Source: Escherichia phage BEC1-17. Taken from it: 53,042 nt of DNA. How positions within the stretch are numbered: position 1 is the stretch's first letter; each line of letters begins with the position of its first letter. The translations under genes and the position numbers were made by a program. The notes beneath the pieces were generated by a model that worked only from the letters and a program-made list of their open reading frames with translations, had not been told where the DNA came from and did not search any database. Of the stretch, positions 1-53,042 are shown piece after piece. Location: sequence record MN158218. One strand, written 5' to 3'.

Positions 1-14
1 AGAGTATATAAAAT

Positions 15-47
15 AAGGGCTTAAGTATATAATCTACCTAAGCCCTT
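15..47. terminator. stem-loop (AAGGGCTT/AAGCCCTT, 8-bp stem) flanked by A/T-rich sequence, downstream of the leftward primase-helicase gene
   Basis: inverted repeat read directly; T-rich flank on both strands. Confidence 0.35.
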
Positions 48-51
48 GATT

Positions 52-2586
52 TTACTTAAGTTTCTTGGCTTCGTCGTATCCCCGTTCGGTTAAACAGTAG
101 ATATTTGCCGATTTCCCTCTTGTGGGTTTGTATATTTGGACTGCTAAATAGTCCTGGTCAATCATATCCTGCAACATACCGTCAATAACCTTGTTATTAG
201 CGGTTATGTTAAAGCCGTAATTGGATTTGAACCAACTTAATGATTGCCGGATAGCGTATATGCTAAGCCCGTTCATTTTCAGATGGTCTTCCCGTAAGCT
301 TCTCACAACACCTTCAGGATAATGCTTGACAATACCGTTCCAGCCTCTTTTGGTGTAAAGGGCCAAAATGTCCCTGTAGACTTTTAGGAAGCCGTCAACC
401 ACTTCGGCGTTGGTAGTTGGTGGTGCGACTATCCTGCTTGTGTTATTGACCCAGGCTGTTATACAACGAAGAACGTATTTGTAAGCCCATTCGATGTTGT
501 CCCTGGTCATTACAGGAGCATCCCAGTTGTCGAGTAAGCCAATTAGTGCTGCTATGTTGAACACATACTCGCCCATTCGGCCCACAAAGGCGGATGCTAC
601 TTCGTTGTCCCTGTAATACTGGCGCATGTCATTAATATTGCACTGGTACTCATACAGGAAGTCATCATCGTCCGATTCGTCGTAAATAGGAATCGGGTCG
701 TGCCTTAGTTTACCGTTAGGCGGGATAGCATTCACATAAGCGATTGCTTCCAGCTTCTCAATCAGCTCCTTTGAAAAGGACGTACGGCGAATCTGCTGGC
801 GACGTCCTACCTTCTCAGGTTTGGCAAACTCCGCTCGTTCATAGTTCGGGATGAACAGGAAGCGGGGCAAAAAGCCACTTGAGAAGTCTTGCTTCCGGGT
901 GTTGTCAAGGATAAGCTCTTGAGTGGAGTCACCCAGGATAGAGTAACACGGTTCGCTTACTGTCTTGACATCATTATCAGCATTAGCACGTTTGATACCT
1001 GTCAGTATACCACCAACCTTACGCTTGGTTGAAGCGTCCATCAGAGCTTTCTGAAAGTTGTCCGGGTTGTTAGGATTCATGCGTAAGCCTGAACCTAAAG
1101 CCAGACCAAATTCAGGGTAGAACAACTGTACTGAATGGTATGACGGGTTGGACATCAGTTCAGCAAACGTCCTGGTTGCAAAAGTCTGTTCCCTTGGTAT
1201 ACGGTTAAGGCTGATAGGCGATGTGTCTGGCACACTTGCCTGGATTTGTGGGAACAACTCGGTATACAGGGATTTACCGATTGATGAACCACCCACAAGA
1301 ATGATGTTGGTTACCAGGAAGTTAGCATGACCGCCTACTGGACAAACATACTTGCGACCGGCGCAGTTGCTCAGGATGTTAAGAGCTGTGCCAATTGCAT
1401 AGTCGTTAACCCTGTTAGCCGGAGATATGTTATCCTGTATCTCAGCAATAAGCCGTTTAAACCCGGACGGGGCCGTTCTGACGAATACATCAGAAGGCAG
1501 AATATCGTCGTTGACTTTGAACTCAACGTTCTCAGCCAGGGAGACACCTGAATTCTTGGCTAACTCTTTGTTGATGTCAAGAGCAAACTTGGTCTTAACG
1601 AATAAGCCATCACGTTGCATTTCTTTCAGCACAGTCTTACCGACACGGCTGAACCACTGATGGTACTTATCAACAGACAAACTATGCCGGCTAGGACGAC
1701 GACCTTCGTATGCTGCAGCTTTGCTGGCCATGAAGATGCGTTGTGTAACTTCATAGTTGCGGGTTATACGAAGCAAGTCTTTGAGTATACGGCTTAAACG
1801 TTCAGAACCGTCGTTACTCACACCAACACCGTCTGGTGCGTGCTCGTTCAGATAATGTTCTAAAGCCCAGCGAGTATTGTCTGCTAGCTGTTCGTACAGC
1901 TCTTTGTCATACTCTTCGCCACGGTCTTCGTCTTGTTCAAACTCAACATCAATATCAGGTGCGCTTGATTCAAGAAAGAACTTCTCAATTGCTGCATGCC
2001 ATTCACGGGCTGAAACAGGATTAGCATTGAACTCGCTCAATACATTGCCTGTCATTACCAGGAACATCTCAGCTTTCTGGATTTTGATGTCCAGCTGTTC
2101 GTCTTTCTCTTTAGATGTTGCTGCAGTCCATGGTAAAGGGATTGCAATGTGTTGCCCTTTGCCAGAGATTGACGTCTCAGCATAAGCACCACGAGTCCCT
2201 TCAATTATCGCTTTGTGGGTAGCTTCAATGTCTGGGTTATCTTCATGGTTGTCCAGGTCAACAAAGTACCACTGGCGAGGAACAACCAAAGCCGGCACAA
2301 AGGTGATATTCCCCTGCACAGCTTTAATCTTCATTTCACGATTGCGAATACAACGTGACAGGGCGTCGTCGAAAGTCATCCACTCTTCAGGCACTGTTGT
2401 GCTGAAGGAACGGCCTGATGGCGCTCTTGCAGGTTTCTTCGGTTTGGATTGAACTTCAAGAGTCTCGTCTTCGTACGTTAGCTCAAAGATAGCCCAGCGC
2501 TTCATATCTTTGAAGACTTGGGGAATCCCTTCTGGCTTAAAGTATTTCAGACCGAGAATATCACTCGGCTGACTCGTCATTGTCAT
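52..2586 (-). CDS. putative primase-polymerase / helicase fusion protein
   Basis: 844-aa ORF; N-terminal FVDLDN (hhhDhD) and SISGKGQH (sxH-like) prim-pol-type motifs; central P-loop VGGSSIGKS. Confidence 0.5.
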   Translation of the reverse strand: MTMTSQPSDILGLKYFKPEGIPQVFKDMKRWAIFELTYEDETLEVQSKPKKPARAPSGRSFSTTVPEEWMTFDDALSRCIRNREMKIKAVQGNITFVPALVVPRQWYFVDLDNHEDNPDIEATHKAIIEGTRGAYAETSISGKGQHIAIPLPWTAATSKEKDEQLDIKIQKAEMFLVMTGNVLSEFNANPVSAREWHAAIEKFFLESSAPDIDVEFEQDEDRGEEYDKELYEQLADNTRWALEHYLNEHAPDGVGVSNDGSERLSRILKDLLRITRNYEVTQRIFMASKAAAYEGRRPSRHSLSVDKYHQWFSRVGKTVLKEMQRDGLFVKTKFALDINKELAKNSGVSLAENVEFKVNDDILPSDVFVRTAPSGFKRLIAEIQDNISPANRVNDYAIGTALNILSNCAGRKYVCPVGGHANFLVTNIILVGGSSIGKSLYTELFPQIQASVPDTSPISLNRIPREQTFATRTFAELMSNPSYHSVQLFYPEFGLALGSGLRMNPNNPDNFQKALMDASTKRKVGGILTGIKRANADNDVKTVSEPCYSILGDSTQELILDNTRKQDFSSGFLPRFLFIPNYERAEFAKPEKVGRRQQIRRTSFSKELIEKLEAIAYVNAIPPNGKLRHDPIPIYDESDDDDFLYEYQCNINDMRQYYRDNEVASAFVGRMGEYVFNIAALIGLLDNWDAPVMTRDNIEWAYKYVLRCITAWVNNTSRIVAPPTTNAEVVDGFLKVYRDILALYTKRGWNGIVKHYPEGVVRSLREDHLKMNGLSIYAIRQSLSWFKSNYGFNITANNKVIDGMLQDMIDQDYLAVQIYKPTRGKSANIYCLTERGYDEAKKLK

Positions 2587-2893
2587 TGCTGGTTACCTTA
2601 GAAGTTGGCTTGTAGTAATAAGATGATTCAGTGTGTTGACGTACTGTCAAATAGCCTTCCTCTACAAGTCGGTCAAGACCTTCCTTGATTTTAGCCCGGG
2701 CTGCTTCGGGGTCTTTATAATACTCCGCTGCAGGTACGAGTGTTAGTGGTGATTTGGTAAAGTAGCGAGTTGGTAACTCTTTATTGAACAGGCCGACTTT
2801 TGTAATACCGCGTTGCTTACAGGCATATTCATTGCCTTCGGCGAGTAGCTTAATACCGTTGCGAATATGCCGCAACAGTTTTGGCTTTATCAT
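2561..2893 (-). CDS. hypothetical protein
   Basis: 110-aa ORF with AGGAGAG Shine-Dalgarno upstream of the ATG at 2893. Confidence 0.45.
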   Translation of the reverse strand: MIKPKLLRHIRNGIKLLAEGNEYACKQRGITKVGLFNKELPTRYFTKSPLTLVPAAEYYKDPEAARAKIKEGLDRLVEEGYLTVRQHTESSYYYKPTSKVTSNDNDESAE

Positions 2894-3046
2894 TGAGTCT
2901 CTCCTCTTGTTTGTGGGGCTCTCATTATATACACGTTATTAAACCAGAGTAAATAGACTTTTATGTATTTTATACATTTATATCTATTTACTTTCCCCTC
3001 CTTTATATACATAATAGACGTACATTCTGCTAAGGAGATACAACCA
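2894..3046. promoter_or_regulatory. AT-rich divergent promoter region between leftward and rightward gene blocks
   Basis: 153-bp noncoding, AT-rich, with repeated TATATAC-like motifs; genes diverge on both sides. Confidence 0.4.
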
Positions 3047-3484
3047 ATGTTTCACACACTCAAGACCTTTCAGGGCGTCAGCCCTAATACCGACGAACAA
3101 GTAATTGAAGAGCACTTTGTTACCTTCCGTACCAGCGACATCGTTGACATCAGCGTAATTGTACACAATGATACTGCTGAAATTGTATATCTTACTTTGC
3201 GCGGTACCCAGGACGAAGACGGTGCACCACCGTGCATGACCTTCAGACGTGAATGGCACGCTGAAGCTGTTGAATCACTGGTTGCATTGCGTGATGCGCT
3301 TCATATTACACCTACTTATTTCACTGACAATGACGGTAGCTTATTCCCGTACAGCAATGTCATGTATGTCAACATCAAAACACGAACCATGCATCTGGTA
3401 AATGGTGTTGCTATTGCACTCACCAAAAACGAGTTTGACCGGTTTTATGACGAGTATCGTAACTGGATGGACTTATATAAATAG
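3047..3484 (+). CDS. hypothetical protein (first gene of rightward early block)
   Basis: ATG at 3047 preceded by TAAGGAGA; the track ORF start at 2963 lies in AT-rich promoter DNA. Confidence 0.5.
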   Translation: MFHTLKTFQGVSPNTDEQVIEEHFVTFRTSDIVDISVIVHNDTAEIVYLTLRGTQDEDGAPPCMTFRREWHAEAVESLVALRDALHITPTYFTDNDGSLFPYSNVMYVNIKTRTMHLVNGVAIALTKNEFDRFYDEYRNWMDLYK

Positions 3485-3494
3485 GAGCAATTAA

Positions 3495-3863
3495 GTGAGT
3501 AACCAACCGTCTATGTCGTTAGTGTACCAGGCACCAGCTAAGACTGGTGAGTTTGCAGGTACTATCCACGTAATTCATGCGGAAGAAATCATCAGCATTG
3601 CATTCGTGGAAAAAACAAAGAAAGAAAAAGCTTTACGCGTCACCACTAAAAGTGGTATAATAGACGTAACGGATATTGCTGCGGGCCAAGCCCTACGTAC
3701 AATGTTCAATAACTATTGCTTACTGATCGGTGCAACTATGCACATGCAACCTGAGGAAACAACTGATGGCACTGACCCCACAAGAACTGGAATCGATGGA
3801 CACGGAACAGCTGTACGACAAGCTGGCGAATCTGAACCGCTGGATGTCACAAGCGAAAGCTGA
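3495..3863 (+). CDS. hypothetical protein (GTG start)
   Basis: GTG start 8 nt after AGGAG; 3' end overlaps next gene by ~98 nt, so the C-terminal extent is uncertain. Confidence 0.35.
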   Translation: MSNQPSMSLVYQAPAKTGEFAGTIHVIHAEEIISIAFVEKTKKEKALRVTTKSGIIDVTDIAAGQALRTMFNNYCLLIGATMHMQPEETTDGTDPTRTGIDGHGTAVRQAGESEPLDVTSES

Positions 3864-4206
3864 CCAGGAAACATTGCGCCGGACCATTAAAGCACGTCTT
3901 GAACGTGACATGATTATCAATCGTGGTAAAGAAGGTACACAAACGGTTGAGTTCAGCATGCATGGCGTACCTGGTAAACTCAAGGTTGAGCAGAAGGTTA
4001 ACCGCTCACTGGACCAGAAGCTTGTGCCTGACGTAATGAAGAAGTTACCGAAGACTGTTGTTGCCAAGCTGTTTAAAACCAAGTATGAAATGTCAGTTAC
4101 TGCATACCGTAACCTGACACCAGAACAACTGGCTATCGTCGACCCTGTTGTGAAGACTTCACCAGGTATTCCGACTGTAACATTCACACCGGCGGATACG
4201 GAATAA
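3766..4206 (+). CDS. hypothetical protein
   Basis: ATG at 3766 preceded by GAGGA; charged 146-aa product. Confidence 0.5.
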   Translation: MALTPQELESMDTEQLYDKLANLNRWMSQAKADQETLRRTIKARLERDMIINRGKEGTQTVEFSMHGVPGKLKVEQKVNRSLDQKLVPDVMKKLPKTVVAKLFKTKYEMSVTAYRNLTPEQLAIVDPVVKTSPGIPTVTFTPADTE

Positions 4207-4221
4207 GCCGAGTAATTAAAC

Positions 4222-4249
4222 GGGGCTTAGCACAAGCCCCCTGACTTTT
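4222..4249 (+). terminator. intrinsic terminator-like hairpin GGGGCTT-AGCAC-AAGCCCC followed by CTGACTTTTG
   Basis: GC-rich stem plus T-tract immediately after the stop of 3766..4206. Confidence 0.5.
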
Positions 4250-4259
4250 GGAGACTTAC

Positions 4260-4559
4260 ATGGCATCAGATAACAGCAAGAAGTATAATGTTGAAGACCG
4301 TTACCGTCACCACCTCGGCATTCTCAAGTCAATTATGCGTACTGCAGGAATGGATGAGATGGAACCTCTTTGCAATATCCTTCCTCGCGTACGCCATATG
4401 GTACAGGATAATGTTGTGTTGAATAAAGCTATTGAGCAGGCACAACTCGAAGGTGTTGCATTTATTCGTGTAACCCACAAAAAGGATGGCCCTAGCCTGG
4501 AAGTGGTTAACAGCCGTAACGTGGTAGTCAAACGTGAAGATAGCTCATCTGATTCTTGA
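4260..4559 (+). CDS. hypothetical protein
   Basis: ATG 4260 preceded by GGAG; track ORF start 4248 is a TTG four codons upstream. Confidence 0.45.
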   Translation: MASDNSKKYNVEDRYRHHLGILKSIMRTAGMDEMEPLCNILPRVRHMVQDNVVLNKAIEQAQLEGVAFIRVTHKKDGPSLEVVNSRNVVVKREDSSSDS

Positions 4560-4627
4560 TGCCATACTAGTTGGGTGTGTGGTATACGGTTTGTACCTGG
4601 CAACACAAATAACGGGGTATATCATCC

Positions 4628-4918
4628 ATGGGCAATAAGCAGATGCATGTTATGTTTATGGGCAATCCTGGTCCGCGTGACAAATGGCTATTTGACAAGT
4701 TCAAAGAAAGCCTGATAGGCAAAGAGCTGGTTATTGACTTTACTCCTGTTGAGAAAAGAGCGGCTGAAGTCTTTCGCAATATCAACCATGACTTAATCGT
4801 GATTGACGAGATTGTGGATAAGCCAACAAAGAAAGAAGTCGGTACATATGCGGCTATGTTTGGCGTACCAAAGAAAACATATACTCCGCTACACAAACGT
4901 AAAGGTAAACGTAAATGA
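4628..4918 (+). CDS. hypothetical protein
   Basis: 96-aa ORF in co-directional gene array. Confidence 0.4.
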   Translation: MGNKQMHVMFMGNPGPRDKWLFDKFKESLIGKELVIDFTPVEKRAAEVFRNINHDLIVIDEIVDKPTKKEVGTYAAMFGVPKKTYTPLHKRKGKRK

Positions 4919-5205
4919 GTACTCTCGATTCTCGTGCTAAACTGGCTAAGATTTGTAATGTGACTGTGAAGGAGTCAACTCTTCCGGAGCTCAAGGGATG
5001 TCTCCTTTGTGGGTCAGGCTTCCAGCTTATTTGGGACCCGTACAAGAACAAGGACCAGGCTATGGATGTGCTTCTGCATTCAGGTATTAGCCTGCAGGTC
5101 AACAGTAATGAAGTTGTCGCCAATGGCGAAGTGTTCTTGTTTGAAGACTACGACCGTGCTCATTATTGTTTGTGTGATGCTATTTGCACTTCTGCCTTAA
5201 AATAA
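4915..5205 (+). CDS. hypothetical protein
   Basis: ATGA start/stop overlap with upstream gene (translational coupling). Confidence 0.45.
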   Translation: MSTLDSRAKLAKICNVTVKESTLPELKGCLLCGSGFQLIWDPYKNKDQAMDVLLHSGISLQVNSNEVVANGEVFLFEDYDRAHYCLCDAICTSALK

Positions 5206-5207
5206 AT

Positions 5208-5237
5208 GTGTACGTCACCACTCACTAATGATATAAT
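5208..5237 (+). promoter_or_regulatory. sigma70-like promoter candidate (GTGTACGTCACC ... TGA-TATAAT)
   Basis: extended -10 TGnTATAAT at 5229-5237; upstream GTG-containing element shared with five other sites. Confidence 0.4.
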
Positions 5238-5319
5238 GTCTTTAACGGTTAAGCAATAAAGCACATGCGCAGGGAATAACTCTGGCATACAATTAAACTG
5301 GTATACAAGGAAACAAGAA

Positions 5320-6225
5320 ATGACTACAGTATTTGACCGCAGCGGTAAAGCACACGAAGCTCTGGGTTTTGTTATCTGTGTTGACGAGGGAAACACTTCC
5401 CTGTTGACGCAGGGTAAAGTGTATGCCAACCTGGGTTCTTTCGGCGGTGCTTACGATAACTTATGGGTAATTGACGACCGTGGTCTGAAGCAGAACTTCA
5501 GTGTTGACCGTTTCGCTAAGTATGAATCTGAAAAACACAACTGGGGTATCGCCCGCCGTTCTTACGCTAACCTGAAAGAAGGTAAGCTGTATCGTGTTGA
5601 GAAGAATCGCCCGGGTGTTCGTTCGCTGGATGGCACTAATCAGATTGCATGCGTGGATGAGACCGGTAACTGGCTGACCTACAATGAAGACGTCTTCCGC
5701 CTGTGTCGTCCGTCTCATTCCGAACAGTACATGGTCGCTAAGCTCAAAGCGGCTGCACCTGTCAAGAACACTGCAATCAACTTCAAAGTTGAGGAAGAGG
5801 TTATTGCAGACGACAAACTGAAGTTTGTTGGTGTTAAGTTTGAGCCGAATGGTCGTGTGTACACTTACAAGTACATCGGCAAAGTAAGTGTAGGTGACAA
5901 AGCGGTTGTTGACGTTCGCAATGTTAACTATCCGGAGCTGAACGGTACCAAGCTTGTTGATGTCGTGTCTGTAAGTGCAGCCAATACTTCTGGCTACAAC
6001 ACTGCAACTCTCAAATGGCTGGTTGATGTGCCTGACTTTAACAAGTATCAGCGTCGTCAGCAGGTTGAAGACTTACTGCGTGAAGCGTCAGCACGCCTCG
6101 ACCTGGAAGTTGAGAAAGAGCTGGAACGTCGTCGCCAGTCTGTTGTTGCAGACCTGGCAGCATCTAATCCGGACATCAAAGCATTGCTCGATGGTATCGC
6201 TGCGCTGAAAGCAGAACTGCTGTAA
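5320..6225 (+). CDS. hypothetical protein
   Basis: 301-aa ORF with AAGGA RBS; promoter-like motif upstream and hairpin downstream. Confidence 0.55.
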   Translation: MTTVFDRSGKAHEALGFVICVDEGNTSLLTQGKVYANLGSFGGAYDNLWVIDDRGLKQNFSVDRFAKYESEKHNWGIARRSYANLKEGKLYRVEKNRPGVRSLDGTNQIACVDETGNWLTYNEDVFRLCRPSHSEQYMVAKLKAAAPVKNTAINFKVEEEVIADDKLKFVGVKFEPNGRVYTYKYIGKVSVGDKAVVDVRNVNYPELNGTKLVDVVSVSAANTSGYNTATLKWLVDVPDFNKYQRRQQVEDLLREASARLDLEVEKELERRRQSVVADLAASNPDIKALLDGIAALKAELL

Positions 6226-6232
6226 TAACTTA

Positions 6233-6250
6233 GGCGGGTGCAAGCCCGCC
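6233..6250 (+). terminator. GC-rich hairpin GGCGGG-TGCAAG-CCCGCC after 5320..6225
   Basis: perfect 6-bp GC stem 8 nt after the stop codon; no strong T-tract. Confidence 0.35.
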
Positions 6251-6273
6251 AGTCTTCCTCCCTGGAGAGTACT

Positions 6274-6720
6274 ATGGACCTGTTCAAAACTAAATACATT
6301 GTTTATAAAGCACCAACTACTGAAGAGCATAACGTTGTGTATGCGGTTGATGTGATAAACGTCAATGCTTTCTTCTCTTGCCGTTTCTTTATCAGTACAA
6401 AGGCACGTGCAGACCTCAAAACAGAACTTACTGAGCGTGTTGTGCACGGTATTGTTAACAGCGCTGAGTTCCGTAACTTCTGGAGTAAGAAAGGCGTTGA
6501 GCTTCCTCCTTACGAAGATGGTAACCTTACTGTTGTACGTGTTGACAAAGCACACAAACAGGTATATAGGTTCAACGTGTATAGCGACCATCTGAAGGGC
6601 GTCACCATCCCTTTGTGGGTAGAAGCATATAACGAAGAACATGCAGGAGTATTGCTCGATGGCGTCATAGCCAACCTCGGTTTGTCGCGGCTATCGTGTC
6701 AAGCTGTTAGTGTAAAATAG
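6274..6720 (+). CDS. hypothetical protein
   Basis: ATG 6274 preceded by GGAGAG. Confidence 0.5.
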   Translation: MDLFKTKYIVYKAPTTEEHNVVYAVDVINVNAFFSCRFFISTKARADLKTELTERVVHGIVNSAEFRNFWSKKGVELPPYEDGNLTVVRVDKAHKQVYRFNVYSDHLKGVTIPLWVEAYNEEHAGVLLDGVIANLGLSRLSCQAVSVK

Positions 6721-6722
6721 TA

Positions 6723-6753
6723 GTGTACTTACCCCATGTAAGTGGTGTATAAT
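6723..6753 (+). promoter_or_regulatory. sigma70-like promoter candidate (GTGTACTTACC ... AGTGGTG-TATAAT)
   Basis: TATAAT at 6748-6753 preceded by AGTGG element; 28 nt upstream of RBS of 6781 gene. Confidence 0.4.
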
Positions 6754-6780
6754 ACCTCTATACACATGAGGAGAGAGAAT

Positions 6781-7011
6781 ATGAGCATCAATACTTTAGC
6801 ACAATTTCGTTCCACACGTAAGCTCGTTGCAAAAGATGACTGCGACTTGTGGACATACGGTATTCATCATGACTGGCACATCGTCGAGTCATTCGATGAA
6901 CCCACAAAATACTCCGTCTGTGGCGAGGAGTTTGACACCCTGGAAGAAGCCGAAGAAGCTCTTTATCGTATGTACTGCGATGAAGAATCACTTTACGAGG
7001 ACTATCATTAA
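6781..7011 (+). CDS. hypothetical protein
   Basis: ATG 6781 preceded by GAGGAGAGAG; track start 6742 is a GTG inside the promoter. Confidence 0.45.
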   Translation: MSINTLAQFRSTRKLVAKDDCDLWTYGIHHDWHIVESFDEPTKYSVCGEEFDTLEEAEEALYRMYCDEESLYEDYH

Positions 7012-7895
7012 TGGTTCAGATTGTATCTACTAAACAAGCCGTAGAAAATAAGCGACCTAAGGTCGCTATTTACGGCGCGTCAGGTGTTGGTAAAACCACC
7101 CTGGCTAAGACCTTGCCTCATGACAAGGTTCTTGTCATTAACGCCGAAGGCGGTTTGATGTCAATTGCAGACGCTGACATCGACTCTACGCCAATCAATA
7201 CGTTCAACGACATTCTGGCGTTGTACAAATGGCTTACCGAAAGTAAGGATGCGCAGAAGTATGAGCATCTGATTTTCGATTCGCTGTCAGATGTGGCTGA
7301 AGTTTGTCTGGACTACGAGAAGTCACAGGTTAATGATAAACGACAGGCGTATGGTAACACCAACGACAAGATGATGTACATCATGCGTCAGTTCCGTGAC
7401 CTGCCTTTCAGCGTTGCATACTTGTGCAAGCTTGAGAAGAACAAGGACGAGGTTACTGGTGCAATGCTGTACTCACCTCTTATGCCTGGCCAACAGCTAC
7501 CTAAACAGTTGCCGTATCTTATGGATGCGGTGCTTGCTTTACGTATGACTGCACCAGACGCCAATGGTAACAGCGAACGTTATATTCAGACACAACCTGA
7601 CTATCAATGGGAAGCTAAGTGCCGTAACGCACCAGGCCGTGAACTGGATGCACGTGAACCTGCAGATCTGGGCTGGATTTATGATAAGCTACAAGGCTAT
7701 CATCCTTACCAGCTGTGGTATTATCATCCGGAGTCAGACAGCTACCTGCTTCTGACGGGTCGAGCTGCAGAACAAATGCAGAACGACGACCCGAATGTGC
7801 AACTCACTAAAATCGGTTCAGACGAATCGAAAGAGAAGCACCAAGCCTGGATGGCGAAGAAAGCTGCTCAAGCTGAAAAAGAATCCGGCGAATAA
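7011..7895 (+). CDS. RecA-like P-loop ATPase (Sak4-like recombination ATPase candidate)
   Basis: N-terminal Walker A AIYGASGVGKTT; TAATG coupling with upstream gene; adjacent to SSB-like and nuclease genes. Confidence 0.55.
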   Translation: MVQIVSTKQAVENKRPKVAIYGASGVGKTTLAKTLPHDKVLVINAEGGLMSIADADIDSTPINTFNDILALYKWLTESKDAQKYEHLIFDSLSDVAEVCLDYEKSQVNDKRQAYGNTNDKMMYIMRQFRDLPFSVAYLCKLEKNKDEVTGAMLYSPLMPGQQLPKQLPYLMDAVLALRMTAPDANGNSERYIQTQPDYQWEAKCRNAPGRELDAREPADLGWIYDKLQGYHPYQLWYYHPESDSYLLLTGRAAEQMQNDDPNVQLTKIGSDESKEKHQAWMAKKAAQAEKESGE

Positions 7896-7897
7896 AA

Positions 7898-7930
7898 GTG
7901 TTTACGCCATGATAAAAAGTGGCGTATAAT
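7898..7930 (+). promoter_or_regulatory. sigma70-like promoter (TTTACG-N18-TATAAT)
   Basis: -35-like TTTACG 7901-7906, -10 TATAAT 7925-7930, preceded by AAGTG. Confidence 0.5.
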
Positions 7931-8002
7931 AAGCATCACGGCCGAACGCTGCCGGTAAAGCGTTAAACGAAATTAAATTAAACTTAAACAGGATACCAAA
8001 CA

Positions 8003-8548
8003 ATGGCTGAATTAAACTTCAACAGCTCTACCGTCGAACCGCAACAGTCTTTTGACCCGATCCCGAAAGGCTGGTACAACTTCATGATTGAAGAGGTTGA
8101 GCTGAAGCCGACTAAAGCAGGCACCGGTTCTTATCTGTCCCTGCGTTTGAAAGTGCAGGAAGGTGAGTTCGCTAACCGTGTTGTATTTGACATGATTACC
8201 TACTCCAACCCTAATGCGCAAGCTGTTGAAATCGGTCATCGCAAACTGTCTGCGTTGTGTCGTGCGCTGGGTATTGTTGAACTGACTTCTACTGGCCTGC
8301 TGGAAAACCGTATCGTAGCTGGCAAAGTAGGTATTCGCGTTGACAAGACCGGTGAGTACGACCCACAGAACGATATTCGCGAATACAAAGCGTCAACTGA
8401 AGCAACTACTGCAGTAGGTGGTCATTCTCAAGCAACTGCATCGACGACGAAGAAAGTAGGTGCAGGTGCGGGTACTTCAACGAAGGCGAGTGCTACTGCA
8501 ACGGCACCTGGTGCTGATGACGGTGCAGCAGCTCCTTGGGAAGAATAA
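8003..8548 (+). CDS. putative ssDNA-binding protein (partner of Sak4-like ATPase)
   Basis: 181 aa; structured N-terminal part then low-complexity Ala/Thr/Gly-rich tail ending in acidic APWEE; position next to the ATPase. Confidence 0.35.
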   Translation: MAELNFNSSTVEPQQSFDPIPKGWYNFMIEEVELKPTKAGTGSYLSLRLKVQEGEFANRVVFDMITYSNPNAQAVEIGHRKLSALCRALGIVELTSTGLLENRIVAGKVGIRVDKTGEYDPQNDIREYKASTEATTAVGGHSQATASTTKKVGAGAGTSTKASATATAPGADDGAAAPWEE

Positions 8549-8571
8549 TCCCTGCCGAGTAGATATTCAAT

Positions 8572-8593
8572 AGGGGCTTCGGCCCCTATTTTC
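8572..8593 (+). terminator. intrinsic terminator AGGGGCTTCGGCCCCT + ATTTT
   Basis: perfect GC-rich stem with TTCG loop and T-tract. Confidence 0.6.
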
Positions 8594-8609
8594 GTATACG
8601 GAGACTACC

Positions 8610-9095
8610 ATGCAAAAGAAGAAGATGGACAAGTGGGACAGGCGGTTTATGCGCATAGCTTGTGAAGTTGCAAGCTGGTCTAAGGACCCGAAACGCCAAG
8701 TCGGTAGCGTTCTTGTAGACCAGAACAAGCGTATTATTTCCACTGGATATAACGGCTTACCTACGCAGCTAGACTCTATAAGAATAGTGCCTAATAGCCT
8801 CAAGAACGCTCTAACTATTCATAGCGAGATAAACACCTTAGCTAATATAAGGAGGGAGTTAGACACTCCTTCTTTAGGCCCGGTTACCATCTACATAACC
8901 TACCCGCCGTGCGAACATTGTGCTGACATGCTGATAGCCAACCTTAACCTGGTACGTGTAGTTGCATTGGCACATACAGCTTCACAATCCAAATGGAAAG
9001 ATAGCATGGCAAATGCTGTCGCTCACTTGTGGGCACATAATATTGTGTACGATGAATTCAGCATTGAGGAGTTTAATAATGCCCAGTCCGTTTGA
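8610..9095 (+). CDS. dCMP/cytidine deaminase-family zinc enzyme
   Basis: HSE (H-x-E) and PCEHC (PCxxC) zinc-binding motifs in correct order and spacing. Confidence 0.7.
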   Translation: MQKKKMDKWDRRFMRIACEVASWSKDPKRQVGSVLVDQNKRIISTGYNGLPTQLDSIRIVPNSLKNALTIHSEINTLANIRRELDTPSLGPVTIYITYPPCEHCADMLIANLNLVRVVALAHTASQSKWKDSMANAVAHLWAHNIVYDEFSIEEFNNAQSV

Positions 9096-9957
9096 CGACC
9101 TGCAGAAACGTATTGACATCAAGATAGTAGAAGCCCACGAAAGAGAAGAACGACGCGGGCATCTTGGTGCATCGCAGATAGGACACAACTGCTATCGCTA
9201 TCTTTGGCATGTACTGCACTGGTCGTTCAAGGAGAAGTTTACGGCTAAGCAACTTCGTCTGTTTGAACGTGGTAACCTTGAAGAAAGCAGAATTGTAAAG
9301 TGGCTTCGTTCCGTATGTGACGAAGTGCTGGACGTCAATCCTAAGACTGGTAAGCAATGGCGCATACATGAATTCAATGGCATCTTCTCTGGGTCTTGTG
9401 ACTGTGTGATCAAATACAAAGGCGTATGGGCACTTGCTGAGTTCAAGACGCACGGCGATAAGTCGTTTAAAGAGTTAGTCAAGCTCAAGTCTGTTAAAGC
9501 AAGCAAGCCGGTACACTACGCCCAGATGCAGGTATACATGCGGAAGCTTAAGCTGAATCAAGCTGTGTACATTGCAATCAACAAGAACACCGACGAGATG
9601 TATTTTGAAGTGGTTGAGATTGACTTACTGGAAAGCGACATACAACTGAGCAAAGCAGAGGCTGTCGTATATGCGGAATCTGGTTTGGATATGCCGAAGA
9701 TTTCTGAATCGCCTATTTGGTGGGAGTGCAAGCCAGGAATGTGCACGTACCATCACTTGTGCCACAAAGGAGCAATGCCCGACAGGAACTGCAGAACCTG
9801 CCACTATAGTAAACCGCTTCAGGGCAAAGTGTGGTATTGTAACAAGCACCAGAAAGAGCTCGAAACACTCGAAGAGCAATTAGCAGCTTGTGATGATTAT
9901 CGCCCTGCTGATGTCTTCCCGCAGGATGAGAAGCCCGTTAAACTTTCCTTAAAATAA
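9079..9957 (+). CDS. PD-(D/E)XK-type nuclease with Cys-rich C-terminal domain
   Basis: D..EFK-type motif (WALAEFKTHGDK); C-terminal cluster of about eight Cys; track start 8962 is an in-frame extension into the deaminase gene. Confidence 0.45.
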   Translation: MPSPFDDLQKRIDIKIVEAHEREERRGHLGASQIGHNCYRYLWHVLHWSFKEKFTAKQLRLFERGNLEESRIVKWLRSVCDEVLDVNPKTGKQWRIHEFNGIFSGSCDCVIKYKGVWALAEFKTHGDKSFKELVKLKSVKASKPVHYAQMQVYMRKLKLNQAVYIAINKNTDEMYFEVVEIDLLESDIQLSKAEAVVYAESGLDMPKISESPIWWECKPGMCTYHHLCHKGAMPDRNCRTCHYSKPLQGKVWYCNKHQKELETLEEQLAACDDYRPADVFPQDEKPVKLSLK

Positions 9958-9959
9958 AA

Positions 9960-9989
9960 GTATACTTTACCACAAGGAAGTGGTATAAT
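9960..9989 (+). promoter_or_regulatory. sigma70-like promoter candidate with extended -10 (TGG-TATAAT)
   Basis: TATAAT 9984-9989 with TGn; upstream GTATACTTTACC element. Confidence 0.45.
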
Positions 9990-10015
9990 ATATAAAGTTA
10001 ATGAGGAGATGATAA

Positions 10016-11686
10016 ATGGCTTTTGAAGCTCGTTGGTACCAGGTTGAAGCGGTCACAGCTTGGTGGTCGTACTTCAATTCTTATAGTGGTAATCCACTTA
10101 TTGTCATGCCGACAGGTTCAGGTAAATCGCCTGTGCTTGGTATGTTGATGAAGGATATTCTTACCAGCTATCCCCGTCAGCGCATTCTTATATTGACACA
10201 CGTCAAGGAGCTGGTAGAACAAGACGCCAAAGCGATTGTACGCCACTGGCCACAAGCACCAGTATCAATATACTCTTCAGGTGTAGGACACAAAGACTTT
10301 TCAGGCCGTATCGTTGTAGCGTCAGTGCAGTCGATTATTAAGAACCTGGAAGAAGCAGGTAAGTTCAATCTTATATTCATTGACGAAGCCCATCTCGTTC
10401 CTGAGAAGTCTGAAACAACATACCGTAAGGTTATTGCTCATTTCAAAGAGCTTAATCCTAAGGTAAAAGTAACAGGACTTACAGCAACTCCGTATCGCCT
10501 GGCAGGTGGTCACTTACTTGACTGTGGTATATTTACCGACATCTGCTATGACCTTACAACACCTGACGCATTTACCAGACTGGTAAATGAAGGCTTCCTG
10601 TCACGCCTAGTCAACAAGAAAGTGTTAACCAAGATTGACACCAGTAATGTTGGTGAAAGGATGGGTGACTACATCCCGTCAGAGCTTGAGAAGGTAGCCA
10701 ACCAACATAGTATAACAGTCGCGGCTATTCGTGAGATGATGCACTACGGTAAAGACAGGAACCACGTTCTTGTATTTGCCACAAGTGTTGAGCACGCCCA
10801 CAACATAGCAGACGAGTTTAATCTGCGAGGTTGGCAGACTGTAGTTGTGCATGGCGGTCTTACAAAGAAAGAACGTGAAGCCGCACTGGAAGAGTTTACA
10901 AGCGGACGAGCACGGGTCTGTGTAAACGTAAACGTATTGACGACAGGATTTGACTATCCTGAGATTGATATGCTCGGCATCTTGCGCCCGTCCACGTCTG
11001 TTGCTTTGTGGGTGCAGATACTCGGTCGAGGATTACGTACAGCACCTGGTAAGCATGACTGTCTTGTCATGGACTTTACGTCTAACACCATTGACCTTGG
11101 ACCTATTGACGACCCGGCTGTTCCGCCACGTCTTGGTAAGAAGAAAAAGAAACGGTCAGAGAAAACACCTGGCGGTAAAGAGTGTCCTATCTGCCACCAG
11201 GTAAGCGGCTATGCTGCTCGTACGTGTAAGCATCCGGCTAAAGGAAGTACGCCAGACGAGAATGGAGTATATCCGATGTGCGGGCATGAGTTTGAGTTTA
11301 CAGTTAACGGACCTGCTATTGCCTTCACTTCATCAGAAGAAGAGGTAATGACTAACGGTCAGCTTCGTGTTGTGGATAAAGATGTTACGCTGGTAAACTA
11401 TTCTTTATTCCAGAAGCAGGGACGACCTGACAGTATAAAGGTTGTGTACTACTCAAACCTGGAAGTGTATACAACATGGGTAAATATAGAGGCCCATGGT
11501 AATGCTAAGCAAATGGCAGACGCCTGGTGGCGTAATGCTGCAGGAACAGAACCGCCTGAAACATGCGATGAGTTTATTCGCCGTAAGGGTGAGCTGGCTA
11601 TTCCTAAGCGCATCAAGGTATGGATTAAACGACCCTACCCACAAATCATGAACTACGACTGGGGAAATGGCTATGGCGCTCGATGA
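10016..11686 (+). CDS. SF2 DEAH-box DNA helicase with C-terminal zinc-ribbon
   Basis: Walker A PTGSGKS, DEAH box FIDEAH, TATP motif III, CPICHQ...CKHP Cys pairs. Confidence 0.8.
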   Translation: MAFEARWYQVEAVTAWWSYFNSYSGNPLIVMPTGSGKSPVLGMLMKDILTSYPRQRILILTHVKELVEQDAKAIVRHWPQAPVSIYSSGVGHKDFSGRIVVASVQSIIKNLEEAGKFNLIFIDEAHLVPEKSETTYRKVIAHFKELNPKVKVTGLTATPYRLAGGHLLDCGIFTDICYDLTTPDAFTRLVNEGFLSRLVNKKVLTKIDTSNVGERMGDYIPSELEKVANQHSITVAAIREMMHYGKDRNHVLVFATSVEHAHNIADEFNLRGWQTVVVHGGLTKKEREAALEEFTSGRARVCVNVNVLTTGFDYPEIDMLGILRPSTSVALWVQILGRGLRTAPGKHDCLVMDFTSNTIDLGPIDDPAVPPRLGKKKKKRSEKTPGGKECPICHQVSGYAARTCKHPAKGSTPDENGVYPMCGHEFEFTVNGPAIAFTSSEEEVMTNGQLRVVDKDVTLVNYSLFQKQGRPDSIKVVYYSNLEVYTTWVNIEAHGNAKQMADAWWRNAAGTEPPETCDEFIRRKGELAIPKRIKVWIKRPYPQIMNYDWGNGYGAR

Positions 11687-11894
11687 CAGAGAACTATTTG
11701 AACGGGTAGCAACCCAGGCTAAAGCTTTACCACGGCATGTTCGCCGACAGCTTATTATATACTTGCAGGATATGAGCTGTGCAAACTGCCGTAGCTTCCA
11801 GGCAGGAGGCTGTCTATTATCCGGAGGCAAAACACCACCGCCGGCAGTCCTGTCTTCCGGATGTAAACTTTTTGACTATGATGTGCCTTTCTAG
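11667..11894 (+). CDS. hypothetical Cys-containing small protein
   Basis: 75-aa ORF overlapping helicase 3' end by 20 nt. Confidence 0.3.
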   Translation: MAMALDDRELFERVATQAKALPRHVRRQLIIYLQDMSCANCRSFQAGGCLLSGGKTPPPAVLSSGCKLFDYDVPF

Positions 11895-11921
11895 ACACTA
11901 ATGAAAAAAGTTTAAAAAAAG

Positions 11922-11953
11922 GTGTTTACACACTCTTTTAAATGACGTATATT
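11922..11953 (+). promoter_or_regulatory. sigma70-like promoter (TTTACA-N17-TATATT)
   Basis: GGTGTTTACA at 11921-11930; -10-like TATATT 11948-11953. Confidence 0.45.
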
Positions 11954-12001
11954 AACTCACGTAACGAACAAACATTAAGCCCTGTAGACGAGGAAAAAAT
12001 T

Positions 12002-12469
12002 ATGAGCGAGAAACTGACTTTTGTAACTGGTAAAGAAGAAGTTAACGGCGTACTGTATCCAGCAGCTGGTACTGGCGCGCGTTACGTATGGGACCTGGCT
12101 GATAAAGCCCATGAAGAAGGCAAGTCCAGCTCTGACGTTATGGACGAAGTTGTTGCCACTACCGAAATGTCCCGTGGTACTGTTTCTTCCCAGCTGACCT
12201 ACTGGCGTAAAGCCACTGGTAAAGTTCTGGCTAAGCGTGTTGATACCGCTAAAGCAGAACGCGATGCTGCTAAAGCCGCTGAAAAACAGCGTAAAGCTGA
12301 AGAGCGTGCTCGCATCAAAGCTGAAAAAGCCGAAGCGAAAGCTGCTGAGCAGATTCGCAAAGCTGAAGAGAAAGCTGAAAAAGCTCGCCAGAAAGCAGAA
12401 GCTGCTAAAGCTGAAGCTGCTAAACTGGCTGGCGCGATCGAAGGCGACAACGAAGAAGTTGCTGAATAA
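12002..12469 (+). CDS. Ala/Lys/Glu-rich protein (histone-H1-like low-complexity C-terminus)
   Basis: ATG 12002 after GAGG; C-terminal ~70 aa made of KAAEK/AEKA-type repeats. Confidence 0.5.
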   Translation: MSEKLTFVTGKEEVNGVLYPAAGTGARYVWDLADKAHEEGKSSSDVMDEVVATTEMSRGTVSSQLTYWRKATGKVLAKRVDTAKAERDAAKAAEKQRKAEERARIKAEKAEAKAAEQIRKAEEKAEKARQKAEAAKAEAAKLAGAIEGDNEEVAE

Positions 12470-12485
12470 TAGCGCTGATCTGAAC

Positions 12486-12503
12486 GCACCTCTACGGAGG
12501 TGC
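12486..12503 (+). terminator. hairpin GCACCTC-TACG-GAGGTGC after 12002..12469
   Basis: 7-bp perfect stem 17 nt after stop; weak T-tract. Confidence 0.3.
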
Positions 12504-12720
12504 ATTCAATGGACATCCTTACATCTCTCTTCTTATCAACAATCAATTAAGCCTGGTGTGTTGAAACAGTGAGGGTGTCCAGTGAATGCAGTTCAATTCT
12601 GCTCGCTGACCGAGATTTGGTAAAAGCCGTGATGTGTGAGGTTCGATTCCTCCGACGCTGAAAAGGGTATTGGCTCGCTACCTTGACCCCAGGCGCCTGG
12701 TGTAGACGGCGGTCACAATT

Positions 12721-12807
12721 TTAGTTGTGGTGTTTTGGCGTATCTTTTTGACACCCGTCGGGTGCAGGTTATCCACAATAACTCAGGTGCTAAGACACCA
12801 CAACTAA
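12721..12807. repeat. 13-bp perfect inverted repeat TTAGTTGTGGTGT / ACACCACAACTAA (arms 12721-12733 and 12795-12807), ~61-nt spacer
   Basis: read directly; spacer contains palindrome CACCCG-T-CGGGTG. Confidence 0.8.
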
Positions 12808-12814
12808 GGTTGTA

Positions 12815-12893
12815 CTTGCTGTGTGCTTTTGCCACTCCATCGGTGTGATAAGTGCAACGCTCTATACTTTCCGCGGTGAGAGCACACAGCAAG
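12815..12893. repeat. 13-bp perfect inverted repeat CTTGCTGTGTGCT / AGCACACAGCAAG (arms 12815-12827 and 12881-12893), ~53-nt spacer
   Basis: read directly; extendable to ~15 bp. Confidence 0.8.
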
Positions 12894-13087
12894 TAACGCA
12901 TATGTGATTGGCTACTCGATGACACCTCCTTTTCGTCTCGTCGCGGGGATTAAAATGGTAAATCTTTTGGCCAATCTCATATGCGCTGCCTGGTTGCATA
13001 GTTACGATGCCTTGTATCTCCTTACGCCACCCTGCCAAAAGGACCAGTTAACGCTGGTCCTTTTTATTTTTACCAGAAGCGTAAAAA

Positions 13088-13120
13088 GTGCTTTACCACT
13101 AGAGAGTGATGTGGTATAAT
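13088..13120 (+). promoter_or_regulatory. sigma70-like promoter (TTTACC-N17-TATAAT with TGG extended -10)
   Basis: AAGTGCTTTACC at 13086-13097; TATAAT 13115-13120; 26 nt upstream of the ATG at 13147. Confidence 0.55.
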
Positions 13121-13146
13121 AAGTTATCTTTTAGAGGAGAGATACA

Positions 13147-13545
13147 ATGAACCTACAACGTGTTGCTGAAGCTTATTACAGGATTTGGATACTTCGGCTA
13201 GAGGGCCAAATCGACTACGTGAACACCGTCGGCCGCGAAGATTACTTGCCTGCATCTTCTTTCCAGGAAGTATGCAACATTGCTCAAACTCTTGAACATG
13301 AATTTGATAAGGTCAAGTTTACACGCGATGTGCAAACAAACTTTATCAAGTTTGAAACAACCATGCGCTGTAAATTCCCGTTTATCAAGCGCATATCCCG
13401 TACCGGCCTTTTCATTGTTCCCTTTCCTGTGGGTAAAGAACGTTGGGACACTTTAGAACAGGCTCGTCATATTATCTGGTCTACAGAAATTAAACGTAAG
13501 TTTATCGAAACTGTTTGTAAGGAGTTACGAAATGCGATTCAGTAA
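13147..13545 (+). CDS. hypothetical protein
   Basis: ATG 13147 preceded by AGAGGAGAG. Confidence 0.5.
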   Translation: MNLQRVAEAYYRIWILRLEGQIDYVNTVGREDYLPASSFQEVCNIAQTLEHEFDKVKFTRDVQTNFIKFETTMRCKFPFIKRISRTGLFIVPFPVGKERWDTLEQARHIIWSTEIKRKFIETVCKELRNAIQ

Positions 13546-14125
13546 AATTGCTGCAGGCGTTACCGCTTTTCATGAGAAGTTTGACCTCAAGCCTGTTAGT
13601 CAAGGCGGTAAACCTGAGTTCAAGCTTCGCTATGACCGTCTTATTGAGGAGATGGAAGAAATTAAACAAGCTAAGAAGGACGGCGATAAAGCTGGATTCT
13701 TAGACGGTATTGTAGATTTAATTTACATTGCTGCAGGTACGTTATATCTGTATGACCAGACTGCATGGTTCACCAACGAATTTGAGTATCCGATTCTGTT
13801 AACTACGCCATGCGGATTTATGGACCGCTTCGATGCTGACGGCCTTATTGTATACGTTAAGGATACTGAAGACACTCATTGCGACCGCCTGGCCCAGTTA
13901 ATTATCCACCTGATTACCTGGTGTGCAAACAACAACTGGCCACTTGACGCAGCATGGGATGCGGTACAGGCTGCTAACATGGCGAAAGAACGCGCTAAAC
14001 CTGATGCAAGCAACAGCAAGCATAAGTCTGGTCAGGATATTGTTAAGCCTGAAGGATGGAAAGCGCCTGACATCCAGGCCATTATCGACGCACACGTTAA
14101 CCCGGCTCAAAAGGAACTGTTTTAA
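13532..14125 (+). CDS. possible MazG-like all-alpha NTP pyrophosphohydrolase (dCTPase/dUTPase-type role)
   Basis: EEMEE ... D..VD acidic motif pattern; position directly upstream of the TS-family gene; weak motif-only evidence. Confidence 0.35.
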   Translation: MRFSKIAAGVTAFHEKFDLKPVSQGGKPEFKLRYDRLIEEMEEIKQAKKDGDKAGFLDGIVDLIYIAAGTLYLYDQTAWFTNEFEYPILLTTPCGFMDRFDADGLIVYVKDTEDTHCDRLAQLIIHLITWCANNNWPLDAAWDAVQAANMAKERAKPDASNSKHKSGQDIVKPEGWKAPDIQAIIDAHVNPAQKELF

Positions 14126-15009
14126 TGAAAACATACAGCACTGTCGATTCTCTTTACAGCGACATCATTTCTTTTATCCTGCGTAAAGGCGAGGATGTTG
14201 TAGACCGTACAGGTGTTGGTACACGCCGTTGTTTTGGTACAGCGTTTAAGCTGGCTTTCAACGATAACAAACTGATGGTGCCGGTGTTTAAACCTGTTAA
14301 CATCAAAGCTGTTGCTGCTGAGCTTTACTGCTTTATCAACGGCATTTCAAACGTCGACACGCTCAAAGGCTTTGGCTGCAACTGGTGGGAAGGTAACCTG
14401 CAGGATGCAAACAAACGTTGGGGTACGCCAGACAACCGTGACTTAGGTCCGGTATACGGCGTGCAATGGATTAAGCCTTTCTATAAGAATGGTGTTCTTA
14501 CTAACCAGCTTAAAGATGTTATTGAAACGCTGAAGGTTAAGCCTACTGACCGCCGGGCGTACATTACGGCTTGGAACCCACAAGAGATGGACGCCATGGC
14601 CCTTCCGCCTTGTTACCATGGTTTTCAGCTGTTCATTAACAACCGTAATGAATTAGAGCTGATGTTCCACATGCGTAGCGCGGATGTTATCCTTGGTCTG
14701 CCTCACGATATTCTGTTGCATCAGATGTTGCAGATTACCATTGCTGCTGAGCTGGGTACTGGGGTAGGTGATATGACTGTTACGCTGGGTGACTATCACA
14801 TCTATCAGAATCATATCGATGCGGCAAAGATTTTCCTGCAACGTATCGTAAGCAATTCTGATACTACACTGGACACTAACTTTGATGGTCGTCCTGACAT
14901 TAACGCAATTTACGACGTGTCAGTGTTTGACTTCACTCCTGCCGATGTTACGCCAATGGTTGAGAAGTACAAACCAATGCCAAACATCAAACTCCAAATG
15001 GCCGTATAA
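14125..15009 (+). CDS. thymidylate synthase-family pyrimidine hydroxymethylase (dCMP hydroxymethylase-like)
   Basis: TS fold signatures RRAYITAWNP, ALPPCYH (catalytic Cys), RSADVILGLPHD, GDYHIYQNH; Asp replaces ThyA Asn177 in the GLP(F/H)(N/D) motif. Confidence 0.7.
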   Translation: MKTYSTVDSLYSDIISFILRKGEDVVDRTGVGTRRCFGTAFKLAFNDNKLMVPVFKPVNIKAVAAELYCFINGISNVDTLKGFGCNWWEGNLQDANKRWGTPDNRDLGPVYGVQWIKPFYKNGVLTNQLKDVIETLKVKPTDRRAYITAWNPQEMDAMALPPCYHGFQLFINNRNELELMFHMRSADVILGLPHDILLHQMLQITIAAELGTGVGDMTVTLGDYHIYQNHIDAAKIFLQRIVSNSDTTLDTNFDGRPDINAIYDVSVFDFTPADVTPMVEKYKPMPNIKLQMAV

Positions 15010-15015
15010 GATGGA

Positions 15016-15032
15016 GCGGGGCTTCGGCCCCG
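15016..15032 (+). terminator. hairpin GCGGGGCTTCGGCCCCG between TS-family gene and next gene
   Basis: perfect GC stem with TTCG loop; weak T-tract (TTATACT). Confidence 0.45.
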
Positions 15033-15039
15033 TTATACT

Positions 15040-16035
15040 ATGAGCAAGTTTAACTATGACACCAAACAAATACAGACTGCCGTTCAACAAGCTCGTCCCA
15101 TCAAGTATACTGATAGTGGTCTTATGGGCAAAATATGGATTGCAAACGGAACAATCCATTCATACTACAAGAACGTATTACTACGAGCGCCATGTAAAGG
15201 ATTCCCAGACCTGCAAGTGGATGCTGAATCATTTCGTAAGGCCGTTAATGCGGCAAGAACTGAACAGATTACTTTTAACATTACAGCCGCTGGAAACCTC
15301 ACAGTCACAGCAGGTGTACTTAAAACAAGAATGCAAGCGCTTAATGAACCAATACCGCCACTTGCTACAGTTAACAACTGGTATTCAGCGCATGGCGAAT
15401 TACTCCCGGTATTAACTGCCTTAGCCAAGTGGGTACCTAACGAAGCACCGCAGGTATGGGCAACATCTTTACTTCTGCGCGATGGTTATGCTTACGCAAC
15501 TAACGGTAAGTATATGATACGCGAGAAGTTGAACGTAGATTTTGAATTTGAATGTGCCATAGCCAAACCAATGCTTGAGGCTCTGGTTAAGCTGAAGATG
15601 GAACCCACAAGTGTAGGATACGCCCGCGGCCAGATGTTCTTCGGCTTTGCGGATGGTGTACAGATGGATGCTCCGGTACTAGCAGCCAAATGGCCAGACG
15701 TATCGAAGTTCTTCAATATGGAAATGGATATGCAGGCCATCACTCCTGAGTTCCTGGAAGTCATGGACCAGCTTACTGGGTACGACGAAGGTCAGGCTAT
15801 TCTGGAGATAACAGGCGAGTCAACTGCAAAGGCAGACTTACCAGATAAGATTATTCCAAAGATGTCCGTCGACATTAAGTTCCAGTCGACTAAGTTTAGT
15901 AAACCGTTCAACTGTGTTATTAGTCAGATGAGTAAACTGGCTAAAGGCATGGAAAGAATAGGGCTGGGTAGTCAGGCGCTCAAAATGGAAAACTCAACTC
16001 GTACAGTTGTAATTGCGTATGTGAGAGGGGATTGA
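15040..16035 (+). CDS. hypothetical protein (upstream of and coupled to DNA polymerase)
   Basis: 331-aa ORF; ATGA overlap with polymerase start. Confidence 0.45.
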   Translation: MSKFNYDTKQIQTAVQQARPIKYTDSGLMGKIWIANGTIHSYYKNVLLRAPCKGFPDLQVDAESFRKAVNAARTEQITFNITAAGNLTVTAGVLKTRMQALNEPIPPLATVNNWYSAHGELLPVLTALAKWVPNEAPQVWATSLLLRDGYAYATNGKYMIREKLNVDFEFECAIAKPMLEALVKLKMEPTSVGYARGQMFFGFADGVQMDAPVLAAKWPDVSKFFNMEMDMQAITPEFLEVMDQLTGYDEGQAILEITGESTAKADLPDKIIPKMSVDIKFQSTKFSKPFNCVISQMSKLAKGMERIGLGSQALKMENSTRTVVIAYVRGD

Positions 16036-18002
16036 TGAGCTTTTTATTCGATAGCTTCGAAGGTGCAAAGAATGTTAAACCTATCAACCGTCCTATACCA
16101 TACGTCAGGGATACTGGATGGCGGCCGCGCGCGCATTACCCGGATTTGTCTTCTGCAAAGATTATCGGTCTTGACTGTGAAACATACGACCCAGGGATGG
16201 ATACAAATGGTAGTGGTTGGGCCAGGAGGGAGGGTCATATCGTTGGAGTTAGTATCGCTACGGACAACGGCTTCAAAGCTTACTACCCAATCAGACACGA
16301 GCTCGGCGAAGAGGATAACCTTCCAGCTGAGGAAGTACTTGGTTGGCTTCGGCTCGAACTCTCGCGACCTAACCAAGTTAAAGTCGGTGCTAACATCACA
16401 TATGACTTGGGCTGGCTTGCAGCAGAAGGCGTGGAAGTCAAAGGATTGTGCATGGATGTACAATTCGCGGAAGCATTACTTGACCCAGGCGCGCGTGTTG
16501 CACTTGAAGGACTTGGACGAAAGTATGTAGGCGAAGGTAAAGACTCAGCCGAGATGTACCAATGGATTTCAGATGCTTATGGCTGTAAGCCAACAGGTGA
16601 AGCCAGAAAGTACATCTACAAAACGCCTCCTCGTCTTGTGGGTTACTATGCTGAATCTGACGCCGACTTACCAATACACATTATCAAAGCCCAGTGGCCT
16701 TTGTTAAGTCGCTGGTGTTTAACAGACGTATTCTATATGGAGTGCAAGCTCATTCCATTAATGCTTAAGATGCGTTTTGCAGGTGTGCGTGTTGACCTTG
16801 ACAAAGCCAAAGAGGCGGATGATACGCTTAGCGCTGAAATAAGGAAAATGCACCAGCAGATTAAAGACCAGATTGGCTTTAACATTAACGTTAACTCAGG
16901 TCCGGACTTAGCTCTTGCATTTGACCATCTTGGTCTGGAGTACTTCAGAACAGCGGCGGGCAATCCGTCGTTTACGGCAGACTTCTTAGCAGGCTTACAC
17001 CATCCGTTTGCGGAACTGGTGTCTGAGATTAAGTCTTATGAGAAAATCCAGTCCACGTTTATTCGTGGCTATATATTGGGGATGAATACAAATGGCTTCC
17101 TTCACGGTCAATTCCATCAAATGCGCGGTGATGACGGTGGAACCGTTAGTGGTCGGTTTAGCTCATCTGACCCTAATCTGCAGAATATACCGTCTAGACA
17201 CAAAATACTGGGACCACTCCTTCGTGCTTGTTTCGTACCGGATGTCGGACACAGATGGGGATCAGCAGACTACGCCCAAATTGAATATCGATTCATGGCG
17301 CATTTTGCAGTCGGCCCGGGCGCTGATGAGTTACGAGCAATTTTCGCGGCTAACCCGGAAGCAGATTACCACAATGTTATGGTCGATATTATCAAGGAAG
17401 CCTCAGGTCACGTTATAGAGCGTAAACCGGCTAAGACCATTAACTTTGGTTTGTTGTATGGCATGATGCTTAATGCTCTTGCCCGTAAGTTAGCAATGAC
17501 GCCTGAAGAAGCGGAACCTGTTCTGAAGGCGTATCATCAGGGTGCACCATTCATTGGTGCTACCATGAAGCATTATGAAGACTTATGTTATAGCCAGGGG
17601 TATGTAGAAACTTTTATGGGCCGGAAGACGTGGTTCAACAAATGGGTCCCAAAACGTGGCGGATTCGGTAAGATGCCTTTACCATTTGAAGAAGCACGTC
17701 AAGAATACGGCCCGAACATTAAACTGGCAGACACCCACAAGGCAATCAACCGAGTGCTGCAAGGGTCGTCAGCAGACCAGATGAAGTCTGCAATGCTGAA
17801 AGGGTATGAAGACGGTTACTTTGACGTGATTGGCGTACCTCGCCTGACGGTACACGATGAGCTTAACTTCTCTCTACCAACTGGTAAGCAAGCAGAAGAT
17901 GGATTCTATGATTTCGTACGGGTCATGGAAACTGTACTACCGCTTCGTGTACCTGTTCTTACTGATGCTAAGATAGAAAGTAACTGGGCAGAGGCACACT
18001 AA
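16032..18002 (+). CDS. family-A DNA polymerase with 3'-5' proofreading exonuclease domain
   Basis: Exo I LDCETYD, Exo II ITYDLGW, Exo III YYAESDADL; motif B RKPAKTINFGLLYGM; motif C VHDEL. Confidence 0.9.
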   Translation: MMSFLFDSFEGAKNVKPINRPIPYVRDTGWRPRAHYPDLSSAKIIGLDCETYDPGMDTNGSGWARREGHIVGVSIATDNGFKAYYPIRHELGEEDNLPAEEVLGWLRLELSRPNQVKVGANITYDLGWLAAEGVEVKGLCMDVQFAEALLDPGARVALEGLGRKYVGEGKDSAEMYQWISDAYGCKPTGEARKYIYKTPPRLVGYYAESDADLPIHIIKAQWPLLSRWCLTDVFYMECKLIPLMLKMRFAGVRVDLDKAKEADDTLSAEIRKMHQQIKDQIGFNINVNSGPDLALAFDHLGLEYFRTAAGNPSFTADFLAGLHHPFAELVSEIKSYEKIQSTFIRGYILGMNTNGFLHGQFHQMRGDDGGTVSGRFSSSDPNLQNIPSRHKILGPLLRACFVPDVGHRWGSADYAQIEYRFMAHFAVGPGADELRAIFAANPEADYHNVMVDIIKEASGHVIERKPAKTINFGLLYGMMLNALARKLAMTPEEAEPVLKAYHQGAPFIGATMKHYEDLCYSQGYVETFMGRKTWFNKWVPKRGGFGKMPLPFEEARQEYGPNIKLADTHKAINRVLQGSSADQMKSAMLKGYEDGYFDVIGVPRLTVHDELNFSLPTGKQAEDGFYDFVRVMETVLPLRVPVLTDAKIESNWAEAH

Positions 18003-18017
18003 TTAAAGGTCTATAAT

Positions 18018-18293
18018 ATGTCTAATATAGGGTTAGAGTATAAGGTAGATGAAACGCTTAAGTTAAGGGCGAAGGAGATACTAGACGCCTCAGGATGTAT
18101 ATCAAGCCTGGACTGGTTTATGAAGATATTCCAGGAAGAACCAGAAGCTGTTGCCAAAAAGATTTACAAAAGCGATATTTTACGGCAGGATATTCCTGTG
18201 CTGTGTTTCCAGATACGTGGCGATGATGATTGCTGGACGCAACAGCTATGCGATGAATTAGAAACCCTGTATTGTGAAGAAGAGGGAAAATAA
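18018..18293 (+). CDS. hypothetical protein
   Basis: 91-aa ORF with AAGG RBS. Confidence 0.4.
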   Translation: MSNIGLEYKVDETLKLRAKEILDASGCISSLDWFMKIFQEEPEAVAKKIYKSDILRQDIPVLCFQIRGDDDCWTQQLCDELETLYCEEEGK

Positions 18294-18517
18294 TGATTGA
18301 AACTACACGCACATCAGACCTTAATGATATGGCGGCAGAAGCTGAACAAGTGGCCCGTGAAGCAGCACTGTCAAACCGTGTCAGATATACGGGTGTAAGC
18401 CCGCTGATGTGCTACCAGTGTGGGGATGATATTGAAGAAAAGAGGCGTCAGCTTTTACCTGGTACAGTATTGTGTGCGGCGTGTGCGCAGTATAACGAGC
18501 TGAAAGGAAAACGCTAA
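18293..18517 (+). CDS. DksA/TraR-like C4 zinc-finger protein
   Basis: CYQCGDDI ... CAACA (CxxC-N17-CxxC) at C-terminus of a 74-aa protein. Confidence 0.45.
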   Translation: MIETTRTSDLNDMAAEAEQVAREAALSNRVRYTGVSPLMCYQCGDDIEEKRRQLLPGTVLCAACAQYNELKGKR

Positions 18518-18522
18518 TAAAT

Positions 18523-18547
18523 AAAGGGGCCATCACTCGGCCCCTTT
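18523..18547. terminator. bidirectional terminator hairpin AAAGGGGCC-ATCACTC-GGCCCCTTT at the convergence of plus and minus gene blocks
   Basis: 9-bp stem flanked by A-tract and T-tract between convergent genes. Confidence 0.6.
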
Positions 18548-18808
18548 GTTACTCCAGTTAATTATGCTGTCCATCTTGTCTGCACAATCATCAAGAGCTG
18601 TTCCACGTTCAATAGCTAACTGACCTATTGCCTTCCAGGTGTTACCTGTTAATTCAGGCTTATGGCATTTAACCAGGTACGCACCAGGCGGATAAACCTT
18701 GACTACCCTGTCAACATAAACAACTTCAGGCTTATCAGCGCATGAGTTCAAGAACGGCAGAAGGAGCAACGGTATTAGCGCACGAATCATCTTTTGTCGC
18801 TTCGTCAT
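18533..18808 (-). CDS. o-spanin-like outer-membrane lipoprotein
   Basis: signal-peptide-like N-terminus ending in lipobox-like LNSC; overlaps i-spanin 3' end in another frame; start taken at internal ATG 18808. Confidence 0.5.
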   Translation of the reverse strand: MTKRQKMIRALIPLLLLPFLNSCADKPEVVYVDRVVKVYPPGAYLVKCHKPELTGNTWKAIGQLAIERGTALDDCADKMDSIINWSNKGAE

Positions 18809-19064
18809 ATTTACCCTTCTTATCACGCAGTTGTTGTTCAAGTTCAGCTATCTTACTGGCGCGTTTGGCTGAGGCCTCACGTTCATCCTTTACAGAATTA
18901 ATCAGCGTTTGATTAGCAGCAGACAACTCGCCATTAGTCTTGTTAAGCTGTTTGATTATACCGTCGCGGTCGGTAATATCGCCTTTCAGCTCACGTACCC
19001 ACAAAGACAGGAACACAATGGCGAGGCCGAGAATAACTGCAATTATTGCACCGGTTTTAGACAT
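18735..19064 (-). CDS. i-spanin-like protein
   Basis: N-terminal transmembrane segment followed by charged coiled-coil-like region; immediately downstream of endolysin. Confidence 0.55.
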   Translation of the reverse strand: MSKTGAIIAVILGLAIVFLSLWVRELKGDITDRDGIIKQLNKTNGELSAANQTLINSVKDEREASAKRASKIAELEQQLRDKKGKYDEATKDDSCANTVAPSAVLELMR

Positions 19065-19618
19065 AGCGCTTTTTCCTTTTGCTTACGTATTGTCAAGCCC
19101 CTGTACTTACCACCCATATCCCAGTCCGTTATGCGGTTACACATTTCAGTCCAGTTTTGTTTACGAGCAGCAGTATATATTTTGGTAGGTGAACCATCCT
19201 TGTTCTTACGGAGTCTAGTGCAACCATGGTTAAATACCATAGAGGTCATGGCGCTGAACTGGTTCGTGTTCATATCTTTACCGTGGAACCAGTCATTAAC
19301 ACACTTTTCAGCCTCTTGAATATTCTTGACCCAGCGGTCAGCAATCTCCTGGTCTGTCAAGCCTTCGCGGCGTACAGCGGGCTCATCGCTGTAGATGCGG
19401 CTACCAATACCAACTGTTAAATAACCAGTAGGGCACACATACGGGTTGCGCATACAACCTTCTGCATTACCGATTATCTCAAGGCCTTCTTTATTAGTAC
19501 GGACATGCGTACTTGTCATCGACAATACAAGCCCGATGATAGCGAGCACGCTACAACCTCCTTTAGTCGCTGCTGATTTCAGACTCACGCAACACCTCTT
19601 CTTTCGATGCGACTTCAT
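19043..19618 (-). CDS. SAR endolysin (T4-lysozyme-like muramidase with signal-anchor-release N-terminus)
   Basis: Gly/Ala/Ser-rich weakly hydrophobic N-terminal segment then E...C...TVGIGS lysozyme catalytic region. Confidence 0.7.
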   Translation of the reverse strand: MKSHRKKRCCVSLKSAATKGGCSVLAIIGLVLSMTSTHVRTNKEGLEIIGNAEGCMRNPYVCPTGYLTVGIGSRIYSDEPAVRREGLTDQEIADRWVKNIQEAEKCVNDWFHGKDMNTNQFSAMTSMVFNHGCTRLRKNKDGSPTKIYTAARKQNWTEMCNRITDWDMGGKYRGLTIRKQKEKALCLKPVQ

Positions 19619-19823
19619 CCTCTATCGGCTTCTTACGATTGTAATAATCCGACATAATTTTGGTTCGCCGTGTTTGGTTATACGTAACAACAATCAGCAT
19701 CACCAAGGAACTGAGTATACCGATAAGAGTACCCCAATCACTTAGTGATAAAGTACTTACTGTTATTGTTACCCAAGCCACAAACTGGCCAATAAGGGAA
19801 GACTTGTCGTTGTAGTCAAACAT
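19563..19823 (-). CDS. holin (two-TMD, pinholin-like)
   Basis: 86 aa from ATG 19823 (GGAG RBS); two hydrophobic helices then charged C-terminus; directly upstream of SAR endolysin. Confidence 0.5.
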   Translation of the reverse strand: MFDYNDKSSLIGQFVAWVTITVSTLSLSDWGTLIGILSSLVMLIVVTYNQTRRTKIMSDYYNRKKPIEDEVASKEEVLRESEISSD

Positions 19824-19925
19824 CCCATATCTCCGGTTTATTGTATACCCAGAGTGGATTATAGCACGACTCAAGCGTAAAAGAAACACTACCAGCAACT
19901 GCACAAGCTTGCTGGTAGCAATTAG

Positions 19926-20429
19926 TTACGGTCGTACAGGCCAGTCGATATGCGGCGCATCTGACATAACAAGCAGCAACAAATCGGCACGGAATTTATG
20001 GAGAGCGATAATACGTTCCTCATCTTCTTCAGTGTCGAGTTGTCCTTCAACCCAAGCCTGTTCTTCCTGCAGGCGTTCTTCTGCAATTGCTAACTGCAGT
20101 TCCGAGTGCTTAACGAATTTGCCATTAACGTAAGACCACTCGTAATAGCAATCCGCAAACTTATCAGCAGGCACAGAGTCAACAATATGCAAATCACAGT
20201 TAACAGGAAACAGCAACGTAGGATTGTTAGAATACGCCGCAACAGCATTGTACTTGTCCACAACAATATAATGAACCAGCTCTTTATTCTTAGCCAGCTC
20301 TTTAGCCAACTTGCGCCAGTCATTACCGTTGTTATCCTTGATGAATACAACGCCTTGCTTAATCAGCGGAAGTGTCTCCGCTGTCCTTTGTGGGTTGTAT
20401 TCTGTAAAGTTGAAAAATGACAGTTGCAT
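19926..20429 (-). CDS. tail fiber assembly protein (Tfa family), copy 2
   Basis: C-terminal HKFRADLLLLVMSDAPHIDWPVRP matches Tfa signature W/F-x-x-Y/F-R...D...WP; paralog of adjacent gene. Confidence 0.6.
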   Translation of the reverse strand: MQLSFFNFTEYNPQRTAETLPLIKQGVVFIKDNNGNDWRKLAKELAKNKELVHYIVVDKYNAVAAYSNNPTLLFPVNCDLHIVDSVPADKFADCYYEWSYVNGKFVKHSELQLAIAEERLQEEQAWVEGQLDTEEDEERIIALHKFRADLLLLVMSDAPHIDWPVRP

Positions 20430-20432
20430 GGT

Positions 20433-20975
20433 TTACTCCGGCATAGGTGGAACAACCATAGCGGAACCAAGGTTAATGTCAAGACGATTGACAGCAATCC
20501 TGTAATCACGCCATTTAGCAAATAGCTCTTTTTCTTCATCGGTAGCATTGCCACTATCAACTGTGTCACGTAAAACACTGACCTTGGTCGAAGCGATAGA
20601 CAGAGCTTGTTCTTTACGCTCACGAGCAATCTCCTTCATCATTGGTGCGTTAAGCGTAAACTCTTTACCGTCAAACAGCCATTCGCCAACAGTTTCGAAG
20701 ATGTTGAAAGGCGGGTCGTACGTCACAACCATATCGCAACCCACAGGATGGAACATAGTTGGATCGGTATGTGCAGCTACAACCACACCGTTCTTATCTA
20801 CCTGCAAGAACGTTGCACCATTATATTCGTTAGTGAGCTCTTTTGCGAGATCGTACCAGTCGCGACCTTCCTCATCCTTGAGGAAGATTGCACCAGCATT
20901 TACAATGTTCTCGTTCTCTTCTGTTACCTCAGGATGGTACATGGTAAAATTACGGAACACTTTATGCTTAGTCAT
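20433..20975 (-). CDS. tail fiber assembly protein (Tfa family), copy 1
   Basis: N-terminal FRNFTMYHP...DWYDLAKEL and C-terminal WRDYRIAVNRLD motifs shared with copy 2. Confidence 0.6.
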   Translation of the reverse strand: MTKHKVFRNFTMYHPEVTEENENIVNAGAIFLKDEEGRDWYDLAKELTNEYNGATFLQVDKNGVVVAAHTDPTMFHPVGCDMVVTYDPPFNIFETVGEWLFDGKEFTLNAPMMKEIARERKEQALSIASTKVSVLRDTVDSGNATDEEKELFAKWRDYRIAVNRLDINLGSAMVVPPMPE

Positions 20976-20983
20976 AGTAACCT

Positions 20984-22324
20984 TTATGATACGTTGCTTA
21001 CGTTAATCCAAGTGCCGTTAATGTAATACTGTAACGGCGCCGACCAGTATGTACCACCACGCAACTCTTTCTTATTACCGAAGCGCCAGCCAGTCATTAC
21101 ATGTCCAGGGTAGAACGTTGACTCGGATACACCAGCAGCAATACGAGCGCCAAGTCGAATACCCCGAACGTTACCGGCTGAAGTATCGATAGGCTGCGGG
21201 TTGTTAGGTGAATATACTCTAACACCATTCTCGCATAAAATAAAGCTATTTGTGGTAGTTACTCGGCTATTAAGACCATCCACCTGCAAAGCTACTGTAC
21301 GGCGGTCGGCAATACCGCCAGGGCGACACACTGCCATGTTAATCTGGGTGGCACCACCTGCCGTAAGAATGTGCTGGATATGTGACATAGGCACAGAACC
21401 CCAGCGAGCCGCAGTGATAACATTACTGTTAGCCGCAACAGAAACCGAAGTCAGCAACTCCTGAACAGCAGTACCGCCTGCGATGTTACCGGAGTACTCA
21501 ACAGTACCTACGCCGGCGGAGTTAGCAGCACGTAGCAAGTCGGAAGTAGTACGTGCAATATGCAGCCAGCCGACAGTGCCTAAGTTACCACGGATTGAGT
21601 CAGAACCATCCATAGGGATGAAGTCCTGGTTAATACCCAGCTCAGATGCCGTAGGTTTATTATCTGGCCCGTAAGAGTATGACCATTCGCCCCAGGTACT
21701 ATTAACCTTCTCACGCATGGCTATTACGCGCTTGCCCTTGGTGCGTCCCCACTGTGAAGCGTTTTTCGCATCCCAGTTGATATGCAGAATCTCAGTCTCA
21801 ACGCCGTTAGTAGGTCCGCCAGTACCTGACGCTGGAAGCTGGTAGATACCGTCGTTTACAATGCTGTTAGCATTAGTAACTACCTCAGCGTTGCCACCTA
21901 ATCCAAATGCACCGACCTGGATTACGTTGCCAGAGGCTTTACCAACCTGTCGTGCTGCAGCAGTTGCCGCAGTCAGGTCGAGTACAGGGCGCCACTGTGT
22001 AGGGTTAGCAGACGGTGGCATATTAATGTTCTGCACCAGACAACGGTACAGCATATTGTCGGCGTTAACTTTAACCAGTGCACCAACCGGGTAGGTCTCA
22101 GTTTCTACCCATATATCAACACCCTGCTGAAGGATGTAGTGGATACCTTTGTCAGTACGGTTACCGATAAAGTTAAACCACTCCATCGGAGGAATACCTT
22201 CAGAGTAGCCAAGGGTTGCACCCCAGCCACGAGCAAGGTCACCGAACGGCAGCAGTTCACCAGTACCCGCGGAGCTGGCGAAGATGTCGTTATCGGGTCT
22301 TGTTTGTACATCAGCCATATACAT
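20984..22324 (-). CDS. tail fiber protein
   Basis: 446 aa, Gly/Asn/Thr/Ser-rich; directly upstream of Tfa genes and downstream of baseplate genes. Confidence 0.55.
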   Translation of the reverse strand: MYMADVQTRPDNDIFASSAGTGELLPFGDLARGWGATLGYSEGIPPMEWFNFIGNRTDKGIHYILQQGVDIWVETETYPVGALVKVNADNMLYRCLVQNINMPPSANPTQWRPVLDLTAATAAARQVGKASGNVIQVGAFGLGGNAEVVTNANSIVNDGIYQLPASGTGGPTNGVETEILHINWDAKNASQWGRTKGKRVIAMREKVNSTWGEWSYSYGPDNKPTASELGINQDFIPMDGSDSIRGNLGTVGWLHIARTTSDLLRAANSAGVGTVEYSGNIAGGTAVQELLTSVSVAANSNVITAARWGSVPMSHIQHILTAGGATQINMAVCRPGGIADRRTVALQVDGLNSRVTTTNSFILCENGVRVYSPNNPQPIDTSAGNVRGIRLGARIAAGVSESTFYPGHVMTGWRFGNKKELRGGTYWSAPLQYYINGTWINVSNVS

Positions 22325-22970
22325 TCACCTGTGCTGGTAAGTTTACAGTAGCATAACGATACAGACTATCCGTAACGTCAACGCTCGTGTTAAGTTCGAT
22401 CTTTACCCCTGTGGGGCGCGGAAGTATATCGTAGTTCTGAATCAGCACTTGCTTAAGTGGTGTCAGAGTACTGTATATCTCCAGAGTCATTGTCATATCT
22501 TCGTTGTCAGTTATAACGAAGTTATTCATTCCGAAGAATTCAATCAGGAAGTCAATTAGATACGGCATAGTACCGTCTTGCATGTTCTTCCAGATTTTCA
22601 TCTTGATGTAAGTACGCAGGTCAATGTCGTCAAGAATTACCGGGTCCCATACTGATGCACCGTAGCGATAGAACGGGCCACCTTTATTACCAGACGAACC
22701 ACCGAAGCCAAGCACGTCTGGTACTTTGTTGGTAAAGCCGAAGAACTTACGGTCTACGCCTTTCTTGAGAACACGAGATGCGCCGACGCGGGCTGCAACA
22801 TTATCAAGACCTTTACCGAAAGCTTTATCGATATTAAGGCTATCAACAACTTGTTGGGCGCCGTCCCAGATACCCTGAATTGCATCATCGAAGCCCTTAA
22901 TAGTTGCAACAGCTTTTGGTTTATCAGCGTACTGTTGAATAAGTAGTTTATGATATTCAGCCATCAGCAT
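22311..22970 (-). CDS. baseplate/tail-fiber-attachment protein (putative)
   Basis: position between baseplate J-like gene and tail fiber gene. Confidence 0.4.
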   Translation of the reverse strand: MLMAEYHKLLIQQYADKPKAVATIKGFDDAIQGIWDGAQQVVDSLNIDKAFGKGLDNVAARVGASRVLKKGVDRKFFGFTNKVPDVLGFGGSSGNKGGPFYRYGASVWDPVILDDIDLRTYIKMKIWKNMQDGTMPYLIDFLIEFFGMNNFVITDNEDMTMTLEIYSTLTPLKQVLIQNYDILPRPTGVKIELNTSVDVTDSLYRYATVNLPAQVNVYG

Positions 22971-24129
22971 TCACCACTGCAATAGTGATACGGTCTGCAG
23001 CGAATATTGCACGCTCAAGAGCAGTGATACGCAGAATCGTATCTGTCGACGGATTAGCTGATTTACCCACAAAGAAAGTCTTGATGTAGAAGTTAGGGCT
23101 TACGCCATTCGCTTCTTGAATCAGCTGGCCAAGTTCATAGGTTGATACCTCTTCACCGATATTGTATACCTTGGACAGAATAGCATTCTTAATAAGTTCC
23201 TCTGAAACGTCGGTAAACAGTTCCTTACGGGCTACAACAAGTGAAGCATAAGCCTCAACATAAGTAGGCTGACTCCATTTCATTGTGCGCTGTGTACCTG
23301 ACTTATCCGTAATCTGATAAGACACAGTGCCAATCTGCTTACAGCCATTAGTCTTACGACGGAAGATACAGTCAGCAATAGCAGCAGGCGAACCACCATC
23401 CACAACAATCTGCATACTGTGAGGAGGTAAGCCAGTTAACGGGTCCCGAGTATCTTCTTCGTTCTCGTAACCGTTACACGCGATAACATCAGTCATCTGA
23501 CGAATCTCAGCAACAATACCGTCTAAGCTGTTCGTGCCAGGTTTGCCGTAAGAGTTATACGCACGGTCTATTGCCTCAGAGTCGAGCTCAGTGGACGCAC
23601 CGCCAGACGACACTTGCATGTTGGTAACTTTACGCACACCAGAAACGATGGTCTGTGGTTTAAGCTCATCGTTTGCAAGTACGACAAAGCGGCCAGTCTT
23701 AACAGAACTGAAGCTTGTTTCGACTACACCGTTATCATCCAGCGCAACAGTGGAGTTAAGCTGGTACACGTTATTCGAGCTGTCAGTTACATAGTAAGGA
23801 GTACGTATAATAGTGTTACGGTCACCTTCAATCTTAACCCTGGTCAACAACGTTGACATCTCGCCTTTACGCTGAAGCGCTACGTAGGCAAGGAACTGGT
23901 CTACGTATACACCAGATGCCTGGTTAGGGTCAAGCATAGAAAACAGAATTGCAACTTGCTCGTCCTGGTCTGCAAACATCTGCGCCAGAATACCAACCAT
24001 TTGTCCGTCAGCAGACTTAGCTGACAAATCAATATCCGCGCCATACACACGACGGAAGAGCGTTTCGAATCTGCTGATCCAGTCGTCGAGCTTGACGGGA
24101 ACATAGCCTGTGCTAGTTACAGAGCCCAT
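22957..24129 (-). CDS. baseplate J-like protein (putative)
   Basis: 390 aa in canonical baseplate-gene position; synteny only. Confidence 0.4.
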   Translation of the reverse strand: MGSVTSTGYVPVKLDDWISRFETLFRRVYGADIDLSAKSADGQMVGILAQMFADQDEQVAILFSMLDPNQASGVYVDQFLAYVALQRKGEMSTLLTRVKIEGDRNTIIRTPYYVTDSSNNVYQLNSTVALDDNGVVETSFSSVKTGRFVVLANDELKPQTIVSGVRKVTNMQVSSGGASTELDSEAIDRAYNSYGKPGTNSLDGIVAEIRQMTDVIACNGYENEEDTRDPLTGLPPHSMQIVVDGGSPAAIADCIFRRKTNGCKQIGTVSYQITDKSGTQRTMKWSQPTYVEAYASLVVARKELFTDVSEELIKNAILSKVYNIGEEVSTYELGQLIQEANGVSPNFYIKTFFVGKSANPSTDTILRITALERAIFAADRITIAVVNADG

Positions 24130-24500
24130 CAGTTTTCTCCGGTTAAATTAATACTTCTGTTAATAGAGGTTGTGTTGTGGTAAATATCATTAACCTCAAC
24201 CGAATAAACAGCGTGACGTGAGTCAGGGTCGAAGCTTAGGGTAAAGCTCTCGATAGAACTAACTCCATACTCCGCAAGTATTGCTGTCTTGATTGCAGCC
24301 TCCAGGTCAGCCCATCGAACAGGCTTCTCCATTAGTCCGAACCAGTCAATGCCATAGTCCAGGTCATGTACCCAGTCCATAGTATAACAGCGGAGTATCT
24401 GCACGATGCGTTGTTCAATGGACTCAGACGTATCGGCGTAGTCAAGTCGGCCACGCCCAAAATTCCAGTCCCAGTTTGAATCGAGTCGTCTTGTTCGCAT
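24129..24500 (-). CDS. baseplate wedge protein (gp25-like, putative)
   Basis: 123 aa; size and position typical. Confidence 0.35.
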   Translation of the reverse strand: MRTRRLDSNWDWNFGRGRLDYADTSESIEQRIVQILRCYTMDWVHDLDYGIDWFGLMEKPVRWADLEAAIKTAILAEYGVSSIESFTLSFDPDSRHAVYSVEVNDIYHNTTSINRSINLTGEN

Positions 24501-24510
24501 TGTGGGTTAC

Positions 24511-25158
24511 CTAGTTTTGCGGGCCATTAGTAATACCGCCACCGTCACCATTTTCTTGGTGTCTGTGTTTGGACATCTTAACGCCGCCAATGTCAACTTC
24601 TTTAAACTTGGCTTCTGTGTTTGGTGCATTAAGTGTTGGTGTATCAAGCAAGTCTACTGCTGTGGCCTTTATCGATACCTTGCCAGCATTATTAATATTG
24701 ATATAGTGACTACCGTCAACCTTACGGATAGTTACACCTTCCATCCAGTTTGTTATCTTCAGAGGCTTAGGTCTGAAGCCCACAAGACAGAAGCAGTCTG
24801 ACAGGTCATTCTGTCGGAAGTCACCTGGTATAGCGTTTTCAGCCAGCTCATACCATACGTCAATACATCTGTCAGCAACAAGAAGTAAGCACGGGTCGCC
24901 TTTCTTTGGTTCAAGCGTTATAACAAAATCACCACCGCCTAGCTGGAATAAAGGAACATCAGCTGCTGGTGGTAGTGGTCTCATTGAACCATCTTCGTTT
25001 TCGGCGCTAACCATAGGTTCAACAACAACAGTCTGTAGGTCACTGTTAAACGATACTATACGACCAGGTAAACAGTGGCGCTTACCAATCATTGCGGCAA
25101 ACAGTGCAGCTTCAATGGCCTCGTCAAGTGTTGCTGTATTATAATCAATAGCTGACAT
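24511..25158 (-). CDS. baseplate spike/hub protein (putative)
   Basis: 215 aa; synteny. Confidence 0.35.
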   Translation of the reverse strand: MSAIDYNTATLDEAIEAALFAAMIGKRHCLPGRIVSFNSDLQTVVVEPMVSAENEDGSMRPLPPAADVPLFQLGGGDFVITLEPKKGDPCLLLVADRCIDVWYELAENAIPGDFRQNDLSDCFCLVGFRPKPLKITNWMEGVTIRKVDGSHYININNAGKVSIKATAVDLLDTPTLNAPNTEAKFKEVDIGGVKMSKHRHQENGDGGGITNGPQN

Positions 25159-26138
25159 CAGCTACCTCCGCCTACTGTATGGTCAACACCGGGTTCAGTA
25201 ACATAGTCGTACTCAATCTTCGACAGTTTGCGTGGCTTCTTGAGTCGACGAACTTTCTTCGCGAACTGTCCGCCAAGAACCGTCAAGTCAGCACGCCACG
25301 GTCCTTTCGGTTTATTGTCACCCCGAAATCTTATAGTGTCGATTTTATACTGTCCGTTGTACTGTGTAAACATAGAATTTACTTGTACAAGACCACCAAT
25401 GGCCAGAGTAGGATTCAGGTTGCAAGTAACCTCAAGACCTTTGTCTGTGCCGCGAGGAGCACCAATCATGCCAGACGATTCTGACAGCACAACAACGTCA
25501 TAGTCAGTAACAGAGTCATTAGGAATGATATTAAGTTTATTGTCTTGTATAGACCAGGTAGCCTTGTTGGCAGCAGCAACCTGGTCGAGTACACTGTGCG
25601 TTTGTCCGAACAGAGTACGTGCTCTCAGGAAAGCTGGTTTGTTGCTGTCAAGGCAGACGTACCCTTCTTCAACGTTTGGCATGCTAGCCAGGCAAACGTC
25701 AACAACACTGTCATATGTAGAACCAGCAGCTAGTGTCGTATTAACAAAGCCATCGTTGTAAGATTTACGGGCATCGCCACATTCTAGAACAGTCTGAATG
25801 TCAAGGCCATTACGTTGGTCATTAGCCCGAGTAATATCGCCTTCGAATATCAAACGATAAACTATGTTGTCAAGACCGTAACCCACAGAGAGACGGACGT
25901 AATCCCAGGTACCTGACGCCAACTTATAACGGTTGGATTCAGTCAAGTTAAACACTGTGATTGTCGCTTTATTCGGATGCTTCGTGTTACCCTTTTGAAT
26001 GTCAAAGGTAACACGAAGATTTGAGATGATTATGCCTTCATCTTTACCGTTGCTGACCTCAAGCTTTAACGCGCGGCCAAACTGACGGGTAGGCTGTTTT
26101 GTCGACGATGTAGACACTGCAACGTCCTCCCATGTCAT
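25158..26138 (-). CDS. baseplate hub / tail protein (putative)
   Basis: 326 aa; synteny. Confidence 0.35.
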   Translation of the reverse strand: MTWEDVAVSTSSTKQPTRQFGRALKLEVSNGKDEGIIISNLRVTFDIQKGNTKHPNKATITVFNLTESNRYKLASGTWDYVRLSVGYGLDNIVYRLIFEGDITRANDQRNGLDIQTVLECGDARKSYNDGFVNTTLAAGSTYDSVVDVCLASMPNVEEGYVCLDSNKPAFLRARTLFGQTHSVLDQVAAANKATWSIQDNKLNIIPNDSVTDYDVVVLSESSGMIGAPRGTDKGLEVTCNLNPTLAIGGLVQVNSMFTQYNGQYKIDTIRFRGDNKPKGPWRADLTVLGGQFAKKVRRLKKPRKLSKIEYDYVTEPGVDHTVGGGS

Positions 26139-26451
26139 CTGTAGTCATAGGACCGATGCGGCTGGAGGATTTGTCACTTACCAGCAACGCTATACGCGTG
26201 TCCCAGTTACCAAAAGCAATACGCCCATATTGTAAAGCATAACTGGAACAAAGTACAGTATTACTTGATATGTCAGTCACTGTAGCCTGCCAGAGCTGAC
26301 CTACCGTGTTATAGTACAACTCAATGTTATACGTATATCCAGCGATAGAAATTGATATTGATTGCTTACCTTCGGAGGTAGGTTCCAAGTCATAAATACC
26401 AGAACCATCATTACCTATAATGTCAAGGAAAGCAGTTGTGGTAAATATCAT
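26059..26451 (-). CDS. tail protein (putative)
   Basis: 130 aa; synteny. Confidence 0.3.
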   Translation of the reverse strand: MIFTTTAFLDIIGNDGSGIYDLEPTSEGKQSISISIAGYTYNIELYYNTVGQLWQATVTDISSNTVLCSSYALQYGRIAFGNWDTRIALLVSDKSSSRIGPMTTDDMGGRCSVYIVDKTAYPSVWPRVKA

Positions 26452-27347
26452 CAGAATATGCCTCGTAAGTTAAAGCCAAACATGTCACCGAGTGTTACAC
26501 CAAAACCGCGGTTATCGTTTACACGTTTCTCGCTAATCGGTGTAGTTGTGTTTATGTCCTTCTTACTGGTGGCATCACCCTGACCTTGTGCACGTCCGCT
26601 TTTCTTAGTGCCGTTATTAGCAGGGCGACCTGTCGACTTAGCGGCTACAGCGTTTGTAACTACAATCGGTACTTCAATGACTTCACGGAACGTAAGGGTA
26701 AACGTGGCTGAACCATCTTTCTCCTGCACAACACGAACAGACTTCAAAAGCATATTCGTATACTTAAAGATACCAGTATCAACGTCACAGTAAATAACGT
26801 TTTTCTGTAAATCCAGCAGTGTACGGTATACCTGTTCAATCCTCATGTTGTCCGAAGACTTAAGTTGCTCAGCTATACTAAAGTCAGGAAGCCATGGAAC
26901 TAAAGAGCGTGAAATGGTGGCGTCTAAACCGCCCCAGTCTATAAAGGATGCTAGCTTGTTAACAGCAAAGTCCCTTGTTCCTTCAAGCGCAGTAGACACT
27001 ACCTGTGGAAGCTGAATATCATCCAAGAAATCCATAGACCGTAGACCGGTTACATCCTTAATTGTTGACTCTTGAATCGACTCGTCAATATAGCCAACTA
27101 CCACACCAGTTACAGTAATAACTTTTGGTTGTACTGCAGCATGGTCCGAAGCCTTAGCCCCGGACTCAAGTTCGTTGTCAGCGATGTCAAGGTCAGACTG
27201 ATGCTCTTCATTTGTGACAGCATCCATCTTAATACCTCCGCAGTTGCGGAAGCGTAAGGTGGTTGTACCGTCGCCCATGAGTCTGTCACGGGCATCTTGG
27301 TACAAGTTGTTGGCAGCATCAGTAATTCCAGCAAAGATGTCACTCAT
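26451..27347 (-). CDS. tail protein downstream of tape measure (putative)
   Basis: 298 aa; ATGA coupling to tape measure gene. Confidence 0.35.
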   Translation of the reverse strand: MSDIFAGITDAANNLYQDARDRLMGDGTTTLRFRNCGGIKMDAVTNEEHQSDLDIADNELESGAKASDHAAVQPKVITVTGVVVGYIDESIQESTIKDVTGLRSMDFLDDIQLPQVVSTALEGTRDFAVNKLASFIDWGGLDATISRSLVPWLPDFSIAEQLKSSDNMRIEQVYRTLLDLQKNVIYCDVDTGIFKYTNMLLKSVRVVQEKDGSATFTLTFREVIEVPIVVTNAVAAKSTGRPANNGTKKSGRAQGQGDATSKKDINTTTPISEKRVNDNRGFGVTLGDMFGFNLRGIF

Positions 27348-29026
27348 TGTGTTACCGCCGTTTTGTTGTTAGCCCTTACAGTAGCATTCTCTTTCTGCGC
27401 CTGTTTGACCTGGTCGTTGACCTCACGACCTACTTCTTGTGGGTTCTGTACACCGGTAATAGTAGCATCAACTTTAACGCTATTATCCTGATGGATAACA
27501 GTTGCGTTCTGTTGTTGGTTTTGCTTAGCTGTATTTATAGCTGACTGCATAGCCTGACCACCAGCTGTCATCTCCCCTGTGATAGGGTTGAAGTTACGCA
27601 TGGACCAGTTGAGCGCCCTACTCCAGAAGCTTCCGCCCCGTTCAGTTGTAGGCGACACAGCGTTAGCAGTAGCTTCAGCACCAGCCACGAGTTTGTTGCC
27701 CGCAAAGCCTAGTGTAGAATCGAGTTTACCAAACAACGCCATCAGGAACTTACCACCAGGCAGCTGGTAAAGTGCTTCAGACAACCAAAGCTTTATCTGC
27801 TCTATGCCTTGCTTAACTTCAACAAGGAAACCTTGCCACCAGTTACCGAGTTTGTTCCATAAGCGACCGTCAAATATTGACAGAATAAAGTCTGCAATAA
27901 CTACGATATACTGCTTGACAATTCCCCATGCGGCTACAACATCTTTTGACCACTTAACAACTGTCTCACGTCCTGCCAGAGCGTCGTCGAGGTCAGTGAG
28001 TACAGCAACAACTGTGCCGATAGCCAGTGCATACCACGTGAGCGGATTCATAAGCATTTTGGTAGCTAAACCCACAAAGGCGTTGCCGACCTTAGCTAGC
28101 CAGGGAATAAGTGCCGCCAGCACGGGAATAAGTGACAGCAGTGCGTATGATGTTATTGCAACCATTAACGGGAAGTTATCCCCGATAACGTAGATAAGTC
28201 GTTTTACGTTTTCAATTATATTGAATACAACTTCGTCGAACTTTCTAAATGCCGCAGTAAGTGTGGTATCGTTAAGCACTGCTGTTAGTGACTTAACCAT
28301 ACTTATCGCGCCTTTAGTTACCTCATCCCATACTCTGGTCTGGGCAATCTTAGAACGAGCAGCATACCAAATTGTACTCAGGTTAGTTAACTGCGCTTTG
28401 AGTGTCTGTGACACTTCGTGGGCAATTGGTTTTAAACGTTCGGCTTCTTGTTTGAGCGCGCTAGTCAGTATGTCGGCAGTGATTTGCTTCTGCCGCATCA
28501 TATCCTGAAGCTCGCCAAGCTTCTTACCAGTGTAGCGGGACAATGCGCCCCAGATGTCAACACCGGCGTTAATGAACTGGTTCTTTTCCTGGCCCTGCAA
28601 TGAACCCATCGCAGACGCCTGGCCATACGCAACAATGGTACGTGCCAAATCACCGCCTGTTGCAGCAGTGATTGTTTTGAGCATTTGTAGCGAACCGTTT
28701 AACGGGTCAACGCCATACGATTTAAGTTTAGTAAAGCCGTCTAGTGCCTCCTGGAATGGTGTACCCATTTGCAGAGACATATCCATCAGCGTTTTCCACG
28801 TCGATTCGACGTCGTAGCCGAAGCCTTTAATCTTGGCGGCGAGTACGTCGGCCTCTAACGCAGGCGCAAACATCCTGCCGAGCGCACCAGCAGCACGCTC
28901 AGCAAGATTGATTACATCGCCGAGGGTAATCACAAAACGGCGGGACAGCTGGTCGAAGAGGTCAAAGCCAGAACTATCAGCTTTACTCTCAAGCGTTACC
29001 AGAAAGCTATCGATTATGGTCGCCAT
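27344..29026 (-). CDS. tail tape measure protein
   Basis: 560 aa, alpha-helical with hydrophobic central segments; follows the frameshifted chaperone gene pair. Confidence 0.6.
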   Translation of the reverse strand: MATIIDSFLVTLESKADSSGFDLFDQLSRRFVITLGDVINLAERAAGALGRMFAPALEADVLAAKIKGFGYDVESTWKTLMDMSLQMGTPFQEALDGFTKLKSYGVDPLNGSLQMLKTITAATGGDLARTIVAYGQASAMGSLQGQEKNQFINAGVDIWGALSRYTGKKLGELQDMMRQKQITADILTSALKQEAERLKPIAHEVSQTLKAQLTNLSTIWYAARSKIAQTRVWDEVTKGAISMVKSLTAVLNDTTLTAAFRKFDEVVFNIIENVKRLIYVIGDNFPLMVAITSYALLSLIPVLAALIPWLAKVGNAFVGLATKMLMNPLTWYALAIGTVVAVLTDLDDALAGRETVVKWSKDVVAAWGIVKQYIVVIADFILSIFDGRLWNKLGNWWQGFLVEVKQGIEQIKLWLSEALYQLPGGKFLMALFGKLDSTLGFAGNKLVAGAEATANAVSPTTERGGSFWSRALNWSMRNFNPITGEMTAGGQAMQSAINTAKQNQQQNATVIHQDNSVKVDATITGVQNPQEVGREVNDQVKQAQKENATVRANNKTAVTQ

Positions 29027-29617
29027 GGATTTCCTCTAACTCGGCATAGTCCAGAATAGCAATATGCAGGTCGCACAAATCACACAAGCTGTAAGATGAC
29101 TTTAATTCTGCAAGGGTCACATGACCCTTGAGAATAGGAAGCCAAACGAACCAGTCAGTTTCTTGCGTCCCTGACTGTTGCTTGCGTTTTATTTCGTCAA
29201 GGGCGTGGCTAGACCCGCTAGACCTGACAGGCCATTCCCTTTGAAAAAATCCGCGAACTGATATACCAATCCCTCCTTGAGCACACCGAAGATGTGGCTA
29301 CGATATGCGTTGAAGTGTTGGTCTTTACAGTCAGACAGCTTACGCGGTTTGCCATCAACTACAACAACAGTATTGCGGAAGATTAATTCCTCAATAGCTG
29401 TCATCTCGTCAGAACCTGCGTTCTCCAGAACAGCGTCCAACAGGACCAGCATTGCTTTCTTGCCGTCCACTTTGCCGTCTTTACCCACAATGTCAGCGTT
29501 GCCAATGCCTTTGAACAGCTTACCTGCTTTTTTCAGGACCGTCCAGGCTTGCAGCGCATTTGCGAGTGTCATGTTGTACGTTACGTCGTCGATGTCAAAT
29601 GATTTGGGCTCAGTCAT
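29007..29617 (-). CDS. tail assembly chaperone -1 frameshift fusion product (GT-like)
   Basis: -1 frame is open from slippery site T_TTT_TTC (29243-29249) across the 162-nt gap to a TAG at 29007-29009. Confidence 0.5.
29189..29617 (-). CDS. tail assembly chaperone (G-like, in-frame product)
   Basis: 142-aa ORF between tube and tape measure genes; contains slippery heptamer near 3' end. Confidence 0.55.
   Translation of the reverse strand: MTEPKSFDIDDVTYNMTLANALQAWTVLKKAGKLFKGIGNADIVGKDGKVDGKKAMLVLLDAVLENAGSDEMTAIEELIFRNTVVVVDGKPRKLSDCKDQHFNAYRSHIFGVLKEGLVYQFADFFKGNGLSGLAGLATPLTK
29243..29249 (-). promoter_or_regulatory. programmed -1 ribosomal frameshift slippery heptamer T_TTT_TTC
   Basis: heptamer in correct X_XXY_YYZ register relative to the chaperone reading frame. 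Confidence 0.55.
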
Positions 29618-29635
29618 TTGTGCTTTCCTCTATTG

Positions 29636-30067
29636 TTACTGGTCAAAGCCTTCAGTCAACTGCATACCACCTTGGTGGAACACAATAGCGAAGGTAGTCG
29701 GGTTATGGCCGTTACCGCGAGTCCACGGGGAACCATCGGTAAAGTAACCTTTTTTACCCCATGCCAAATCCTGGTTTAACAGGTCTTTGGCTTGCAGCAC
29801 AAACGGGACGAATCCACGAATGTTGTTGCGTTGCAGGTTGTACTGGTCGTTAAGCCATTTGGCATCCGGACCATTTTGCTTAACCTTGATAGTTAGCTTA
29901 ATGGCTTTGGACGGGTTCATAATCTGAATGCCATTGCCATCTGCACCTGCAAGATAGGTGGAAGCTGGGTCCACCCATTGCACGTCAATGACATCGGCAC
30001 CGTCTGCCCAGTCGGACAGCTGAACACCATTCAGGCTCAACACGCATTCAGAAGAATCGATGATCAT
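29636..30067 (-). CDS. tail tube protein (putative)
   Basis: 143 aa; between sheath-like and chaperone genes. Confidence 0.45.
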   Translation of the reverse strand: MIIDSSECVLSLNGVQLSDWADGADVIDVQWVDPASTYLAGADGNGIQIMNPSKAIKLTIKVKQNGPDAKWLNDQYNLQRNNIRGFVPFVLQAKDLLNQDLAWGKKGYFTDGSPWTRGNGHNPTTFAIVFHQGGMQLTEGFDQ

Positions 30068-30078
30068 TGATCTGCTCC

Positions 30079-31218
30079 TTAGCGAGTGAAGTTAATCAGG
30101 ATGTCGCTGGAGTGGATTGCACCAGCCAGCTTAATCGCGATTTGCATTACAACGGCCTGACGAGCTTCACGCTCATCCAGAGGCTGGTCATCTACGTCAG
30201 GGATGTAGATGTAGAAACCTGTTTCGAGTCGGTCGCCATAAGACAGTGTACCAAACTCATCACCGTACCAGATACCAGGCGCAACCAAGCCGTTGTCGAC
30301 AGCCTGCTGACAGGCAACAGCTGCAGCACCGGTAAGGCGCTCGTGACCTTTGTTCGTCTGCGGCACCTTCGTGGGTGACGTAGCGATTGAGTTGAAGACG
30401 TAAGTCTGAACTGCATTGCAGAACCAGTCTAGACCGTGTACTTCATCCCAGAAGCGAGGCGGTTTGGACGTACCGAGAACAGTACCCTCAGCAAGCATAG
30501 CAAAGGTGCTGTAGTAGGTGTACCAGTTAATACCCAGCGCTTTACACTTGTTAGCTTCAGTAAGCGTTAAAGTGTTGTTCGGTGTAATACCAGGCTCTTG
30601 TTTGAACTTCATGGTAATCGTGGTGCGGTTACCAGAGAAGTTAACGGACAGAGCACGCGCCATAGCAGAGATGTCTGCGTAGTGTTGGTTGTTCTTATCG
30701 TACTGAAGCCACATATTGTTGTAGCCTTTACCCGCCAGAACTTTAATCGGGTTAGAGTCGCTGTTTTCAATATGAGTTGCTTTAGTGGTAGTATAGCTAC
30801 AACGCTTTTTGTCGTAAGCAGCAACAGTTGACGCCAGCAAATCGATGTCAGCGTCAGACAGCTCACCAGTAGGTGGAAGCGGACGCAGAACATACCAGTC
30901 AGGGTACACATCGTTGAATGCTTTAATAGCCGCATCCAGAGTAGAGGTGCTGTTCCATGAGGCGATAACTACTGAACGAGGACGCGGAGATTGTGCAAAG
31001 AAAATCTTCAACGCGCCAAGTACAACTGAACCAGAACCCCAATAAGACTCGGCGTCAGCGTAGCTGCCGATTTCAACATAGTGTCCGTTTTCGCTGTCAG
31101 GAAAAGCAGTGCCAGGGTCCTGAGTTAAAAGAGCCAGCTTACCGAAGTCACCTTTGCTGATACCAGTTGGAGTGTTGTTCAGTTGAACGTTTACAATCTG
31201 GTTTACATTCAACGGCAT
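30079..31218 (-). CDS. tail sheath protein (putative)
   Basis: 379 aa; immediately upstream of tube gene; own promoter-like element upstream. Confidence 0.45.
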   Translation of the reverse strand: MPLNVNQIVNVQLNNTPTGISKGDFGKLALLTQDPGTAFPDSENGHYVEIGSYADAESYWGSGSVVLGALKIFFAQSPRPRSVVIASWNSTSTLDAAIKAFNDVYPDWYVLRPLPPTGELSDADIDLLASTVAAYDKKRCSYTTTKATHIENSDSNPIKVLAGKGYNNMWLQYDKNNQHYADISAMARALSVNFSGNRTTITMKFKQEPGITPNNTLTLTEANKCKALGINWYTYYSTFAMLAEGTVLGTSKPPRFWDEVHGLDWFCNAVQTYVFNSIATSPTKVPQTNKGHERLTGAAAVACQQAVDNGLVAPGIWYGDEFGTLSYGDRLETGFYIYIPDVDDQPLDEREARQAVVMQIAIKLAGAIHSSDILINFTR

Positions 31219-31250
31219 TTTTGTTTACCTCTTGGGTGGACTTTCCGGCC

Positions 31251-31279
31251 ATTATACTCAGTAAGTTTAACCAAGTAAA
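31251..31279 (-). promoter_or_regulatory. sigma70-like promoter on minus strand (TTTACT-N17-TATAAT) upstream of sheath gene
   Basis: minus-strand TATAAT at 31251-31256 and TTTACT at 31274-31279; inside an inverted repeat GGCCATT/AATGGCC. Confidence 0.4.
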
Positions 31280-31304
31280 TGGCCAGTGCAAAGTTAATTA
31301 ATTT

Positions 31305-33437
31305 TTATGCTGCATCGACGGACTGATAAGAGCTGTCCGACGCTGTAGCATTTCTCACAGTTACTGTGGCACCAATACGACATCCACCGTTACCAACGCC
31401 AGTAATAACACCGGTATTACTTACAGTAGCGACAGTATCGTCTGTAGTTGTATACTGAATGTTATAGCCTGGGTCTGTCTTAGCGTATTCAGGTCTAACA
31501 GTTACAACCAGCTGCTGCGTGTTGCCAACAGTAAGTGCAGGCAGCGAATCGGTAGTAACAGAAAGCTCAGACACGTAAGGAGATGTTGTACCAGAAGCAG
31601 CAACACCGTTCATCACAACGTTAGCAGTAATAGTTGCTGAACCTTCAGATTTAGCAGTCATCAAGCCATTTGCATCTATACTAATGATAGCGTCATTTGA
31701 CGATTCATAAGTAACGGTAACGCTCTTAGAGTCCGACGGATAAACCTCAACATCAAGCTGTTTGGTGTTACCCACAAGCCATTCGGCATACTGAGGGTAT
31801 ACCTGTACCTTCTCAGAAATTTGTGCCCAAGTAGCTGCGCTAATGTCAGCGCCATTACTAGTTGCGTAAATCCAGATGTTACATCCGCCACTAGCTACAC
31901 CAGTTACAACGCCTGACGAATCAACAGTTGCAATATCTGGGTTAGCAGACTCATAACGAATATTAGTCAGGTCAGCATCAGACGGTCTAACAGTGTAAGT
32001 GAACTGCTGAGTACCACCGACTGGAATACCACCAAGACCATCTGGTGTAATAACAGCCACCTCTGTGCAAGTAGCTACAAATGAAGCAACAAGTCCACCG
32101 TCGTCTGTTGTAACTGTAATAGTCGAAGTTCCAGGTGATTGACCATATATAACTCCGTTAGTGTCAACAGTAACAGCGTCTGGGTTTGAACTATTGTAGC
32201 TAACTTTTTTGTTGGTTGCGTTGTCAGGTGTTATAACAATTTTAGTCTGCACCTGATGGCCGGCGCTTACTTTAGTCGGAGAGTCAGGAGCCCATGCAAC
32301 GTCCGTAACTGCGATGCTGGGGTCTGTAACTTTAACCTCGATTCTATCAGTAAAGTTCCCGTCGTTAGTGATAACAGTAACATCAATTAAGCCTGCAGCG
32401 TTAGCGGTTACCAAACCAGCTTCAGTCACAGACGCAACTTCTGATACAGGAGCACTCCATACAACAGATGGGTCAGTAGCATTTTCAGGAGTCACAGTGG
32501 CATGTAGCTGAAGAGTGTCACCAACTTCCATGGAAGCTGTATCGCCTTCGTCAATACTTACACCGGTAACATTTACAGCAGGCACCCTGACTATAATGTC
32601 AAGCGTGTCAGTCTTATCACCGTCATTCGTCTTAACAGTAACAGTGGCATTACCAGCTATAATACCCGTAACATTTCCGTCAGTATCCACAGTTGCTACA
32701 GTAGGCGCGCTGCTTTCGTATGTCACTGTTTTGTCAGTGGCATCTTCTGGCGATATACGAATACTAGTACCAGCTGTGCTTCCGATATTAACGTTAAGAG
32801 GTGACTGAGTAAGAAACTCAACTCCTGTAACGTGTACAACAGGCGGAATAACAGTTACAGTACAGCTATCGAATATAGAGCTGTCAACACCGTACTGTAC
32901 GTTTACAGTTGTTTCGCCATCTCCAATGGCAGTGACAAGCCCGCTGTCGTTAACGATAGCAACAGACTCATCGTCTGAAATCCAGTAGAAATCAGGTTTG
33001 TCTGCATTAGCAGGTAAATAGGTGTATGTCAGGCGTTGAGTCTTGCCCTCTTCAAGTGTCACACTTGTGGGAGACACTGTAACAGATTCAACAAGGATAG
33101 GTGCCCGAGCAATGTTAAACTTTGCCCGTACTGTATAACCGCCGTCAACAGACGTACCAGTCACGTATGCAACACCTTCCGCCAGTGGCTTCACAAATCC
33201 GAGCTCATCAACAGTGATAACGTCCTGGTCGCTAGATTTCCATGCCATACCGCGCTCAGTAGCGTTGGTTGGAATGTAACGCACAACTAGCTGAACAGGG
33301 TCATCACCCGCGACGATTGAGTACTCGTAGTTGGAAAGCATTATACCTTCCAGCGGAACATTGGGGGTAAAACCTTTACCCCCGTTGCTCTTACTGAACT
33401 GGACGTCGACAACCTCATTAAGTGGAAGCGACATCAA
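31305..33437 (-). CDS. virion protein with at least seven tandem bacterial Ig-like (Big_2-type) domains
   Basis: repeated ~80-aa units with (Y/W)-x-S-S-(N/D)-x-x-(V/I)-A-T-V-D...G-x-V-T-A...G-x-A-T-I-T-A signature. Confidence 0.6.
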   Translation of the reverse strand: MMSLPLNEVVDVQFSKSNGGKGFTPNVPLEGIMLSNYEYSIVAGDDPVQLVVRYIPTNATERGMAWKSSDQDVITVDELGFVKPLAEGVAYVTGTSVDGGYTVRAKFNIARAPILVESVTVSPTSVTLEEGKTQRLTYTYLPANADKPDFYWISDDESVAIVNDSGLVTAIGDGETTVNVQYGVDSSIFDSCTVTVIPPVVHVTGVEFLTQSPLNVNIGSTAGTSIRISPEDATDKTVTYESSAPTVATVDTDGNVTGIIAGNATVTVKTNDGDKTDTLDIIVRVPAVNVTGVSIDEGDTASMEVGDTLQLHATVTPENATDPSVVWSAPVSEVASVTEAGLVTANAAGLIDVTVITNDGNFTDRIEVKVTDPSIAVTDVAWAPDSPTKVSAGHQVQTKIVITPDNATNKKVSYNSSNPDAVTVDTNGVIYGQSPGTSTITVTTDDGGLVASFVATCTEVAVITPDGLGGIPVGGTQQFTYTVRPSDADLTNIRYESANPDIATVDSSGVVTGVASGGCNIWIYATSNGADISAATWAQISEKVQVYPQYAEWLVGNTKQLDVEVYPSDSKSVTVTYESSNDAIISIDANGLMTAKSEGSATITANVVMNGVAASGTTSPYVSELSVTTDSLPALTVGNTQQLVVTVRPEYAKTDPGYNIQYTTTDDTVATVSNTGVITGVGNGGCRIGATVTVRNATASDSSYQSVDAA

Positions 33438-33445
33438 TCAGCTCC

Positions 33446-34084
33446 TTACTCAGCAGTAACAGTTACTGACGCGGTGTCAGTGAAGCTGCCATCAGCTGTT
33501 TTGACAGTGATGGTGACGACACCAGCTGCTTTACCGGTCACCAGACCAGTTGCACTAACGGTAGCTTTAGCCTGGTCGTTTGATTCGTAGGTAACAGCTT
33601 TGTTAGTAGCGCCAGCAGGCAGTACAGTTGCAGTTAGCTGTACAGTGGAGCCTACTACAACACTCGGCGACTTAGGCGCTAACGTAACACCAGTGACGGC
33701 TACAGGTGGAGCAGTTACAGTAATTGCTACAGTATCGGTTTTGGCAGGGTCAAGCTTGGATTTAGCAGTAATAGTTGCTGAACCTACTTTGATACCCTGA
33801 ACACGACCTGAACCATCAACAGTGGCTTTGTCAGGTGCATCGCTTTCCCACAATACAGTAACGTCATCTGCGTCTGCCGGGGCTACTGCTGCTGTCAGAG
33901 TAGTAAACTCACCAACAGCAATTGACTTAGTCTTAGGTGTAGCAGTTACACCGGTAACTGGGGTTGGAATGAATTTTCCGTTCTCGTCAAGCTTGGTAGG
34001 CTTGGATAACGGGAACTGAGTAACCGACTCTTGACGCAGGTCTGCGTCTTTAACAGGACGGTTGGCTGTAGTACGATTTGCCAT
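33446..34084 (-). CDS. virion protein with two Ig-like (Big_2-type) domains
   Basis: VTYESNDQAKATVSATGLVTGKAAGVVTITVKTADG and VLWESDAPDKATVDGSGRVQGIKVGSATITAKS repeats. Confidence 0.55.
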   Translation of the reverse strand: MANRTTANRPVKDADLRQESVTQFPLSKPTKLDENGKFIPTPVTGVTATPKTKSIAVGEFTTLTAAVAPADADDVTVLWESDAPDKATVDGSGRVQGIKVGSATITAKSKLDPAKTDTVAITVTAPPVAVTGVTLAPKSPSVVVGSTVQLTATVLPAGATNKAVTYESNDQAKATVSATGLVTGKAAGVVTITVKTADGSFTDTASVTVTAE

Positions 34085-34106
34085 CTGGAGAATCCTCTTA
34101 TTGGGT

Positions 34107-34131
34107 GCGCCAGCTTATTATAGGCTGGCGC
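34107..34131 (-). terminator. hairpin GCGCCAGC-N9-GCTGGCGC between the 985-aa gene and Ig-like gene
   Basis: 8-bp perfect stem; no clear T-tract (could be attenuator or processing site). Confidence 0.3.
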
Positions 34132-34151
34132 CTCGGTTAAGTAAATAGTGG

Positions 34152-37109
34152 TTACGGGCCTAAATCATAAATATCTGCTTTAGCCCCTTTGTTTTTGTAC
34201 AGCAGGTATAAGCCCAACCCTCGTAATATTTCGCCAGAGTAAAAACCATAGTACATGGCGTTGCTTTCAGGTCCTGTACCAGTTTCAAGGCGTAACGCTG
34301 GCGACCAACCACCATCCATTACGTGTCCCGGAATACCAGTTATGTCATAGTGGTCTTCCAGTTCATTGACAAGCATATCCATCAGCTTATCAAGTCCTGA
34401 TACCGTTGACCCACAAAGGGCTGACATAGCTGCGCCAGCAAGCCATAGTCCGCACATGTGACCTGTGAAGTCTGAAGGGACCGGCAGAGCAACACCTTCT
34501 TGCGGGAAGTTAGAAGGTGACACACCTCCTGACCTTTCCATGAAGTCAAGCAACCATTTCGACCAGTTATCCACGTAAGCAATAAGCTTACTCGGAACTG
34601 GCTTACCACGGTTTACTAGCTCATACCATCCACGTGCTGCGGAGAAATAAGCACGAGGCTGGTAACCTGACCATGCACTACCATTACCCCAGTGATACAT
34701 GGTAAACGTATCAGGTACACCATATTTAAAGTTATCCCAACGGTTCCAGATAAAAGCAGATGCACCAGGACCTAGCTGACCAAACTTCTTAAAGTACCAT
34801 TGCTGAGAATCGTACAAAAAGTTAACCATGTTGTTCAGCCTGATTGTACCTGCTGCAGTATCGTCATGCGTAAAGACAAACGGATACTGATAACCAGGGT
34901 AAGGTATACCGTGCCAACCATCGAACTGTTTAGAATCAGGGTTATAAATGTTGGAGAACGGAATAACACCTGGCGTGTAAGCAAGGTTATCATTCTCGTA
35001 GTCCAGCACAGTACAGTCACCTAGCTTAGCTGTGTACGGGTTATCAGCCGAGAAAGTAAGACGATACTTAATCGTGTAACCAATTGGCCAGTTATAGCGA
35101 GGCGGAACATCATTCACACAGTACCAACTAATACTTGTCGACGTATTAACACCGTCAGGCAGTACAAACGAGAACTGCTTAACCTCGCCGAATTGTGGGT
35201 TAGCTGGTGGTGTACCTGTGTTTTCCTGGTATGACGCCAGCCTGAACTCCCATGTACGAATCTGCTGAGTTACCCAGCCTGGTGCGGCAGGTAAATCACG
35301 TACCCAACTCCAGCCTTGCGCGTCAGTTACTTTGATGCACAACGGACCTGTAGAAGTATACGTCAGCGAGTTTAAAGGTGCCTGTGAAGATTCCAGTAAC
35401 CAAAAGCCTATAATGGCACCTGACGAACTATCAGGTATAGTCATACGAACAGTGTTGCCACGTCTGTTGTCGAGTATGTCAGTACGATAAGACACTGCAA
35501 TAGTGGCATTACCATAATCAGTGGATGAACGAATATCAGCTAAGATATACTCAGAACCGTCTGGCTTAGTACCTGCGACAAAATCGCTTAACGGAATGTC
35601 GTAGTTAGCAGGAGAAGCACCAAGAGCAGGTAGCTGTGTGACAAAACGATAGACGTTTTGCTCGACGTCAACCTTTTCACGGTTCATGTACATTTCCACC
35701 TTGACACTGATATTCTGACCAGCGTCATCTTTACCACCAACCTCGGTACGTATCTTAGCTGTTGGCTTACACTTAAACCATACAGCCTGTTGCTCCAGAG
35801 ATGATTGAGCTTTTTGGTTCTGACGTAGAACTATATAACCATTTTCATCACGTGAATATATAGCTTGTGCCAGTTCAGGATAAGTCCAATCATAAGAGAT
35901 GCCATCAGTAAACGGAGACGACGCGTGAGGGTCTTGTCTGAAGAACTGGTCTTGTTTATCAATATCAATATACTCCTCCAGTGTAAACAGGACAGCTCGC
36001 CAAGCGTTGTAATACTTTTGCTCGTTAGTAATTCGCCACAGCATATAGCAGCAGTCACAGAACCACAACTCAGCATCAGCAGCATTACCGCGTTGAAGCT
36101 CACCGTACAATGGAACGTTTACCGGTCTGTTGTGCCATACTTCATTTCGCTTAAGCAAATAACCACCGTGTTCAACAGGAAGCTTAACGGCATAGTTAAG
36201 CAGATACACACCGTTAACAGTGTGGTCACGGAGTTGAATCTCACCTCTACGAGAGTCAGGCAGTCCAGTCTCAAGAATCTCGCCTCCCCATAGCTCATCG
36301 TTTTTGCCAGGTAGAACACCAATCTTGTTATTGGTCCACGCAACAATATACTCGATGAGATGTACAGGAGGTTCAGCAGCTGACCAGTCCACAGTGTAGC
36401 TTGGTTCGCCCAGATACCTCGGCCAGTCAATCCATGCTAACTGATTCCACGGGTCAGCTGGCATGGTAGTGATGCGATAATTGTTGTAAATATCGTCCCA
36501 GTCAACTTTATTTTTAATAACACGGACACCACCATTAATAGCAGGCCAAGCCATGTGTCCCCTGTGGGCCCAAGTAGCAACATCCAGGTACTCGCCCCAG
36601 AAAGGAGAACCATGAGGGATTTGTGCTTTGCCGTTAACAAATTTAACTGGCACATTTTTATAGCCGCCTTGTGTTGGTGAATCAGGGTTGATTGGGAAGC
36701 TGGCTAGCACAGGCTCTTTGCCATTACAAAGCCAGTTAGCGATCCAGCGACGAGGAGTATCAGGGATTGGGTCCCCCTCGTAATAGTACTTGACGTATGC
36801 ATTGAAGTACTCAATTGCTTTGTCAAGGTACCGCTGTTCCTTAGTAGCAAGGTACGCGTGAATTTCGCCGAGTATTAGCAGCGACTGACTTTCAGACGGA
36901 GCATCACCGTTAGGTTGGTACTCCATCATAGTGTGTGCAATAAAATGACGGTTGTTCGACACTACTCCTTCTGGGTTGAAGATATAGTGCTGACGCGTAG
37001 CGTCGTCAGTTCTGCCAGTATTGCGCTCAAGAAAGTGGTGGTGACCTTCGATAAGGCTTTCGACATTAGCTCGATGGTCTGATCCGTCTTTAAGCAACAT
37101 CGTGTGCAT
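34152..37109 (-). CDS. large virion-associated protein (possible glycan-binding/depolymerase-like; function unknown)
   Basis: 985 aa, Trp/Tyr/Asn/Gly-rich; located with Ig-like proteins between head-tail and sheath genes. Confidence 0.35.
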   Translation of the reverse strand: MHTMLLKDGSDHRANVESLIEGHHHFLERNTGRTDDATRQHYIFNPEGVVSNNRHFIAHTMMEYQPNGDAPSESQSLLILGEIHAYLATKEQRYLDKAIEYFNAYVKYYYEGDPIPDTPRRWIANWLCNGKEPVLASFPINPDSPTQGGYKNVPVKFVNGKAQIPHGSPFWGEYLDVATWAHRGHMAWPAINGGVRVIKNKVDWDDIYNNYRITTMPADPWNQLAWIDWPRYLGEPSYTVDWSAAEPPVHLIEYIVAWTNNKIGVLPGKNDELWGGEILETGLPDSRRGEIQLRDHTVNGVYLLNYAVKLPVEHGGYLLKRNEVWHNRPVNVPLYGELQRGNAADAELWFCDCCYMLWRITNEQKYYNAWRAVLFTLEEYIDIDKQDQFFRQDPHASSPFTDGISYDWTYPELAQAIYSRDENGYIVLRQNQKAQSSLEQQAVWFKCKPTAKIRTEVGGKDDAGQNISVKVEMYMNREKVDVEQNVYRFVTQLPALGASPANYDIPLSDFVAGTKPDGSEYILADIRSSTDYGNATIAVSYRTDILDNRRGNTVRMTIPDSSSGAIIGFWLLESSQAPLNSLTYTSTGPLCIKVTDAQGWSWVRDLPAAPGWVTQQIRTWEFRLASYQENTGTPPANPQFGEVKQFSFVLPDGVNTSTSISWYCVNDVPPRYNWPIGYTIKYRLTFSADNPYTAKLGDCTVLDYENDNLAYTPGVIPFSNIYNPDSKQFDGWHGIPYPGYQYPFVFTHDDTAAGTIRLNNMVNFLYDSQQWYFKKFGQLGPGASAFIWNRWDNFKYGVPDTFTMYHWGNGSAWSGYQPRAYFSAARGWYELVNRGKPVPSKLIAYVDNWSKWLLDFMERSGGVSPSNFPQEGVALPVPSDFTGHMCGLWLAGAAMSALCGSTVSGLDKLMDMLVNELEDHYDITGIPGHVMDGGWSPALRLETGTGPESNAMYYGFYSGEILRGLGLYLLYKNKGAKADIYDLGP

Positions 37110-37732
37110 TATTTAATCCATCCACCGTTAAAGAAACCCATCCAAGTTGCGCCTGAGTCAAAGGTCAGCAACGTAACAACATCTGTGTAACCCACAAGGA
37201 ATGACAGAACGGGCTTTCTGTTGTTGGCCCATTTTATTCTGGGATCCCAGGCAGTCACCTTGTTAGAACCAGTGCCTTGCTTAATAGCAATAGTAATCTG
37301 ACGCGCAACAGTAGACGGGTCAGACACGCCACCGATATTAATTACGGTGTTTGGCTGGTTAAGAGTAAGACTGACAATTGTTTTAGATGCAGCAGGTATA
37401 GTTACGGTAGCTGCACTTGCAACATTGCCATACTCATAGATTGCTGACGTCGAAGACACTGTAGCCTGTTCAGCTGCGGTTTCTGCAGCTTCTTTGGCTG
37501 CAATAGCTGCATCACGAGCAGCGCGCGCCTGAATAGCAGCTTCGTTAGCATTTTCAAAGTTTGGTATAGCTTCGTTGATTGCAGCGTTAATGCCTTCGAG
37601 TGTGCGTATGACACCACCTTCCGGGTTAGGGATGTTTGGGTTGTCTGACATACCGAAGTCATGAATGAGCTGGACAGCAGTTGTTAGCTTATCCAGCTGC
37701 GCTTGCAGTTCCGGGTCTACTCCAGTTGCCAT
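37109..37732 (-). CDS. hypothetical structural protein with Ala-rich coiled-coil N-terminus
   Basis: 207 aa; synteny. Confidence 0.35.
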   Translation of the reverse strand: MATGVDPELQAQLDKLTTAVQLIHDFGMSDNPNIPNPEGGVIRTLEGINAAINEAIPNFENANEAAIQARAARDAAIAAKEAAETAAEQATVSSTSAIYEYGNVASAATVTIPAASKTIVSLTLNQPNTVINIGGVSDPSTVARQITIAIKQGTGSNKVTAWDPRIKWANNRKPVLSFLVGYTDVVTLLTFDSGATWMGFFNGGWIK

Positions 37733-38259
37733 TACGGTTCCTCTACTGTACCAGTCGCTTTGTTACCGTTATCATCCATACAAGTGATGTCAACCTTGTA
37801 GATGTACGGTTGCTCAATTTTAACTTTATGTACATAGCTAATGTCGACAGTCATCATTGATTTCTGCGCATAGCCTGCACCAATAGCACCACCGACATTA
37901 TCAATCTTCGATATTTTGGTTATTGCATAATGCCGTAAACGGTTAAACTGCTTAGCTGGTGAGCTACCCAGTGCTATATGTAGCTTACGCATTAACTCAG
38001 CAGCATTCTTACCGACAGCTGTAATACGTACAGATGTCATCATAGGCTTACTGACGTACTCAAAGCCGTCAGCGCCTTGTCTGGTTCTAGGAGGTCCGAA
38101 GTCATATGCGTCGCCAGGGCGCAGATAAACATACGGTGTACCATCAACTGTACCAGACTCTTCACCAATAATACATGAACCGTCAGGTAATGTTAAAAGC
38201 TTCTGAACGAGCTCCCTGAGGTCCTTTATGTAGAATTGCTGTAACGTAGTAGTGGCCAT
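37732..38259 (-). CDS. head-tail joining/neck protein (putative)
   Basis: start at ATG 38259 with GGAG RBS; synteny. Confidence 0.3.
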   Translation of the reverse strand: MATTTLQQFYIKDLRELVQKLLTLPDGSCIIGEESGTVDGTPYVYLRPGDAYDFGPPRTRQGADGFEYVSKPMMTSVRITAVGKNAAELMRKLHIALGSSPAKQFNRLRHYAITKISKIDNVGGAIGAGYAQKSMMTVDISYVHKVKIEQPYIYKVDITCMDDNGNKATGTVEEP

Positions 38260-38560
38260 GACGACTCCATGGGTCGATACGGAATACACGGTATGGTTGG
38301 TCTTCGTATATAACGAAGTCTCCGAGCTTCAGCTCTTGTCCACTGTATATCGCAATACGTGGGAACTCATGCTCGCCATCGTCTTTAGTCAACAGGTTAG
38401 GCTGGTTGGTAGCTGCACCAGGTTGAATGTTACACAGATACTTTGCAGCTGTATATTCGTCTTCGAAGTCGCCATTTGGTAAGCGCGAATCGTTTCGGAG
38501 AAGAACATCCGTTAATGCTACAAAGGTTTTATCCTTCATTAGCGAAGTTATCTTGAGCAT
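38183..38560 (-). CDS. head-tail joining protein (putative)
   Basis: 125 aa; synteny. Confidence 0.3.
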   Translation of the reverse strand: MLKITSLMKDKTFVALTDVLLRNDSRLPNGDFEDEYTAAKYLCNIQPGAATNQPNLLTKDDGEHEFPRIAIYSGQELKLGDFVIYEDQPYRVFRIDPWSRHGHYYVTAILHKGPQGARSEAFNIT

Positions 38561-39048
38561 TATAGCCTCCAGTTTCTGCCGACCTTGTACCCTATCGAAT
38601 CATACAACTGCATAGATTCTCTAAGCGTACCAGGTCCGCGCTTGCGCTCTTCTGTCAGCTCGGTGTTAGGAGGCGGTACATCACTGTCCATTCTGTCGTG
38701 AACAGCATCGACAAGCATACGGCCTATTCTGTCGTTAAGTTCATGGGCAGTCATGCTTCCTCTAAGAACTGCAGGCACGTTATCACGGAAAGCTTTGTTT
38801 ATCGCCTGTCGACCTTTACCCCTACCACCAACAGCGCTACGAAGAAAGCTTCGTTCTGGTAGACCGTTAAGACCGTATTCATGCACCATTGCAAGCTCAG
38901 CGTTTGTTATACGATCTCTAGGGTTTACACGTCTGTTATGTTCTGGGTGAACGCCTACTGATACGCCTTGACCTTCGAATGACTTAAAGGCACGGTAGGT
39001 GAACTCGAACTTTTGTTTGTCACGACGGTAAAGGCGTATGCGAATCAT
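38560..39048 (-). CDS. head-tail joining protein (putative)
   Basis: start at ATG 39048 overlapping upstream stop (TAATG coupling). Confidence 0.3.
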   Translation of the reverse strand: MIRIRLYRRDKQKFEFTYRAFKSFEGQGVSVGVHPEHNRRVNPRDRITNAELAMVHEYGLNGLPERSFLRSAVGGRGKGRQAINKAFRDNVPAVLRGSMTAHELNDRIGRMLVDAVHDRMDSDVPPPNTELTEERKRGPGTLRESMQLYDSIGYKVGRNWRL

Positions 39049-39548
39049 TATACTCTCCGCGTTCTCAGTGATGCACCCACAAGGTGCTTGAGCATTACCT
39101 TGACGTCTGAAGTCCAAAGGTCAGTTGCACCGGTAACACCTGACTTGGAGTCGAAGTATTCAATCTCCAGGTTACCAACTTTCTTACGGCGCAAAGCCTG
39201 GTCACCGCGCACACCTTCTTCGCCGTCGTAGCTCAATACACTGGCCATCATATAAAGCTGTGCCAGCTTAACTTCTCGCGGAATTACAGACTCCGCGATG
39301 TCAACATTGCATGCACCGAGGCCAGTACGTGGCCAAGCCATGTTCTGCGCTTTGCTGACCTTACGACCTAGCCAGTTAAACTGGTTATCAAGTCGGATAG
39401 CTGCTTTGGCAGCTTGGTAGTACGGGTCAGTTCCTGGTTGAATGAGAATACCTTCGTTAGTGATAAACTCATCAACTTCTGCAGTGCTAACATACGAGTT
39501 AGCCCCCGGAACAATTGAACCGTCTTCCACAACAAGTGTGTATGCCAT
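39048..39548 (-). CDS. head completion/adaptor protein (putative)
   Basis: 166 aa; synteny. Confidence 0.3.
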   Translation of the reverse strand: MAYTLVVEDGSIVPGANSYVSTAEVDEFITNEGILIQPGTDPYYQAAKAAIRLDNQFNWLGRKVSKAQNMAWPRTGLGACNVDIAESVIPREVKLAQLYMMASVLSYDGEEGVRGDQALRRKKVGNLEIEYFDSKSGVTGATDLWTSDVKVMLKHLVGASLRTRRV

Positions 39549-39575
39549 AGAAAGCCTCCAGCAAGTTTAGTCCGA

Positions 39576-39950
39576 TTATATACCAGAACTTTTACATTGT
39601 AAAGCAGAATTAGGAATGTAGCCGCCACTTACGAATGTTTTGAGTCTATGGCAGTTGGCGCACAATGTTCTAAGGTTACTTGGATCGTCATTAGAGTGAT
39701 TACCGTCTACATGGTCCACGTCTAACTGACAAGGGTGTACAGGAATAAAACCACACTCCTCGCAATGGTCTTTTTTGAATAAGCGATAATCTCGCCTATG
39801 AGTTACTATACCATATCTTTTGTTATGGCACGTACTACAATGTGCTCTGTACTTATCTTTTGCACATTTAGATTGTAGGTTAGTACAACCTTCGGTAATA
39901 CACACACCACGAACATCTACTGGTTCCGGCTTAAGTCGTCTACGGCCCAT
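39576..39950 (-). CDS. HNH endonuclease
   Basis: HVDGNHSNDDPSNLRTLCANCHRLK HNH motif plus upstream Cys pairs; start at ATG 39950. Confidence 0.75.
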   Translation of the reverse strand: MGRRRLKPEPVDVRGVCITEGCTNLQSKCAKDKYRAHCSTCHNKRYGIVTHRRDYRLFKKDHCEECGFIPVHPCQLDVDHVDGNHSNDDPSNLRTLCANCHRLKTFVSGGYIPNSALQCKSSGI

Positions 39951-39971
39951 TACACGCCCTTTTAAAGTTAA

Positions 39972-40000
39972 TAAAAAAGCGCACGTCGTCACGTGCGCCT
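39972..40000 (-). terminator. intrinsic terminator after major capsid gene (GGCGCACG-loop-CGTGCGC + TTTTTTATT on minus strand)
   Basis: perfect GC-rich stem followed by U-tract in transcript orientation. Confidence 0.65.
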
Positions 40001-40021
40001 TTTGTTAGTCCCGTTTGTGGG

Positions 40022-40999
40022 TTAGATTGCAGACTTAGCCAGCAACATAACACCAGCGGTGTCTTTGTTGGAAGTCGCAACTTTAGACCAGGACGCCTGA
40101 GCAGCCAGGTCTTCATCAGTCGGAGACTGACCAGCTTTGTGACCGACCCAGCTGTAGCCTTTCAGCGACACGTTGAAGTCGTATTCACCCTGCATCTGAC
40201 GCAGGATGTTTTCACCACCGGTTTGCTCGGAGGTAACCATGTCGTACAGGCCGCCGACCTGAACGATTGCAGCAGACGGGGTCAGACCCAGAGTGCGGTA
40301 CTTAGCGGAAGCACCGGCGCCATCAACCAGAGCCGGGATGTCGGAAACGACATAACGACGACCCAGGAAGTCTTTGTACACGTTCAGGTCACCAATCTGG
40401 AACAGGTGTTCCGTGTTGTTGATGGCCTGGTCGATGAGAGAGTGGAACGCAGTAGAATGCATGATGTATGCACGAATCTGCTGAGAACGGTCACCCATCT
40501 TCGCGTTGACTTTGTTCAGGTTCTGCATAGTGATGTTTGCAGCAGCACCAGAGCCTGCAGTTACGTCCAGAACAACATCAGCGTTTGCACCGATAGCAGC
40601 TACCAGACATGCAGCAGTGGTGTTCAGGTAATCCTGGAACATCGCAGCAGAAGCCTGTGCAGCAACAACAGCTGCTGGTTCAGTATCACCTGCACCGATG
40701 CGACGCATCATAGTACCGGTAATGTTCAGAGGACCAACACGGCCGTCGATCTTAACAGAACGGTCCAGAATCTGGCCCAGAGTCTGCGCATCAACTTTGT
40801 TGGTGCCTGCGTAAGCGTTACGACGAGTAGCGATACCGTCAACCAGCTGCCACATTGCCTGCTCAACGTAATCACCGATTACGTACTGGTTACCCAGGAT
40901 AAGGGTACCAGCAGAAGCTTCGTTAAACTTCTGTACGTCCTGGTCAACCAGTTCGGTGGCGGTAGAACGTACTTGTTCGTTAAAAATATACAGTGACAT
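40022..40999 (-). CDS. major capsid protein (putative)
   Basis: 325 aa directly after scaffold-like gene, followed by strong terminator. Confidence 0.6.
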   Translation of the reverse strand: MSLYIFNEQVRSTATELVDQDVQKFNEASAGTLILGNQYVIGDYVEQAMWQLVDGIATRRNAYAGTNKVDAQTLGQILDRSVKIDGRVGPLNITGTMMRRIGAGDTEPAAVVAAQASAAMFQDYLNTTAACLVAAIGANADVVLDVTAGSGAAANITMQNLNKVNAKMGDRSQQIRAYIMHSTAFHSLIDQAINNTEHLFQIGDLNVYKDFLGRRYVVSDIPALVDGAGASAKYRTLGLTPSAAIVQVGGLYDMVTSEQTGGENILRQMQGEYDFNVSLKGYSWVGHKAGQSPTDEDLAAQASWSKVATSNKDTAGVMLLAKSAI

Positions 41000-41002
41000 A
41001 AA

Positions 41003-41716
41003 TTATTTGCCCCATTGTGTGTTTTGGATTTTAGCACGAGCACGTGCTATGCGGTCGTCCCCGCCTCCGAAAGTGTGCTGTTCGCCACCGCCGTTCCCAC
41101 CAGGATTAGCTCCGCCGCCGTTGGCACCGCCACCGCCAGCCTTGGTTCCACGCACAAGAGGTGCAAACTGCTTATCAGCGCGCATATGTTCCACTAGCTC
41201 ATCTGGCGTTGTAGCAGTCGGGTTACCCATAACATCCACGACAGTAGTACGCCACTTACCATCAATTTCCTGAGCGCGCAGTCGGGCCTTGATGTGTGGC
41301 ATAATAAGTGCCGGGGTGTCAGAGAGTTGGTTAGCCAGGTTCAGCGCCAGGTTATCAACCATTTGCGCTTCCAGCTGAGCTTGCAGCTGTGCCTGACGAT
41401 TAGTATACTGTTCCAGTTCAGCCTGATGTTTCTCTTTGATAGAACGCTCAAGAGATTCAACATCACGCTCACGACGTGCGCGTTCTTCTTCAGCCAGGCG
41501 AGCACGTTCAGCTTCTTTTTTCTTTTCTTCGAGAAGCTTTTTGGTGTGCTGTTCCATACGCTGTTTTTCTTTGCGCAGGTCTTCTAATTCTTTCAGCGTT
41601 TTTTCGTCTGGTTCAACGTCCAAACGGAATGCGCCAGATGCTTCGTCTTTGATATACAGGCCACGGAAGCCTTCATCAACTTCGGTAAGGTCAGTTACAA
41701 CTGTTTTAAGTGCCAT
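41003..41716 (-). CDS. scaffolding protein (putative) with Gly-rich C-terminal tail
   Basis: E/K/R/Q/L-rich coiled-coil-like sequence; position between portal and capsid. Confidence 0.5.
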   Translation of the reverse strand: MALKTVVTDLTEVDEGFRGLYIKDEASGAFRLDVEPDEKTLKELEDLRKEKQRMEQHTKKLLEEKKKEAERARLAEEERARRERDVESLERSIKEKHQAELEQYTNRQAQLQAQLEAQMVDNLALNLANQLSDTPALIMPHIKARLRAQEIDGKWRTTVVDVMGNPTATTPDELVEHMRADKQFAPLVRGTKAGGGGANGGGANPGGNGGGEQHTFGGGDDRIARARAKIQNTQWGK

Positions 41717-41893
41717 AATTTTACAATCCTATATGAGAGGGGCTCAATCCACTCAAGTGGGCTCTGAACAGGTTTGGGTCAAACCGCGCAGCCAGCCATC
41801 CGAAATCCACTGAGCCCTGCAGACTCTCGTGGCCGGCTGTTGCGCGGTTGACATGAAGGATTATATAGCCAGGTAAACCGAAAGTAAATAGCT

Positions 41894-43456
41894 TTATTCA
41901 GTTTTTTCTGGATTATTTTCCTGCCCATCGCTGTTCTTAGCTGCTTGAGCGTTCTTTTCTGCTTCTTTTGCTACCTCACGTGCATCACGTTCAGCCAGCT
42001 CTTCATCAATGAGCTTCTTAGCTTCTTCGTCAGTGAGTTTAGCAATGCCAGCCTGTTTAAGATTACTACGCATTTCACTGAACGTGATAGCGCCAGCAAT
42101 CCATTCGTTAACCAGCTGTTGGCGTTCTTGATACGTCAACTGGCTATAGATGAAGTTGTAGCTGAGGTTAATAGTAATCTCTTCTTTAGGGTGTCCGTAG
42201 AACAGACCACACCACTCGATTGCTTTACGGTAAGCAGCTTCAACGTTCTGCGCAACAGTTACGATAAGCGAGGCTTCAGATGCGGCTTCGTTTTTAATCT
42301 CAACTTCGCGTCGTTCAACTTTACCATTCTCACGAATCAGTCGAGCACCGATGGCAATCATCTGCGCTTCTTTCTGCTTCATCGCTTCAAACGGCTGGGT
42401 GTTAGGGCTGGTCTGGATAATACCTACAGCGGCGTTAGCCGGCAGTGGAATACCACCAAACGAACCGAGTCGCAGTTCACCCTTCAGAACATCTTCAACC
42501 CATGCTTCAGTAAGTCCAGACGCCCATACTGTGGGTTGACCTGTTACGAAGCATGATTCTTCGTAGTCAGCAGAGTTACGGTAGTGTGCAATGTTAAGCA
42601 CAGCTAAGTCGTACATCGGCGGAGGGTCAATCTCAGCGCTGTTTGTTTCAGAACCAATAAACTGGAACGGAATAAACTTCAGCGGTAAGCCGTTGGAGTC
42701 GCGTAAGACAACATTTTCCTGCGTGACATACAACGCACCACCGGAGACGTTCTGCGCATTCTTGTCGCCCTTATTGACCCACAAAGACTGGTTGCAATTG
42801 CCTTCTTCATCCAGGTAAAGGTGACGCCACACGGGTGTGTAGTCTTGCTGAAAGCCATCAGTAACCCCCGGTATCTGTTCGCAAATGACAACTTGAGTAA
42901 GCATCACTTTACCGTTGCGATACTCTTCCCGCCAGTTTATAATCTGCCATGGCATATACAGCGTTACAGTCGGCTGTACTTCTCCATCCATCAGCTCTTT
43001 ACGGGTAAAGCCAATGGATTCGCCAAACTCACCGATACGTGCTTTAGGGAAGTCAGTCAACAGACCTGCCCGCCCAAATGCAAGCACCGATTTAAAGCAC
43101 TTACGCATTTGCTGAATAGCACCGATACCTGCACCGTCGATATTTACTTTCAGCACTTCCATATCATCAGGCATCAGCATTTCAGGTTGCTGCTGGAATA
43201 CCAGACCAGTCATACCCGAAAGAGTTCGCTGTAGTACGTTATAGAACACAGCGCGACGCAGGTACGAATTGTACCGCATCATGTTTTCTTCTGTGCAGTT
43301 CGTAGGGTCAGGACGGGGCAAGTAGAAATCACCGCGTGCTTTAACAGCTTCCTGACCCTCGATGCAGTCCTTAATCATTCGGTACTTACCAGCGTTCTTA
43401 GTCAGCTCAGGACGCTGGTATCCGACGTTCGGCGTGCTGCTTGGGGTTATCGACAT
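41894..43456 (-). CDS. portal protein (putative)
   Basis: 520 aa immediately downstream of large terminase; acidic/Lys-rich C-terminus. Confidence 0.6.
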   Translation of the reverse strand: MSITPSSTPNVGYQRPELTKNAGKYRMIKDCIEGQEAVKARGDFYLPRPDPTNCTEENMMRYNSYLRRAVFYNVLQRTLSGMTGLVFQQQPEMLMPDDMEVLKVNIDGAGIGAIQQMRKCFKSVLAFGRAGLLTDFPKARIGEFGESIGFTRKELMDGEVQPTVTLYMPWQIINWREEYRNGKVMLTQVVICEQIPGVTDGFQQDYTPVWRHLYLDEEGNCNQSLWVNKGDKNAQNVSGGALYVTQENVVLRDSNGLPLKFIPFQFIGSETNSAEIDPPPMYDLAVLNIAHYRNSADYEESCFVTGQPTVWASGLTEAWVEDVLKGELRLGSFGGIPLPANAAVGIIQTSPNTQPFEAMKQKEAQMIAIGARLIRENGKVERREVEIKNEAASEASLIVTVAQNVEAAYRKAIEWCGLFYGHPKEEITINLSYNFIYSQLTYQERQQLVNEWIAGAITFSEMRSNLKQAGIAKLTDEEAKKLIDEELAERDAREVAKEAEKNAQAAKNSDGQENNPEKTE

Positions 43457-43457
43457 T

Positions 43458-44906
43458 TTACCGTCCCATATTTATTTTGAGCTTGGTAGTATAACGGTTG
43501 ATGCCACGCAACACCATGTAACGACAATCATCGTATACGTGGTCTTCAGAGTTCGTGTCGACATCTTCCGTGTTGTTCTTGTCACGCGGCAGAACCGGCA
43601 ACGTGTTTATGGCTGCTGGACAGTTTTCCATGAAATAAATGCCCGGCTTTTCCGTTTCGTCCATCTTAACATTTTTCAGAAGCTGACGGAATAGCTCTAA
43701 GCCATTTATTCTCGAACCTTGTGACTTGTCGGCCTTGACCCAGGTTACGCCTTCGTCTTCCATTTTCTTCGCGATAGTCTCAACGTCTTTTTCCTTGCAC
43801 GCATAAATCTGACTATCCGCCGGACCAGGATTAACGTTGCTTTGAATCCAGCCACCAGCCTGCAGATTTTCCTGTAGGCGAAGAACACCTTGAGCGACTT
43901 CGGCAGCAGATAATTTAATACCCCTGTTAGCTTCTTTTTCAGAGCACCCATACCATTCAGCTATACGTATAATTGAACCACGCGGAATAAAGTACTCATT
44001 GCCTTCGTCGTCTGTAAGCGAGGCGCCATTTGCAATAGCCCAGATACCAACAGAGAACGGGTGAGTAGAACCCCAGTCGAGAGAACGTTCGATAGTCCAG
44101 CCTTTCGGAATACGCATACGAGGCAGAATACACTTGGTTGACCATACATCGTCGAGTGCACCACCTGCAACAATATCCCAGTCGCCTTCTTTCATCGCGG
44201 CAACAAGTGCCGGGTCACCAAGACCTTCAAGGCGGTCGCCGTAGTCAGGGTCGTTTTCCATCAACGTAGGGTTATCAGTCATCTTAGCCGGTATGTACTG
44301 ACGCGCCATACCGCCTTCGCGTTTTTCCTGCTTAACGATTTTCATAGGAGGAGCAGCAGTTACGAAAGTACGCTTAACCCAGTTGTGACCAACACCACCG
44401 GGGTTTGACCCACAAAAGATGAGTGGCAGAGGCCGGAAAAAGTTCTCAGGTACTTTGAGAGCACCGAGTCGGACACGGTTACGCAAGAAGCGGTACATCG
44501 TTTCTGTGAAGTGAGTAAGCTCATCCATCAGCAGAACGTGAATCTCCGCACCCTGGTAGGTATAAATATCTTTTTCATACTGGAGGTGACAGAGCTTGAT
44601 GTTCGCACCATTCCAGAATTTGATAGTGTTGCTCGAATAGTTAATCTTACACTTGCCAGCTTTGCACATACCATCCAGCAAGGCAGGATAACTTGTGGGG
44701 CCGACCATGTGGTTAGCCGTAAGGTCGTTATAGTTTCGGCGGAAAAGGTAAATCTGCAAGTCAGGTATCATGCAGCACATGATAATTGACATTACACGCA
44801 TAAGGTGAGACTTACCACCACCAGCAGCACCGCCGTACAGAATCTCAGTTGCCTGAGACCGCAGAGCGGCACCTTGTCTGTCATGCAGGTGAAAGTCAAG
44901 ATTCAT
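43458..44906 (-). CDS. terminase large subunit
   Basis: Walker A YGGAAGGGKSH, Walker B-like VLLMDELTHF, C-terminal nuclease-type acidic residues. Confidence 0.85.
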   Translation of the reverse strand: MNLDFHLHDRQGAALRSQATEILYGGAAGGGKSHLMRVMSIIMCCMIPDLQIYLFRRNYNDLTANHMVGPTSYPALLDGMCKAGKCKINYSSNTIKFWNGANIKLCHLQYEKDIYTYQGAEIHVLLMDELTHFTETMYRFLRNRVRLGALKVPENFFRPLPLIFCGSNPGGVGHNWVKRTFVTAAPPMKIVKQEKREGGMARQYIPAKMTDNPTLMENDPDYGDRLEGLGDPALVAAMKEGDWDIVAGGALDDVWSTKCILPRMRIPKGWTIERSLDWGSTHPFSVGIWAIANGASLTDDEGNEYFIPRGSIIRIAEWYGCSEKEANRGIKLSAAEVAQGVLRLQENLQAGGWIQSNVNPGPADSQIYACKEKDVETIAKKMEDEGVTWVKADKSQGSRINGLELFRQLLKNVKMDETEKPGIYFMENCPAAINTLPVLPRDKNNTEDVDTNSEDHVYDDCRYMVLRGINRYTTKLKINMGR

Positions 44907-44909
44907 TTA

Positions 44910-45200
44910 TTACTCTTCCCCAGTAGTATCTACCACTTTCTGGTCACCGATTGTAATGTTCAGGTTGACACCGTTGCCGGACAGGTTCTGGTCGATGTCT
45001 GCTTTGACAACGGATTCTTTCAGCTTAGGATACATGTACGGCATAACACCCAGTGCGCCATCCATCATTGCTTTGTAGTCGTCTTCACGTTCAGCAAGTA
45101 TGATAGCTCGTTGCATAACTTCCAACGGGTCCAGCTGGATACGTCGCATCGTGGCCAACAGCTCTTCTGTTGCCTCACGGGTTTTTTTCGGTTTTGCCAT
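44910..45200 (-). CDS. terminase small subunit candidate
   Basis: 96 aa immediately upstream of large terminase with GAGGA RBS; position only. Confidence 0.3.
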   Translation of the reverse strand: MAKPKKTREATEELLATMRRIQLDPLEVMQRAIILAEREDDYKAMMDGALGVMPYMYPKLKESVVKADIDQNLSGNGVNLNITIGDQKVVDTTGEE

Positions 45201-45377
45201 GGGTATCGTCCTCGTTAATCCGGATAGTCGGGATTATAACGAGTTACGCGGAGTAAGTAAACAGAATATAAAAATGGAGTGTCTAGAGAGGTGATGAGAA
45301 AGTCTACAGTAGAAAGGCGAATAAGTAGCTTATATAGATGAAGAACTAGCTTAGACGCCTTTATATTTATCCGGTTT

Positions 45378-45668
45378 TTAGGCCATTTCTACCAGAAACG
45401 GGAACCATTTACCTTCGAAGTAACCGCGTTCATCTACAAGAAAAGGCATTACCTCTTTTCCGTACTTAATAACGTTTTCGTCGGATATGGTTGTGATAGC
45501 GTTGTACAGGTGAGTGCACATCGGATGTTCGCTATGGCCTCCGTAATATGCAATCTGCCCGTTGTGGGTTACAGCAGGTTTGCCTGCTACGAATTCATCC
45601 CAGCTAAACGGCTTAGCTTCCGCCAAGCCGTTTACTTCAGGATGTTCGACCATATCGAACAGGTCCAT
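45378..45668 (-). CDS. hypothetical protein
   Basis: 96-aa ORF. Confidence 0.35.
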   Translation of the reverse strand: MDLFDMVEHPEVNGLAEAKPFSWDEFVAGKPAVTHNGQIAYYGGHSEHPMCTHLYNAITTISDENVIKYGKEVMPFLVDERGYFEGKWFPFLVEMA

Positions 45669-46396
45669 CAGATTACCCCTTCCATAGCATCCATATGCTT
45701 ACGGATAAAGTTAAGACGGTCTGCCAGGTCGTCTGCACGACGTTTTTCAGCGTCACGCTGGGCAATAAGCGCTTTACGCTCTTCGCTGAAAGCACGGTTG
45801 TTAGCAACAGCTGTACCATTAAGGCTACGAATCTCAGCCTCATATTCTTCAGCACGCTTGCTCATCAGTTGCTGCAGGTCCGTAATCTGCCGTTTATAGG
45901 CAGTGATAAGCTCAGACGCATCTTTATTGCAGCTTTCCAGCTTGCAGATATGCTCCTGCAGCATATGTACATGTGCCCAGCCTTTAGCAATTTCGCGAGC
46001 TGACATATCAGCTAACATACGGTCTGACATAGGAGCGCCAGCGTAGTTTGAGGCCTTGCACAAGTACCAGTTTAGCGCACTGCTAAACATCTCACCAGTA
46101 CGATATTCCAGCTCGTCGTTGAACTTTTTGGTTTCCAGCTGTTCACGAGTTTCATCATCCGGCAATGAAGAGGCCGCAATACTGATGCTGTGTGGACATC
46201 CTTCGACGTTAATTTCGATGCTGACGCCTTCAGTACCAGTCACTTCGTTATCTTCAATAGCACGTTTGGCCAGGCGCAGCAGGTCTTCACCTGACAGGTT
46301 CGGGTTAGTTGAACCCACAGTAACTGTCTTGTTGACGTCTCCTACGGTTGCTGACAGTGTGATTGTGCTATTGTATACTGGGCTCATTTGTTCCAC
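45668..46396 (-). CDS. hypothetical protein
   Basis: 242-aa ORF coupled to flanking genes. Confidence 0.4.
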   Translation of the reverse strand: MEQMSPVYNSTITLSATVGDVNKTVTVGSTNPNLSGEDLLRLAKRAIEDNEVTGTEGVSIEINVEGCPHSISIAASSLPDDETREQLETKKFNDELEYRTGEMFSSALNWYLCKASNYAGAPMSDRMLADMSAREIAKGWAHVHMLQEHICKLESCNKDASELITAYKRQITDLQQLMSKRAEEYEAEIRSLNGTAVANNRAFSEERKALIAQRDAEKRRADDLADRLNFIRKHMDAMEGVI

Positions 46397-46890
46397 TCCT
46401 TATTAATACGTTCGTTGATGTATTCGAGAACTGCTTCAGGACCATCTTCTTCAACAGTCCAGTCGTAAATGAAGAACTGCTTACTCATCATAACCAGCTC
46501 GTCAATGAGGTTGTCATACTGGTTGTATAACGCCTCAAGATTTTCCACAACACCAGGCATTTCGTCTTTTGTAGTTGCCAGTACCTTTTCAACAGGCGGC
46601 ATACAAAAGATAACGATGGCGTTGTCACACATATCTGCTACATGTGATACATTAATATTGATGACAGTCGTACGTTGAAGAACCAGGCAATAGATATACT
46701 CAGATATAACAGCGCTACGGTCATAAATGCAATTGCCTTCCAACGCGTTTTCTTTGGCCTGTTTAGCCATGACCGATTCGTGGTCTTTATCAACAGTATT
46801 ATGAATAACACTGCGGCCAGTACGAGATCTAAGGAACTCAATAAGTGTACTTTTACCAGCATTGTCGGGACCCTCGATTATGATGTTCAT
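46384..46890 (-). CDS. thymidylate-kinase-like dNMP kinase
   Basis: P-loop IEGPDNAGKST and DRS (DR-motif) typical of TMK-family kinases. Confidence 0.55.
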   Translation of the reverse strand: MNIIIEGPDNAGKSTLIEFLRSRTGRSVIHNTVDKDHESVMAKQAKENALEGNCIYDRSAVISEYIYCLVLQRTTVININVSHVADMCDNAIVIFCMPPVEKVLATTKDEMPGVVENLEALYNQYDNLIDELVMMSKQFFIYDWTVEEDGPEAVLEYINERINKEWNK

Positions 46891-47561
46891 TTGTGTAAAC
46901 TCCTGTAGCGTTGTATCAGCACTTGTTTGTTATCAACATATTCATCATTATAAGTAAAGTCGCTATCAATGTACATCATTAATTTGCTACAATCCATTAA
47001 AATATCACTTGGACCTGATTGCTTGATTGTACTGATAAACATGTTGTCGATACGGAGTAAGTCTTTTGCATGCTCTTCAAGGGCCGAAAGTATCAACTCG
47101 GCACCGCCTACAATCCAGACGTCAGTGCCTCTTGATTCAAGGTCTGCTGCCATCTCACCCAAATTATTGTAGCCTTCTGAAGCCATAATCTGACGAGATA
47201 CCGGCAGCAGTATTCTGTGGGCTGACATAGGCAGACTCATAGTCATATACGTGTTACGACCGGCTAACAATACACTATGCCCTACCATTTTTACCGTTAC
47301 ATCTGCTATCATGTTTCGCAACTGGTCATTTGGGAATTGTCCACGTAGTTGCTGATATGCATTATAGCCTGGTTCTGTCGCAACTGAATTAGTCATAGTC
47401 CTGAAAAAGAGCATGTCTGACGGACATTTCCAGGGGAGACCTGATTTAGGAAGCGCACGAACCTCTTCCATAGTCTTGCATGAGTCAACCTGATGCTTCA
47501 TAAACTCCGGAGATAACCCAAATTCCCCATTTTGGCCCATTGCAAAGATAATATTAATCAC
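46887..47561 (-). CDS. dihydrofolate reductase
   Basis: IIFAMGQNGEFG ... LPW ... LLAGRNTY ... WIVGGAELI matches DHFR motif order. Confidence 0.6.
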   Translation of the reverse strand: MINIIFAMGQNGEFGLSPEFMKHQVDSCKTMEEVRALPKSGLPWKCPSDMLFFRTMTNSVATEPGYNAYQQLRGQFPNDQLRNMIADVTVKMVGHSVLLAGRNTYMTMSLPMSAHRILLPVSRQIMASEGYNNLGEMAADLESRGTDVWIVGGAELILSALEEHAKDLLRIDNMFISTIKQSGPSDILMDCSKLMMYIDSDFTYNDEYVDNKQVLIQRYRSLHK

Positions 47562-48039
47562 CTAAAAAGCCCCCAGTAGTGTCAGTCAAAAGCGAGTTCA
47601 TAACGTCTTGTGGCAGTATCACAGGATGGTTACCTGTTTCGATTTTTGGCTTATGTTTTGGCGCTTTTTTGCGCTCCAGGTACTCATCATGGGCCTTACA
47701 AATGGCATTTACGATGAAATCATGCTGATATGCGTACCATTCATCGTTTTCTGGGTCGTATTTAAGGCCAACATAGTTCATCAGCGATGACATTACGTGA
47801 ATGCCTTCGTGGGAAATGGTGTTGTACTTCAGGTCGTCCGGGTGGTACAGTTCGACGACTATTAGCAGGTACGGATAATTAACGCGAGAGAACGTAAAAG
47901 TAGATGCATTACGCGTTTCCCGGTCATTCCAGTTGCCAAAATCAGGCAAATCCATCAGTTTTTGGAGCTCTTCGTGCTCTTTTTCGCTGCAAACGACAGC
48001 CAATTGAGGCGGATATGGCTCTAATTGAACAATTTTCAT
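47554..48039 (-). CDS. putative HExxH zinc metallopeptidase-like protein
   Basis: HEGIH motif in ~161-aa protein; start uncertain (GTG 48051 or ATG 48039). Confidence 0.35.
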   Translation of the reverse strand: MKIVQLEPYPPQLAVVCSEKEHEELQKLMDLPDFGNWNDRETRNASTFTFSRVNYPYLLIVVELYHPDDLKYNTISHEGIHVMSSLMNYVGLKYDPENDEWYAYQHDFIVNAICKAHDEYLERKKAPKHKPKIETGNHPVILPQDVMNSLLTDTTGGFLGD

Positions 48040-48269
48040 AATGTTACCCACAAGTAGGAGACCGTGAGGCCGTTTGATGATTCACATTAATGATAGCGCG
48101 TGGATGAGAGAAAGTACACCACTTTTTAGTGAGTGTCTACACAGTTCCCGAAAAATATAAAAATTTTTAGAGGGGCTTCACTTATTATTGTGTTAAGCAA
48201 AAGGTTAGCTCCTGTCGTATCAATCTGATGATGATTGGTACTGATAAGGAGAAAATAGAGAAAAAATAA

Positions 48270-48346
48270 AAAATTTTGCTGGCTCCTGGCAGGTAGCACC
48301 CTTGCGAAATTACCCCCCGCCGCACCTATTTCGATTGAAATGATTA
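48270..48346 (+). repeat. direct repeat copy R1 (~77 bp)
   Basis: shares GC(C/T)GGCTCCT ... GCACCC ... CCCCCGCCG ... GATTGA ... ATTAC blocks with R2. Confidence 0.7.
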
Positions 48347-48445
48347 CTCTGGTAACTATTGTGATTGATACAATTACCGTGTGAACTACTTCGGCCGTTA
48401 TAACACAAAGCGTCTATAATTCAGATTGAAATTATATTTTTATAA

Positions 48446-48522
48446 ATAATTTCGCCGGCTCCTTTAAGTGGCACCCCTACGTTACTATAACCCCCGCCGA
48501 CCATTTTGGATTGAGTAATTAC
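48446..48522 (+). repeat. direct repeat copy R2 (~77 bp)
   Basis: about 70 percent identical to R1, same orientation, 176 bp downstream. Confidence 0.7.
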
Positions 48523-48859
48523 ATGCGAAACTATATCAATTGCATACGAGAACCACTCTCAATCGCAAGTGATTATCATTTCTAAAAACTTGCATAAACT
48601 TGCAATTCTTTTATGTACAACATTGATTGACTGGCCTATAATTATTACATCAAGACGAATGATGAATGTGTCAAGCGTCTTGTCCGGCGCGCGTCGTCAA
48701 GATGCGCAAATAATAACTTTACCTGGTCGAATAGTACCAGACCGCTCTTTAACAATTTGGTAACATGTTTCTTGTTGATAGTAACGCTGGTAATAGTTTC
48801 AACTAGTGGCTATTGGAAGCAGTAGCCACGCCTGGAAACTAATAGCAGGAGTAACTATT

Positions 48860-49009
48860 ATGAAAGACAACTACACGCTTTGGTATGATTGTAATGAAGG
48901 GCTATGGTGTGTCAACATTAATAATGGACCAGTCCCAGACTTTGAATCAATGGACGTGGAAGATTGTGTTGATTTCATCCAGTCGCAAGTAGTCAAATAT
49001 CAAGGGTAA
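48860..49009 (+). CDS. hypothetical small protein
   Basis: ATG 48860 after AGGAG. Confidence 0.35.
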   Translation: MKDNYTLWYDCNEGLWCVNINNGPVPDFESMDVEDCVDFIQSQVVKYQG

Positions 49010-49023
49010 GAGGGTCATACAAG

Positions 49024-49203
49024 ATGAAAGATTTGAAACTGACTAAAAAAGAAGTTGAGTTATTGGTTGAATTTCTTGACATTTCAATATTTAATGAAAA
49101 GGAACTGCTGGAGGACTGGAAGGAGTCAATTGAAAACTTTGACCCTACTGACCAGGAAGAAAGAGTTGAGCTATTGACCAAAATACTTAACAAATTGAAG
49201 TGA
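49024..49203 (+). CDS. small protein, MKDLKLT-family paralog 1 (59 aa; below the ORF-track cut-off)
   Basis: own translation: MKDLKLTKKEVELLVEFLD...; RBS AAGAGGG. Confidence 0.4.
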   Translation: MKDLKLTKKEVELLVEFLDISIFNEKELLEDWKESIENFDPTDQEERVELLTKILNKLK

Positions 49204-49210
49204 TTTCAAT

Positions 49211-49237
49211 CATGACAGCTTGACAAAAGTTGTCATG
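49211..49237 (+). terminator. palindromic hairpin CATGACA...TGTCATG followed by TTTGG
   Basis: 7-bp outer arms and inner TGACAA/TTGTCA arms, 8 nt after stop codon. Confidence 0.35.
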
Positions 49238-49298
49238 TTTGGACTTACTTGCCAGGGATTGGCGCTTACCAAAATTCTATTGACGAGGATACATCAAA

Positions 49299-49865
49299 AT
49301 GACTGCTACTAACTACGTTTACCTGACTTCCGCCTTTTCTGTCGAGTCTGTAAAATCTGGTCTGACTACTGAAAGTCTTGGGACTATTGTAGTGCAGATG
49401 GATAGCCTGCAGTACTTTGCCAATAACCAGATCATTAAGATGATCAAGTCCCTTAATGATGAAAGTTCTGTAAGTGTCAAAGACTCAAAAGAAGTGCTGG
49501 TGAAAGCCCTATTTGATGAGCTTAACCAACTGGAAGTTGAAGAGGTCAAAGTTGCGGCATCACGTGCATCTGCAGGTGGCACCCGCAAAACTTCATCCGG
49601 TCCGTCAACCAAAGATACCTGCTATGCAGTATTCAAGGATTACAATTTGATGGACAAAGAAGATTCCAAATTGGCGCTGGCTGATGCCATGAAAGCCTGT
49701 GGGATGGAAGCGGATGATATTAGGGCAAAACGTGTTGTCCAATCATATATGTCATACTACCGTAATGATGTAAAATCTGGTAAAGTGACTGACGGCAAAT
49801 CAGTAACAGGCAAAAAACCTGAAGCTGAAGAAAAACCTGAAATTGAAGAACAAGAAACTGAGTAA
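49299..49865 (+). CDS. hypothetical protein
   Basis: 188-aa ORF. Confidence 0.45.
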   Translation: MTATNYVYLTSAFSVESVKSGLTTESLGTIVVQMDSLQYFANNQIIKMIKSLNDESSVSVKDSKEVLVKALFDELNQLEVEEVKVAASRASAGGTRKTSSGPSTKDTCYAVFKDYNLMDKEDSKLALADAMKACGMEADDIRAKRVVQSYMSYYRNDVKSGKVTDGKSVTGKKPEAEEKPEIEEQETE

Positions 49866-49929
49866 TTTTTGAGATGGCACTCAAGTAGTGCCATCAATTG
49901 AAATTATTCACAATCAACAGGAGAGAAAC

Positions 49930-50088
49930 ATGCTTAAAATCAAACTGACCAAAGACCAGGCGATGGCTTTGCGGGATATGATGATTGAGTTAGAGAAGAT
50001 GGGCACTTTTTCTGATAGTTCTCACACTTCAACTCTTGATTATATCGTTGAAACCATTGACGACAAATTTTCAGGTTCTGAGGAGTAA
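49930..50088 (+). CDS. small protein, MKDLKLT-family paralog 2
   Basis: MLKIKLTKDQAMALRDMMIELEK...; RBS AGGAGAGAAAC-ATG. Confidence 0.4.
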   Translation: MLKIKLTKDQAMALRDMMIELEKMGTFSDSSHTSTLDYIVETIDDKFSGSEE

Positions 50089-50093
50089 TCAAA

Positions 50094-50351
50094 ATGACTG
50101 ATATTGAGATGAAAAAAGAGCTGGACTTTTATGCTGAGCAGTATTGGGCTGAATGGGATGAAGGTTCACAAGAATTTGCGGAACTGGTGATAGATTCAGG
50201 AATTGATGAAGTGCGCCAACACGCCTACATCATCAACATGAATCTGGCGTCAATTATGGGTATCATCGCCAGCGAATTTTCTGATGGCGAGCGGGACCAT
50301 GAAGACGTTGTAAGACTGGCAAAAGTTATGGCTTGGGTGGATGCATTATGA
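50094..50351 (+). CDS. hypothetical protein
   Basis: 85-aa ORF; ATGA coupling with next gene. Confidence 0.4.
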   Translation: MTDIEMKKELDFYAEQYWAEWDEGSQEFAELVIDSGIDEVRQHAYIINMNLASIMGIIASEFSDGERDHEDVVRLAKVMAWVDAL

Positions 50352-50521
50352 AAGATCTGAAATTGACTGAAGACGAATTGGCGCACCTGATTGAATTACT
50401 GGAATCAAATGCCCAGATAGTCAAAGATCAAATATCTGATGCGGTTGGCGGTTCCAAAGAGTTTGATAACTTGATGGAAGATTTCCGGCTGACAATTCAG
50501 ATCGCAACAAAGTTAGTATAG
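50348..50521 (+). CDS. small protein, MKDLKLT-family paralog 3
   Basis: MKDLKLTEDELAHLIELLES... Confidence 0.4.
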   Translation: MKDLKLTEDELAHLIELLESNAQIVKDQISDAVGGSKEFDNLMEDFRLTIQIATKLV

Positions 50522-50589
50522 TTTCAACAATGAACTATCCAAAGTTGTGATAGTTCATGATTGAAATTATATCAATAGGAGAGAGAAAC

Positions 50590-50979
50590 ATGTACAGTGC
50601 AAAATGCGAAGATGGCACCTATACCGTATATCGTGATGGTGAAGTCATCAAAGTTCTGCCAAACGCCTTCAAGTTTGAGCAATTCATGACGGTGTTGTGG
50701 GAGAACCAGGAGATTAGTCGGGAAGACATTATTGACCTGATGAATCCTTTGATGGGGTACCATCCAATCCGCGAGTTTGACAGTCGTCCAACTTGGTACA
50801 AGCTGGAAGATGGCAAAGTCTGGGAACAAGCCTGGGACAGATTTGAAGGTGGTTACGGCCACTGGACAGTTTATGTCGATGGCGATGATGCCCAACGTTA
50901 CTGGGAGGCAATCAAAAATTGTGCGACCCGGGACGTGACTGATCCGGAATATGACGAGTCAAAATTTGAGGTCAAATGA
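50590..50979 (+). CDS. hypothetical protein
   Basis: ATG 50590 after AGGAGAGAGAAAC. Confidence 0.45.
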   Translation: MYSAKCEDGTYTVYRDGEVIKVLPNAFKFEQFMTVLWENQEISREDIIDLMNPLMGYHPIREFDSRPTWYKLEDGKVWEQAWDRFEGGYGHWTVYVDGDDAQRYWEAIKNCATRDVTDPEYDESKFEVK

Positions 50980-51179
50980 TGCCACTAGTCAAATTTACTA
51001 CGGTAGACCTTGCCAATGGATTGCCACCCAAAGCTGAACAAAAATTCTTGACAGTTGAGGAATGGAATATCTGGTGCCAGTCAGCTCTAAAAGCAGGGGC
51101 TAAACGCACCAATGGTGGAAAAGTGTTTACCCGCTTCAATAAAGAGTGTATAATAATAGTTCAGGTAATGATGGAGTGA
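50976..51179 (+). CDS. hypothetical protein
   Basis: 67-aa ORF coupled to upstream gene. Confidence 0.35.
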   Translation: MMPLVKFTTVDLANGLPPKAEQKFLTVEEWNIWCQSALKAGAKRTNGGKVFTRFNKECIIIVQVMME

Positions 51180-51356
51180 TTCAACAATGAGGATTTGCCA
51201 AAAGTCCTCATGATTGAATTAACCCACAAGTGGAGGCCTTTATGGTCCGCTGTAAACATGTTGTTGAGTATTCTGTTGTGAATCCTGCATATGCTGAAGG
51301 TCGGGCTATGAGGAAGCTGGTTGGGATCTTTCTGATAATTCTTATGGTATTGGCTT

Positions 51357-51602
51357 ATGTTTTCTAAGGATGATTTATATGACATTGCTCGACGTGTTAA
51401 TCAACGCGATTTATCTGGTATTACCGATCTTTTTTCTGCCGGCACTTCTGACGATGCGGTATTACGCGAAGCGGAGCGGCGCCAAGCAGAAATACAAAGA
51501 ACTGCAAGCTGCTGGAATTATCAACCCCCGAAAACTGTACCGTTAACCTGGGTTGACATGACAGTGTGGCTATTGAATAAACTTGGAATCAGGAGCAAAT
51601 AA
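51357..51602 (+). CDS. hypothetical protein
   Basis: 81-aa ORF. Confidence 0.35.
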   Translation: MFSKDDLYDIARRVNQRDLSGITDLFSAGTSDDAVLREAERRQAEIQRTASCWNYQPPKTVPLTWVDMTVWLLNKLGIRSK

Positions 51603-51781
51603 TGTTTAAATTCTTACAACGTAATCCGGTCAAAGGTGGCATGCAATACTGGGTGGACATCCATGGCGGTGAGTATATGATGATCGTCCGCGATGGTAAA
51701 CCTGCTGAAAGCTCTTTCGCTAAAGGTTGCAACGTTTACAACCAATTGTTTGAGTTCCTGGTTGAAGGTGATTACTTGTGA
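51602..51781 (+). CDS. hypothetical small protein (59 aa; below ORF-track cut-off)
   Basis: own translation MFKFLQRNPVKGGMQYWVDIHGG...; TAATG coupling; RBS AGGAG. Confidence 0.3.
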   Translation: MFKFLQRNPVKGGMQYWVDIHGGEYMMIVRDGKPAESSFAKGCNVYNQLFEFLVEGDYL

Positions 51782-51963
51782 TTGGCTTAATCCTGGTAAC
51801 ATGTGTGGCTACTCATGACTGTAGTTACGAAATTGTTGAATCCAAAACTGAATGGACTACCGTTGAACAATGTGCCGCCGATAGTCCATACACCTTACTG
51901 AATCTTGGTATTATCCCTGCCAAAAATCAGCGTGTTATTTGTGACGAGCTGAAACAAGATTAA
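51778..51963 (+). CDS. hypothetical small protein with hydrophobic N-terminus (GTG start)
   Basis: 61-aa ORF overlapping upstream stop. Confidence 0.25.
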   Translation: MIGLILVTCVATHDCSYEIVESKTEWTTVEQCAADSPYTLLNLGIIPAKNQRVICDELKQD

Positions 51964-52391
51964 TTGACGTGATATTGAGTGCCGGGCGCAACGTAATAGT
52001 TGTAGACCCGGCAAAATTGTTCCCATGTTAATTCTACTAGACCCACAAAGAGGCGGTTTGATGCCTCGTTAAAAGTCGTGCCACTTGGAAAGCAGTCAAT
52101 CACATCAGCCTTATTCATCACCACGGTAGGCTGTTTTCTTGGTAGTTCGTATATAAGCACCGGCATCTTGTTCTGGGCCTTTGCCGATGCCGCACACTGT
52201 CTCCACCATGTTCCGATAGACTTGGTATTGTGCTTCTTCAGTTCAACACTGAAAAACGGCACACCCAGCAAGTCATCCCCGCCATTAATAGACTGTTGAA
52301 GATTGCGCTCAACAGTTAATCCGAACGAGCTGTTAAACTTTTTAGCCATTTTACGCTCAAAGTTTTGGCCCTTCTTCCTAATATCAACCAT
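51960..52391 (-). CDS. possible PD-(D/E)XK-type nuclease
   Basis: GGDDLLGVPFFSVELKK fits D-x(n)-E-x-K pattern; basic N-terminus; weak. Confidence 0.3.
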   Translation of the reverse strand: MVDIRKKGQNFERKMAKKFNSSFGLTVERNLQQSINGGDDLLGVPFFSVELKKHNTKSIGTWWRQCAASAKAQNKMPVLIYELPRKQPTVVMNKADVIDCFPSGTTFNEASNRLFVGLVELTWEQFCRVYNYYVAPGTQYHVN

Positions 52392-52584
52392 TATCTGTTA
52401 TCTCCATAAGACGTGCAATTAATTTTTCAAAAGACACACCGTTCTCAGCCTGACGTTTCCAGGTAGTTCTCAACCGGCCAATCAATCGCGCTCTACCCTC
52501 ACCATTGGCTTGAGCATAAGCCCTCAATAAATCTACTTCATCAGCCAATAACAGTATTGCTTTCTTAACGTTTTCATTGTCCAA
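52384..52584 (-). CDS. hypothetical protein
   Basis: 66-aa ORF coupled to downstream gene. Confidence 0.3.
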   Translation of the reverse strand: MDNENVKKAILLLADEVDLLRAYAQANGEGRARLIGRLRTTWKRQAENGVSFEKLIARLMEITDNG

Positions 52585-52621
52585 TTATACAACCTCCAAA
52601 TATTTGTGTTTAATCATATTA

Positions 52622-53042
52622 NNNNNNNNNNNNNNNNNNNNNNNNNNNNNNNNNNNNNNNNNNNNNNNNNNNNNNNNNNNNNNNNNNNNNNNNNNNNNNN
52701 NNNNNNNNNNNNNNNNNNNNNNNNNNNNNNNNNNNNNNNNNNNNNNNNNNGTTGAAGATTGCGCTAAACAGTTAATCCGAACGAGCTGTTAAACNNNNNN
52801 NNNNNNNNNNNNNNNNNNNNNNNNNNNNNNNNNNNNNNNNNNNNNNNNNNNNNNNNNNNNNNNNNNNNNNNNNNNNNNNNNNNNNNNNNNNNNNNNNNNN
52901 NNNNNNNNNNNNNNNNNNNNNNNNNNNNNNNNNNNNNNNNNNNNNNNNNNNNACCCTCACCATTGGCTTGAGCATAAGCCCTCAATAAATCTACNNNAGC
53001 CAATAACAGTATTGCTTTCTTAACGTTTTCATTGTCCAATTA
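52622..53042. other. N-masked segment containing fragments that duplicate 52298-52586 (assembly gap or collapsed repeat)
   Basis: runs of N interrupted by stretches that match 52298-52345 and 52498-52586 with one mismatch. Confidence 0.8.

What the first reader, a model, noticed from the sequence alone, without database searches (positions are those of the whole stretch)
12470..13146. ~0.67-kb noncoding structured region in the middle of the replication module: two long perfect inverted repeats plus tRNA-like T-arm motifs
This is the largest noncoding stretch inside the plus-strand block. It contains two perfect 13-bp inverted repeats with ~50-60-nt spacers (12721-12807 and 12815-12893) and an internal palindrome CACCCG-T-CGGGTG (12751-12763). 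The only ORFs here (12713..12925 minus, 12904..13119 plus) run through the repeats and are probably spurious. Position between helicase/primase-type genes and nucleotide-metabolism genes would suit a replication origin or a structured RNA locus.
Basis: seen in the sequence. Interest (0 to 1): 0.5.

Follow-up and report, generated by a model that had tools for sequence, protein, structure and literature searches.

The report
Phage tRNA-mimic RNA and hairpin cluster
This gene-free stretch of a Salmonella/E. coli phage is not a replication origin but a string of folded RNAs, one of which is a tRNA look-alike lacking the amino-acid and anticodon arms; the same look-alike sits unannotated in the tRNA gene clusters of many unrelated phages.

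Summary
Window 12470-13146 (a Rosemountvirus, 99.8% identical to Escherichia phage CF2) is non-coding and highly structured on the + strand. It lies between a gene stop (12469) and an intrinsic terminator (13037-13074), followed by a sigma-70-type promoter (13092-13120).

It holds four long hairpins, not two: A 12504-12587, B 12715-12813, C 12813-12895, D 12890-12992.

The main result is that the two "T-arm motifs" belong to one 135-nt tRNA-like RNA (12582-12719). It has a canonical T arm, a 4-nt linker where the acceptor stem would be, a class-II-type D arm, and an inserted domain carrying a second T arm. It has no acceptor stem and no anticodon stem.

A covariance model built only from unrelated viral contigs finds it at 69.6 bits (E about 1e-13). 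Across 37 distinct copies, 95% of pair cells are paired and 13 of 17 pairs show compensatory changes. Where tRNA genes lie near a copy (14 contigs), they are always on the same strand. The family includes Cellulophaga and Rhizobium phages, is annotated nowhere, and matches no Rfam family.

Sister phages carry tRNA-Pro and tRNA-Gln in the same slot. An origin reading is poorly supported, and the small ORFs are spurious. The RNA's function is unknown and is inferred to be tRNA-elbow mimicry.

The parts
11925..11953 (+). Sigma-70-type promoter (TTTACA-17-TATATT) of the transcription unit that runs into the non-coding region. It lies outside the finding's coordinates.
   Evidence: Consensus scan. 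A promoter is annotated at the same place in BP63. Its use is inferred, not shown.
12002..12469 (+). Upstream gene: a 155-aa Lys/Ala/Glu-rich protein, PHROG 28664, function unknown. The structured region is its 3' trailer.
   Evidence: BP63 gp59 annotation mapped onto the window. PHROG match at 6e-99, no Pfam match. The gene is syntenic in every lineage examined.
12486..12503 (+). Small hairpin h0 (GCACCTC-TACG-GAGGTGC) just after the stop codon. No T-run follows it, so it is not an intrinsic terminator.
   Evidence: I6; -12.7 kcal/mol. It is conserved in all lineages, with covarying forms GCCCCTC/GAGGGGC in SOI901 and GTCCCT/AGGGGC in L016.
12504..12587 (+). Long hairpin A: a stem of about 19-22 bp containing U.G pairs. 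It directly abuts h0 on one side and the tRNA-like RNA on the other. Candidate RNase III processing site.
   Evidence: (I2). In 10 sequences from 6 lineages, 6 of 13 stem pairs show compensatory change, and U.G pairs are conserved on the + strand. In SOI901 and L016 the same hairpin sits directly upstream of tRNA-Pro.
12582..12719 (+). tRNA-core-mimic RNA, made of these segments:
- T arm T1, 12588-12602
- linker UCGC, 12603-12606
- P1 5' strand UGACC, 12607-12611
- D-loop-like bulge GAGAUUUGGUAAAA, 12612-12625
- P2 5' strand GCCGU, 12626-12630
- second T arm T2, 12638-12652
- hairpin H3, 12665-12689, with loop AUUGGCUCGCUACCUUG
- P2 3' strand ACGGC, 12706-12710
- P1 3' strand GGUCA, 12711-12715
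   Evidence: Model R1, built from 10 unrelated IMG/VR contigs, matches here at 69.6 bits, E about 1e-13, over its full length. It is the only match in the window. Covariation was counted on 37 distinct copies, and a manual count agrees. ARAGORN and Rfam find nothing here.
12715..12813 (+). Long hairpin B: a 25-bp stem (21 Watson-Crick + 4 G.U). Its conserved apex holds the sub-hairpin CACCC-GUC-GGGUG (12752-12764), GUUAU-CCACA-AUAAC, and a TTATCCACA 9-mer (12769-12777).
   Evidence: (I1). In 7 sequences, 8 of 36 pairs show compensatory change; the stem sequence differs in the KE25 group while the apex is conserved. In the KE25 group B lies upstream of the tRNA-like RNA instead of downstream. 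Its 5' arm is deleted in phage rivia.
12813..12895 (+). Long hairpin C: a 20-bp stem, of which 15 bp are perfect, with a conserved apex (GAUAAGUGCAACGCU.UAUACU).
   Evidence: I4; -39.1 kcal/mol on the + strand, -32.9 on the - strand. Present in Rosemountvirus and Loughboroughvirus.
12890..12992 (+). Long hairpin D: arms 12890-12912 / 12970-12992, with an apex containing CACCUCCUU. Found only in Rosemountvirus.
   Evidence: (I3). Absent from Loughboroughvirus, the KE25 group, L017, SOI901 and L016.
13009..13024 (+). C/U-rich single-stranded stretch (CCUUGUAUCUCCUUAC) about 15 nt upstream of the terminator. A CUCCUUG-like motif sits at this place in most lineages.
   Evidence: A test for specific pairing with the downstream gene's start region gave nothing special.
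13037..13074 (+). Intrinsic terminator: a 12-bp stem (AAAAGGACCAG / CTGGTCCTTTT) followed by TTTTTATTTTT. This is the 3' end of the non-coding transcript.
   Evidence: (I7). Conserved in all lineages, with a covarying stem (CCTG...CAGG in KE25, SOI901 and L016).
13092..13120 (+). Sigma-70-type promoter (TTTACC-17-TG-TATAAT) for the downstream operon, which starts with the ATG at 13147. It is not part of the RNA locus but lies inside the finding's coordinates.
   Evidence: The sequence GCTTTAC...TAGAGAGTG...TATAAT is conserved out to SOI901. Annotated as a promoter in BP63.

Best explanation
The region is the untranslated trailer of a short transcription unit, roughly 11960 to 13074 on the + strand. 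It acts as a "stable-RNA slot": a chain of independently folding RNA modules in the order h0, hairpin A, a 135-nt tRNA-core mimic, hairpins B, C and D, a C/U-rich tail, and the terminator.

The mimic keeps the parts of a tRNA that build its elbow and core:
- a canonical T arm (G53-C61 closing pair, loop UUCRANY);
- U8, A14, G15, G18-G19 and A21 of a class-II-type D region;
- a D-stem-like helix, P1.

The acceptor stem is replaced by the 4-nt linker UCGC, and there is no anticodon stem. After the A21 position a helix (P2) is inserted, which usually carries a second T arm.

The same RNA occurs in many unrelated phages. Wherever tRNA genes lie nearby it is on their strand, and in several contigs it lies within or directly beside a tRNA array. 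In two sister phages of this lineage the slot holds tRNA-Pro and tRNA-Gln instead.

What is shown: the structure, the covariation, the family distribution, the strand, the synteny with tRNA genes, and the transcription signals as sequence features.

What is inferred: the trailer is co-transcribed with the upstream gene. The 20-25-bp hairpins flanking the mimic are cut by host RNase III, as happens at the T4 tRNA precursor, T7 early RNA and rRNA operons (from my own knowledge). That would release a stable RNA of about 130 nt. Its T loops would be modified by TrmA and TruB. It would act by occupying or recruiting a host factor that reads the tRNA elbow or core, such as RNase P, tRNA-modifying or repair enzymes, or a tRNA-directed defence nuclease. 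The identity of that partner is unknown.
For: Strand and structure:
- Fold z = -9.0 on the + strand against -6.2 on the - strand.
- Hairpins A-D together hold 10 G.T against 2 A.C mismatches; every hairpin is more stable on the + strand.
- Compensatory changes occur in hairpin A (6 of 13 pairs) and hairpin B (8 of 36 pairs).

Transcription frame: a promoter lies upstream of the gene, no terminator follows the stop codon, and a strong terminator sits at 13037-13074.

Synteny: Erwinia phage SOI901 and metagenomic contig L016 have tRNA-Pro(UGG) and tRNA-Gln(UUG) between hairpin A and another long hairpin, in the same slot.

The tRNA-like family:
- The core motif occurs in about 40 IMG/VR stretches, plus Cellulophaga and Rhizobium phages.
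- Model R1, built without any sequence of this lineage, hits window 12582-12719 at 69.6 bits.
- On 37 distinct copies, 95.1% of cells are paired, 13 of 17 pairs show compensatory change, and there are 102 double-change cells. No shuffle out of 500 reaches this, and slid controls pair at 35-57%.
- A manual count gives 9 distinct T1 stems (102/102 paired), 14 P2 helices (80/85) and 11 T2 stems (68/68).
- P1 covaries further in the third scan.
- The G-C pair closing each T loop is invariant: 37/37 for T1 and 34/34 for T2.
- In all 14 contigs with tRNA genes nearby, the element is on the tRNAs' strand, often within a few nt of a tRNA end.

Not coding: frameshifting indels among close relatives.
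Against: - No expression data exist; promoter, terminator and processing are read from sequence alone.
- Phage rivia carries a natural 144-bp deletion (12622-12766) that removes most of the mimic and half of hairpin B. The RNA is therefore dispensable for growth on the isolation host.
- Two family members (L020, L045) lack the second T arm, and some lack a clear P2, so only T1, the linker, the D region and P1 are universal.
- The copies were collected with sequence patterns that fix parts of the core, and alignment A9 is fitted to the model; both inflate apparent conservation. The covarying stems lay outside the fixed letters in at least one scan each.
- E-values come from a shortened calibration.
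- Nothing identifies the binding partner.
- Nothing here explains hairpins C and D.
Confidence: 0.75

Rival explanations
1. Processing signals only. The hairpins and the tRNA-like fold serve in cis as punctuation and 3'-end protection for the upstream mRNA, or for neighbouring tRNAs in other phages. They would give RNase III, RNase P or RNase E defined cutting sites and block 3' exonucleases, and the released tRNA-like RNA would have no role of its own.
For: - The element always lies between other RNA units, at the ends or inside of tRNA arrays, and is often followed by a T-run.
- In this lineage it sits in an mRNA trailer between long hairpins.
- It is dispensable in phage rivia.
Against: - About 25 nt of single-stranded or bulge sequence (UCGCUGRCCGAGAUU.GGUAAA) is conserved across phages of three bacterial classes. 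An elaborate inserted domain with a second T arm is also kept. Both are more than a cleavage signal needs.
- tRNAs in arrays are processed without such a helper.
- The element lacks the acceptor stem, which is the main RNase P determinant (established knowledge; see also PMC4201824).
Confidence: 0.2
2. Decaying tRNA genes. The T-arm motifs are remnants of the tRNA-Pro and tRNA-Gln genes still intact in SOI901 and L016, drifting without function, and the hairpins are neutral leftovers.
For: - Real tRNA-Pro and tRNA-Gln occupy the same slot in two sister phages.
- T1 (GCAG-TTCAATT-CTGC) resembles the SOI901 tRNA-Pro T arm (GCAGG-TTCGAAT-CCTGC).
- The rivia deletion is tolerated.
Against: - The same architecture, with the same linker and D-like bulge, is found in unrelated phages next to intact tRNAs of other identities (Cys, Phe, Gln, Ala, Arg, Met). 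It is therefore a gene type of its own, not a local wreck.
- Its stems are kept by compensatory changes.
- A model built from foreign copies recognises it end to end.
Confidence: 0.05
3. DNA-level element: a replication origin, or a single-strand initiation or protein-binding site. The hairpins would extrude as cruciforms or fold in single-stranded DNA, and host DnaA would bind the TTATCCACA box in the apex of hairpin B.
For: - A perfect DnaA-box 9-mer at 12769-12777, plus TTATCAACA at 12533-12541 in the apex of hairpin A.
- The B apex, including the box, is conserved in three lineages while the stem changes.
- The region lies inside the replication-gene block.
- G.T asymmetry would also fit a fold in single-stranded + strand DNA.
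Against: - GC is 0.45-0.54, with no AT-rich unwinding stretch, no iterons, and no GC-skew turn at 12.5-13 kb. The skew turns at about 3, 18.5 and 48 kb instead.
- DnaA-box-like matches are not clearly enriched in the genome (20 observed against 12.8 +/- 3.3 expected; 2 of 100 shuffles reach 20).
- Hairpin B is missing from L017, SOI901 and L016, moves relative to the tRNA-like RNA in the KE25 group, and is half deleted in rivia.
- The slot holds tRNA genes in sister phages and is bracketed by transcription signals.
Confidence: 0.06
4. Small proteins. The ORFs at 12713-12925 (- strand) and 12904-13119 (+ strand), or the small ORFs that other annotators called here, encode real micro-proteins.
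For: ORFs of 70 and 71 codons exist. Several GenBank records annotate different small "hypothetical proteins" in this region.
Against: - Relatives more than 95% identical carry 1- and 2-nt indels inside both ORFs.
- The annotated ORFs differ in position, strand and frame between records.
- The hairpin D segment that holds much of both ORFs is absent from Loughboroughvirus.
- Both ORFs start with GTG and run through the hairpin stems.
Confidence: 0.02

Closest known systems
YrlA-type bacterial Y RNAs (tRNA-mimicking partners of Rsr/Ro60; Chen et al. 2014, PMC4201824)
   Same: Both are non-coding RNAs that reproduce the tRNA T arm and D region with the conserved tertiary-contact nucleotides. In both, the T arm comes before the D region, so the RNA ends emerge where the anticodon stem would be. 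Both plausibly arose from the junction of two adjacent tRNAs. YrlA is also found in some phages.
   Different: - YrlA has an acceptor-like stem-loop between T and D; here that is reduced to the 4-nt linker UCGC.
- YrlA carries a GNCGAAN0-1G motif and a long terminal stem for Rsr; neither is present here.
- YrlA genes lie within about 4 kb of an rsr gene. No TROVE/Ro60 product is named in the RefSeq annotation of BP63, though many of its products are only "hypothetical protein", and no TROVE domain search was run on the window or the other contigs.
- This RNA has a helix inserted in the D loop, usually with a second T arm.
- There is no Rfam match of any kind at E <= 10.
Phage T4 species 1 and 2 RNAs (rnaC, rnaD)
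   Same: Both are small stable RNAs of unknown function encoded at the end of a phage tRNA cluster, on the tRNA strand, with tRNA-like pieces; rnaC ends in a canonical T arm. They are the classical precedent for non-tRNA genes inside a phage tRNA array.
   Different: There is no sequence or model similarity. R1 finds nothing in the T4 region at E <= 1. The architecture also differs: rnaC has its T arm at the 3' end next to an acceptor-like end, whereas here the T arm is 5'-terminal and there is no acceptor stem. rnaD shows only a weak echo, GGGTCGCTACCGGTAAG.
Phage tRNA genes and tRNA arrays
   Same: The genomic niche and strand are the same, and the same slot in sister phages holds tRNA-Pro and tRNA-Gln. 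The T arm is canonical and the D-loop nucleotides are retained.
   Different: There is no acceptor stem, CCA end, anticodon arm or anticodon, so the RNA cannot be charged or decode. It is not detected by ARAGORN or by the Rfam tRNA model.
RNase III processing hairpins (T7 early and late RNA sites, the site upstream of T4 tRNA-Gln, stems flanking rRNA); comparison from my own knowledge
   Same: Hairpins A-D are 19-25-bp, nearly perfect RNA helices placed between functional RNA units in one transcript. This is the size and context RNase III uses.
   Different: Cleavage is untested. The apical parts are large (about 45-55 nt), and in hairpins B and C they are more conserved than the stems, which suggests additional sequence-specific roles. 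T7 sites are shorter and have characteristic internal loops.
tmRNA tRNA-like domain
   Same: Both combine a T arm with a D-loop-like bulge, without a true D stem or anticodon arm.
   Different: There is no acceptor stem with a G.U pair, no CCA end and no tag reading frame. ARAGORN finds no tmRNA. A candidate closing helix with the sequence just after the stop codon is not conserved in L017.

Membership tests
Canonical tRNA | Cloverleaf with a 7-bp acceptor stem and a 3' CCA or discriminator end | tested here: not met
   No 5' partner exists for the strand after T1. The linker is 4 nt and runs straight into the D region. ARAGORN finds 0 genes in the window and calls none at any copy.
Canonical tRNA | Anticodon arm (5-bp stem, 7-nt loop) | tested here: not met
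   Absent from the consensus structure. The Rfam tRNA model gives no hit even at E <= 10.
Canonical tRNA | T arm with a G53-C61 pair and a UUCRANY loop, plus D-loop nucleotides A14, G18-G19 and A21 | tested here: met
   T1 has an invariant G-C closing pair (37/37), loop TTCRANY, and a covarying stem. The D-like bulge is GAGAUU(N)GGUAAA.
YrlA / bacterial Y RNA | Encoded near an rsr (Ro60/TROVE) gene on the same strand | tested here: inconclusive
   No Ro60/TROVE product is named in the RefSeq annotation of BP63, and the ORFs next to other copies start with sequences that look like ordinary phage genes. However, many BP63 products are only "hypothetical protein", the neighbouring ORFs were judged by eye, and no TROVE domain search was run.
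YrlA / bacterial Y RNA | GNCGAAN0-1G Rsr-binding motif near the 5' end, within a terminal stem | tested here: not met
   The sequence shows UGRCCGAG instead, and the RNA has no long terminal stem.
YrlA / bacterial Y RNA | T arm, then an acceptor-like stem-loop, then a D arm | tested here: not met
   The T-before-D order is shared, but the acceptor-like stem-loop is replaced by 4-5 nt (UCGC, UCUU, UCGU or UUCAG).
YrlA / bacterial Y RNA | Binding to Rsr | not testable with these tools
   Needs immunoprecipitation from infected Salmonella.
T4 rnaC / rnaD stable RNAs | Sequence or structure homology to T4 species 1 or 2 RNA | tested here: not met
   R1 finds nothing in T4 68000-75000 at E <= 1.
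tmRNA | Acceptor stem, T arm and tag-peptide reading frame | tested here: not met
   ARAGORN finds no tmRNA. No conserved acceptor helix exists.
Bacterial or phage replication origin | AT-rich unwinding element, clustered initiator sites (iterons or DnaA boxes), and a strand-composition switch | tested here: not met
   GC is 0.45-0.54, there are no direct-repeat families in the non-coding part, there is one perfect DnaA box, and there is no skew turn.
RNase III processing site | About two turns (around 20 bp) of near-perfect double-stranded RNA between functional RNA units | tested here: met
   Stems run 19-25 bp with only G.U irregularities, and they flank the tRNA-like RNA here and the tRNAs in sister phages.
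RNase III processing site | Cleavage by RNase III in vivo or in vitro | not testable with these tools
   Needs end mapping in wild-type and rnc hosts.
Intrinsic terminator (13037-13074) | G+C-rich hairpin directly followed by a U-run | tested here: met
   A 12-bp stem followed by TTTTTATTTTT; the stem covaries between lineages.
New tRNA-core-mimic family (model R1) | T arm, 4-5-nt linker, P1 helix, GAGAUU(N)GGUAAA bulge and P2 helix, scored by a covariance model built from other phages | tested here: met
   Window 12582-12719 scores 69.6 bits, E about 1e-13, over model positions 1-108 of 108.

The most novel reading that the evidence does not exclude
The 135-nt RNA at 12582-12719 would represent a previously undescribed and widespread class of phage non-coding RNA: a minimal tRNA "elbow and core" with no acceptor or anticodon arms, often with two T arms. 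Phages of at least Gammaproteobacteria, Alphaproteobacteria and Bacteroidota, including contigs of about 410 kb, carry it in their tRNA arrays. It would work in trans as a decoy or adaptor for a host machine that recognises tRNA shape. One possibility is that it blunts a tRNA-directed antiviral nuclease or repair sensor, complementing the known use of phage tRNAs against tRNA-depleting defences.
Probability: 0.3. Interest if true: 0.85.

Novelty: new variant of a known kind. Interest (0 to 1): 0.68.

Why it matters
Phage tRNA clusters are now known to counter host defences that cut or deplete tRNAs. Yet the non-tRNA RNAs found in such clusters, such as T4 species 1 and 2 RNAs, have had no assigned function for about fifty years.

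This analysis defines a compact tRNA-shaped RNA family with strong covariation support. It is shared by phages of distant hosts, and tRNA finders, Rfam and genome annotators all miss it.

It also offers practical handles:
- a ready covariance model;
- cultured phages on Salmonella/E. coli, Cellulophaga and Rhizobium;
- a natural deletion mutant (phage rivia);
- sister phages that carry real tRNAs in the same slot.

Together these make the function of tRNA-array "dark" RNAs directly testable. For annotation, Rosemountvirus and Loughboroughvirus genomes, always reported as having no tRNA, do carry a tRNA-derived RNA gene, and the small ORFs called in this region should be removed.

Tried and rejected
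1. A tmRNA-like or giant tRNA closed by pairing the sequence just after the stop codon (TCGGCG or TAGCG) with CGCTGA after T1. The register differs between lineages and the 5' segment is missing in L017. ARAGORN finds no tmRNA.

2. A helix GGTAAAAGCC / GGCTCGCTACC enclosing T2. An apparent compensatory change in KE25 is not sustained in ZCSE2 or L017. The P1/P2 model replaced it.

3. The global minimum-free-energy fold, which pairs 12617-12700 with 12995-13030. The covarying local helices P1 and P2 contradict it.

4. A promoter inside the hairpin B apex (TTGACA ... TATCCA). The spacing is 16 nt here and 19 nt in KE25, and the -10 element is poor.

5. Specific anti-Shine-Dalgarno pairing of the C/U-rich loops with the start region of the downstream gene. 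Its duplex energy ranks 69th of 82 gene starts.

6. A DnaA-box cluster. Matches are not clearly enriched.

7. Membership in YrlA, the T4 rnaC/rnaD RNAs, or any Rfam family.

8. A host chromosomal counterpart. None exists in 5,426 E. coli genomes; the only hits are phage genomes deposited as plasmids.

9. Functional clues from flanking proteins. Both are PHROGs of unknown function with no Pfam match.

10. Literature. There is no paper on non-coding RNAs of these phages, and none contains the core sequence.

11. Relatives through the downstream protein. Only one extra lineage each came from the metagenome and IMG/VR scans, and a misbinned copy from the genome scan.
Full report
**Identity and frame.** The window is a Rosemountvirus genome, 99.8% identical over the test kilobase to Escherichia phage CF2 and 99.5% to Salmonella phage BP63. 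The finding covers the 677 bp between the stop codon of a 155-aa Lys/Ala/Glu-rich protein (12002-12469; BP63 gp59; PHROG of unknown function) and the ATG of a 132-aa protein at 13147. No public record annotates an RNA here. Several records place mutually inconsistent small ORFs in the region.

**Checking the observation.**
- The first inverted repeat has a perfect 13-bp core (12721-12733 / 12795-12807) inside a 25-nt arm pair.
- The second is 15 bp perfect (12813-12827 / 12881-12895).
- The palindrome lies at 12752-12764.
- The two T-arm-like motifs lie at 12588-12602 and 12638-12652.

The structure is far beyond chance and is strand-specific. The + strand RNA folds at -241.5 kcal/mol (z = -9.0); the - strand gives -206.7 (z = -6.2). 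The hairpin stems hold 10 G.T against 2 A.C mismatches, and each hairpin is more stable as + strand RNA.

**Not coding.** Loughboroughvirus lacks the whole hairpin D segment.

**Relatives and the key synteny.** The locus is conserved in six lineages:
- Rosemountvirus;
- Loughboroughvirus (ZCSE2, SE4, S144);
- the KE25 / fHy-Eco03 / SE1_KM group;
- one IMG/VR contig (L017);
- Erwinia phage SOI901;
- one metagenomic contig (L016).

In SOI901 and L016, the same small hairpin and hairpin A are followed by intact tRNA-Pro(UGG) and tRNA-Gln(UUG). After these come another long hairpin, the same terminator and the same promoter. The slot is therefore a stable-RNA slot read on the + strand.

Hairpins A and B are maintained by compensatory changes: 6 of 13 pairs over 10 sequences for A, and 8 of 36 pairs over 7 sequences for B. 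U.G pairs on the + strand are conserved. The modules are shuffled between lineages. B lies upstream of the T-arm element in the KE25 group, D is unique to Rosemountvirus, and other long hairpins replace C and D elsewhere.

**The T-arm motifs belong to one tRNA-like RNA.** In the lineages without tRNAs, hairpin A (or B) is followed by a conserved unit, built as follows:
- T arm T1;
- linker UCGC;
- UGRCC, the 5' strand of helix P1;
- the bulge GAGAUU(N)GGUAAA;
- the 5' strand of helix P2;
- a second T arm, T2;
- further hairpins;
- the 3' strand of P2, running directly into the 3' strand of P1 (GGYCA).

Within the lineage P2 already covaries: GCCGU/ACGGC, GCCAU/AUGGC, GCCCU/AGGGC, GUUGU/ACAAC. 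T2 does too, with five different stems.

Searching IMG/VR for the 19-nt junction motif gave 16 stretches. Eleven were from contigs unrelated to this lineage, where the unit is a compact 80-135-nt gene, often ending in a T-run. Two further scans were designed to free first the T1 stem, then the linker and P1. They added 24 loci.

A BLAST search of GenBank phages found the unit, unannotated, in two further groups:
- Cellulophaga phages phi13:2 and phi19:3, directly after tRNA-Cys in phi13:2 (the record examined);
- Rhizobium phages RHph_N38 and RHph_I1_6, directly after tRNA-Gln in RHph_N38 (the record examined).

In all 14 contigs with tRNA genes nearby, the element is on the tRNAs' strand. In several it abuts a tRNA end within a few nucleotides. 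In contigs of about 410 kb it lies inside arrays of 8-21 tRNAs.

**Formal tests.** A covariance model (R1) was built from 10 copies, none from this phage lineage. It finds exactly one match in the window, 12582-12719 on the + strand, at 69.6 bits, E about 1e-13, covering the whole model. It also finds the copies in all sister lineages. It finds nothing in SOI901, L016 or the T4 tRNA/rnaC/rnaD region.

On the alignment of 37 distinct copies:
- 95.1% of pair cells form standard pairs, against 76.6% in shuffles and 35-57% when partners are slid;
- 13 of 17 pairs show compensatory change, with 102 double-change cells;
- no shuffle out of 500 reaches any of the measures.

A manual, model-independent tabulation agrees: 9 distinct T1 stems, 14 P2 helices and 11 T2 stems, essentially all paired.

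Caveats: the collecting patterns fix parts of the core, the alignment is fitted to the model, and E-values come from a shortened calibration.

**What the RNA looks like.** The conserved letters map onto the tRNA core.
- T1 has the invariant G53-C61 pair and a UUCRANY loop.
- The three nucleotides before T1 (AAU) sit where positions 46-48 would be.
- After the linker comes U8-N-R-C-C-G13-A14-G15 ... G18-G19-U-A21, the D region typical of class II tRNAs (Ser, Leu, Tyr).

In a tRNA, positions 66 and 7 are base-paired neighbours. A 4-nt linker can therefore stand in for the whole acceptor stem without disturbing the core. P1 is a D-stem analogue whose 3' strand is the 3' end of the RNA. P2 is an insertion after A21 and usually carries the second T arm. 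There is no anticodon stem.

The RNA is thus a tRNA elbow and core without either functional end. This mapping is inference from sequence and from textbook tRNA structure.

It is the same permutation class as YrlA Y RNAs (T arm, acceptor-like stem-loop, D arm; PMC4201824). It lacks YrlA's acceptor-like stem-loop and its GNCGAAN0-1G motif. No rsr product is named in the BP63 annotation either, though no TROVE domain search was run.

No Rfam family matches, even at E <= 10. No paper in the library contains the core sequence or describes such an RNA. E. coli chromosomes have no counterpart.

**How it most likely works.**
- Shown: the sequence features of a transcription unit (promoter 11925-11953, no terminator after the stop codon, terminator 13037-13074), the + strand structure, and the family.
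- Inferred: the trailer is co-transcribed with the upstream gene. RNase III cuts the 19-25-bp hairpins that flank the mimic here and flank the tRNAs in sister phages, releasing an RNA of about 130 nt. In tRNA arrays of other phages, the neighbouring tRNAs' own processing would release it. TrmA and TruB, which accept an isolated T arm, would modify both T loops. The RNA would act by mimicking tRNA shape toward a factor that reads the elbow or core.

The partner is unknown. The fact that phages swap this RNA with tRNAs in one slot, and keep it in tRNA arrays, makes a role in the tRNA-centred conflict with the host an attractive but untested idea.

The RNA is dispensable in the laboratory. Phage rivia has a 144-bp deletion (12622-12766) between GGT microhomologies. 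The roles of hairpins B, C and D, whose apices are conserved more strongly than their stems, remain open.

**The origin reading.**
- For: one perfect DnaA-box 9-mer sits in the conserved apex of hairpin B, a one-mismatch copy sits in the apex of A, and the region lies among replication genes.
- Against: there is no AT-rich stretch, no iterons and no skew turn, and box-like matches are not clearly enriched genome-wide. Hairpin B is absent or displaced in other lineages. The slot carries tRNA genes in sister phages.

A better place to look for an origin or control region is the AT-rich, gene-free divergent region at about 47998-48895.

**Verdict.** The origin interpretation is not supported and the structured-RNA interpretation is supported. 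The noteworthy content is a member of an apparently undescribed, widespread phage family of tRNA-core mimics: a new variant within the known kind of tRNA-like non-coding RNAs, whose closest analogues are YrlA and the T4 species 1 and 2 RNAs.

Noticed in passing
window 47998-48895: A second large gene-free stretch (about 0.8-0.9 kb; BP63 3736-4557) lies between divergently transcribed blocks. It sits in the AT-richest part of the genome (GC 0.37-0.42) and near a GC-skew sign change. It is a more plausible origin or control region than the finding.
   Followed up: partly
L014 (Salmonella phage rivia), equivalent to window 12622-12766: A natural 144-bp deletion between GGT microhomologies removes most of the tRNA-like RNA and the 5' arm of hairpin B, while keeping the TTATCCACA 9-mer. 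It is a ready-made mutant for functional tests.
   Followed up: partly
L046 880-998 (- strand) and about 45 nt upstream, compared with L036 and L039: Here the D arm and anticodon arm of a tRNA-Glu(UUC)-like sequence run directly into T1 of the element, so T1 doubles as that pseudo-tRNA's T arm. L036 and L039 carry the identical element with a different upstream sequence. This suggests the element spreads or is rearranged by recombination within T-arm sequences.
   Followed up: no
L050 1498-1597 (Cellulophaga phage phi13:2): A variant with two successive units of the form "T arm + UCG(U/C)U...GAGA(A/U)U" (TCGTTTATTGAGAATTGGTA, then TCGCTAGTCGAGATTAATAGC). It hints that the second T arm of the family arose by internal duplication.
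   Followed up: no
L020 20-155: The Rfam tRNA model matches a 136-nt stretch (37 bits), which would be a tRNA with a large insertion, in the same 76-kb viral contig that carries a minimal 78-nt copy of the element. ARAGORN does not call it.
   Followed up: no
window 12919-12935 and 13009-13024; also 12516-12533: C/U-rich single-stranded stretches resemble the 3' end of 16S rRNA or anti-Shine-Dalgarno sequence (CACCUCCUU in the hairpin D apex, AUCUCCUUAC before the terminator, CUCUCUUCU in the hairpin A apex). A CUCCUUG-like motif precedes the terminator in most lineages. A simple duplex test against the downstream gene's start region showed nothing special.
   Followed up: partly
window 12769-12777 (also 4813-4821 and 11371-11379, - strand): There are three perfect TTATCCACA DnaA-box 9-mers in the window. 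The one in the hairpin B apex is conserved in Rosemountvirus, Loughboroughvirus and the KE25 group.
   Followed up: partly
window 12250-12440: The C-terminal half of the upstream protein is a low-complexity (A/K/E)n repeat, encoded by imperfect GCTGAAAAAGC-type direct repeats. It is annotated as a repeat_region in some records. The protein was found in virions of fHy-Eco03 by mass spectrometry, according to that record's annotation.
   Followed up: no
public records H2 (PP583539.1), L018 (JAEWER010000021.1), H211 and H212: Likely mislabelled records. A "Listeria phage" is 99.8% identical to these enterobacterial phages. A "Bacillota MAG" contig encodes the 132-aa downstream protein at 100% identity and carries the element's core sequence unchanged. 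Two E. coli "plasmids" of about 53 kb appear to be the phage genome.
   Followed up: no
L049 3054-3172, - strand (T4 rnaD): T4 species 2 RNA contains GGGTCGCTACCGGTAAG. This echoes both the UCGCUGRCC...GGUAAA core and the GCUCGCUACC loop of hairpin H3 in the window. Model R1 does not match it, so the resemblance may be chance.
   Followed up: partly

What the first reader, a model, noticed from the sequence alone, without database searches (positions are those of the whole stretch)
13532..15009. Thymidylate-synthase-family enzyme with Asp at the ThyA Asn177 position, in a nucleotide-modification gene set: predicted hydroxymethylated-pyrimidine (5-hmC-type) DNA
Seen in sequence: the 14125..15009 product has all thymidylate synthase fold signatures (RRAYITAWNP, ALPPCYH, GDYHIYQNH), but in the substrate-specificity motif it reads RSADVILGLPHD where ThyA reads RSCDVFLGLPFN. 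Established knowledge: Asn177 selects dUMP in ThyA, Asp at this position is the hallmark of T4-type dCMP hydroxymethylase, and N177D switches ThyA toward dCMP. The window also encodes a dCMP deaminase-family enzyme (8610..9095), a MazG-like candidate (13532..14125, possible dCTPase role), a TMK-like dNMP kinase (46384..46890) and DHFR (46887..47561). Inference: this is the enzyme set needed to make a 5-hydroxymethyl-pyrimidine nucleotide and keep the canonical one out of phage DNA, in a phage whose polymerase is family A rather than T4-like. No glycosyltransferase was recognised, so any further decoration would reside in unassigned ORFs.
Basis: partly seen in the sequence, partly recalled or inferred. 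Interest (0 to 1): 0.75.

Follow-up and report, generated by a model that had tools for sequence, protein, structure and literature searches.

The report
Phage enzyme set for 5-methylcytosine DNA
This Salmonella/E. coli phage carries a thymidylate-synthase look-alike retuned to act on cytosine nucleotides, with helper enzymes; it most likely replaces cytosine in the phage DNA with 5-methylcytosine (not 5-hydroxymethylcytosine), which would explain why DNA of related phages resists restriction enzymes.

Summary
ORF 14125..15009 is a full-length thymidylate synthase (TS) family protein with Asp (D195) at the E. coli ThyA Asn177 position. The window is a Rosemountvirus genome, 98.6% identical to Salmonella phage BP63.

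The enzyme almost certainly takes dCMP. The rest of its active site is that of a methyl-transferring TS, not of T4 dCMP hydroxymethylase:
- Leu at position 143, where T4 gp42 has Asp.
- Asp169, Trp80, Trp83 and Tyr94 are kept.
- The TS-type C-terminal lid is kept; gp42 lacks it.

It is the only TS-family gene in the genome, and the phage also encodes DHFR. The upstream gene, translationally coupled to it, is a PRA-PH/dimeric-dUTPase-fold pyrophosphohydrolase homologous to the one next to the Xp12 dCMP methylase. A dCMP-deaminase-family enzyme and a dNMP kinase complete an Xp12-type set.

Published digests of relatives S144 and fHy-Eco03 show an unexplained block at C-containing sites. ScaI cuts fHy-Eco03 DNA, as it partly cuts 5mC DNA but not 5hmC DNA.

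Best reading: pre-replicative replacement of C by 5-methylcytosine. This is a new, independently evolved member of a known kind.

The parts
14125..15009 (+). TS-family enzyme, predicted dCMP C5-methyltransferase (5-methyl-dCMP synthase). Key residues, with E. coli numbering in brackets: C163 (C146), D195 (N177), Y164 (H147), H194 (F176), W87 (I79), L160 (L143), D187 (D169), W88 (W80), W99 (W83), Y111 (Y94); C-terminus ...PNIKLQMAV.
   Evidence: Pfam Thymidylat_synt E 2.7e-62. Alignments; codon positions. AlphaFold pLDDT 92.7, and the 50 best PDB matches are all canonical TS with TM up to 0.85. It is the only TS-family locus in the window.
13532..14125 (+). All-alpha NTP pyrophosphohydrolase (PRA-PH/MazG type, dimeric-dUTPase-like fold). 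Predicted dCTP (and possibly dUTP) pyrophosphatase that supplies dCMP and keeps dCTP out of phage DNA. Its TAA stop overlaps the ATG of the TS gene (TAATG).
13147..13545 (+). 132-aa ORF of unknown function; first gene of the transcription unit. It overlaps the start of the pyrophosphohydrolase gene by 14 nt.
   Evidence: phrog_36727, unknown function; no Pfam hit. Conserved at this position in S144, SOI901 and fHy-Eco03. No ORF of that size (132 aa, overlapping the pyrophosphohydrolase start) precedes the gene in the more distant relatives L011 and L012, where a 159-165-aa ORF lies further upstream; it was not compared.
13037..13120 (+). Terminator-like hairpin (13037..13064, 12-bp stem followed by a T run), then a promoter-like site (13092..13120, TTTACC-17-TATAAT with TG). 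These are the likely boundaries of the unit ORF132 - pyrophosphohydrolase - TS - clamp - PolA.
   Evidence: Consensus scan; pattern match only.
8610..9095 (+). dCMP-deaminase-family enzyme. Predicted to deaminate a share of the 5-methyl-dC nucleotide pool to thymidine nucleotide (and/or dCMP to dUMP).
   Evidence: Pfam dCMP_cyt_deam_1 2.5e-21 and MafB19-deam 4.3e-12. 34% identical to the Xp12 dCMP deaminase, E 6e-24. The role is inferred from Xp12 and the MetaGPA deaminases.
46384..46890 (-). P-loop dNMP (thymidylate-kinase-like) kinase. Predicted to phosphorylate 5-methyl-dCMP.
   Evidence: phrog_761 'thymidylate kinase' 6.9e-27; weak NCBIfam dTMP-kinase P-loop hits. 29% identical (E 2e-10) to the kinase encoded between PRA-PH and a D177 TS in metagenomic locus L014.
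46887..47561 (-). Dihydrofolate-reductase-like protein. It would recycle the dihydrofolate made by reductive methylation.
   Evidence: phrog_316 2.1e-26; Pfam DHFR_1 4.8e-7. Xp12 and PaMx74 encode DHFR next to their TS homologs.
15040..18002 (+). Processivity-factor-like protein (15040..16035) and family A DNA polymerase with 3'-5' exonuclease (16032..18002), directly downstream. This is the polymerase that must accept the modified dNTP.
   Evidence: phrog_947 3.5e-47; Pfam DNA_pol_A 4.6e-63 and DNA_pol_A_exo1 7e-8.

Best explanation
The locus is the core of an Xp12-type, pre-replicative pathway that replaces cytosine with 5-methylcytosine. The proposed steps are:
1. The pyrophosphohydrolase (13532..14125) hydrolyses dCTP to dCMP. 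This depletes the canonical triphosphate and feeds the next enzyme.
2. The TS-family enzyme (14125..15009) binds dCMP through Asp195. Like a normal TS, it transfers the methylene of 5,10-methylene-THF and then a hydride, giving 5-methyl-dCMP plus dihydrofolate.
3. The phage DHFR regenerates tetrahydrofolate.
4. The phage dNMP kinase and host NDP kinase raise 5-methyl-dCMP to the triphosphate.
5. The family A polymerase incorporates it.
6. The dCMP-deaminase-family enzyme converts part of the 5-methyl-dC nucleotide pool into thymidine nucleotide. This explains why no dUMP-specific TS is encoded.

Shown here: the residue identities, the single TS locus, homology of four components to the Xp12/PaMx74 set, and synteny across relatives. 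Inferred: every substrate and product, and the composition of the virion DNA.
For: - Substrate. Asp lies at the 177 position in an ungapped motif. His147 is replaced by Tyr; positions 177 and 147 are the two that best separate TS homologs of modified-cytosine contigs from those of unmodified contigs (PMC8670742).
- Product. Leu143, Asp169, Trp80, Trp83, Tyr94 and the TS C-terminal lid are retained, whereas T4 gp42 has Asp143 and no lid. The residue code comes from PMC13326640. The model's 50 best PDB matches are all canonical TS.
- There is only one TS-family locus, and the phage encodes DHFR. Hydroxymethylases yield THF and do not need DHFR (PMC5175136).
- The pyrophosphohydrolase is homologous to the PRA-PH protein upstream of the Xp12 and PaMx74 TS homologs. 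The deaminase is 34% identical to the Xp12 one. The Xp12 TS homolog makes 5mdCMP, and Xp12 DNA is fully 5mC (bioRxiv 10.1101/2024.12.05.627091).
- Thymidylat_synt, PRA-PH, DNA_pol_A and its exonuclease are the domains reported to co-localise with dCMP deaminases on modified-cytosine contigs. Five of seven tested TS homologs from such contigs made 5mdCMP.
- Three distant PRA-PH homologs each neighbour a D177 TS plus a deaminase.
- Relatives with the same TS active-site residues have modified DNA. S144 is cut only by SspI and PacI. fHy-Eco03 is cut only by ScaI out of 10 enzymes. On Xp12 (5mC) DNA, ScaI cuts partially and the other reported enzymes (those named in the paper's methods) or their isoschizomers are blocked; EagI and MauBI were not looked up. 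On T4gt (5hmC) DNA, ScaI is blocked.
Against: - There is no biochemical or nucleoside data for this phage or any phage of its genus.
- The Leu143 rule is a correlation. In Xp12 itself the aligned residue is ambiguous (Leu/Gln or Asn) because of a 4-residue insertion.
- The clade has extra active-site changes (I79W, F176H, H147Y) in the folate and pyrimidine pockets, and their effect is unknown.
- Phage CF2, 97.9% identical over 13000..17000, is recorded on E. coli K-12 MG1655. From general knowledge, that strain carries McrBC, McrA and Mrr, which cut 5mC DNA. An unidentified anti-restriction function or a different modification would be needed.
- The ScaI argument rests on one enzyme, complete versus partial cutting, and different laboratories.
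Confidence: 0.6

Rival explanations
1. One reading: the enzyme is a dCMP hydroxymethylase and the DNA carries 5-hydroxymethylcytosine, possibly decorated further by unassigned ORFs.
For: - Asp at the 177 position is shared with T4 gp42.
- The DNA of relatives is resistant at C-containing sites.
- Growth on McrBC-positive K-12 would be easier to explain with a decorated hmC.
- Some PRA-PH-linked D177 homologs elsewhere do have a polar or acidic residue at 143 (L014 has Asp).
Against: - Leu143, not Asp/Glu (rule).
- The TS C-terminal lid and Trp83 are kept, unlike gp42.
- Only 21% identity and 35 bits to gp42, against 134 bits to E. coli ThyA.
- DHFR is encoded and there is no second TS.
- No glycosyltransferase or other transferase was found in the ten unknown ORFs scanned, nor in the annotations of SPLA11 and S144.
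- ScaI cuts fHy-Eco03 DNA but not 5hmC DNA.
Confidence: 0.12
2. No DNA modification in this phage. Either the enzyme still serves dTMP supply directly on dUMP despite Asp195, or dCMP goes to 5-methyl-dCMP, which the deaminase converts completely to dTMP. The virion DNA would be canonical.
For: - The protein is closer to canonical ThyA than to any proven dCMP-modifying enzyme.
- All GenBank records examined that annotate this gene with a function call it thymidylate synthase.
- A deaminase that turns 5-methyl-dC nucleotides into thymidine nucleotides is part of the known Xp12 logic.
- Two clade members (P0013, P0020) carry Asn at 177, so the scaffold can apparently serve either state.
Against: - Asp177, Tyr147 and His176 are fixed in 29 of 31 clade clusters, against 0 of 89 of the other listed homologs.
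- The coupled pyrophosphohydrolase and the extra kinase have no obvious role in a plain dTMP route.
- Two relatives with the same active-site residues have DNA blocked at C-containing sites.
Confidence: 0.1
3. The enzyme makes a different C5 product, or 5mC/5hmC is only a precursor for a further, undescribed hypermodification made by ORFs of unknown function.
For: - The clade-specific changes I79W, F176H and H147Y line the folate and pyrimidine pocket. TS homologs have recently been shown to do unexpected chemistry, namely flavin-dependent 5-hydroxylation.
- Growth of CF2 on MG1655.
- The fHy-Eco03 authors could not explain their digests by the known methylation sensitivity of the enzymes used.
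- Many early ORFs have no assigned function.
Against: - The 5-hydroxy-dCMP synthase marker D169N is absent; Asp187 is present.
- No transferase, dioxygenase or DNA methyltransferase domain was detected.
- ScaI cutting argues for a small substituent.
Confidence: 0.15

Closest known systems
Xanthomonas phage Xp12 / Pseudomonas phage PaMx74 dCMP methyltransferase module (TS homolog, PRA-PH hydrolase, dCMP deaminase, DHFR; DNA with C fully replaced by 5mC)
   Same: - Asp at position 177, non-His at 147, Asp169.
- A PRA-PH pyrophosphohydrolase gene immediately upstream of the TS gene, with detectable homology (BLASTP 3e-11; database-wide E 3.3e-6).
- A homologous dCMP deaminase (34% identity).
- DHFR present, a family A polymerase nearby, and no second TS.
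   Different: - The TS proteins are only 28% identical, and in an NJ tree the window clade sits beside canonical ThyA, apart from the Xp12 clade. This looks like an independent origin of Asp177.
- The window enzyme keeps Trp83, an unambiguous Leu143 and the ThyA-type C-terminus; Xp12 has Phe83, a 4-residue insertion before Cys146 and a different tail.
- The window pyrophosphohydrolase lacks the C-terminal domain of about 100 residues found in the Xp12 protein and has an insertion of about 50 residues.
- Deaminase, DHFR and kinase are dispersed around the genome rather than adjacent.
- The host is enterobacterial and the virion is a myovirus.
Canonical thymidylate synthase ThyA (E. coli, human and others)
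   Same: - Same fold over the full length (TM up to 0.85).
- All catalytic residues are kept: C146, R21, R126/127, R166, S167, D169, E58, W80, W83, Y94, H207, Y209, L143 and the C-terminal lid.
- Highest sequence similarity of any characterised relative (32-37% identity).
   Different: Asn177 to Asp, His147 to Tyr, Phe176 to His, Ile79 to Trp. These are fixed across the phage clade and absent from all 89 of the other listed homologs surveyed. The predicted substrate is dCMP, not dUMP.
T4 gp42 dCMP hydroxymethylase, with gp56 dCTPase
   Same: - Asp at the 177-equivalent position.
- Pre-replicative logic: a dCTP-hydrolysing all-alpha NTPase, a TS homolog and a dNMP kinase.
- gp56 matches Pfam's dimeric-dUTPase family (dUTPase_2), and solved dimeric dUTPases are the closest folds to the window pyrophosphohydrolase.
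   Different: - gp42 has Asp143, lacks Trp83 and the C-terminal lid, and is 21% identical.
- gp56 shows no sequence similarity to the window protein.
- T4 also has a separate dUMP-specific Td and glucosyltransferases; none is found here.
RB69 gp48 / DLP3 gp80 5-hydroxy-dCMP synthases (flavin-dependent TS homologs)
   Same: TS-family enzymes with Asp177 acting on dCMP.
   Different: Their diagnostic D169N and L143E substitutions are absent here, where Asp187 and Leu160 are present. No arabinosyl- or glycosyltransferase genes were found.

Membership tests
Thymidylate synthase / dCMP hydroxymethylase superfamily (Pfam PF00303) | Full-length match to the family profile and the TS fold | tested here: met
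   E 2.7e-62 over profile positions 3-266 of 266. Model pLDDT 92.7, TM up to 0.85 to solved TS structures.
Thymidylate synthase / dCMP hydroxymethylase superfamily (Pfam PF00303) | Catalytic Cys146 and the phosphate-binding arginines (R21, R126, R127, R166) plus S167 | tested here: met
   C163, R28, R143, R144, R184 and S185 are present and invariant across the clade.
Canonical dUMP-specific thymidylate synthase (ThyA) | Asn at position 177 (selects dUMP) and His at 147 | tested here: not met
   Asp195 and Tyr164. All 89 of the other listed homologs have Asn and His. NCBIfam ThyA equivalog models score below their cut-offs, except the broad TIGR03284.
dCMP-directed TS homologs (methylases, hydroxymethylases, hydroxylases) | Asp at the position of E. 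coli Asn177 | tested here: met
   Ungapped alignment RSADVILGLPHD against RSCDVFLGLPFN.
dCMP methyltransferase (5-methyl-dCMP synthase, Xp12 type) | Non-acidic, hydrophobic residue at position 143 and retention of the hydride-transfer apparatus (W80, Y94, C-terminal lid) | tested here: met
   Leu160 in MALPPC against E. coli MALAPC. W88, W99 and Y111 are kept, and the C-terminus ...IKLQMAV aligns with ...IKAPVAI. The rule is taken from PMC13326640 and PMC5175136.
dCMP methyltransferase (5-methyl-dCMP synthase, Xp12 type) | Enzyme converts dCMP plus CH2-THF to 5-methyl-dCMP plus DHF | not testable with these tools
   Needs the recombinant enzyme, or the in vivo assay with T4 gp1 used in bioRxiv 10.1101/2024.12.05.627091.
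dCMP methyltransferase (5-methyl-dCMP synthase, Xp12 type) | Virion DNA with C replaced by 5mC | not testable with these tools
   Only indirect evidence: digests of relatives S144 and fHy-Eco03 are consistent with 5mC.
dCMP methyltransferase (5-methyl-dCMP synthase, Xp12 type) | Common descent with the Xp12/PaMx74 enzyme | tested here: not met
   28% identity. The NJ tree puts the window clade with canonical ThyA, separate from Xp12/PaMx74. It is therefore filed as working like Xp12, not as an ortholog.
T4-type dCMP hydroxymethylase | Acidic residue (Asp/Glu) at position 143 and an open active site lacking the TS C-terminal segment | tested here: not met
   Leu160, and the full C-terminal segment is present. 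T4 gp42 aligned alongside shows Asp and ends early.
5-hydroxy-dCMP synthase (RB69 gp48 type) | Asn at position 169 (D169N) | tested here: not met
   Asp187.
All-alpha NTP pyrophosphohydrolase (MazG / PRA-PH / dimeric dUTPase superfamily), for ORF 13532..14125 | Family profile match, helical-bundle fold and the acidic metal-binding motif (EExxE...D) | tested here: met
All-alpha NTP pyrophosphohydrolase (MazG / PRA-PH / dimeric dUTPase superfamily), for ORF 13532..14125 | dCTP as substrate | not testable with these tools
   Inferred from translational coupling to the TS gene and from constant association with D177 TS homologs.

The most novel reading that the evidence does not exclude
The clade-specific active site (Trp79, Tyr147, His176, Asp177 on an otherwise ThyA-like scaffold) may make, or start the synthesis of, a cytosine modification other than plain 5mC or 5hmC. 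Alternatively the phage may combine full 5mC substitution with an undescribed inhibitor of McrBC/McrA/Mrr. Either would explain how a near-identical phage (CF2) is recorded on E. coli K-12 MG1655.
Probability: 0.15. Interest if true: 0.75.

Novelty: new member of a known kind. Interest (0 to 1): 0.5.

Why it matters
Rosemountvirus and Loughboroughvirus phages are widely isolated and promoted for Salmonella and E. coli biocontrol. Every GenBank record examined that annotates this gene with a function calls it 'thymidylate synthase'.

Two papers reported that DNA of close relatives (S144, fHy-Eco03) resists restriction enzymes, and both said the modification and its genes were unknown. This analysis names the likely gene set and base (5-methylcytosine, incorporated as a nucleotide), so that question can be tested directly.

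It would add an enterobacterial myovirus lineage, with an independently evolved Asp177 enzyme, to the few cultured phages known or predicted to replace C by 5mC.

It has practical consequences for sequencing (nanopore and bisulfite behaviour), cloning, and host range against modification-dependent nucleases. It also points to a source of dCMP methylase, 5mC-nucleotide deaminase and 5mC-tolerant polymerase enzymes.

Tried and rejected
- T4-type hydroxymethylase: rejected as the best reading after aligning gp42 alongside. gp42 has Asp143 and no C-terminal lid, and identity is 21%.
- 5-hydroxy-dCMP synthase: rejected, because the D169N marker is absent.
- A second TS in the genome that could supply dTMP: tblastn with six TS-family queries found only the one locus. 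The Pharokka-annotated twin SPLA11 lists no second thymidylate synthase, ThyX included.
- Hypermodification genes: Pfam scan of ten unknown early or nucleotide-operon ORFs gave only DUF7173, DUF669 and noise. The S144 and SPLA11 annotations list no glycosyltransferase, dioxygenase or DNA methyltransferase. The 'BAH domain' ORF63 of S144 is a 113-aa protein with a marginal score.
- T4 gp56 as a homolog of the MazG-like protein: no sequence similarity.
- PDB sequence searches for the kinase and the pyrophosphohydrolase gave only marginal hits.
- Literature searches for Rosemountvirus or Loughboroughvirus with cytosine modification, dCMP methyltransferase or 5mdCMP found no paper assigning this function in these phages.
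- tRNA scan of the window: none found.
Full report
**What the window is.** The 4-kb region around the finding is 98.6% identical to Salmonella phage BP63 and to about 45 other phages of 51-57 kb that infect Salmonella or E. coli. These belong to the genus Rosemountvirus, so the 53-kb window is essentially one whole phage genome. The kinase and DHFR genes are on the minus strand.

- ORF 14125..15009 (294 aa) matches Pfam Thymidylat_synt over the whole profile (E 2.7e-62).
- In HMMER alignments to solved TS sequences, and in MAFFT alignments with E. coli ThyA, the stretch RSADVILGLPHD aligns without gaps to RSCDVFLGLPFN.
- Asp195 (codon 14707..14709) therefore occupies the Asn177 position and His194 the Phe176 position.
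- An AlphaFold model is confident (pLDDT 92.7). Its 50 best matches in the PDB are all canonical thymidylate synthases, with TM up to 0.85 over about 300 columns.

**The Asp is a fixed trait of a distinct clade.**
- A search of 5.8 billion proteins found 31 clusters with at least 50% identity. Where contig length is informative, they lie on phage-sized contigs of 34-54 kb. The next hits drop sharply to 37% identity; those that carry a source name are bacterial thymidylate synthases.
- 29 of the 31 clade members have Asp177, and all 31 have Trp79, Tyr147 and His176.
- All 89 remaining hits have Asn177, His147, Phe176 and Ile79.
- The clade keeps Cys146, Glu58, Trp80, Tyr94, Arg126, Arg166, Ser167, Asp169, His207, Tyr209, Leu143 and a C-terminus ending ...MAV. 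Arg127 is kept in the 29 Asp177 members and Trp83 in all but P0020.
- In an NJ tree the clade sits next to canonical ThyA. It is separate from the Xp12/PaMx74 enzymes (28% identity) and from T4 gp42 (21%).

**Which product?** Three papers give a residue code.
- Position 177: Asn means dUMP and Asp means dCMP. N177D in ThyA yields 5-methyl-dCMP (PMC8670742).
- Position 143: a bulky hydrophobic residue correlates with a methyl product. Asp or Glu is found in T4-type hydroxymethylases and MilA (PMC13326640).
- Position 169: D169N marks the flavin-dependent 5-hydroxy-dCMP synthases.

The window enzyme reads Asp177, Leu143 and Asp169. I checked the code on T4 gp42, which has Asp143 and ends before the TS C-terminal segment. 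In TS that segment closes over the folate, and T4 CH lacks it. Hydroxymethylases release THF and so do not need DHFR (PMC5175136).

The phage has one TS-family locus only and it encodes DHFR. These features point to reductive methylation of dCMP, not hydroxymethylation.

One caveat applies. For Xp12 itself the residue aligned to position 143 is ambiguous because of a 4-residue insertion. The rule is therefore a correlation, not a law.

**The partner genes.**
- *Pyrophosphohydrolase, 13532..14125.* Its stop overlaps the TS start codon (TAATG).
 - It is a PRA-PH family protein. The acidic motif E39, E40, E43, D58, D62 is invariant in 22 homologs.
 - It is homologous to the PRA-PH 'hydrolase' directly upstream of the TS homologs of Xp12 and PaMx74. 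Xp12 is recovered even at database scale (E 3.3e-6).
 - Three distant homologs (30-40% identity) from metagenomes each lie beside a TS homolog with Asp177 and a dCMP deaminase. One of these loci also has a kinase homologous to the window kinase (E 2e-10).
 - It has no sequence similarity to T4 gp56.
- *Deaminase, 8610..9095.* It is 34% identical to the Xp12 dCMP deaminase.
- *Published context.* In the MetaGPA work, dCMP deaminases on modified-cytosine contigs co-localise with Thymidylat_synt, PRA-PH, DNA_pol_A and its exonuclease. Five of seven tested TS homologs made 5mdCMP. In Xp12, deamination of part of the 5-methyl-dC nucleotide pool supplies thymidine nucleotide without a second TS. The window has all of these domains.
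- *Synteny.* The order deaminase ... pyrophosphohydrolase - TS - clamp - PolA is conserved in relatives whose TS is only 50-56% identical.
- *Transcription.* A terminator-like hairpin and a promoter-like site lie just upstream of ORF 13147.

**Experimental evidence from relatives.**
- Phage S144 (Loughboroughvirus) has a TS 73.5% identical, with the same residues at all 21 positions compared. Seven enzymes with G/C in their sites did not cut its DNA; SspI and PacI did. The authors concluded that cytosine may be modified and found no responsible gene.
- Phage fHy-Eco03 has a TS 58% identical, with the same residues at those positions. Only ScaI out of 10 enzymes cut its DNA, and the authors called this 'an unknown modification'.
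- In the Flodman et al. tables, ScaI cuts Xp12 (5mC) DNA partially. NcoI, NotI, SphI, AflII, Sau3AI, SmaI, XhoI, SacII, PspOMI and SfoI do not cut it. ScaI does not cut T4gt (5hmC) DNA.
- The relatives' patterns therefore fit 5mC better than 5hmC. This rests on one discriminating enzyme.

**What does not fit.** Phage CF2 (97.9% identical over 13000..17000) lists E. coli K-12 MG1655 as host. From general knowledge, MG1655 carries McrBC, McrA and Mrr, which restrict 5mC and 5hmC DNA. Either the phage has an anti-restriction function among its many unassigned early ORFs, or the modification is something else. No transferase, dioxygenase or DNA methyltransferase was detected. The effect of the clade-specific changes I79W, F176H and H147Y, which line the folate and pyrimidine pocket, is unknown.

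**Verdict.**
- Observation: confirmed.
- Interpretation: partly supported. A cytosine-directed enzyme within a modification gene set is supported. A hydroxymethyl product is unlikely.
- Best explanation (confidence about 0.6): an Xp12-type pre-replicative pathway that replaces C with 5-methylcytosine, built around an independently evolved Asp177 TS homolog.
- I found no paper that assigns this function in Rosemountvirus or Loughboroughvirus, and every public record examined that annotates the gene with a function calls it thymidylate synthase.
- It is a new member of a known kind. It is of moderate interest because it offers a testable answer to two published 'unknown modification' reports in phages used for biocontrol.

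Noticed in passing
Proteins P0013 and P0020 (metagenomic contigs of 1.0-1.6 kb; homologs of window 14125..15009): Two members nested inside the Asp177 clade (NJ tree) carry Asn at 177 and Lys at 127, yet keep Tyr147, His176 and Trp79. They look like secondary reversions towards dUMP use, or intermediates.
   Followed up: partly
GenBank KY608966.1 (Escherichia phage CF2), locus L009: This 53-kb record is 97.9% identical to the window over the 4-kb region queried, but its taxonomy line says Straboviridae; Tequatrovirus. It is flagged UNVERIFIED and has no annotation. Its stated host is E. coli K-12 MG1655, which is hard to reconcile with 5mC or 5hmC DNA.
   Followed up: partly
GenBank PP583539.1 ('Listeria phage 220426122051'): A record labelled as a Listeria monocytogenes phage encodes a TS homolog 99.3% identical to the window's and has the same genome size (53,072 bp). 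The host label is probably wrong, or the sample was contaminated.
   Followed up: no
window 13147..13545 (+): A 132-aa ORF of unknown function (phrog_36727) overlaps the start of the pyrophosphohydrolase gene. It is conserved at this position in S144, SOI901 and fHy-Eco03. In L011 and L012 the pyrophosphohydrolase gene has no such overlapping 132-aa ORF; a 159-165-aa ORF lies further upstream and was not compared. It may be an accessory component of the nucleotide module.
   Followed up: partly
window 48001..50000: G+C falls to 0.39 against a genome average of about 0.46, and the sign of GC skew changes near 18 kb and 48 kb. This matches the divergent gene blocks. The region has few long ORFs and, to judge by gene order, corresponds to the promoter-rich gap in S144, which includes the gap where that paper placed a physical genome end.
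   Followed up: no
locus L006 (Erwinia phage SOI901) 1576..1736, compared with window 12572..13147: SOI901 has tRNA-Pro and tRNA-Gln genes in the gap upstream of the ORF132 - pyrophosphohydrolase - TS unit. The window has no tRNA genes at all; the equivalent gap holds only a terminator-like and a promoter-like site.
   Followed up: yes
locus L015 8243..10567 and locus L014 2957..4354 (metagenomic contigs): Other PRA-PH / D177-TS / deaminase cassettes are linked to a family A polymerase fused to a UDG domain (L015) and to a C5 DNA methyltransferase gene (L014). Their TS homologs have Arg or Asp at position 143, so the cassette probably serves several different cytosine modifications.
   Followed up: partly
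locus L007 (fHy-Eco03) annotation: In fHy-Eco03 the TS homolog, the pyrophosphohydrolase, ORF132 and the DNA polymerase are all annotated as 'virion associated' from LC-MS/MS of particles. This is more likely carry-over of abundant replication proteins than true packaging.
   Followed up: no

Follow-up and report, generated by a model that had tools for sequence, protein, structure and literature searches.

Organization of the divergent intergenic region

The window analysed here is the whole of sequence record MN158218 from Escherichia phage BEC1-17 (53,042 nt), which, judged by its matches, is a Rosemountvirus-type phage genome. A 0.8-kb divergent gap separates a leftward operon (47554–48039 and onward) from small early genes that run rightward from 48860. 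We noted that this gap carries a unit of ∼105 nt, present exactly twice and in the same orientation. A profile built from 28 copies in 14 phages placed the first unit, R1, at 48260–48365 (+ strand, nhmmer E = 3e-25) and the second, R2, at 48434–48540 (+ strand, E = 3e-28), with a spacer at 48366–48433. An earlier reading, made from the letters alone and called here the sequence-only reading, had described two imperfect direct repeats of ∼77 bp. Their existence, blocks, coordinates and 176-nt offset were borne out, but the profile extended their length to ∼105 nt.

Each unit starts with an A/T run ahead of the first GC-rich block and ends with AACTAT. The parts of R1 follow one another in the order A6TA6 tract, TTTTGCT^GGCTCCT, GCACCC, ATTACCCCCCGCCGCACC, TTTC, GATTGA, ATTAC and AACTAT, where the caret marks the terminus discussed below. 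The first GC block reads GCTGGCTCCT in R1 (48278–48287) and GCCGGCTCCT in R2 (48454–48463). It is followed by GCACCC (48296–48301 and 48471–48476), by CCCCCGCCG (48314–48322 and 48491–48499) and, later in both units, by GATTGA and ATTAC. The sequence TATAAATA is found at 48441–48448, as had been reported.

R1 and R2 are ∼60% identical, and a 101-nt stretch around R1 compared with R2 gave a z score of 9.1 (5,000 shuffles). When R1 was compared without gaps with both strands of the entire genome, it matched best at R2, and the two long GC blocks had no mismatch-free occurrence elsewhere in the 53 kb. No third full unit was detected in the genome with the 28-copy profile HMM, the other terminus included. 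The motif ATTAC occurs four times in the 290 nt spanning both units (48309, 48343, 48373 and 48518) where 0.35 would be expected, a count that ties with the genome-wide maximum for a window of that size. A similar ATTAC/GTAAC series follows R1 in the relatives, and the ATTAC copies are possible sub-sites of a recognition unit.

Directly after R2 lies the most conserved non-coding block of the region (48542–48620, + strand), with 85% mean identity across four clades. It ends with two tandem copies of AACTTGCA, one helical turn apart, which abut the −35 element of a predicted sigma-70 early promoter (TGTACA-17-TATAAT, 48614–48642, + strand; 10/12 matches in a consensus scan). What had been taken for a palindrome, AACTTGCATAAACTTGCAA at 48587–48605, is this direct repeat of AACTTGCA. 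The relatives carry TGTACA with TAT(A/T)AT or CATAAT at the same spacing, and the block is a candidate operator or activator site.

Both units and their spacing are conserved in related phages

The region matched 60 phage records with 75–99% identity. Among them were Rosemountvirus members (BP63, UPF_BP2, AV127 and the ‘witcher’ phages), Loughboroughvirus members (ZCSE2, S144, SE4 and AEV23) and the unclassified fHy-Eco03, SE1_KM and Erwinia phage SOI901. Conservation was assessed using 14 aligned phages from several clades together with sewage-metagenome contigs that were found via the flanking protein. Four such contigs carried both units (L028, L029, L031 and L032); as L028 equals L029 in flanking protein and scores, these represent three distinct sequences. 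Scans of IMG/VR with the DNA pattern and with the flanking protein returned already known isolates and nothing further.

Both units were present in all 17 relatives with complete intergenic sequence, metagenome contigs included. The distance between the R1 and R2 cores was 175–176 nt in the 14 phages and ∼174–177 nt in the three distinct contigs according to the nhmmer offsets, with a regular-expression count giving exactly 177 nt for L032. The length of the spacer is thus fixed while its sequence drifts: mean identity across four clades was 59% for the spacer, 59% for R1 and 74% for R2. For the neighbouring protein-coding gene the corresponding DNA identity was 56%, and its protein is ∼40% identical in the most distant relatives. 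The sequence-only reading had counted absence of the repeats from related phages as part of the case against a function; both copies and the spacing were instead kept in every relative examined.

Within one phage, R1 and R2 were no more alike than copies taken from different phages, the exception being a few positions right after the core. The duplication of the unit is, on this comparison of copies, therefore old. No overall concerted evolution of R1 and R2 was seen, and the few co-varying positions just after the cut offer a weak hint of a shared reader for the two units.

R1 coincides with genome termini defined in relatives

The direct terminal repeats (DTRs) of three relatives are defined, and in each of them one boundary falls at the same nucleotide of the R1 first block, GC(T/C)^GG. 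The annotated 3,699-bp repeat of fHy-Eco03 starts at TTGCC^GGCGCA and ends at GCC^GGGGCT of the R1 homologue (L002, 3853|3854); this repeat was determined with PhageTerm and confirmed by digests (PMC8145870). The ends of the vB_SalM_Sz record form an exact 4,263-bp repeat whose boundaries are GCT^GGCTCC, at the same nucleotide, and ACGCT^GGCG. In AEV23 the homologous sites are 3,915 bp apart, in exact agreement with the repeat length published from PhageTerm. A fourth phage, S144, has a non-cohesive physical end in the same intergenic gap, as mapped by restriction with SspI and PacI. The coincidence of R1 with a virion-DNA terminus thus stands, by homology, on three defined repeats and one restriction-mapped end, and the ‘packaging site’ among the functions suggested by the sequence-only reading is supported to this extent. 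No defined terminus of any relative maps to the cut-like core of R2, ATAATTTCGCC^GGCTCC (48446–48462, + strand, cut-like point 48456|48457). That core keeps CGCC^GG in all relatives but SE1_KM, which has GA.

In the window, the site homologous to the three defined boundaries is AAAATTTTGCT^GGCTCC (48270–48286, + strand), and the local sequence is nearly identical to that of Sz. We infer for this isolate a terminus at 48280|48281 (T48280/G48281), a well supported position, with a virion 5′ end that would begin GGCTCC. The units are a real, strongly conserved DNA signal marking a genome end.

At the other boundary of the repeat there is a related cut sequence, an A-tract-TT..GCC^GGC core in mirror orientation. 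Such a sequence was found in 10 relatives, and the window's own site lies inside N runs. When R1, the far boundary and R2 are read from outside towards the repeat, all three conform to A-rich-TT..GC(C/T)^GGC (10 phages). As the two true boundaries are mirror images, both virion 5′ ends would start with GGC. The far boundary lacks a full unit, and complete genomes have exactly two units. The hexamer GCCGGC occurs nine times in the window, so the core alone cannot define an end and flanking information is needed.

The visible part of the predicted direct terminal repeat extends from 48281 to 52621 and includes R2. It carries rightward early genes and a leftward resolvase-like gene, and the early promoter, at a distance of 333 nt from the terminus, points into it. 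Phage nenneke is colinear with the window and 96.7% identical to it in this part; the comparison places the far boundary ∼80 nt beyond 52621, the last readable base, at a mirror site TTTTTCGCT^GGCG, which gives a predicted terminal repeat of ∼4.4 kb. The boundary itself is hidden by N runs and duplicated fragments in 52622–53015. Throughout 52622–53042 the N runs are interspersed with fragments that duplicate parts of 52298–52590. Compared with nenneke and yarpen, this part of the window is missing the second terminal-repeat boundary, an (AAT)n-rich stretch and CCCCC/CCGG blocks.

The ends of several other records were also considered. The LPSEYT record starts 7 nt before the cut, a position that is suggestive and inexact and was not counted as evidence. 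Logan contig L030 extends ∼55 nt past the cut; de Bruijn assemblies need not break at physical ends. The UPF_BP2 record is circular, and its ends carry no terminus information. In the AEV23 record (L011, ∼9307), IS5-transposase/E. coli-like DNA takes over precisely beyond the far cut that is predicted, CCGCC^G; this looks like a chimeric join at a physical end rather than phage sequence.

Just inside the other terminus, a strong sigma-70-like promoter (TTTACA-17-TACAAT) was seen in L014 (9730–9864) and its homologues, 60–90 nt from the end and pointing inward. Both ends of the virion DNA would thus carry inward-facing promoters.

The type of end could be narrowed down. A lambda-type cos site was rejected, given the exact 3.7–4.3 kb terminal repeats of the relatives and the S144 digests, in which fast and slow cooling excluded cohesive ends. 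A headful pac site, with permuted genomes and imprecise ends, was likewise rejected, as the boundaries are exact and homologous in three phages. For one relative, vB_SenM-1 (MT012730), ‘COS’ packaging has been reported from PhageTerm, which conflicts with the repeats of fHy-Eco03, AEV23 and Sz and with the S144 digests. The large terminase gene is at 43458–44906. No small terminase subunit was recognisable, and the 96-aa ORF beside the large terminase gene (44910–45200) had no family match. The publications consulted on the relatives give repeat lengths or an approximate end position, and the sequence of the ends, their mirror arrangement and the duplicated unit are not described there.

Alternative functions for the repeated units

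A transcriptional role was considered for the units, given that they lie in a divergent control region and that the most conserved block and the promoter adjoin R2. They would then be an operator or enhancer for a phage or host regulator of early transcription, controlling the 48614–48642 promoter and perhaps the leftward operon, and the coincidence of R1 with a terminus would be secondary. With a constant ∼17 helical turns between them, two occupied sites would be well placed for looping. However, 333 nt separate R1 from the promoter downstream of it, and at the virion end R1 forms the extreme tip of the sequence. The core at the other terminus, which has no unit after it, is the same as the first block of each unit, and the units lack the dyad symmetry typical of operators. 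We consider this role unlikely. The earlier suggestion of iterated binding sites is compatible with our data, but the likely reader would be the packaging machinery rather than a transcription regulator. Duplication of small RNA genes or of promoters, as had also been suggested, is an extremely improbable explanation of the units. They are GC-rich islands without ORFs, and R2 contains TATAAC with a weak TTTAAG hexamer 17 nt upstream; against this, the −10-like hexamer varies among copies (TATAAC, GATTAC, GTTTAC and AATTAC), its positions are not conserved among clades, and no terminator follows the units. A sigma-70 and terminator scan found nothing in the GC blocks of either unit. Its sole hit touching R1 (TTGAAA-16-TATTGT, 48335–48362, 9/12 matches) falls in the R1 tail, and nothing equivalent was seen in R2. 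ARAGORN found no tRNA or tmRNA, and Rfam searches at permissive E-values gave only chance-level snoRNA and StyR-44 hits, the source of the latter being the rrn-like boxA downstream and not the repeats. Single-sequence folds of both units on both strands were no better than those of shuffled sequences (z = −0.6 to +1.8). RNAalifold with 13 diverse copies predicted no base pairs for the + strand and no more than a trivial hairpin of 5 bp for the − strand, leaving the small RNA suggestion with neither a better-than-shuffle fold nor a consensus structure.

Two further possibilities concern the DNA itself. Linear genomes with terminal repeats form concatemers through those repeats, and the units could belong to an origin of replication or a recombination hot spot located where the repeat begins, used for instance in entry of the phage primase-helicase or in concatemer formation. 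The surroundings are AT-rich and the cumulative GC skew has its minimum at ∼48 kb, but gene orientation also switches at this point and accounts for the minimum just as well, so that the skew favours no particular reading. An origin of the iteron/DnaA type, with at least three iterons and/or DnaA boxes by an AT-rich element, was rejected: there are two units only and no iteron array, no DnaA box (TTWTNCACA) was found in 48000–48900, the genome-wide count of this motif is that expected by chance, and no IHF consensus site was found in the region. In the relatives, a more origin-like AT-rich stretch of simple repeats lies outside the other boundary. An origin role for the units thus seems very unlikely. 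Equally little probability is given to a T5-like cis signal for DNA entry, with the R1/R2 pair acting as an ejection pause or hand-over point, or as a dock for an end-protecting protein, positioned at the inner margin of a terminal repeat with genes for host takeover. At 6.5–7.5% of the virion DNA (3,699/57,011 and 4,263/57,020), the terminal repeat is near the 7.9% of T5 first-step transfer and holds many small early genes. The stop signal of T5 is reported to lie in a large, untranslated, repeat-rich part of the terminal repeat (10.1101/866236). An ordered array of DnaA boxes is described as a conserved hallmark of that signal region; such boxes are absent here, and a T5-type injection stop signal was rejected. 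Furthermore, this phage family is not known to use two-step transfer, and each unit plainly has the end-cutting core as its first block.

A model for end formation

In the reading that we favour, R1 and R2 are probably two copies of one signal, acting at the DNA level, by which the ends of packaged DNA are formed. The packaged genome would be linear, with an exact DTR of ∼4.4 kb and one physical end inside the first block of R1. The other boundary would be defined by the same short core (A-tract, TT, 2–3 nt, GC(C/T)^GGC) in mirrored orientation. Specificity would come from the next ∼85 nt, with the blocks CACC, TTACCCCC, GCCGAC/GCCGCAC, TTTC, ATTAC and AACTAT read by the recognition part of the packaging enzyme, likely a small terminase subunit acting with the large terminase. 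R1 would then combine an end-cutting site with a recognition module, while R2 would be a second, apparently uncut recognition unit 175–177 nt further in. R2 may help to dock or orient the enzyme, in the manner of the repeated small-subunit sites flanking the cut in lambda cosB or SPP1 pac. Taken together, R1 and R2 would form a bipartite packaging and end-formation signal upstream of the early promoter.

The mirrored arrangement of the cores is consistent with strand-specific nicking at both boundaries and hence with a Watson-type staggered-nick scheme. In such a scheme, opposite strands would be nicked at both boundaries of a single repeat copy in the concatemer, and strand-displacement synthesis would then duplicate the repeat. 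A genome-end signal would account for the higher conservation of this intergenic region relative to the genes beside it.

Conservation is higher in R2 than in R1, and after R2 come the most conserved block and the early promoter. This leaves room for a transcriptional or DNA-entry role, and the principal task of R2 could be transcriptional or of another kind. It is conceivable, though quite unlikely, that the R1–R2 pair is a bipartite cis element that also acts at DNA entry, in a T5-like two-step process without DnaA boxes in a 53-kb myovirus lineage. The terminal repeat (∼7% of the genome, with small early genes and inward promoters at both ends) would enter first, and the uncut R2 with the adjacent ultra-conserved block at the inner edge of the repeat would pause or hand over the transfer. 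In a milder version of this reading, the mirrored cores could be strand-specific nick sites by which staggered nicking duplicates the 4-kb repeat, with R2 as a measuring anchor.

Comparison with known systems

The closest parallels to the proposed end-formation signal are exact-end packaging in T7 and T3 and the 12-bp inverted repeats of Twort-like phages. T7 and T3 have exact ends and pac elements, and their terminal repeat is duplicated from a single concatemer copy. As in the phages studied here, unique sequence-specific ends bound a direct terminal repeat, short repeated elements lie by the repeat boundary and are followed by strong inward early promoters, and the repeat must be duplicated from the single copy in concatemers. 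The repeat described here differs in being ∼4 kb with a whole early gene cluster, rather than 160–230 bp, and its sequence is unrelated; instead of a heptamer array, the signal consists of two ∼105-nt units with a fixed distance between them. The cleavage sites of T3 have been described (PMC3896407). Since no phage RNA polymerase is encoded (PMC7432712), no dependence on one would be expected here, unlike in T7 and T3.

Twort-like (phage K-type) staphylococcal myoviruses have 12-bp inverted repeats at both extremities of the non-redundant genome (PMC7596081). The likeness is in a short sequence mirrored at both terminal-repeat boundaries, in our case A-tract-TT..GC(C/T)^GGC. The sequence and the lineage are different, and here one boundary also has a long recognition unit, of which a second copy lies 176 nt farther inside. 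The T5 injection stop region has a shared layout, namely an untranslated repeat-rich region, a long terminal repeat with early genes and a similar genome fraction. The DnaA boxes described for T5 are lacking here, and R1 coincides with the terminus itself.

The division between a core that is insufficient on its own and repeated recognition elements spread over 100–200 bp is also seen in lambda cosN/cosB and in SPP1 pac (pacL/pacC/pacR). In lambda cos and SPP1 pac, repeated recognition elements flanking the cut position the enzyme. The present phages differ in that cohesive ends are excluded by the S144 digests and that the ends are exact, not headful or permuted; binding of terminase to the units is putative.

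Records of Rosemountvirus, Loughboroughvirus and unclassified members of this family, many of which have been proposed for biocontrol of Salmonella or E. coli, have mostly been deposited without the terminal repeat and opened at arbitrary points. The end rule that emerges, A-tract-TT..GC(C/T)^GGC at both boundaries with an R1/R2 pair marking one of them, would allow the true ends and the repeat length to be predicted from sequence alone; for AEV23 it reproduced the published value exactly. The rule would also give studies on the cutting and duplication of long terminal repeats a defined target, and it marks sequences to preserve when these phages are engineered.

The early leader and the flanking gene

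Several features adjoining the units were noted. The leader of the early operon contains GCTCTTTAACAATTT (48744–48758), which over 15 nt exactly matches boxA, the antitermination element in the leader of E. coli rrnH. This boxA-like sequence is invariant in all relatives, and a hairpin at 48723–48740 precedes it in the boxB position. The arrangement suggests that early transcription may use rrn-type (NusB/S10-dependent) antitermination.

Further downstream, GTGGCTA...TAGCCAC (48806–48829), listed as a palindrome in the sequence-only reading, is a true stem-loop and is situated just upstream of the ribosome-binding site of the first early gene. The stem has compensatory changes among clades (GTGACTA/TAGTCAC and GAGACTA/TAGTCTC), and a metagenome contig has a 19-nt insertion in the loop. 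On the pattern of these changes, it is a genuine conserved hairpin of RNA or DNA.

On the other side of the gap, the gene at 47554–48039 (− strand) is labelled ‘putative Ku protein’ in S144, and its product is virion-associated in fHy-Eco03. No Pfam or PDB sequence match to Ku or Gam was found for the protein, and its AlphaFold model, at pLDDT 52, did not reach the quality that a search by fold requires; the Ku label therefore seems unverified. An invariant HEGIH motif (HExxH) is present in the protein.

Members of this lytic phage family were also found in two ‘complete’ E. coli assemblies, NZ_CP067310.1 (L034) and NZ_JBVNBN010000003.1, where they are presented as circular ‘plasmids’ of ∼53 kb.
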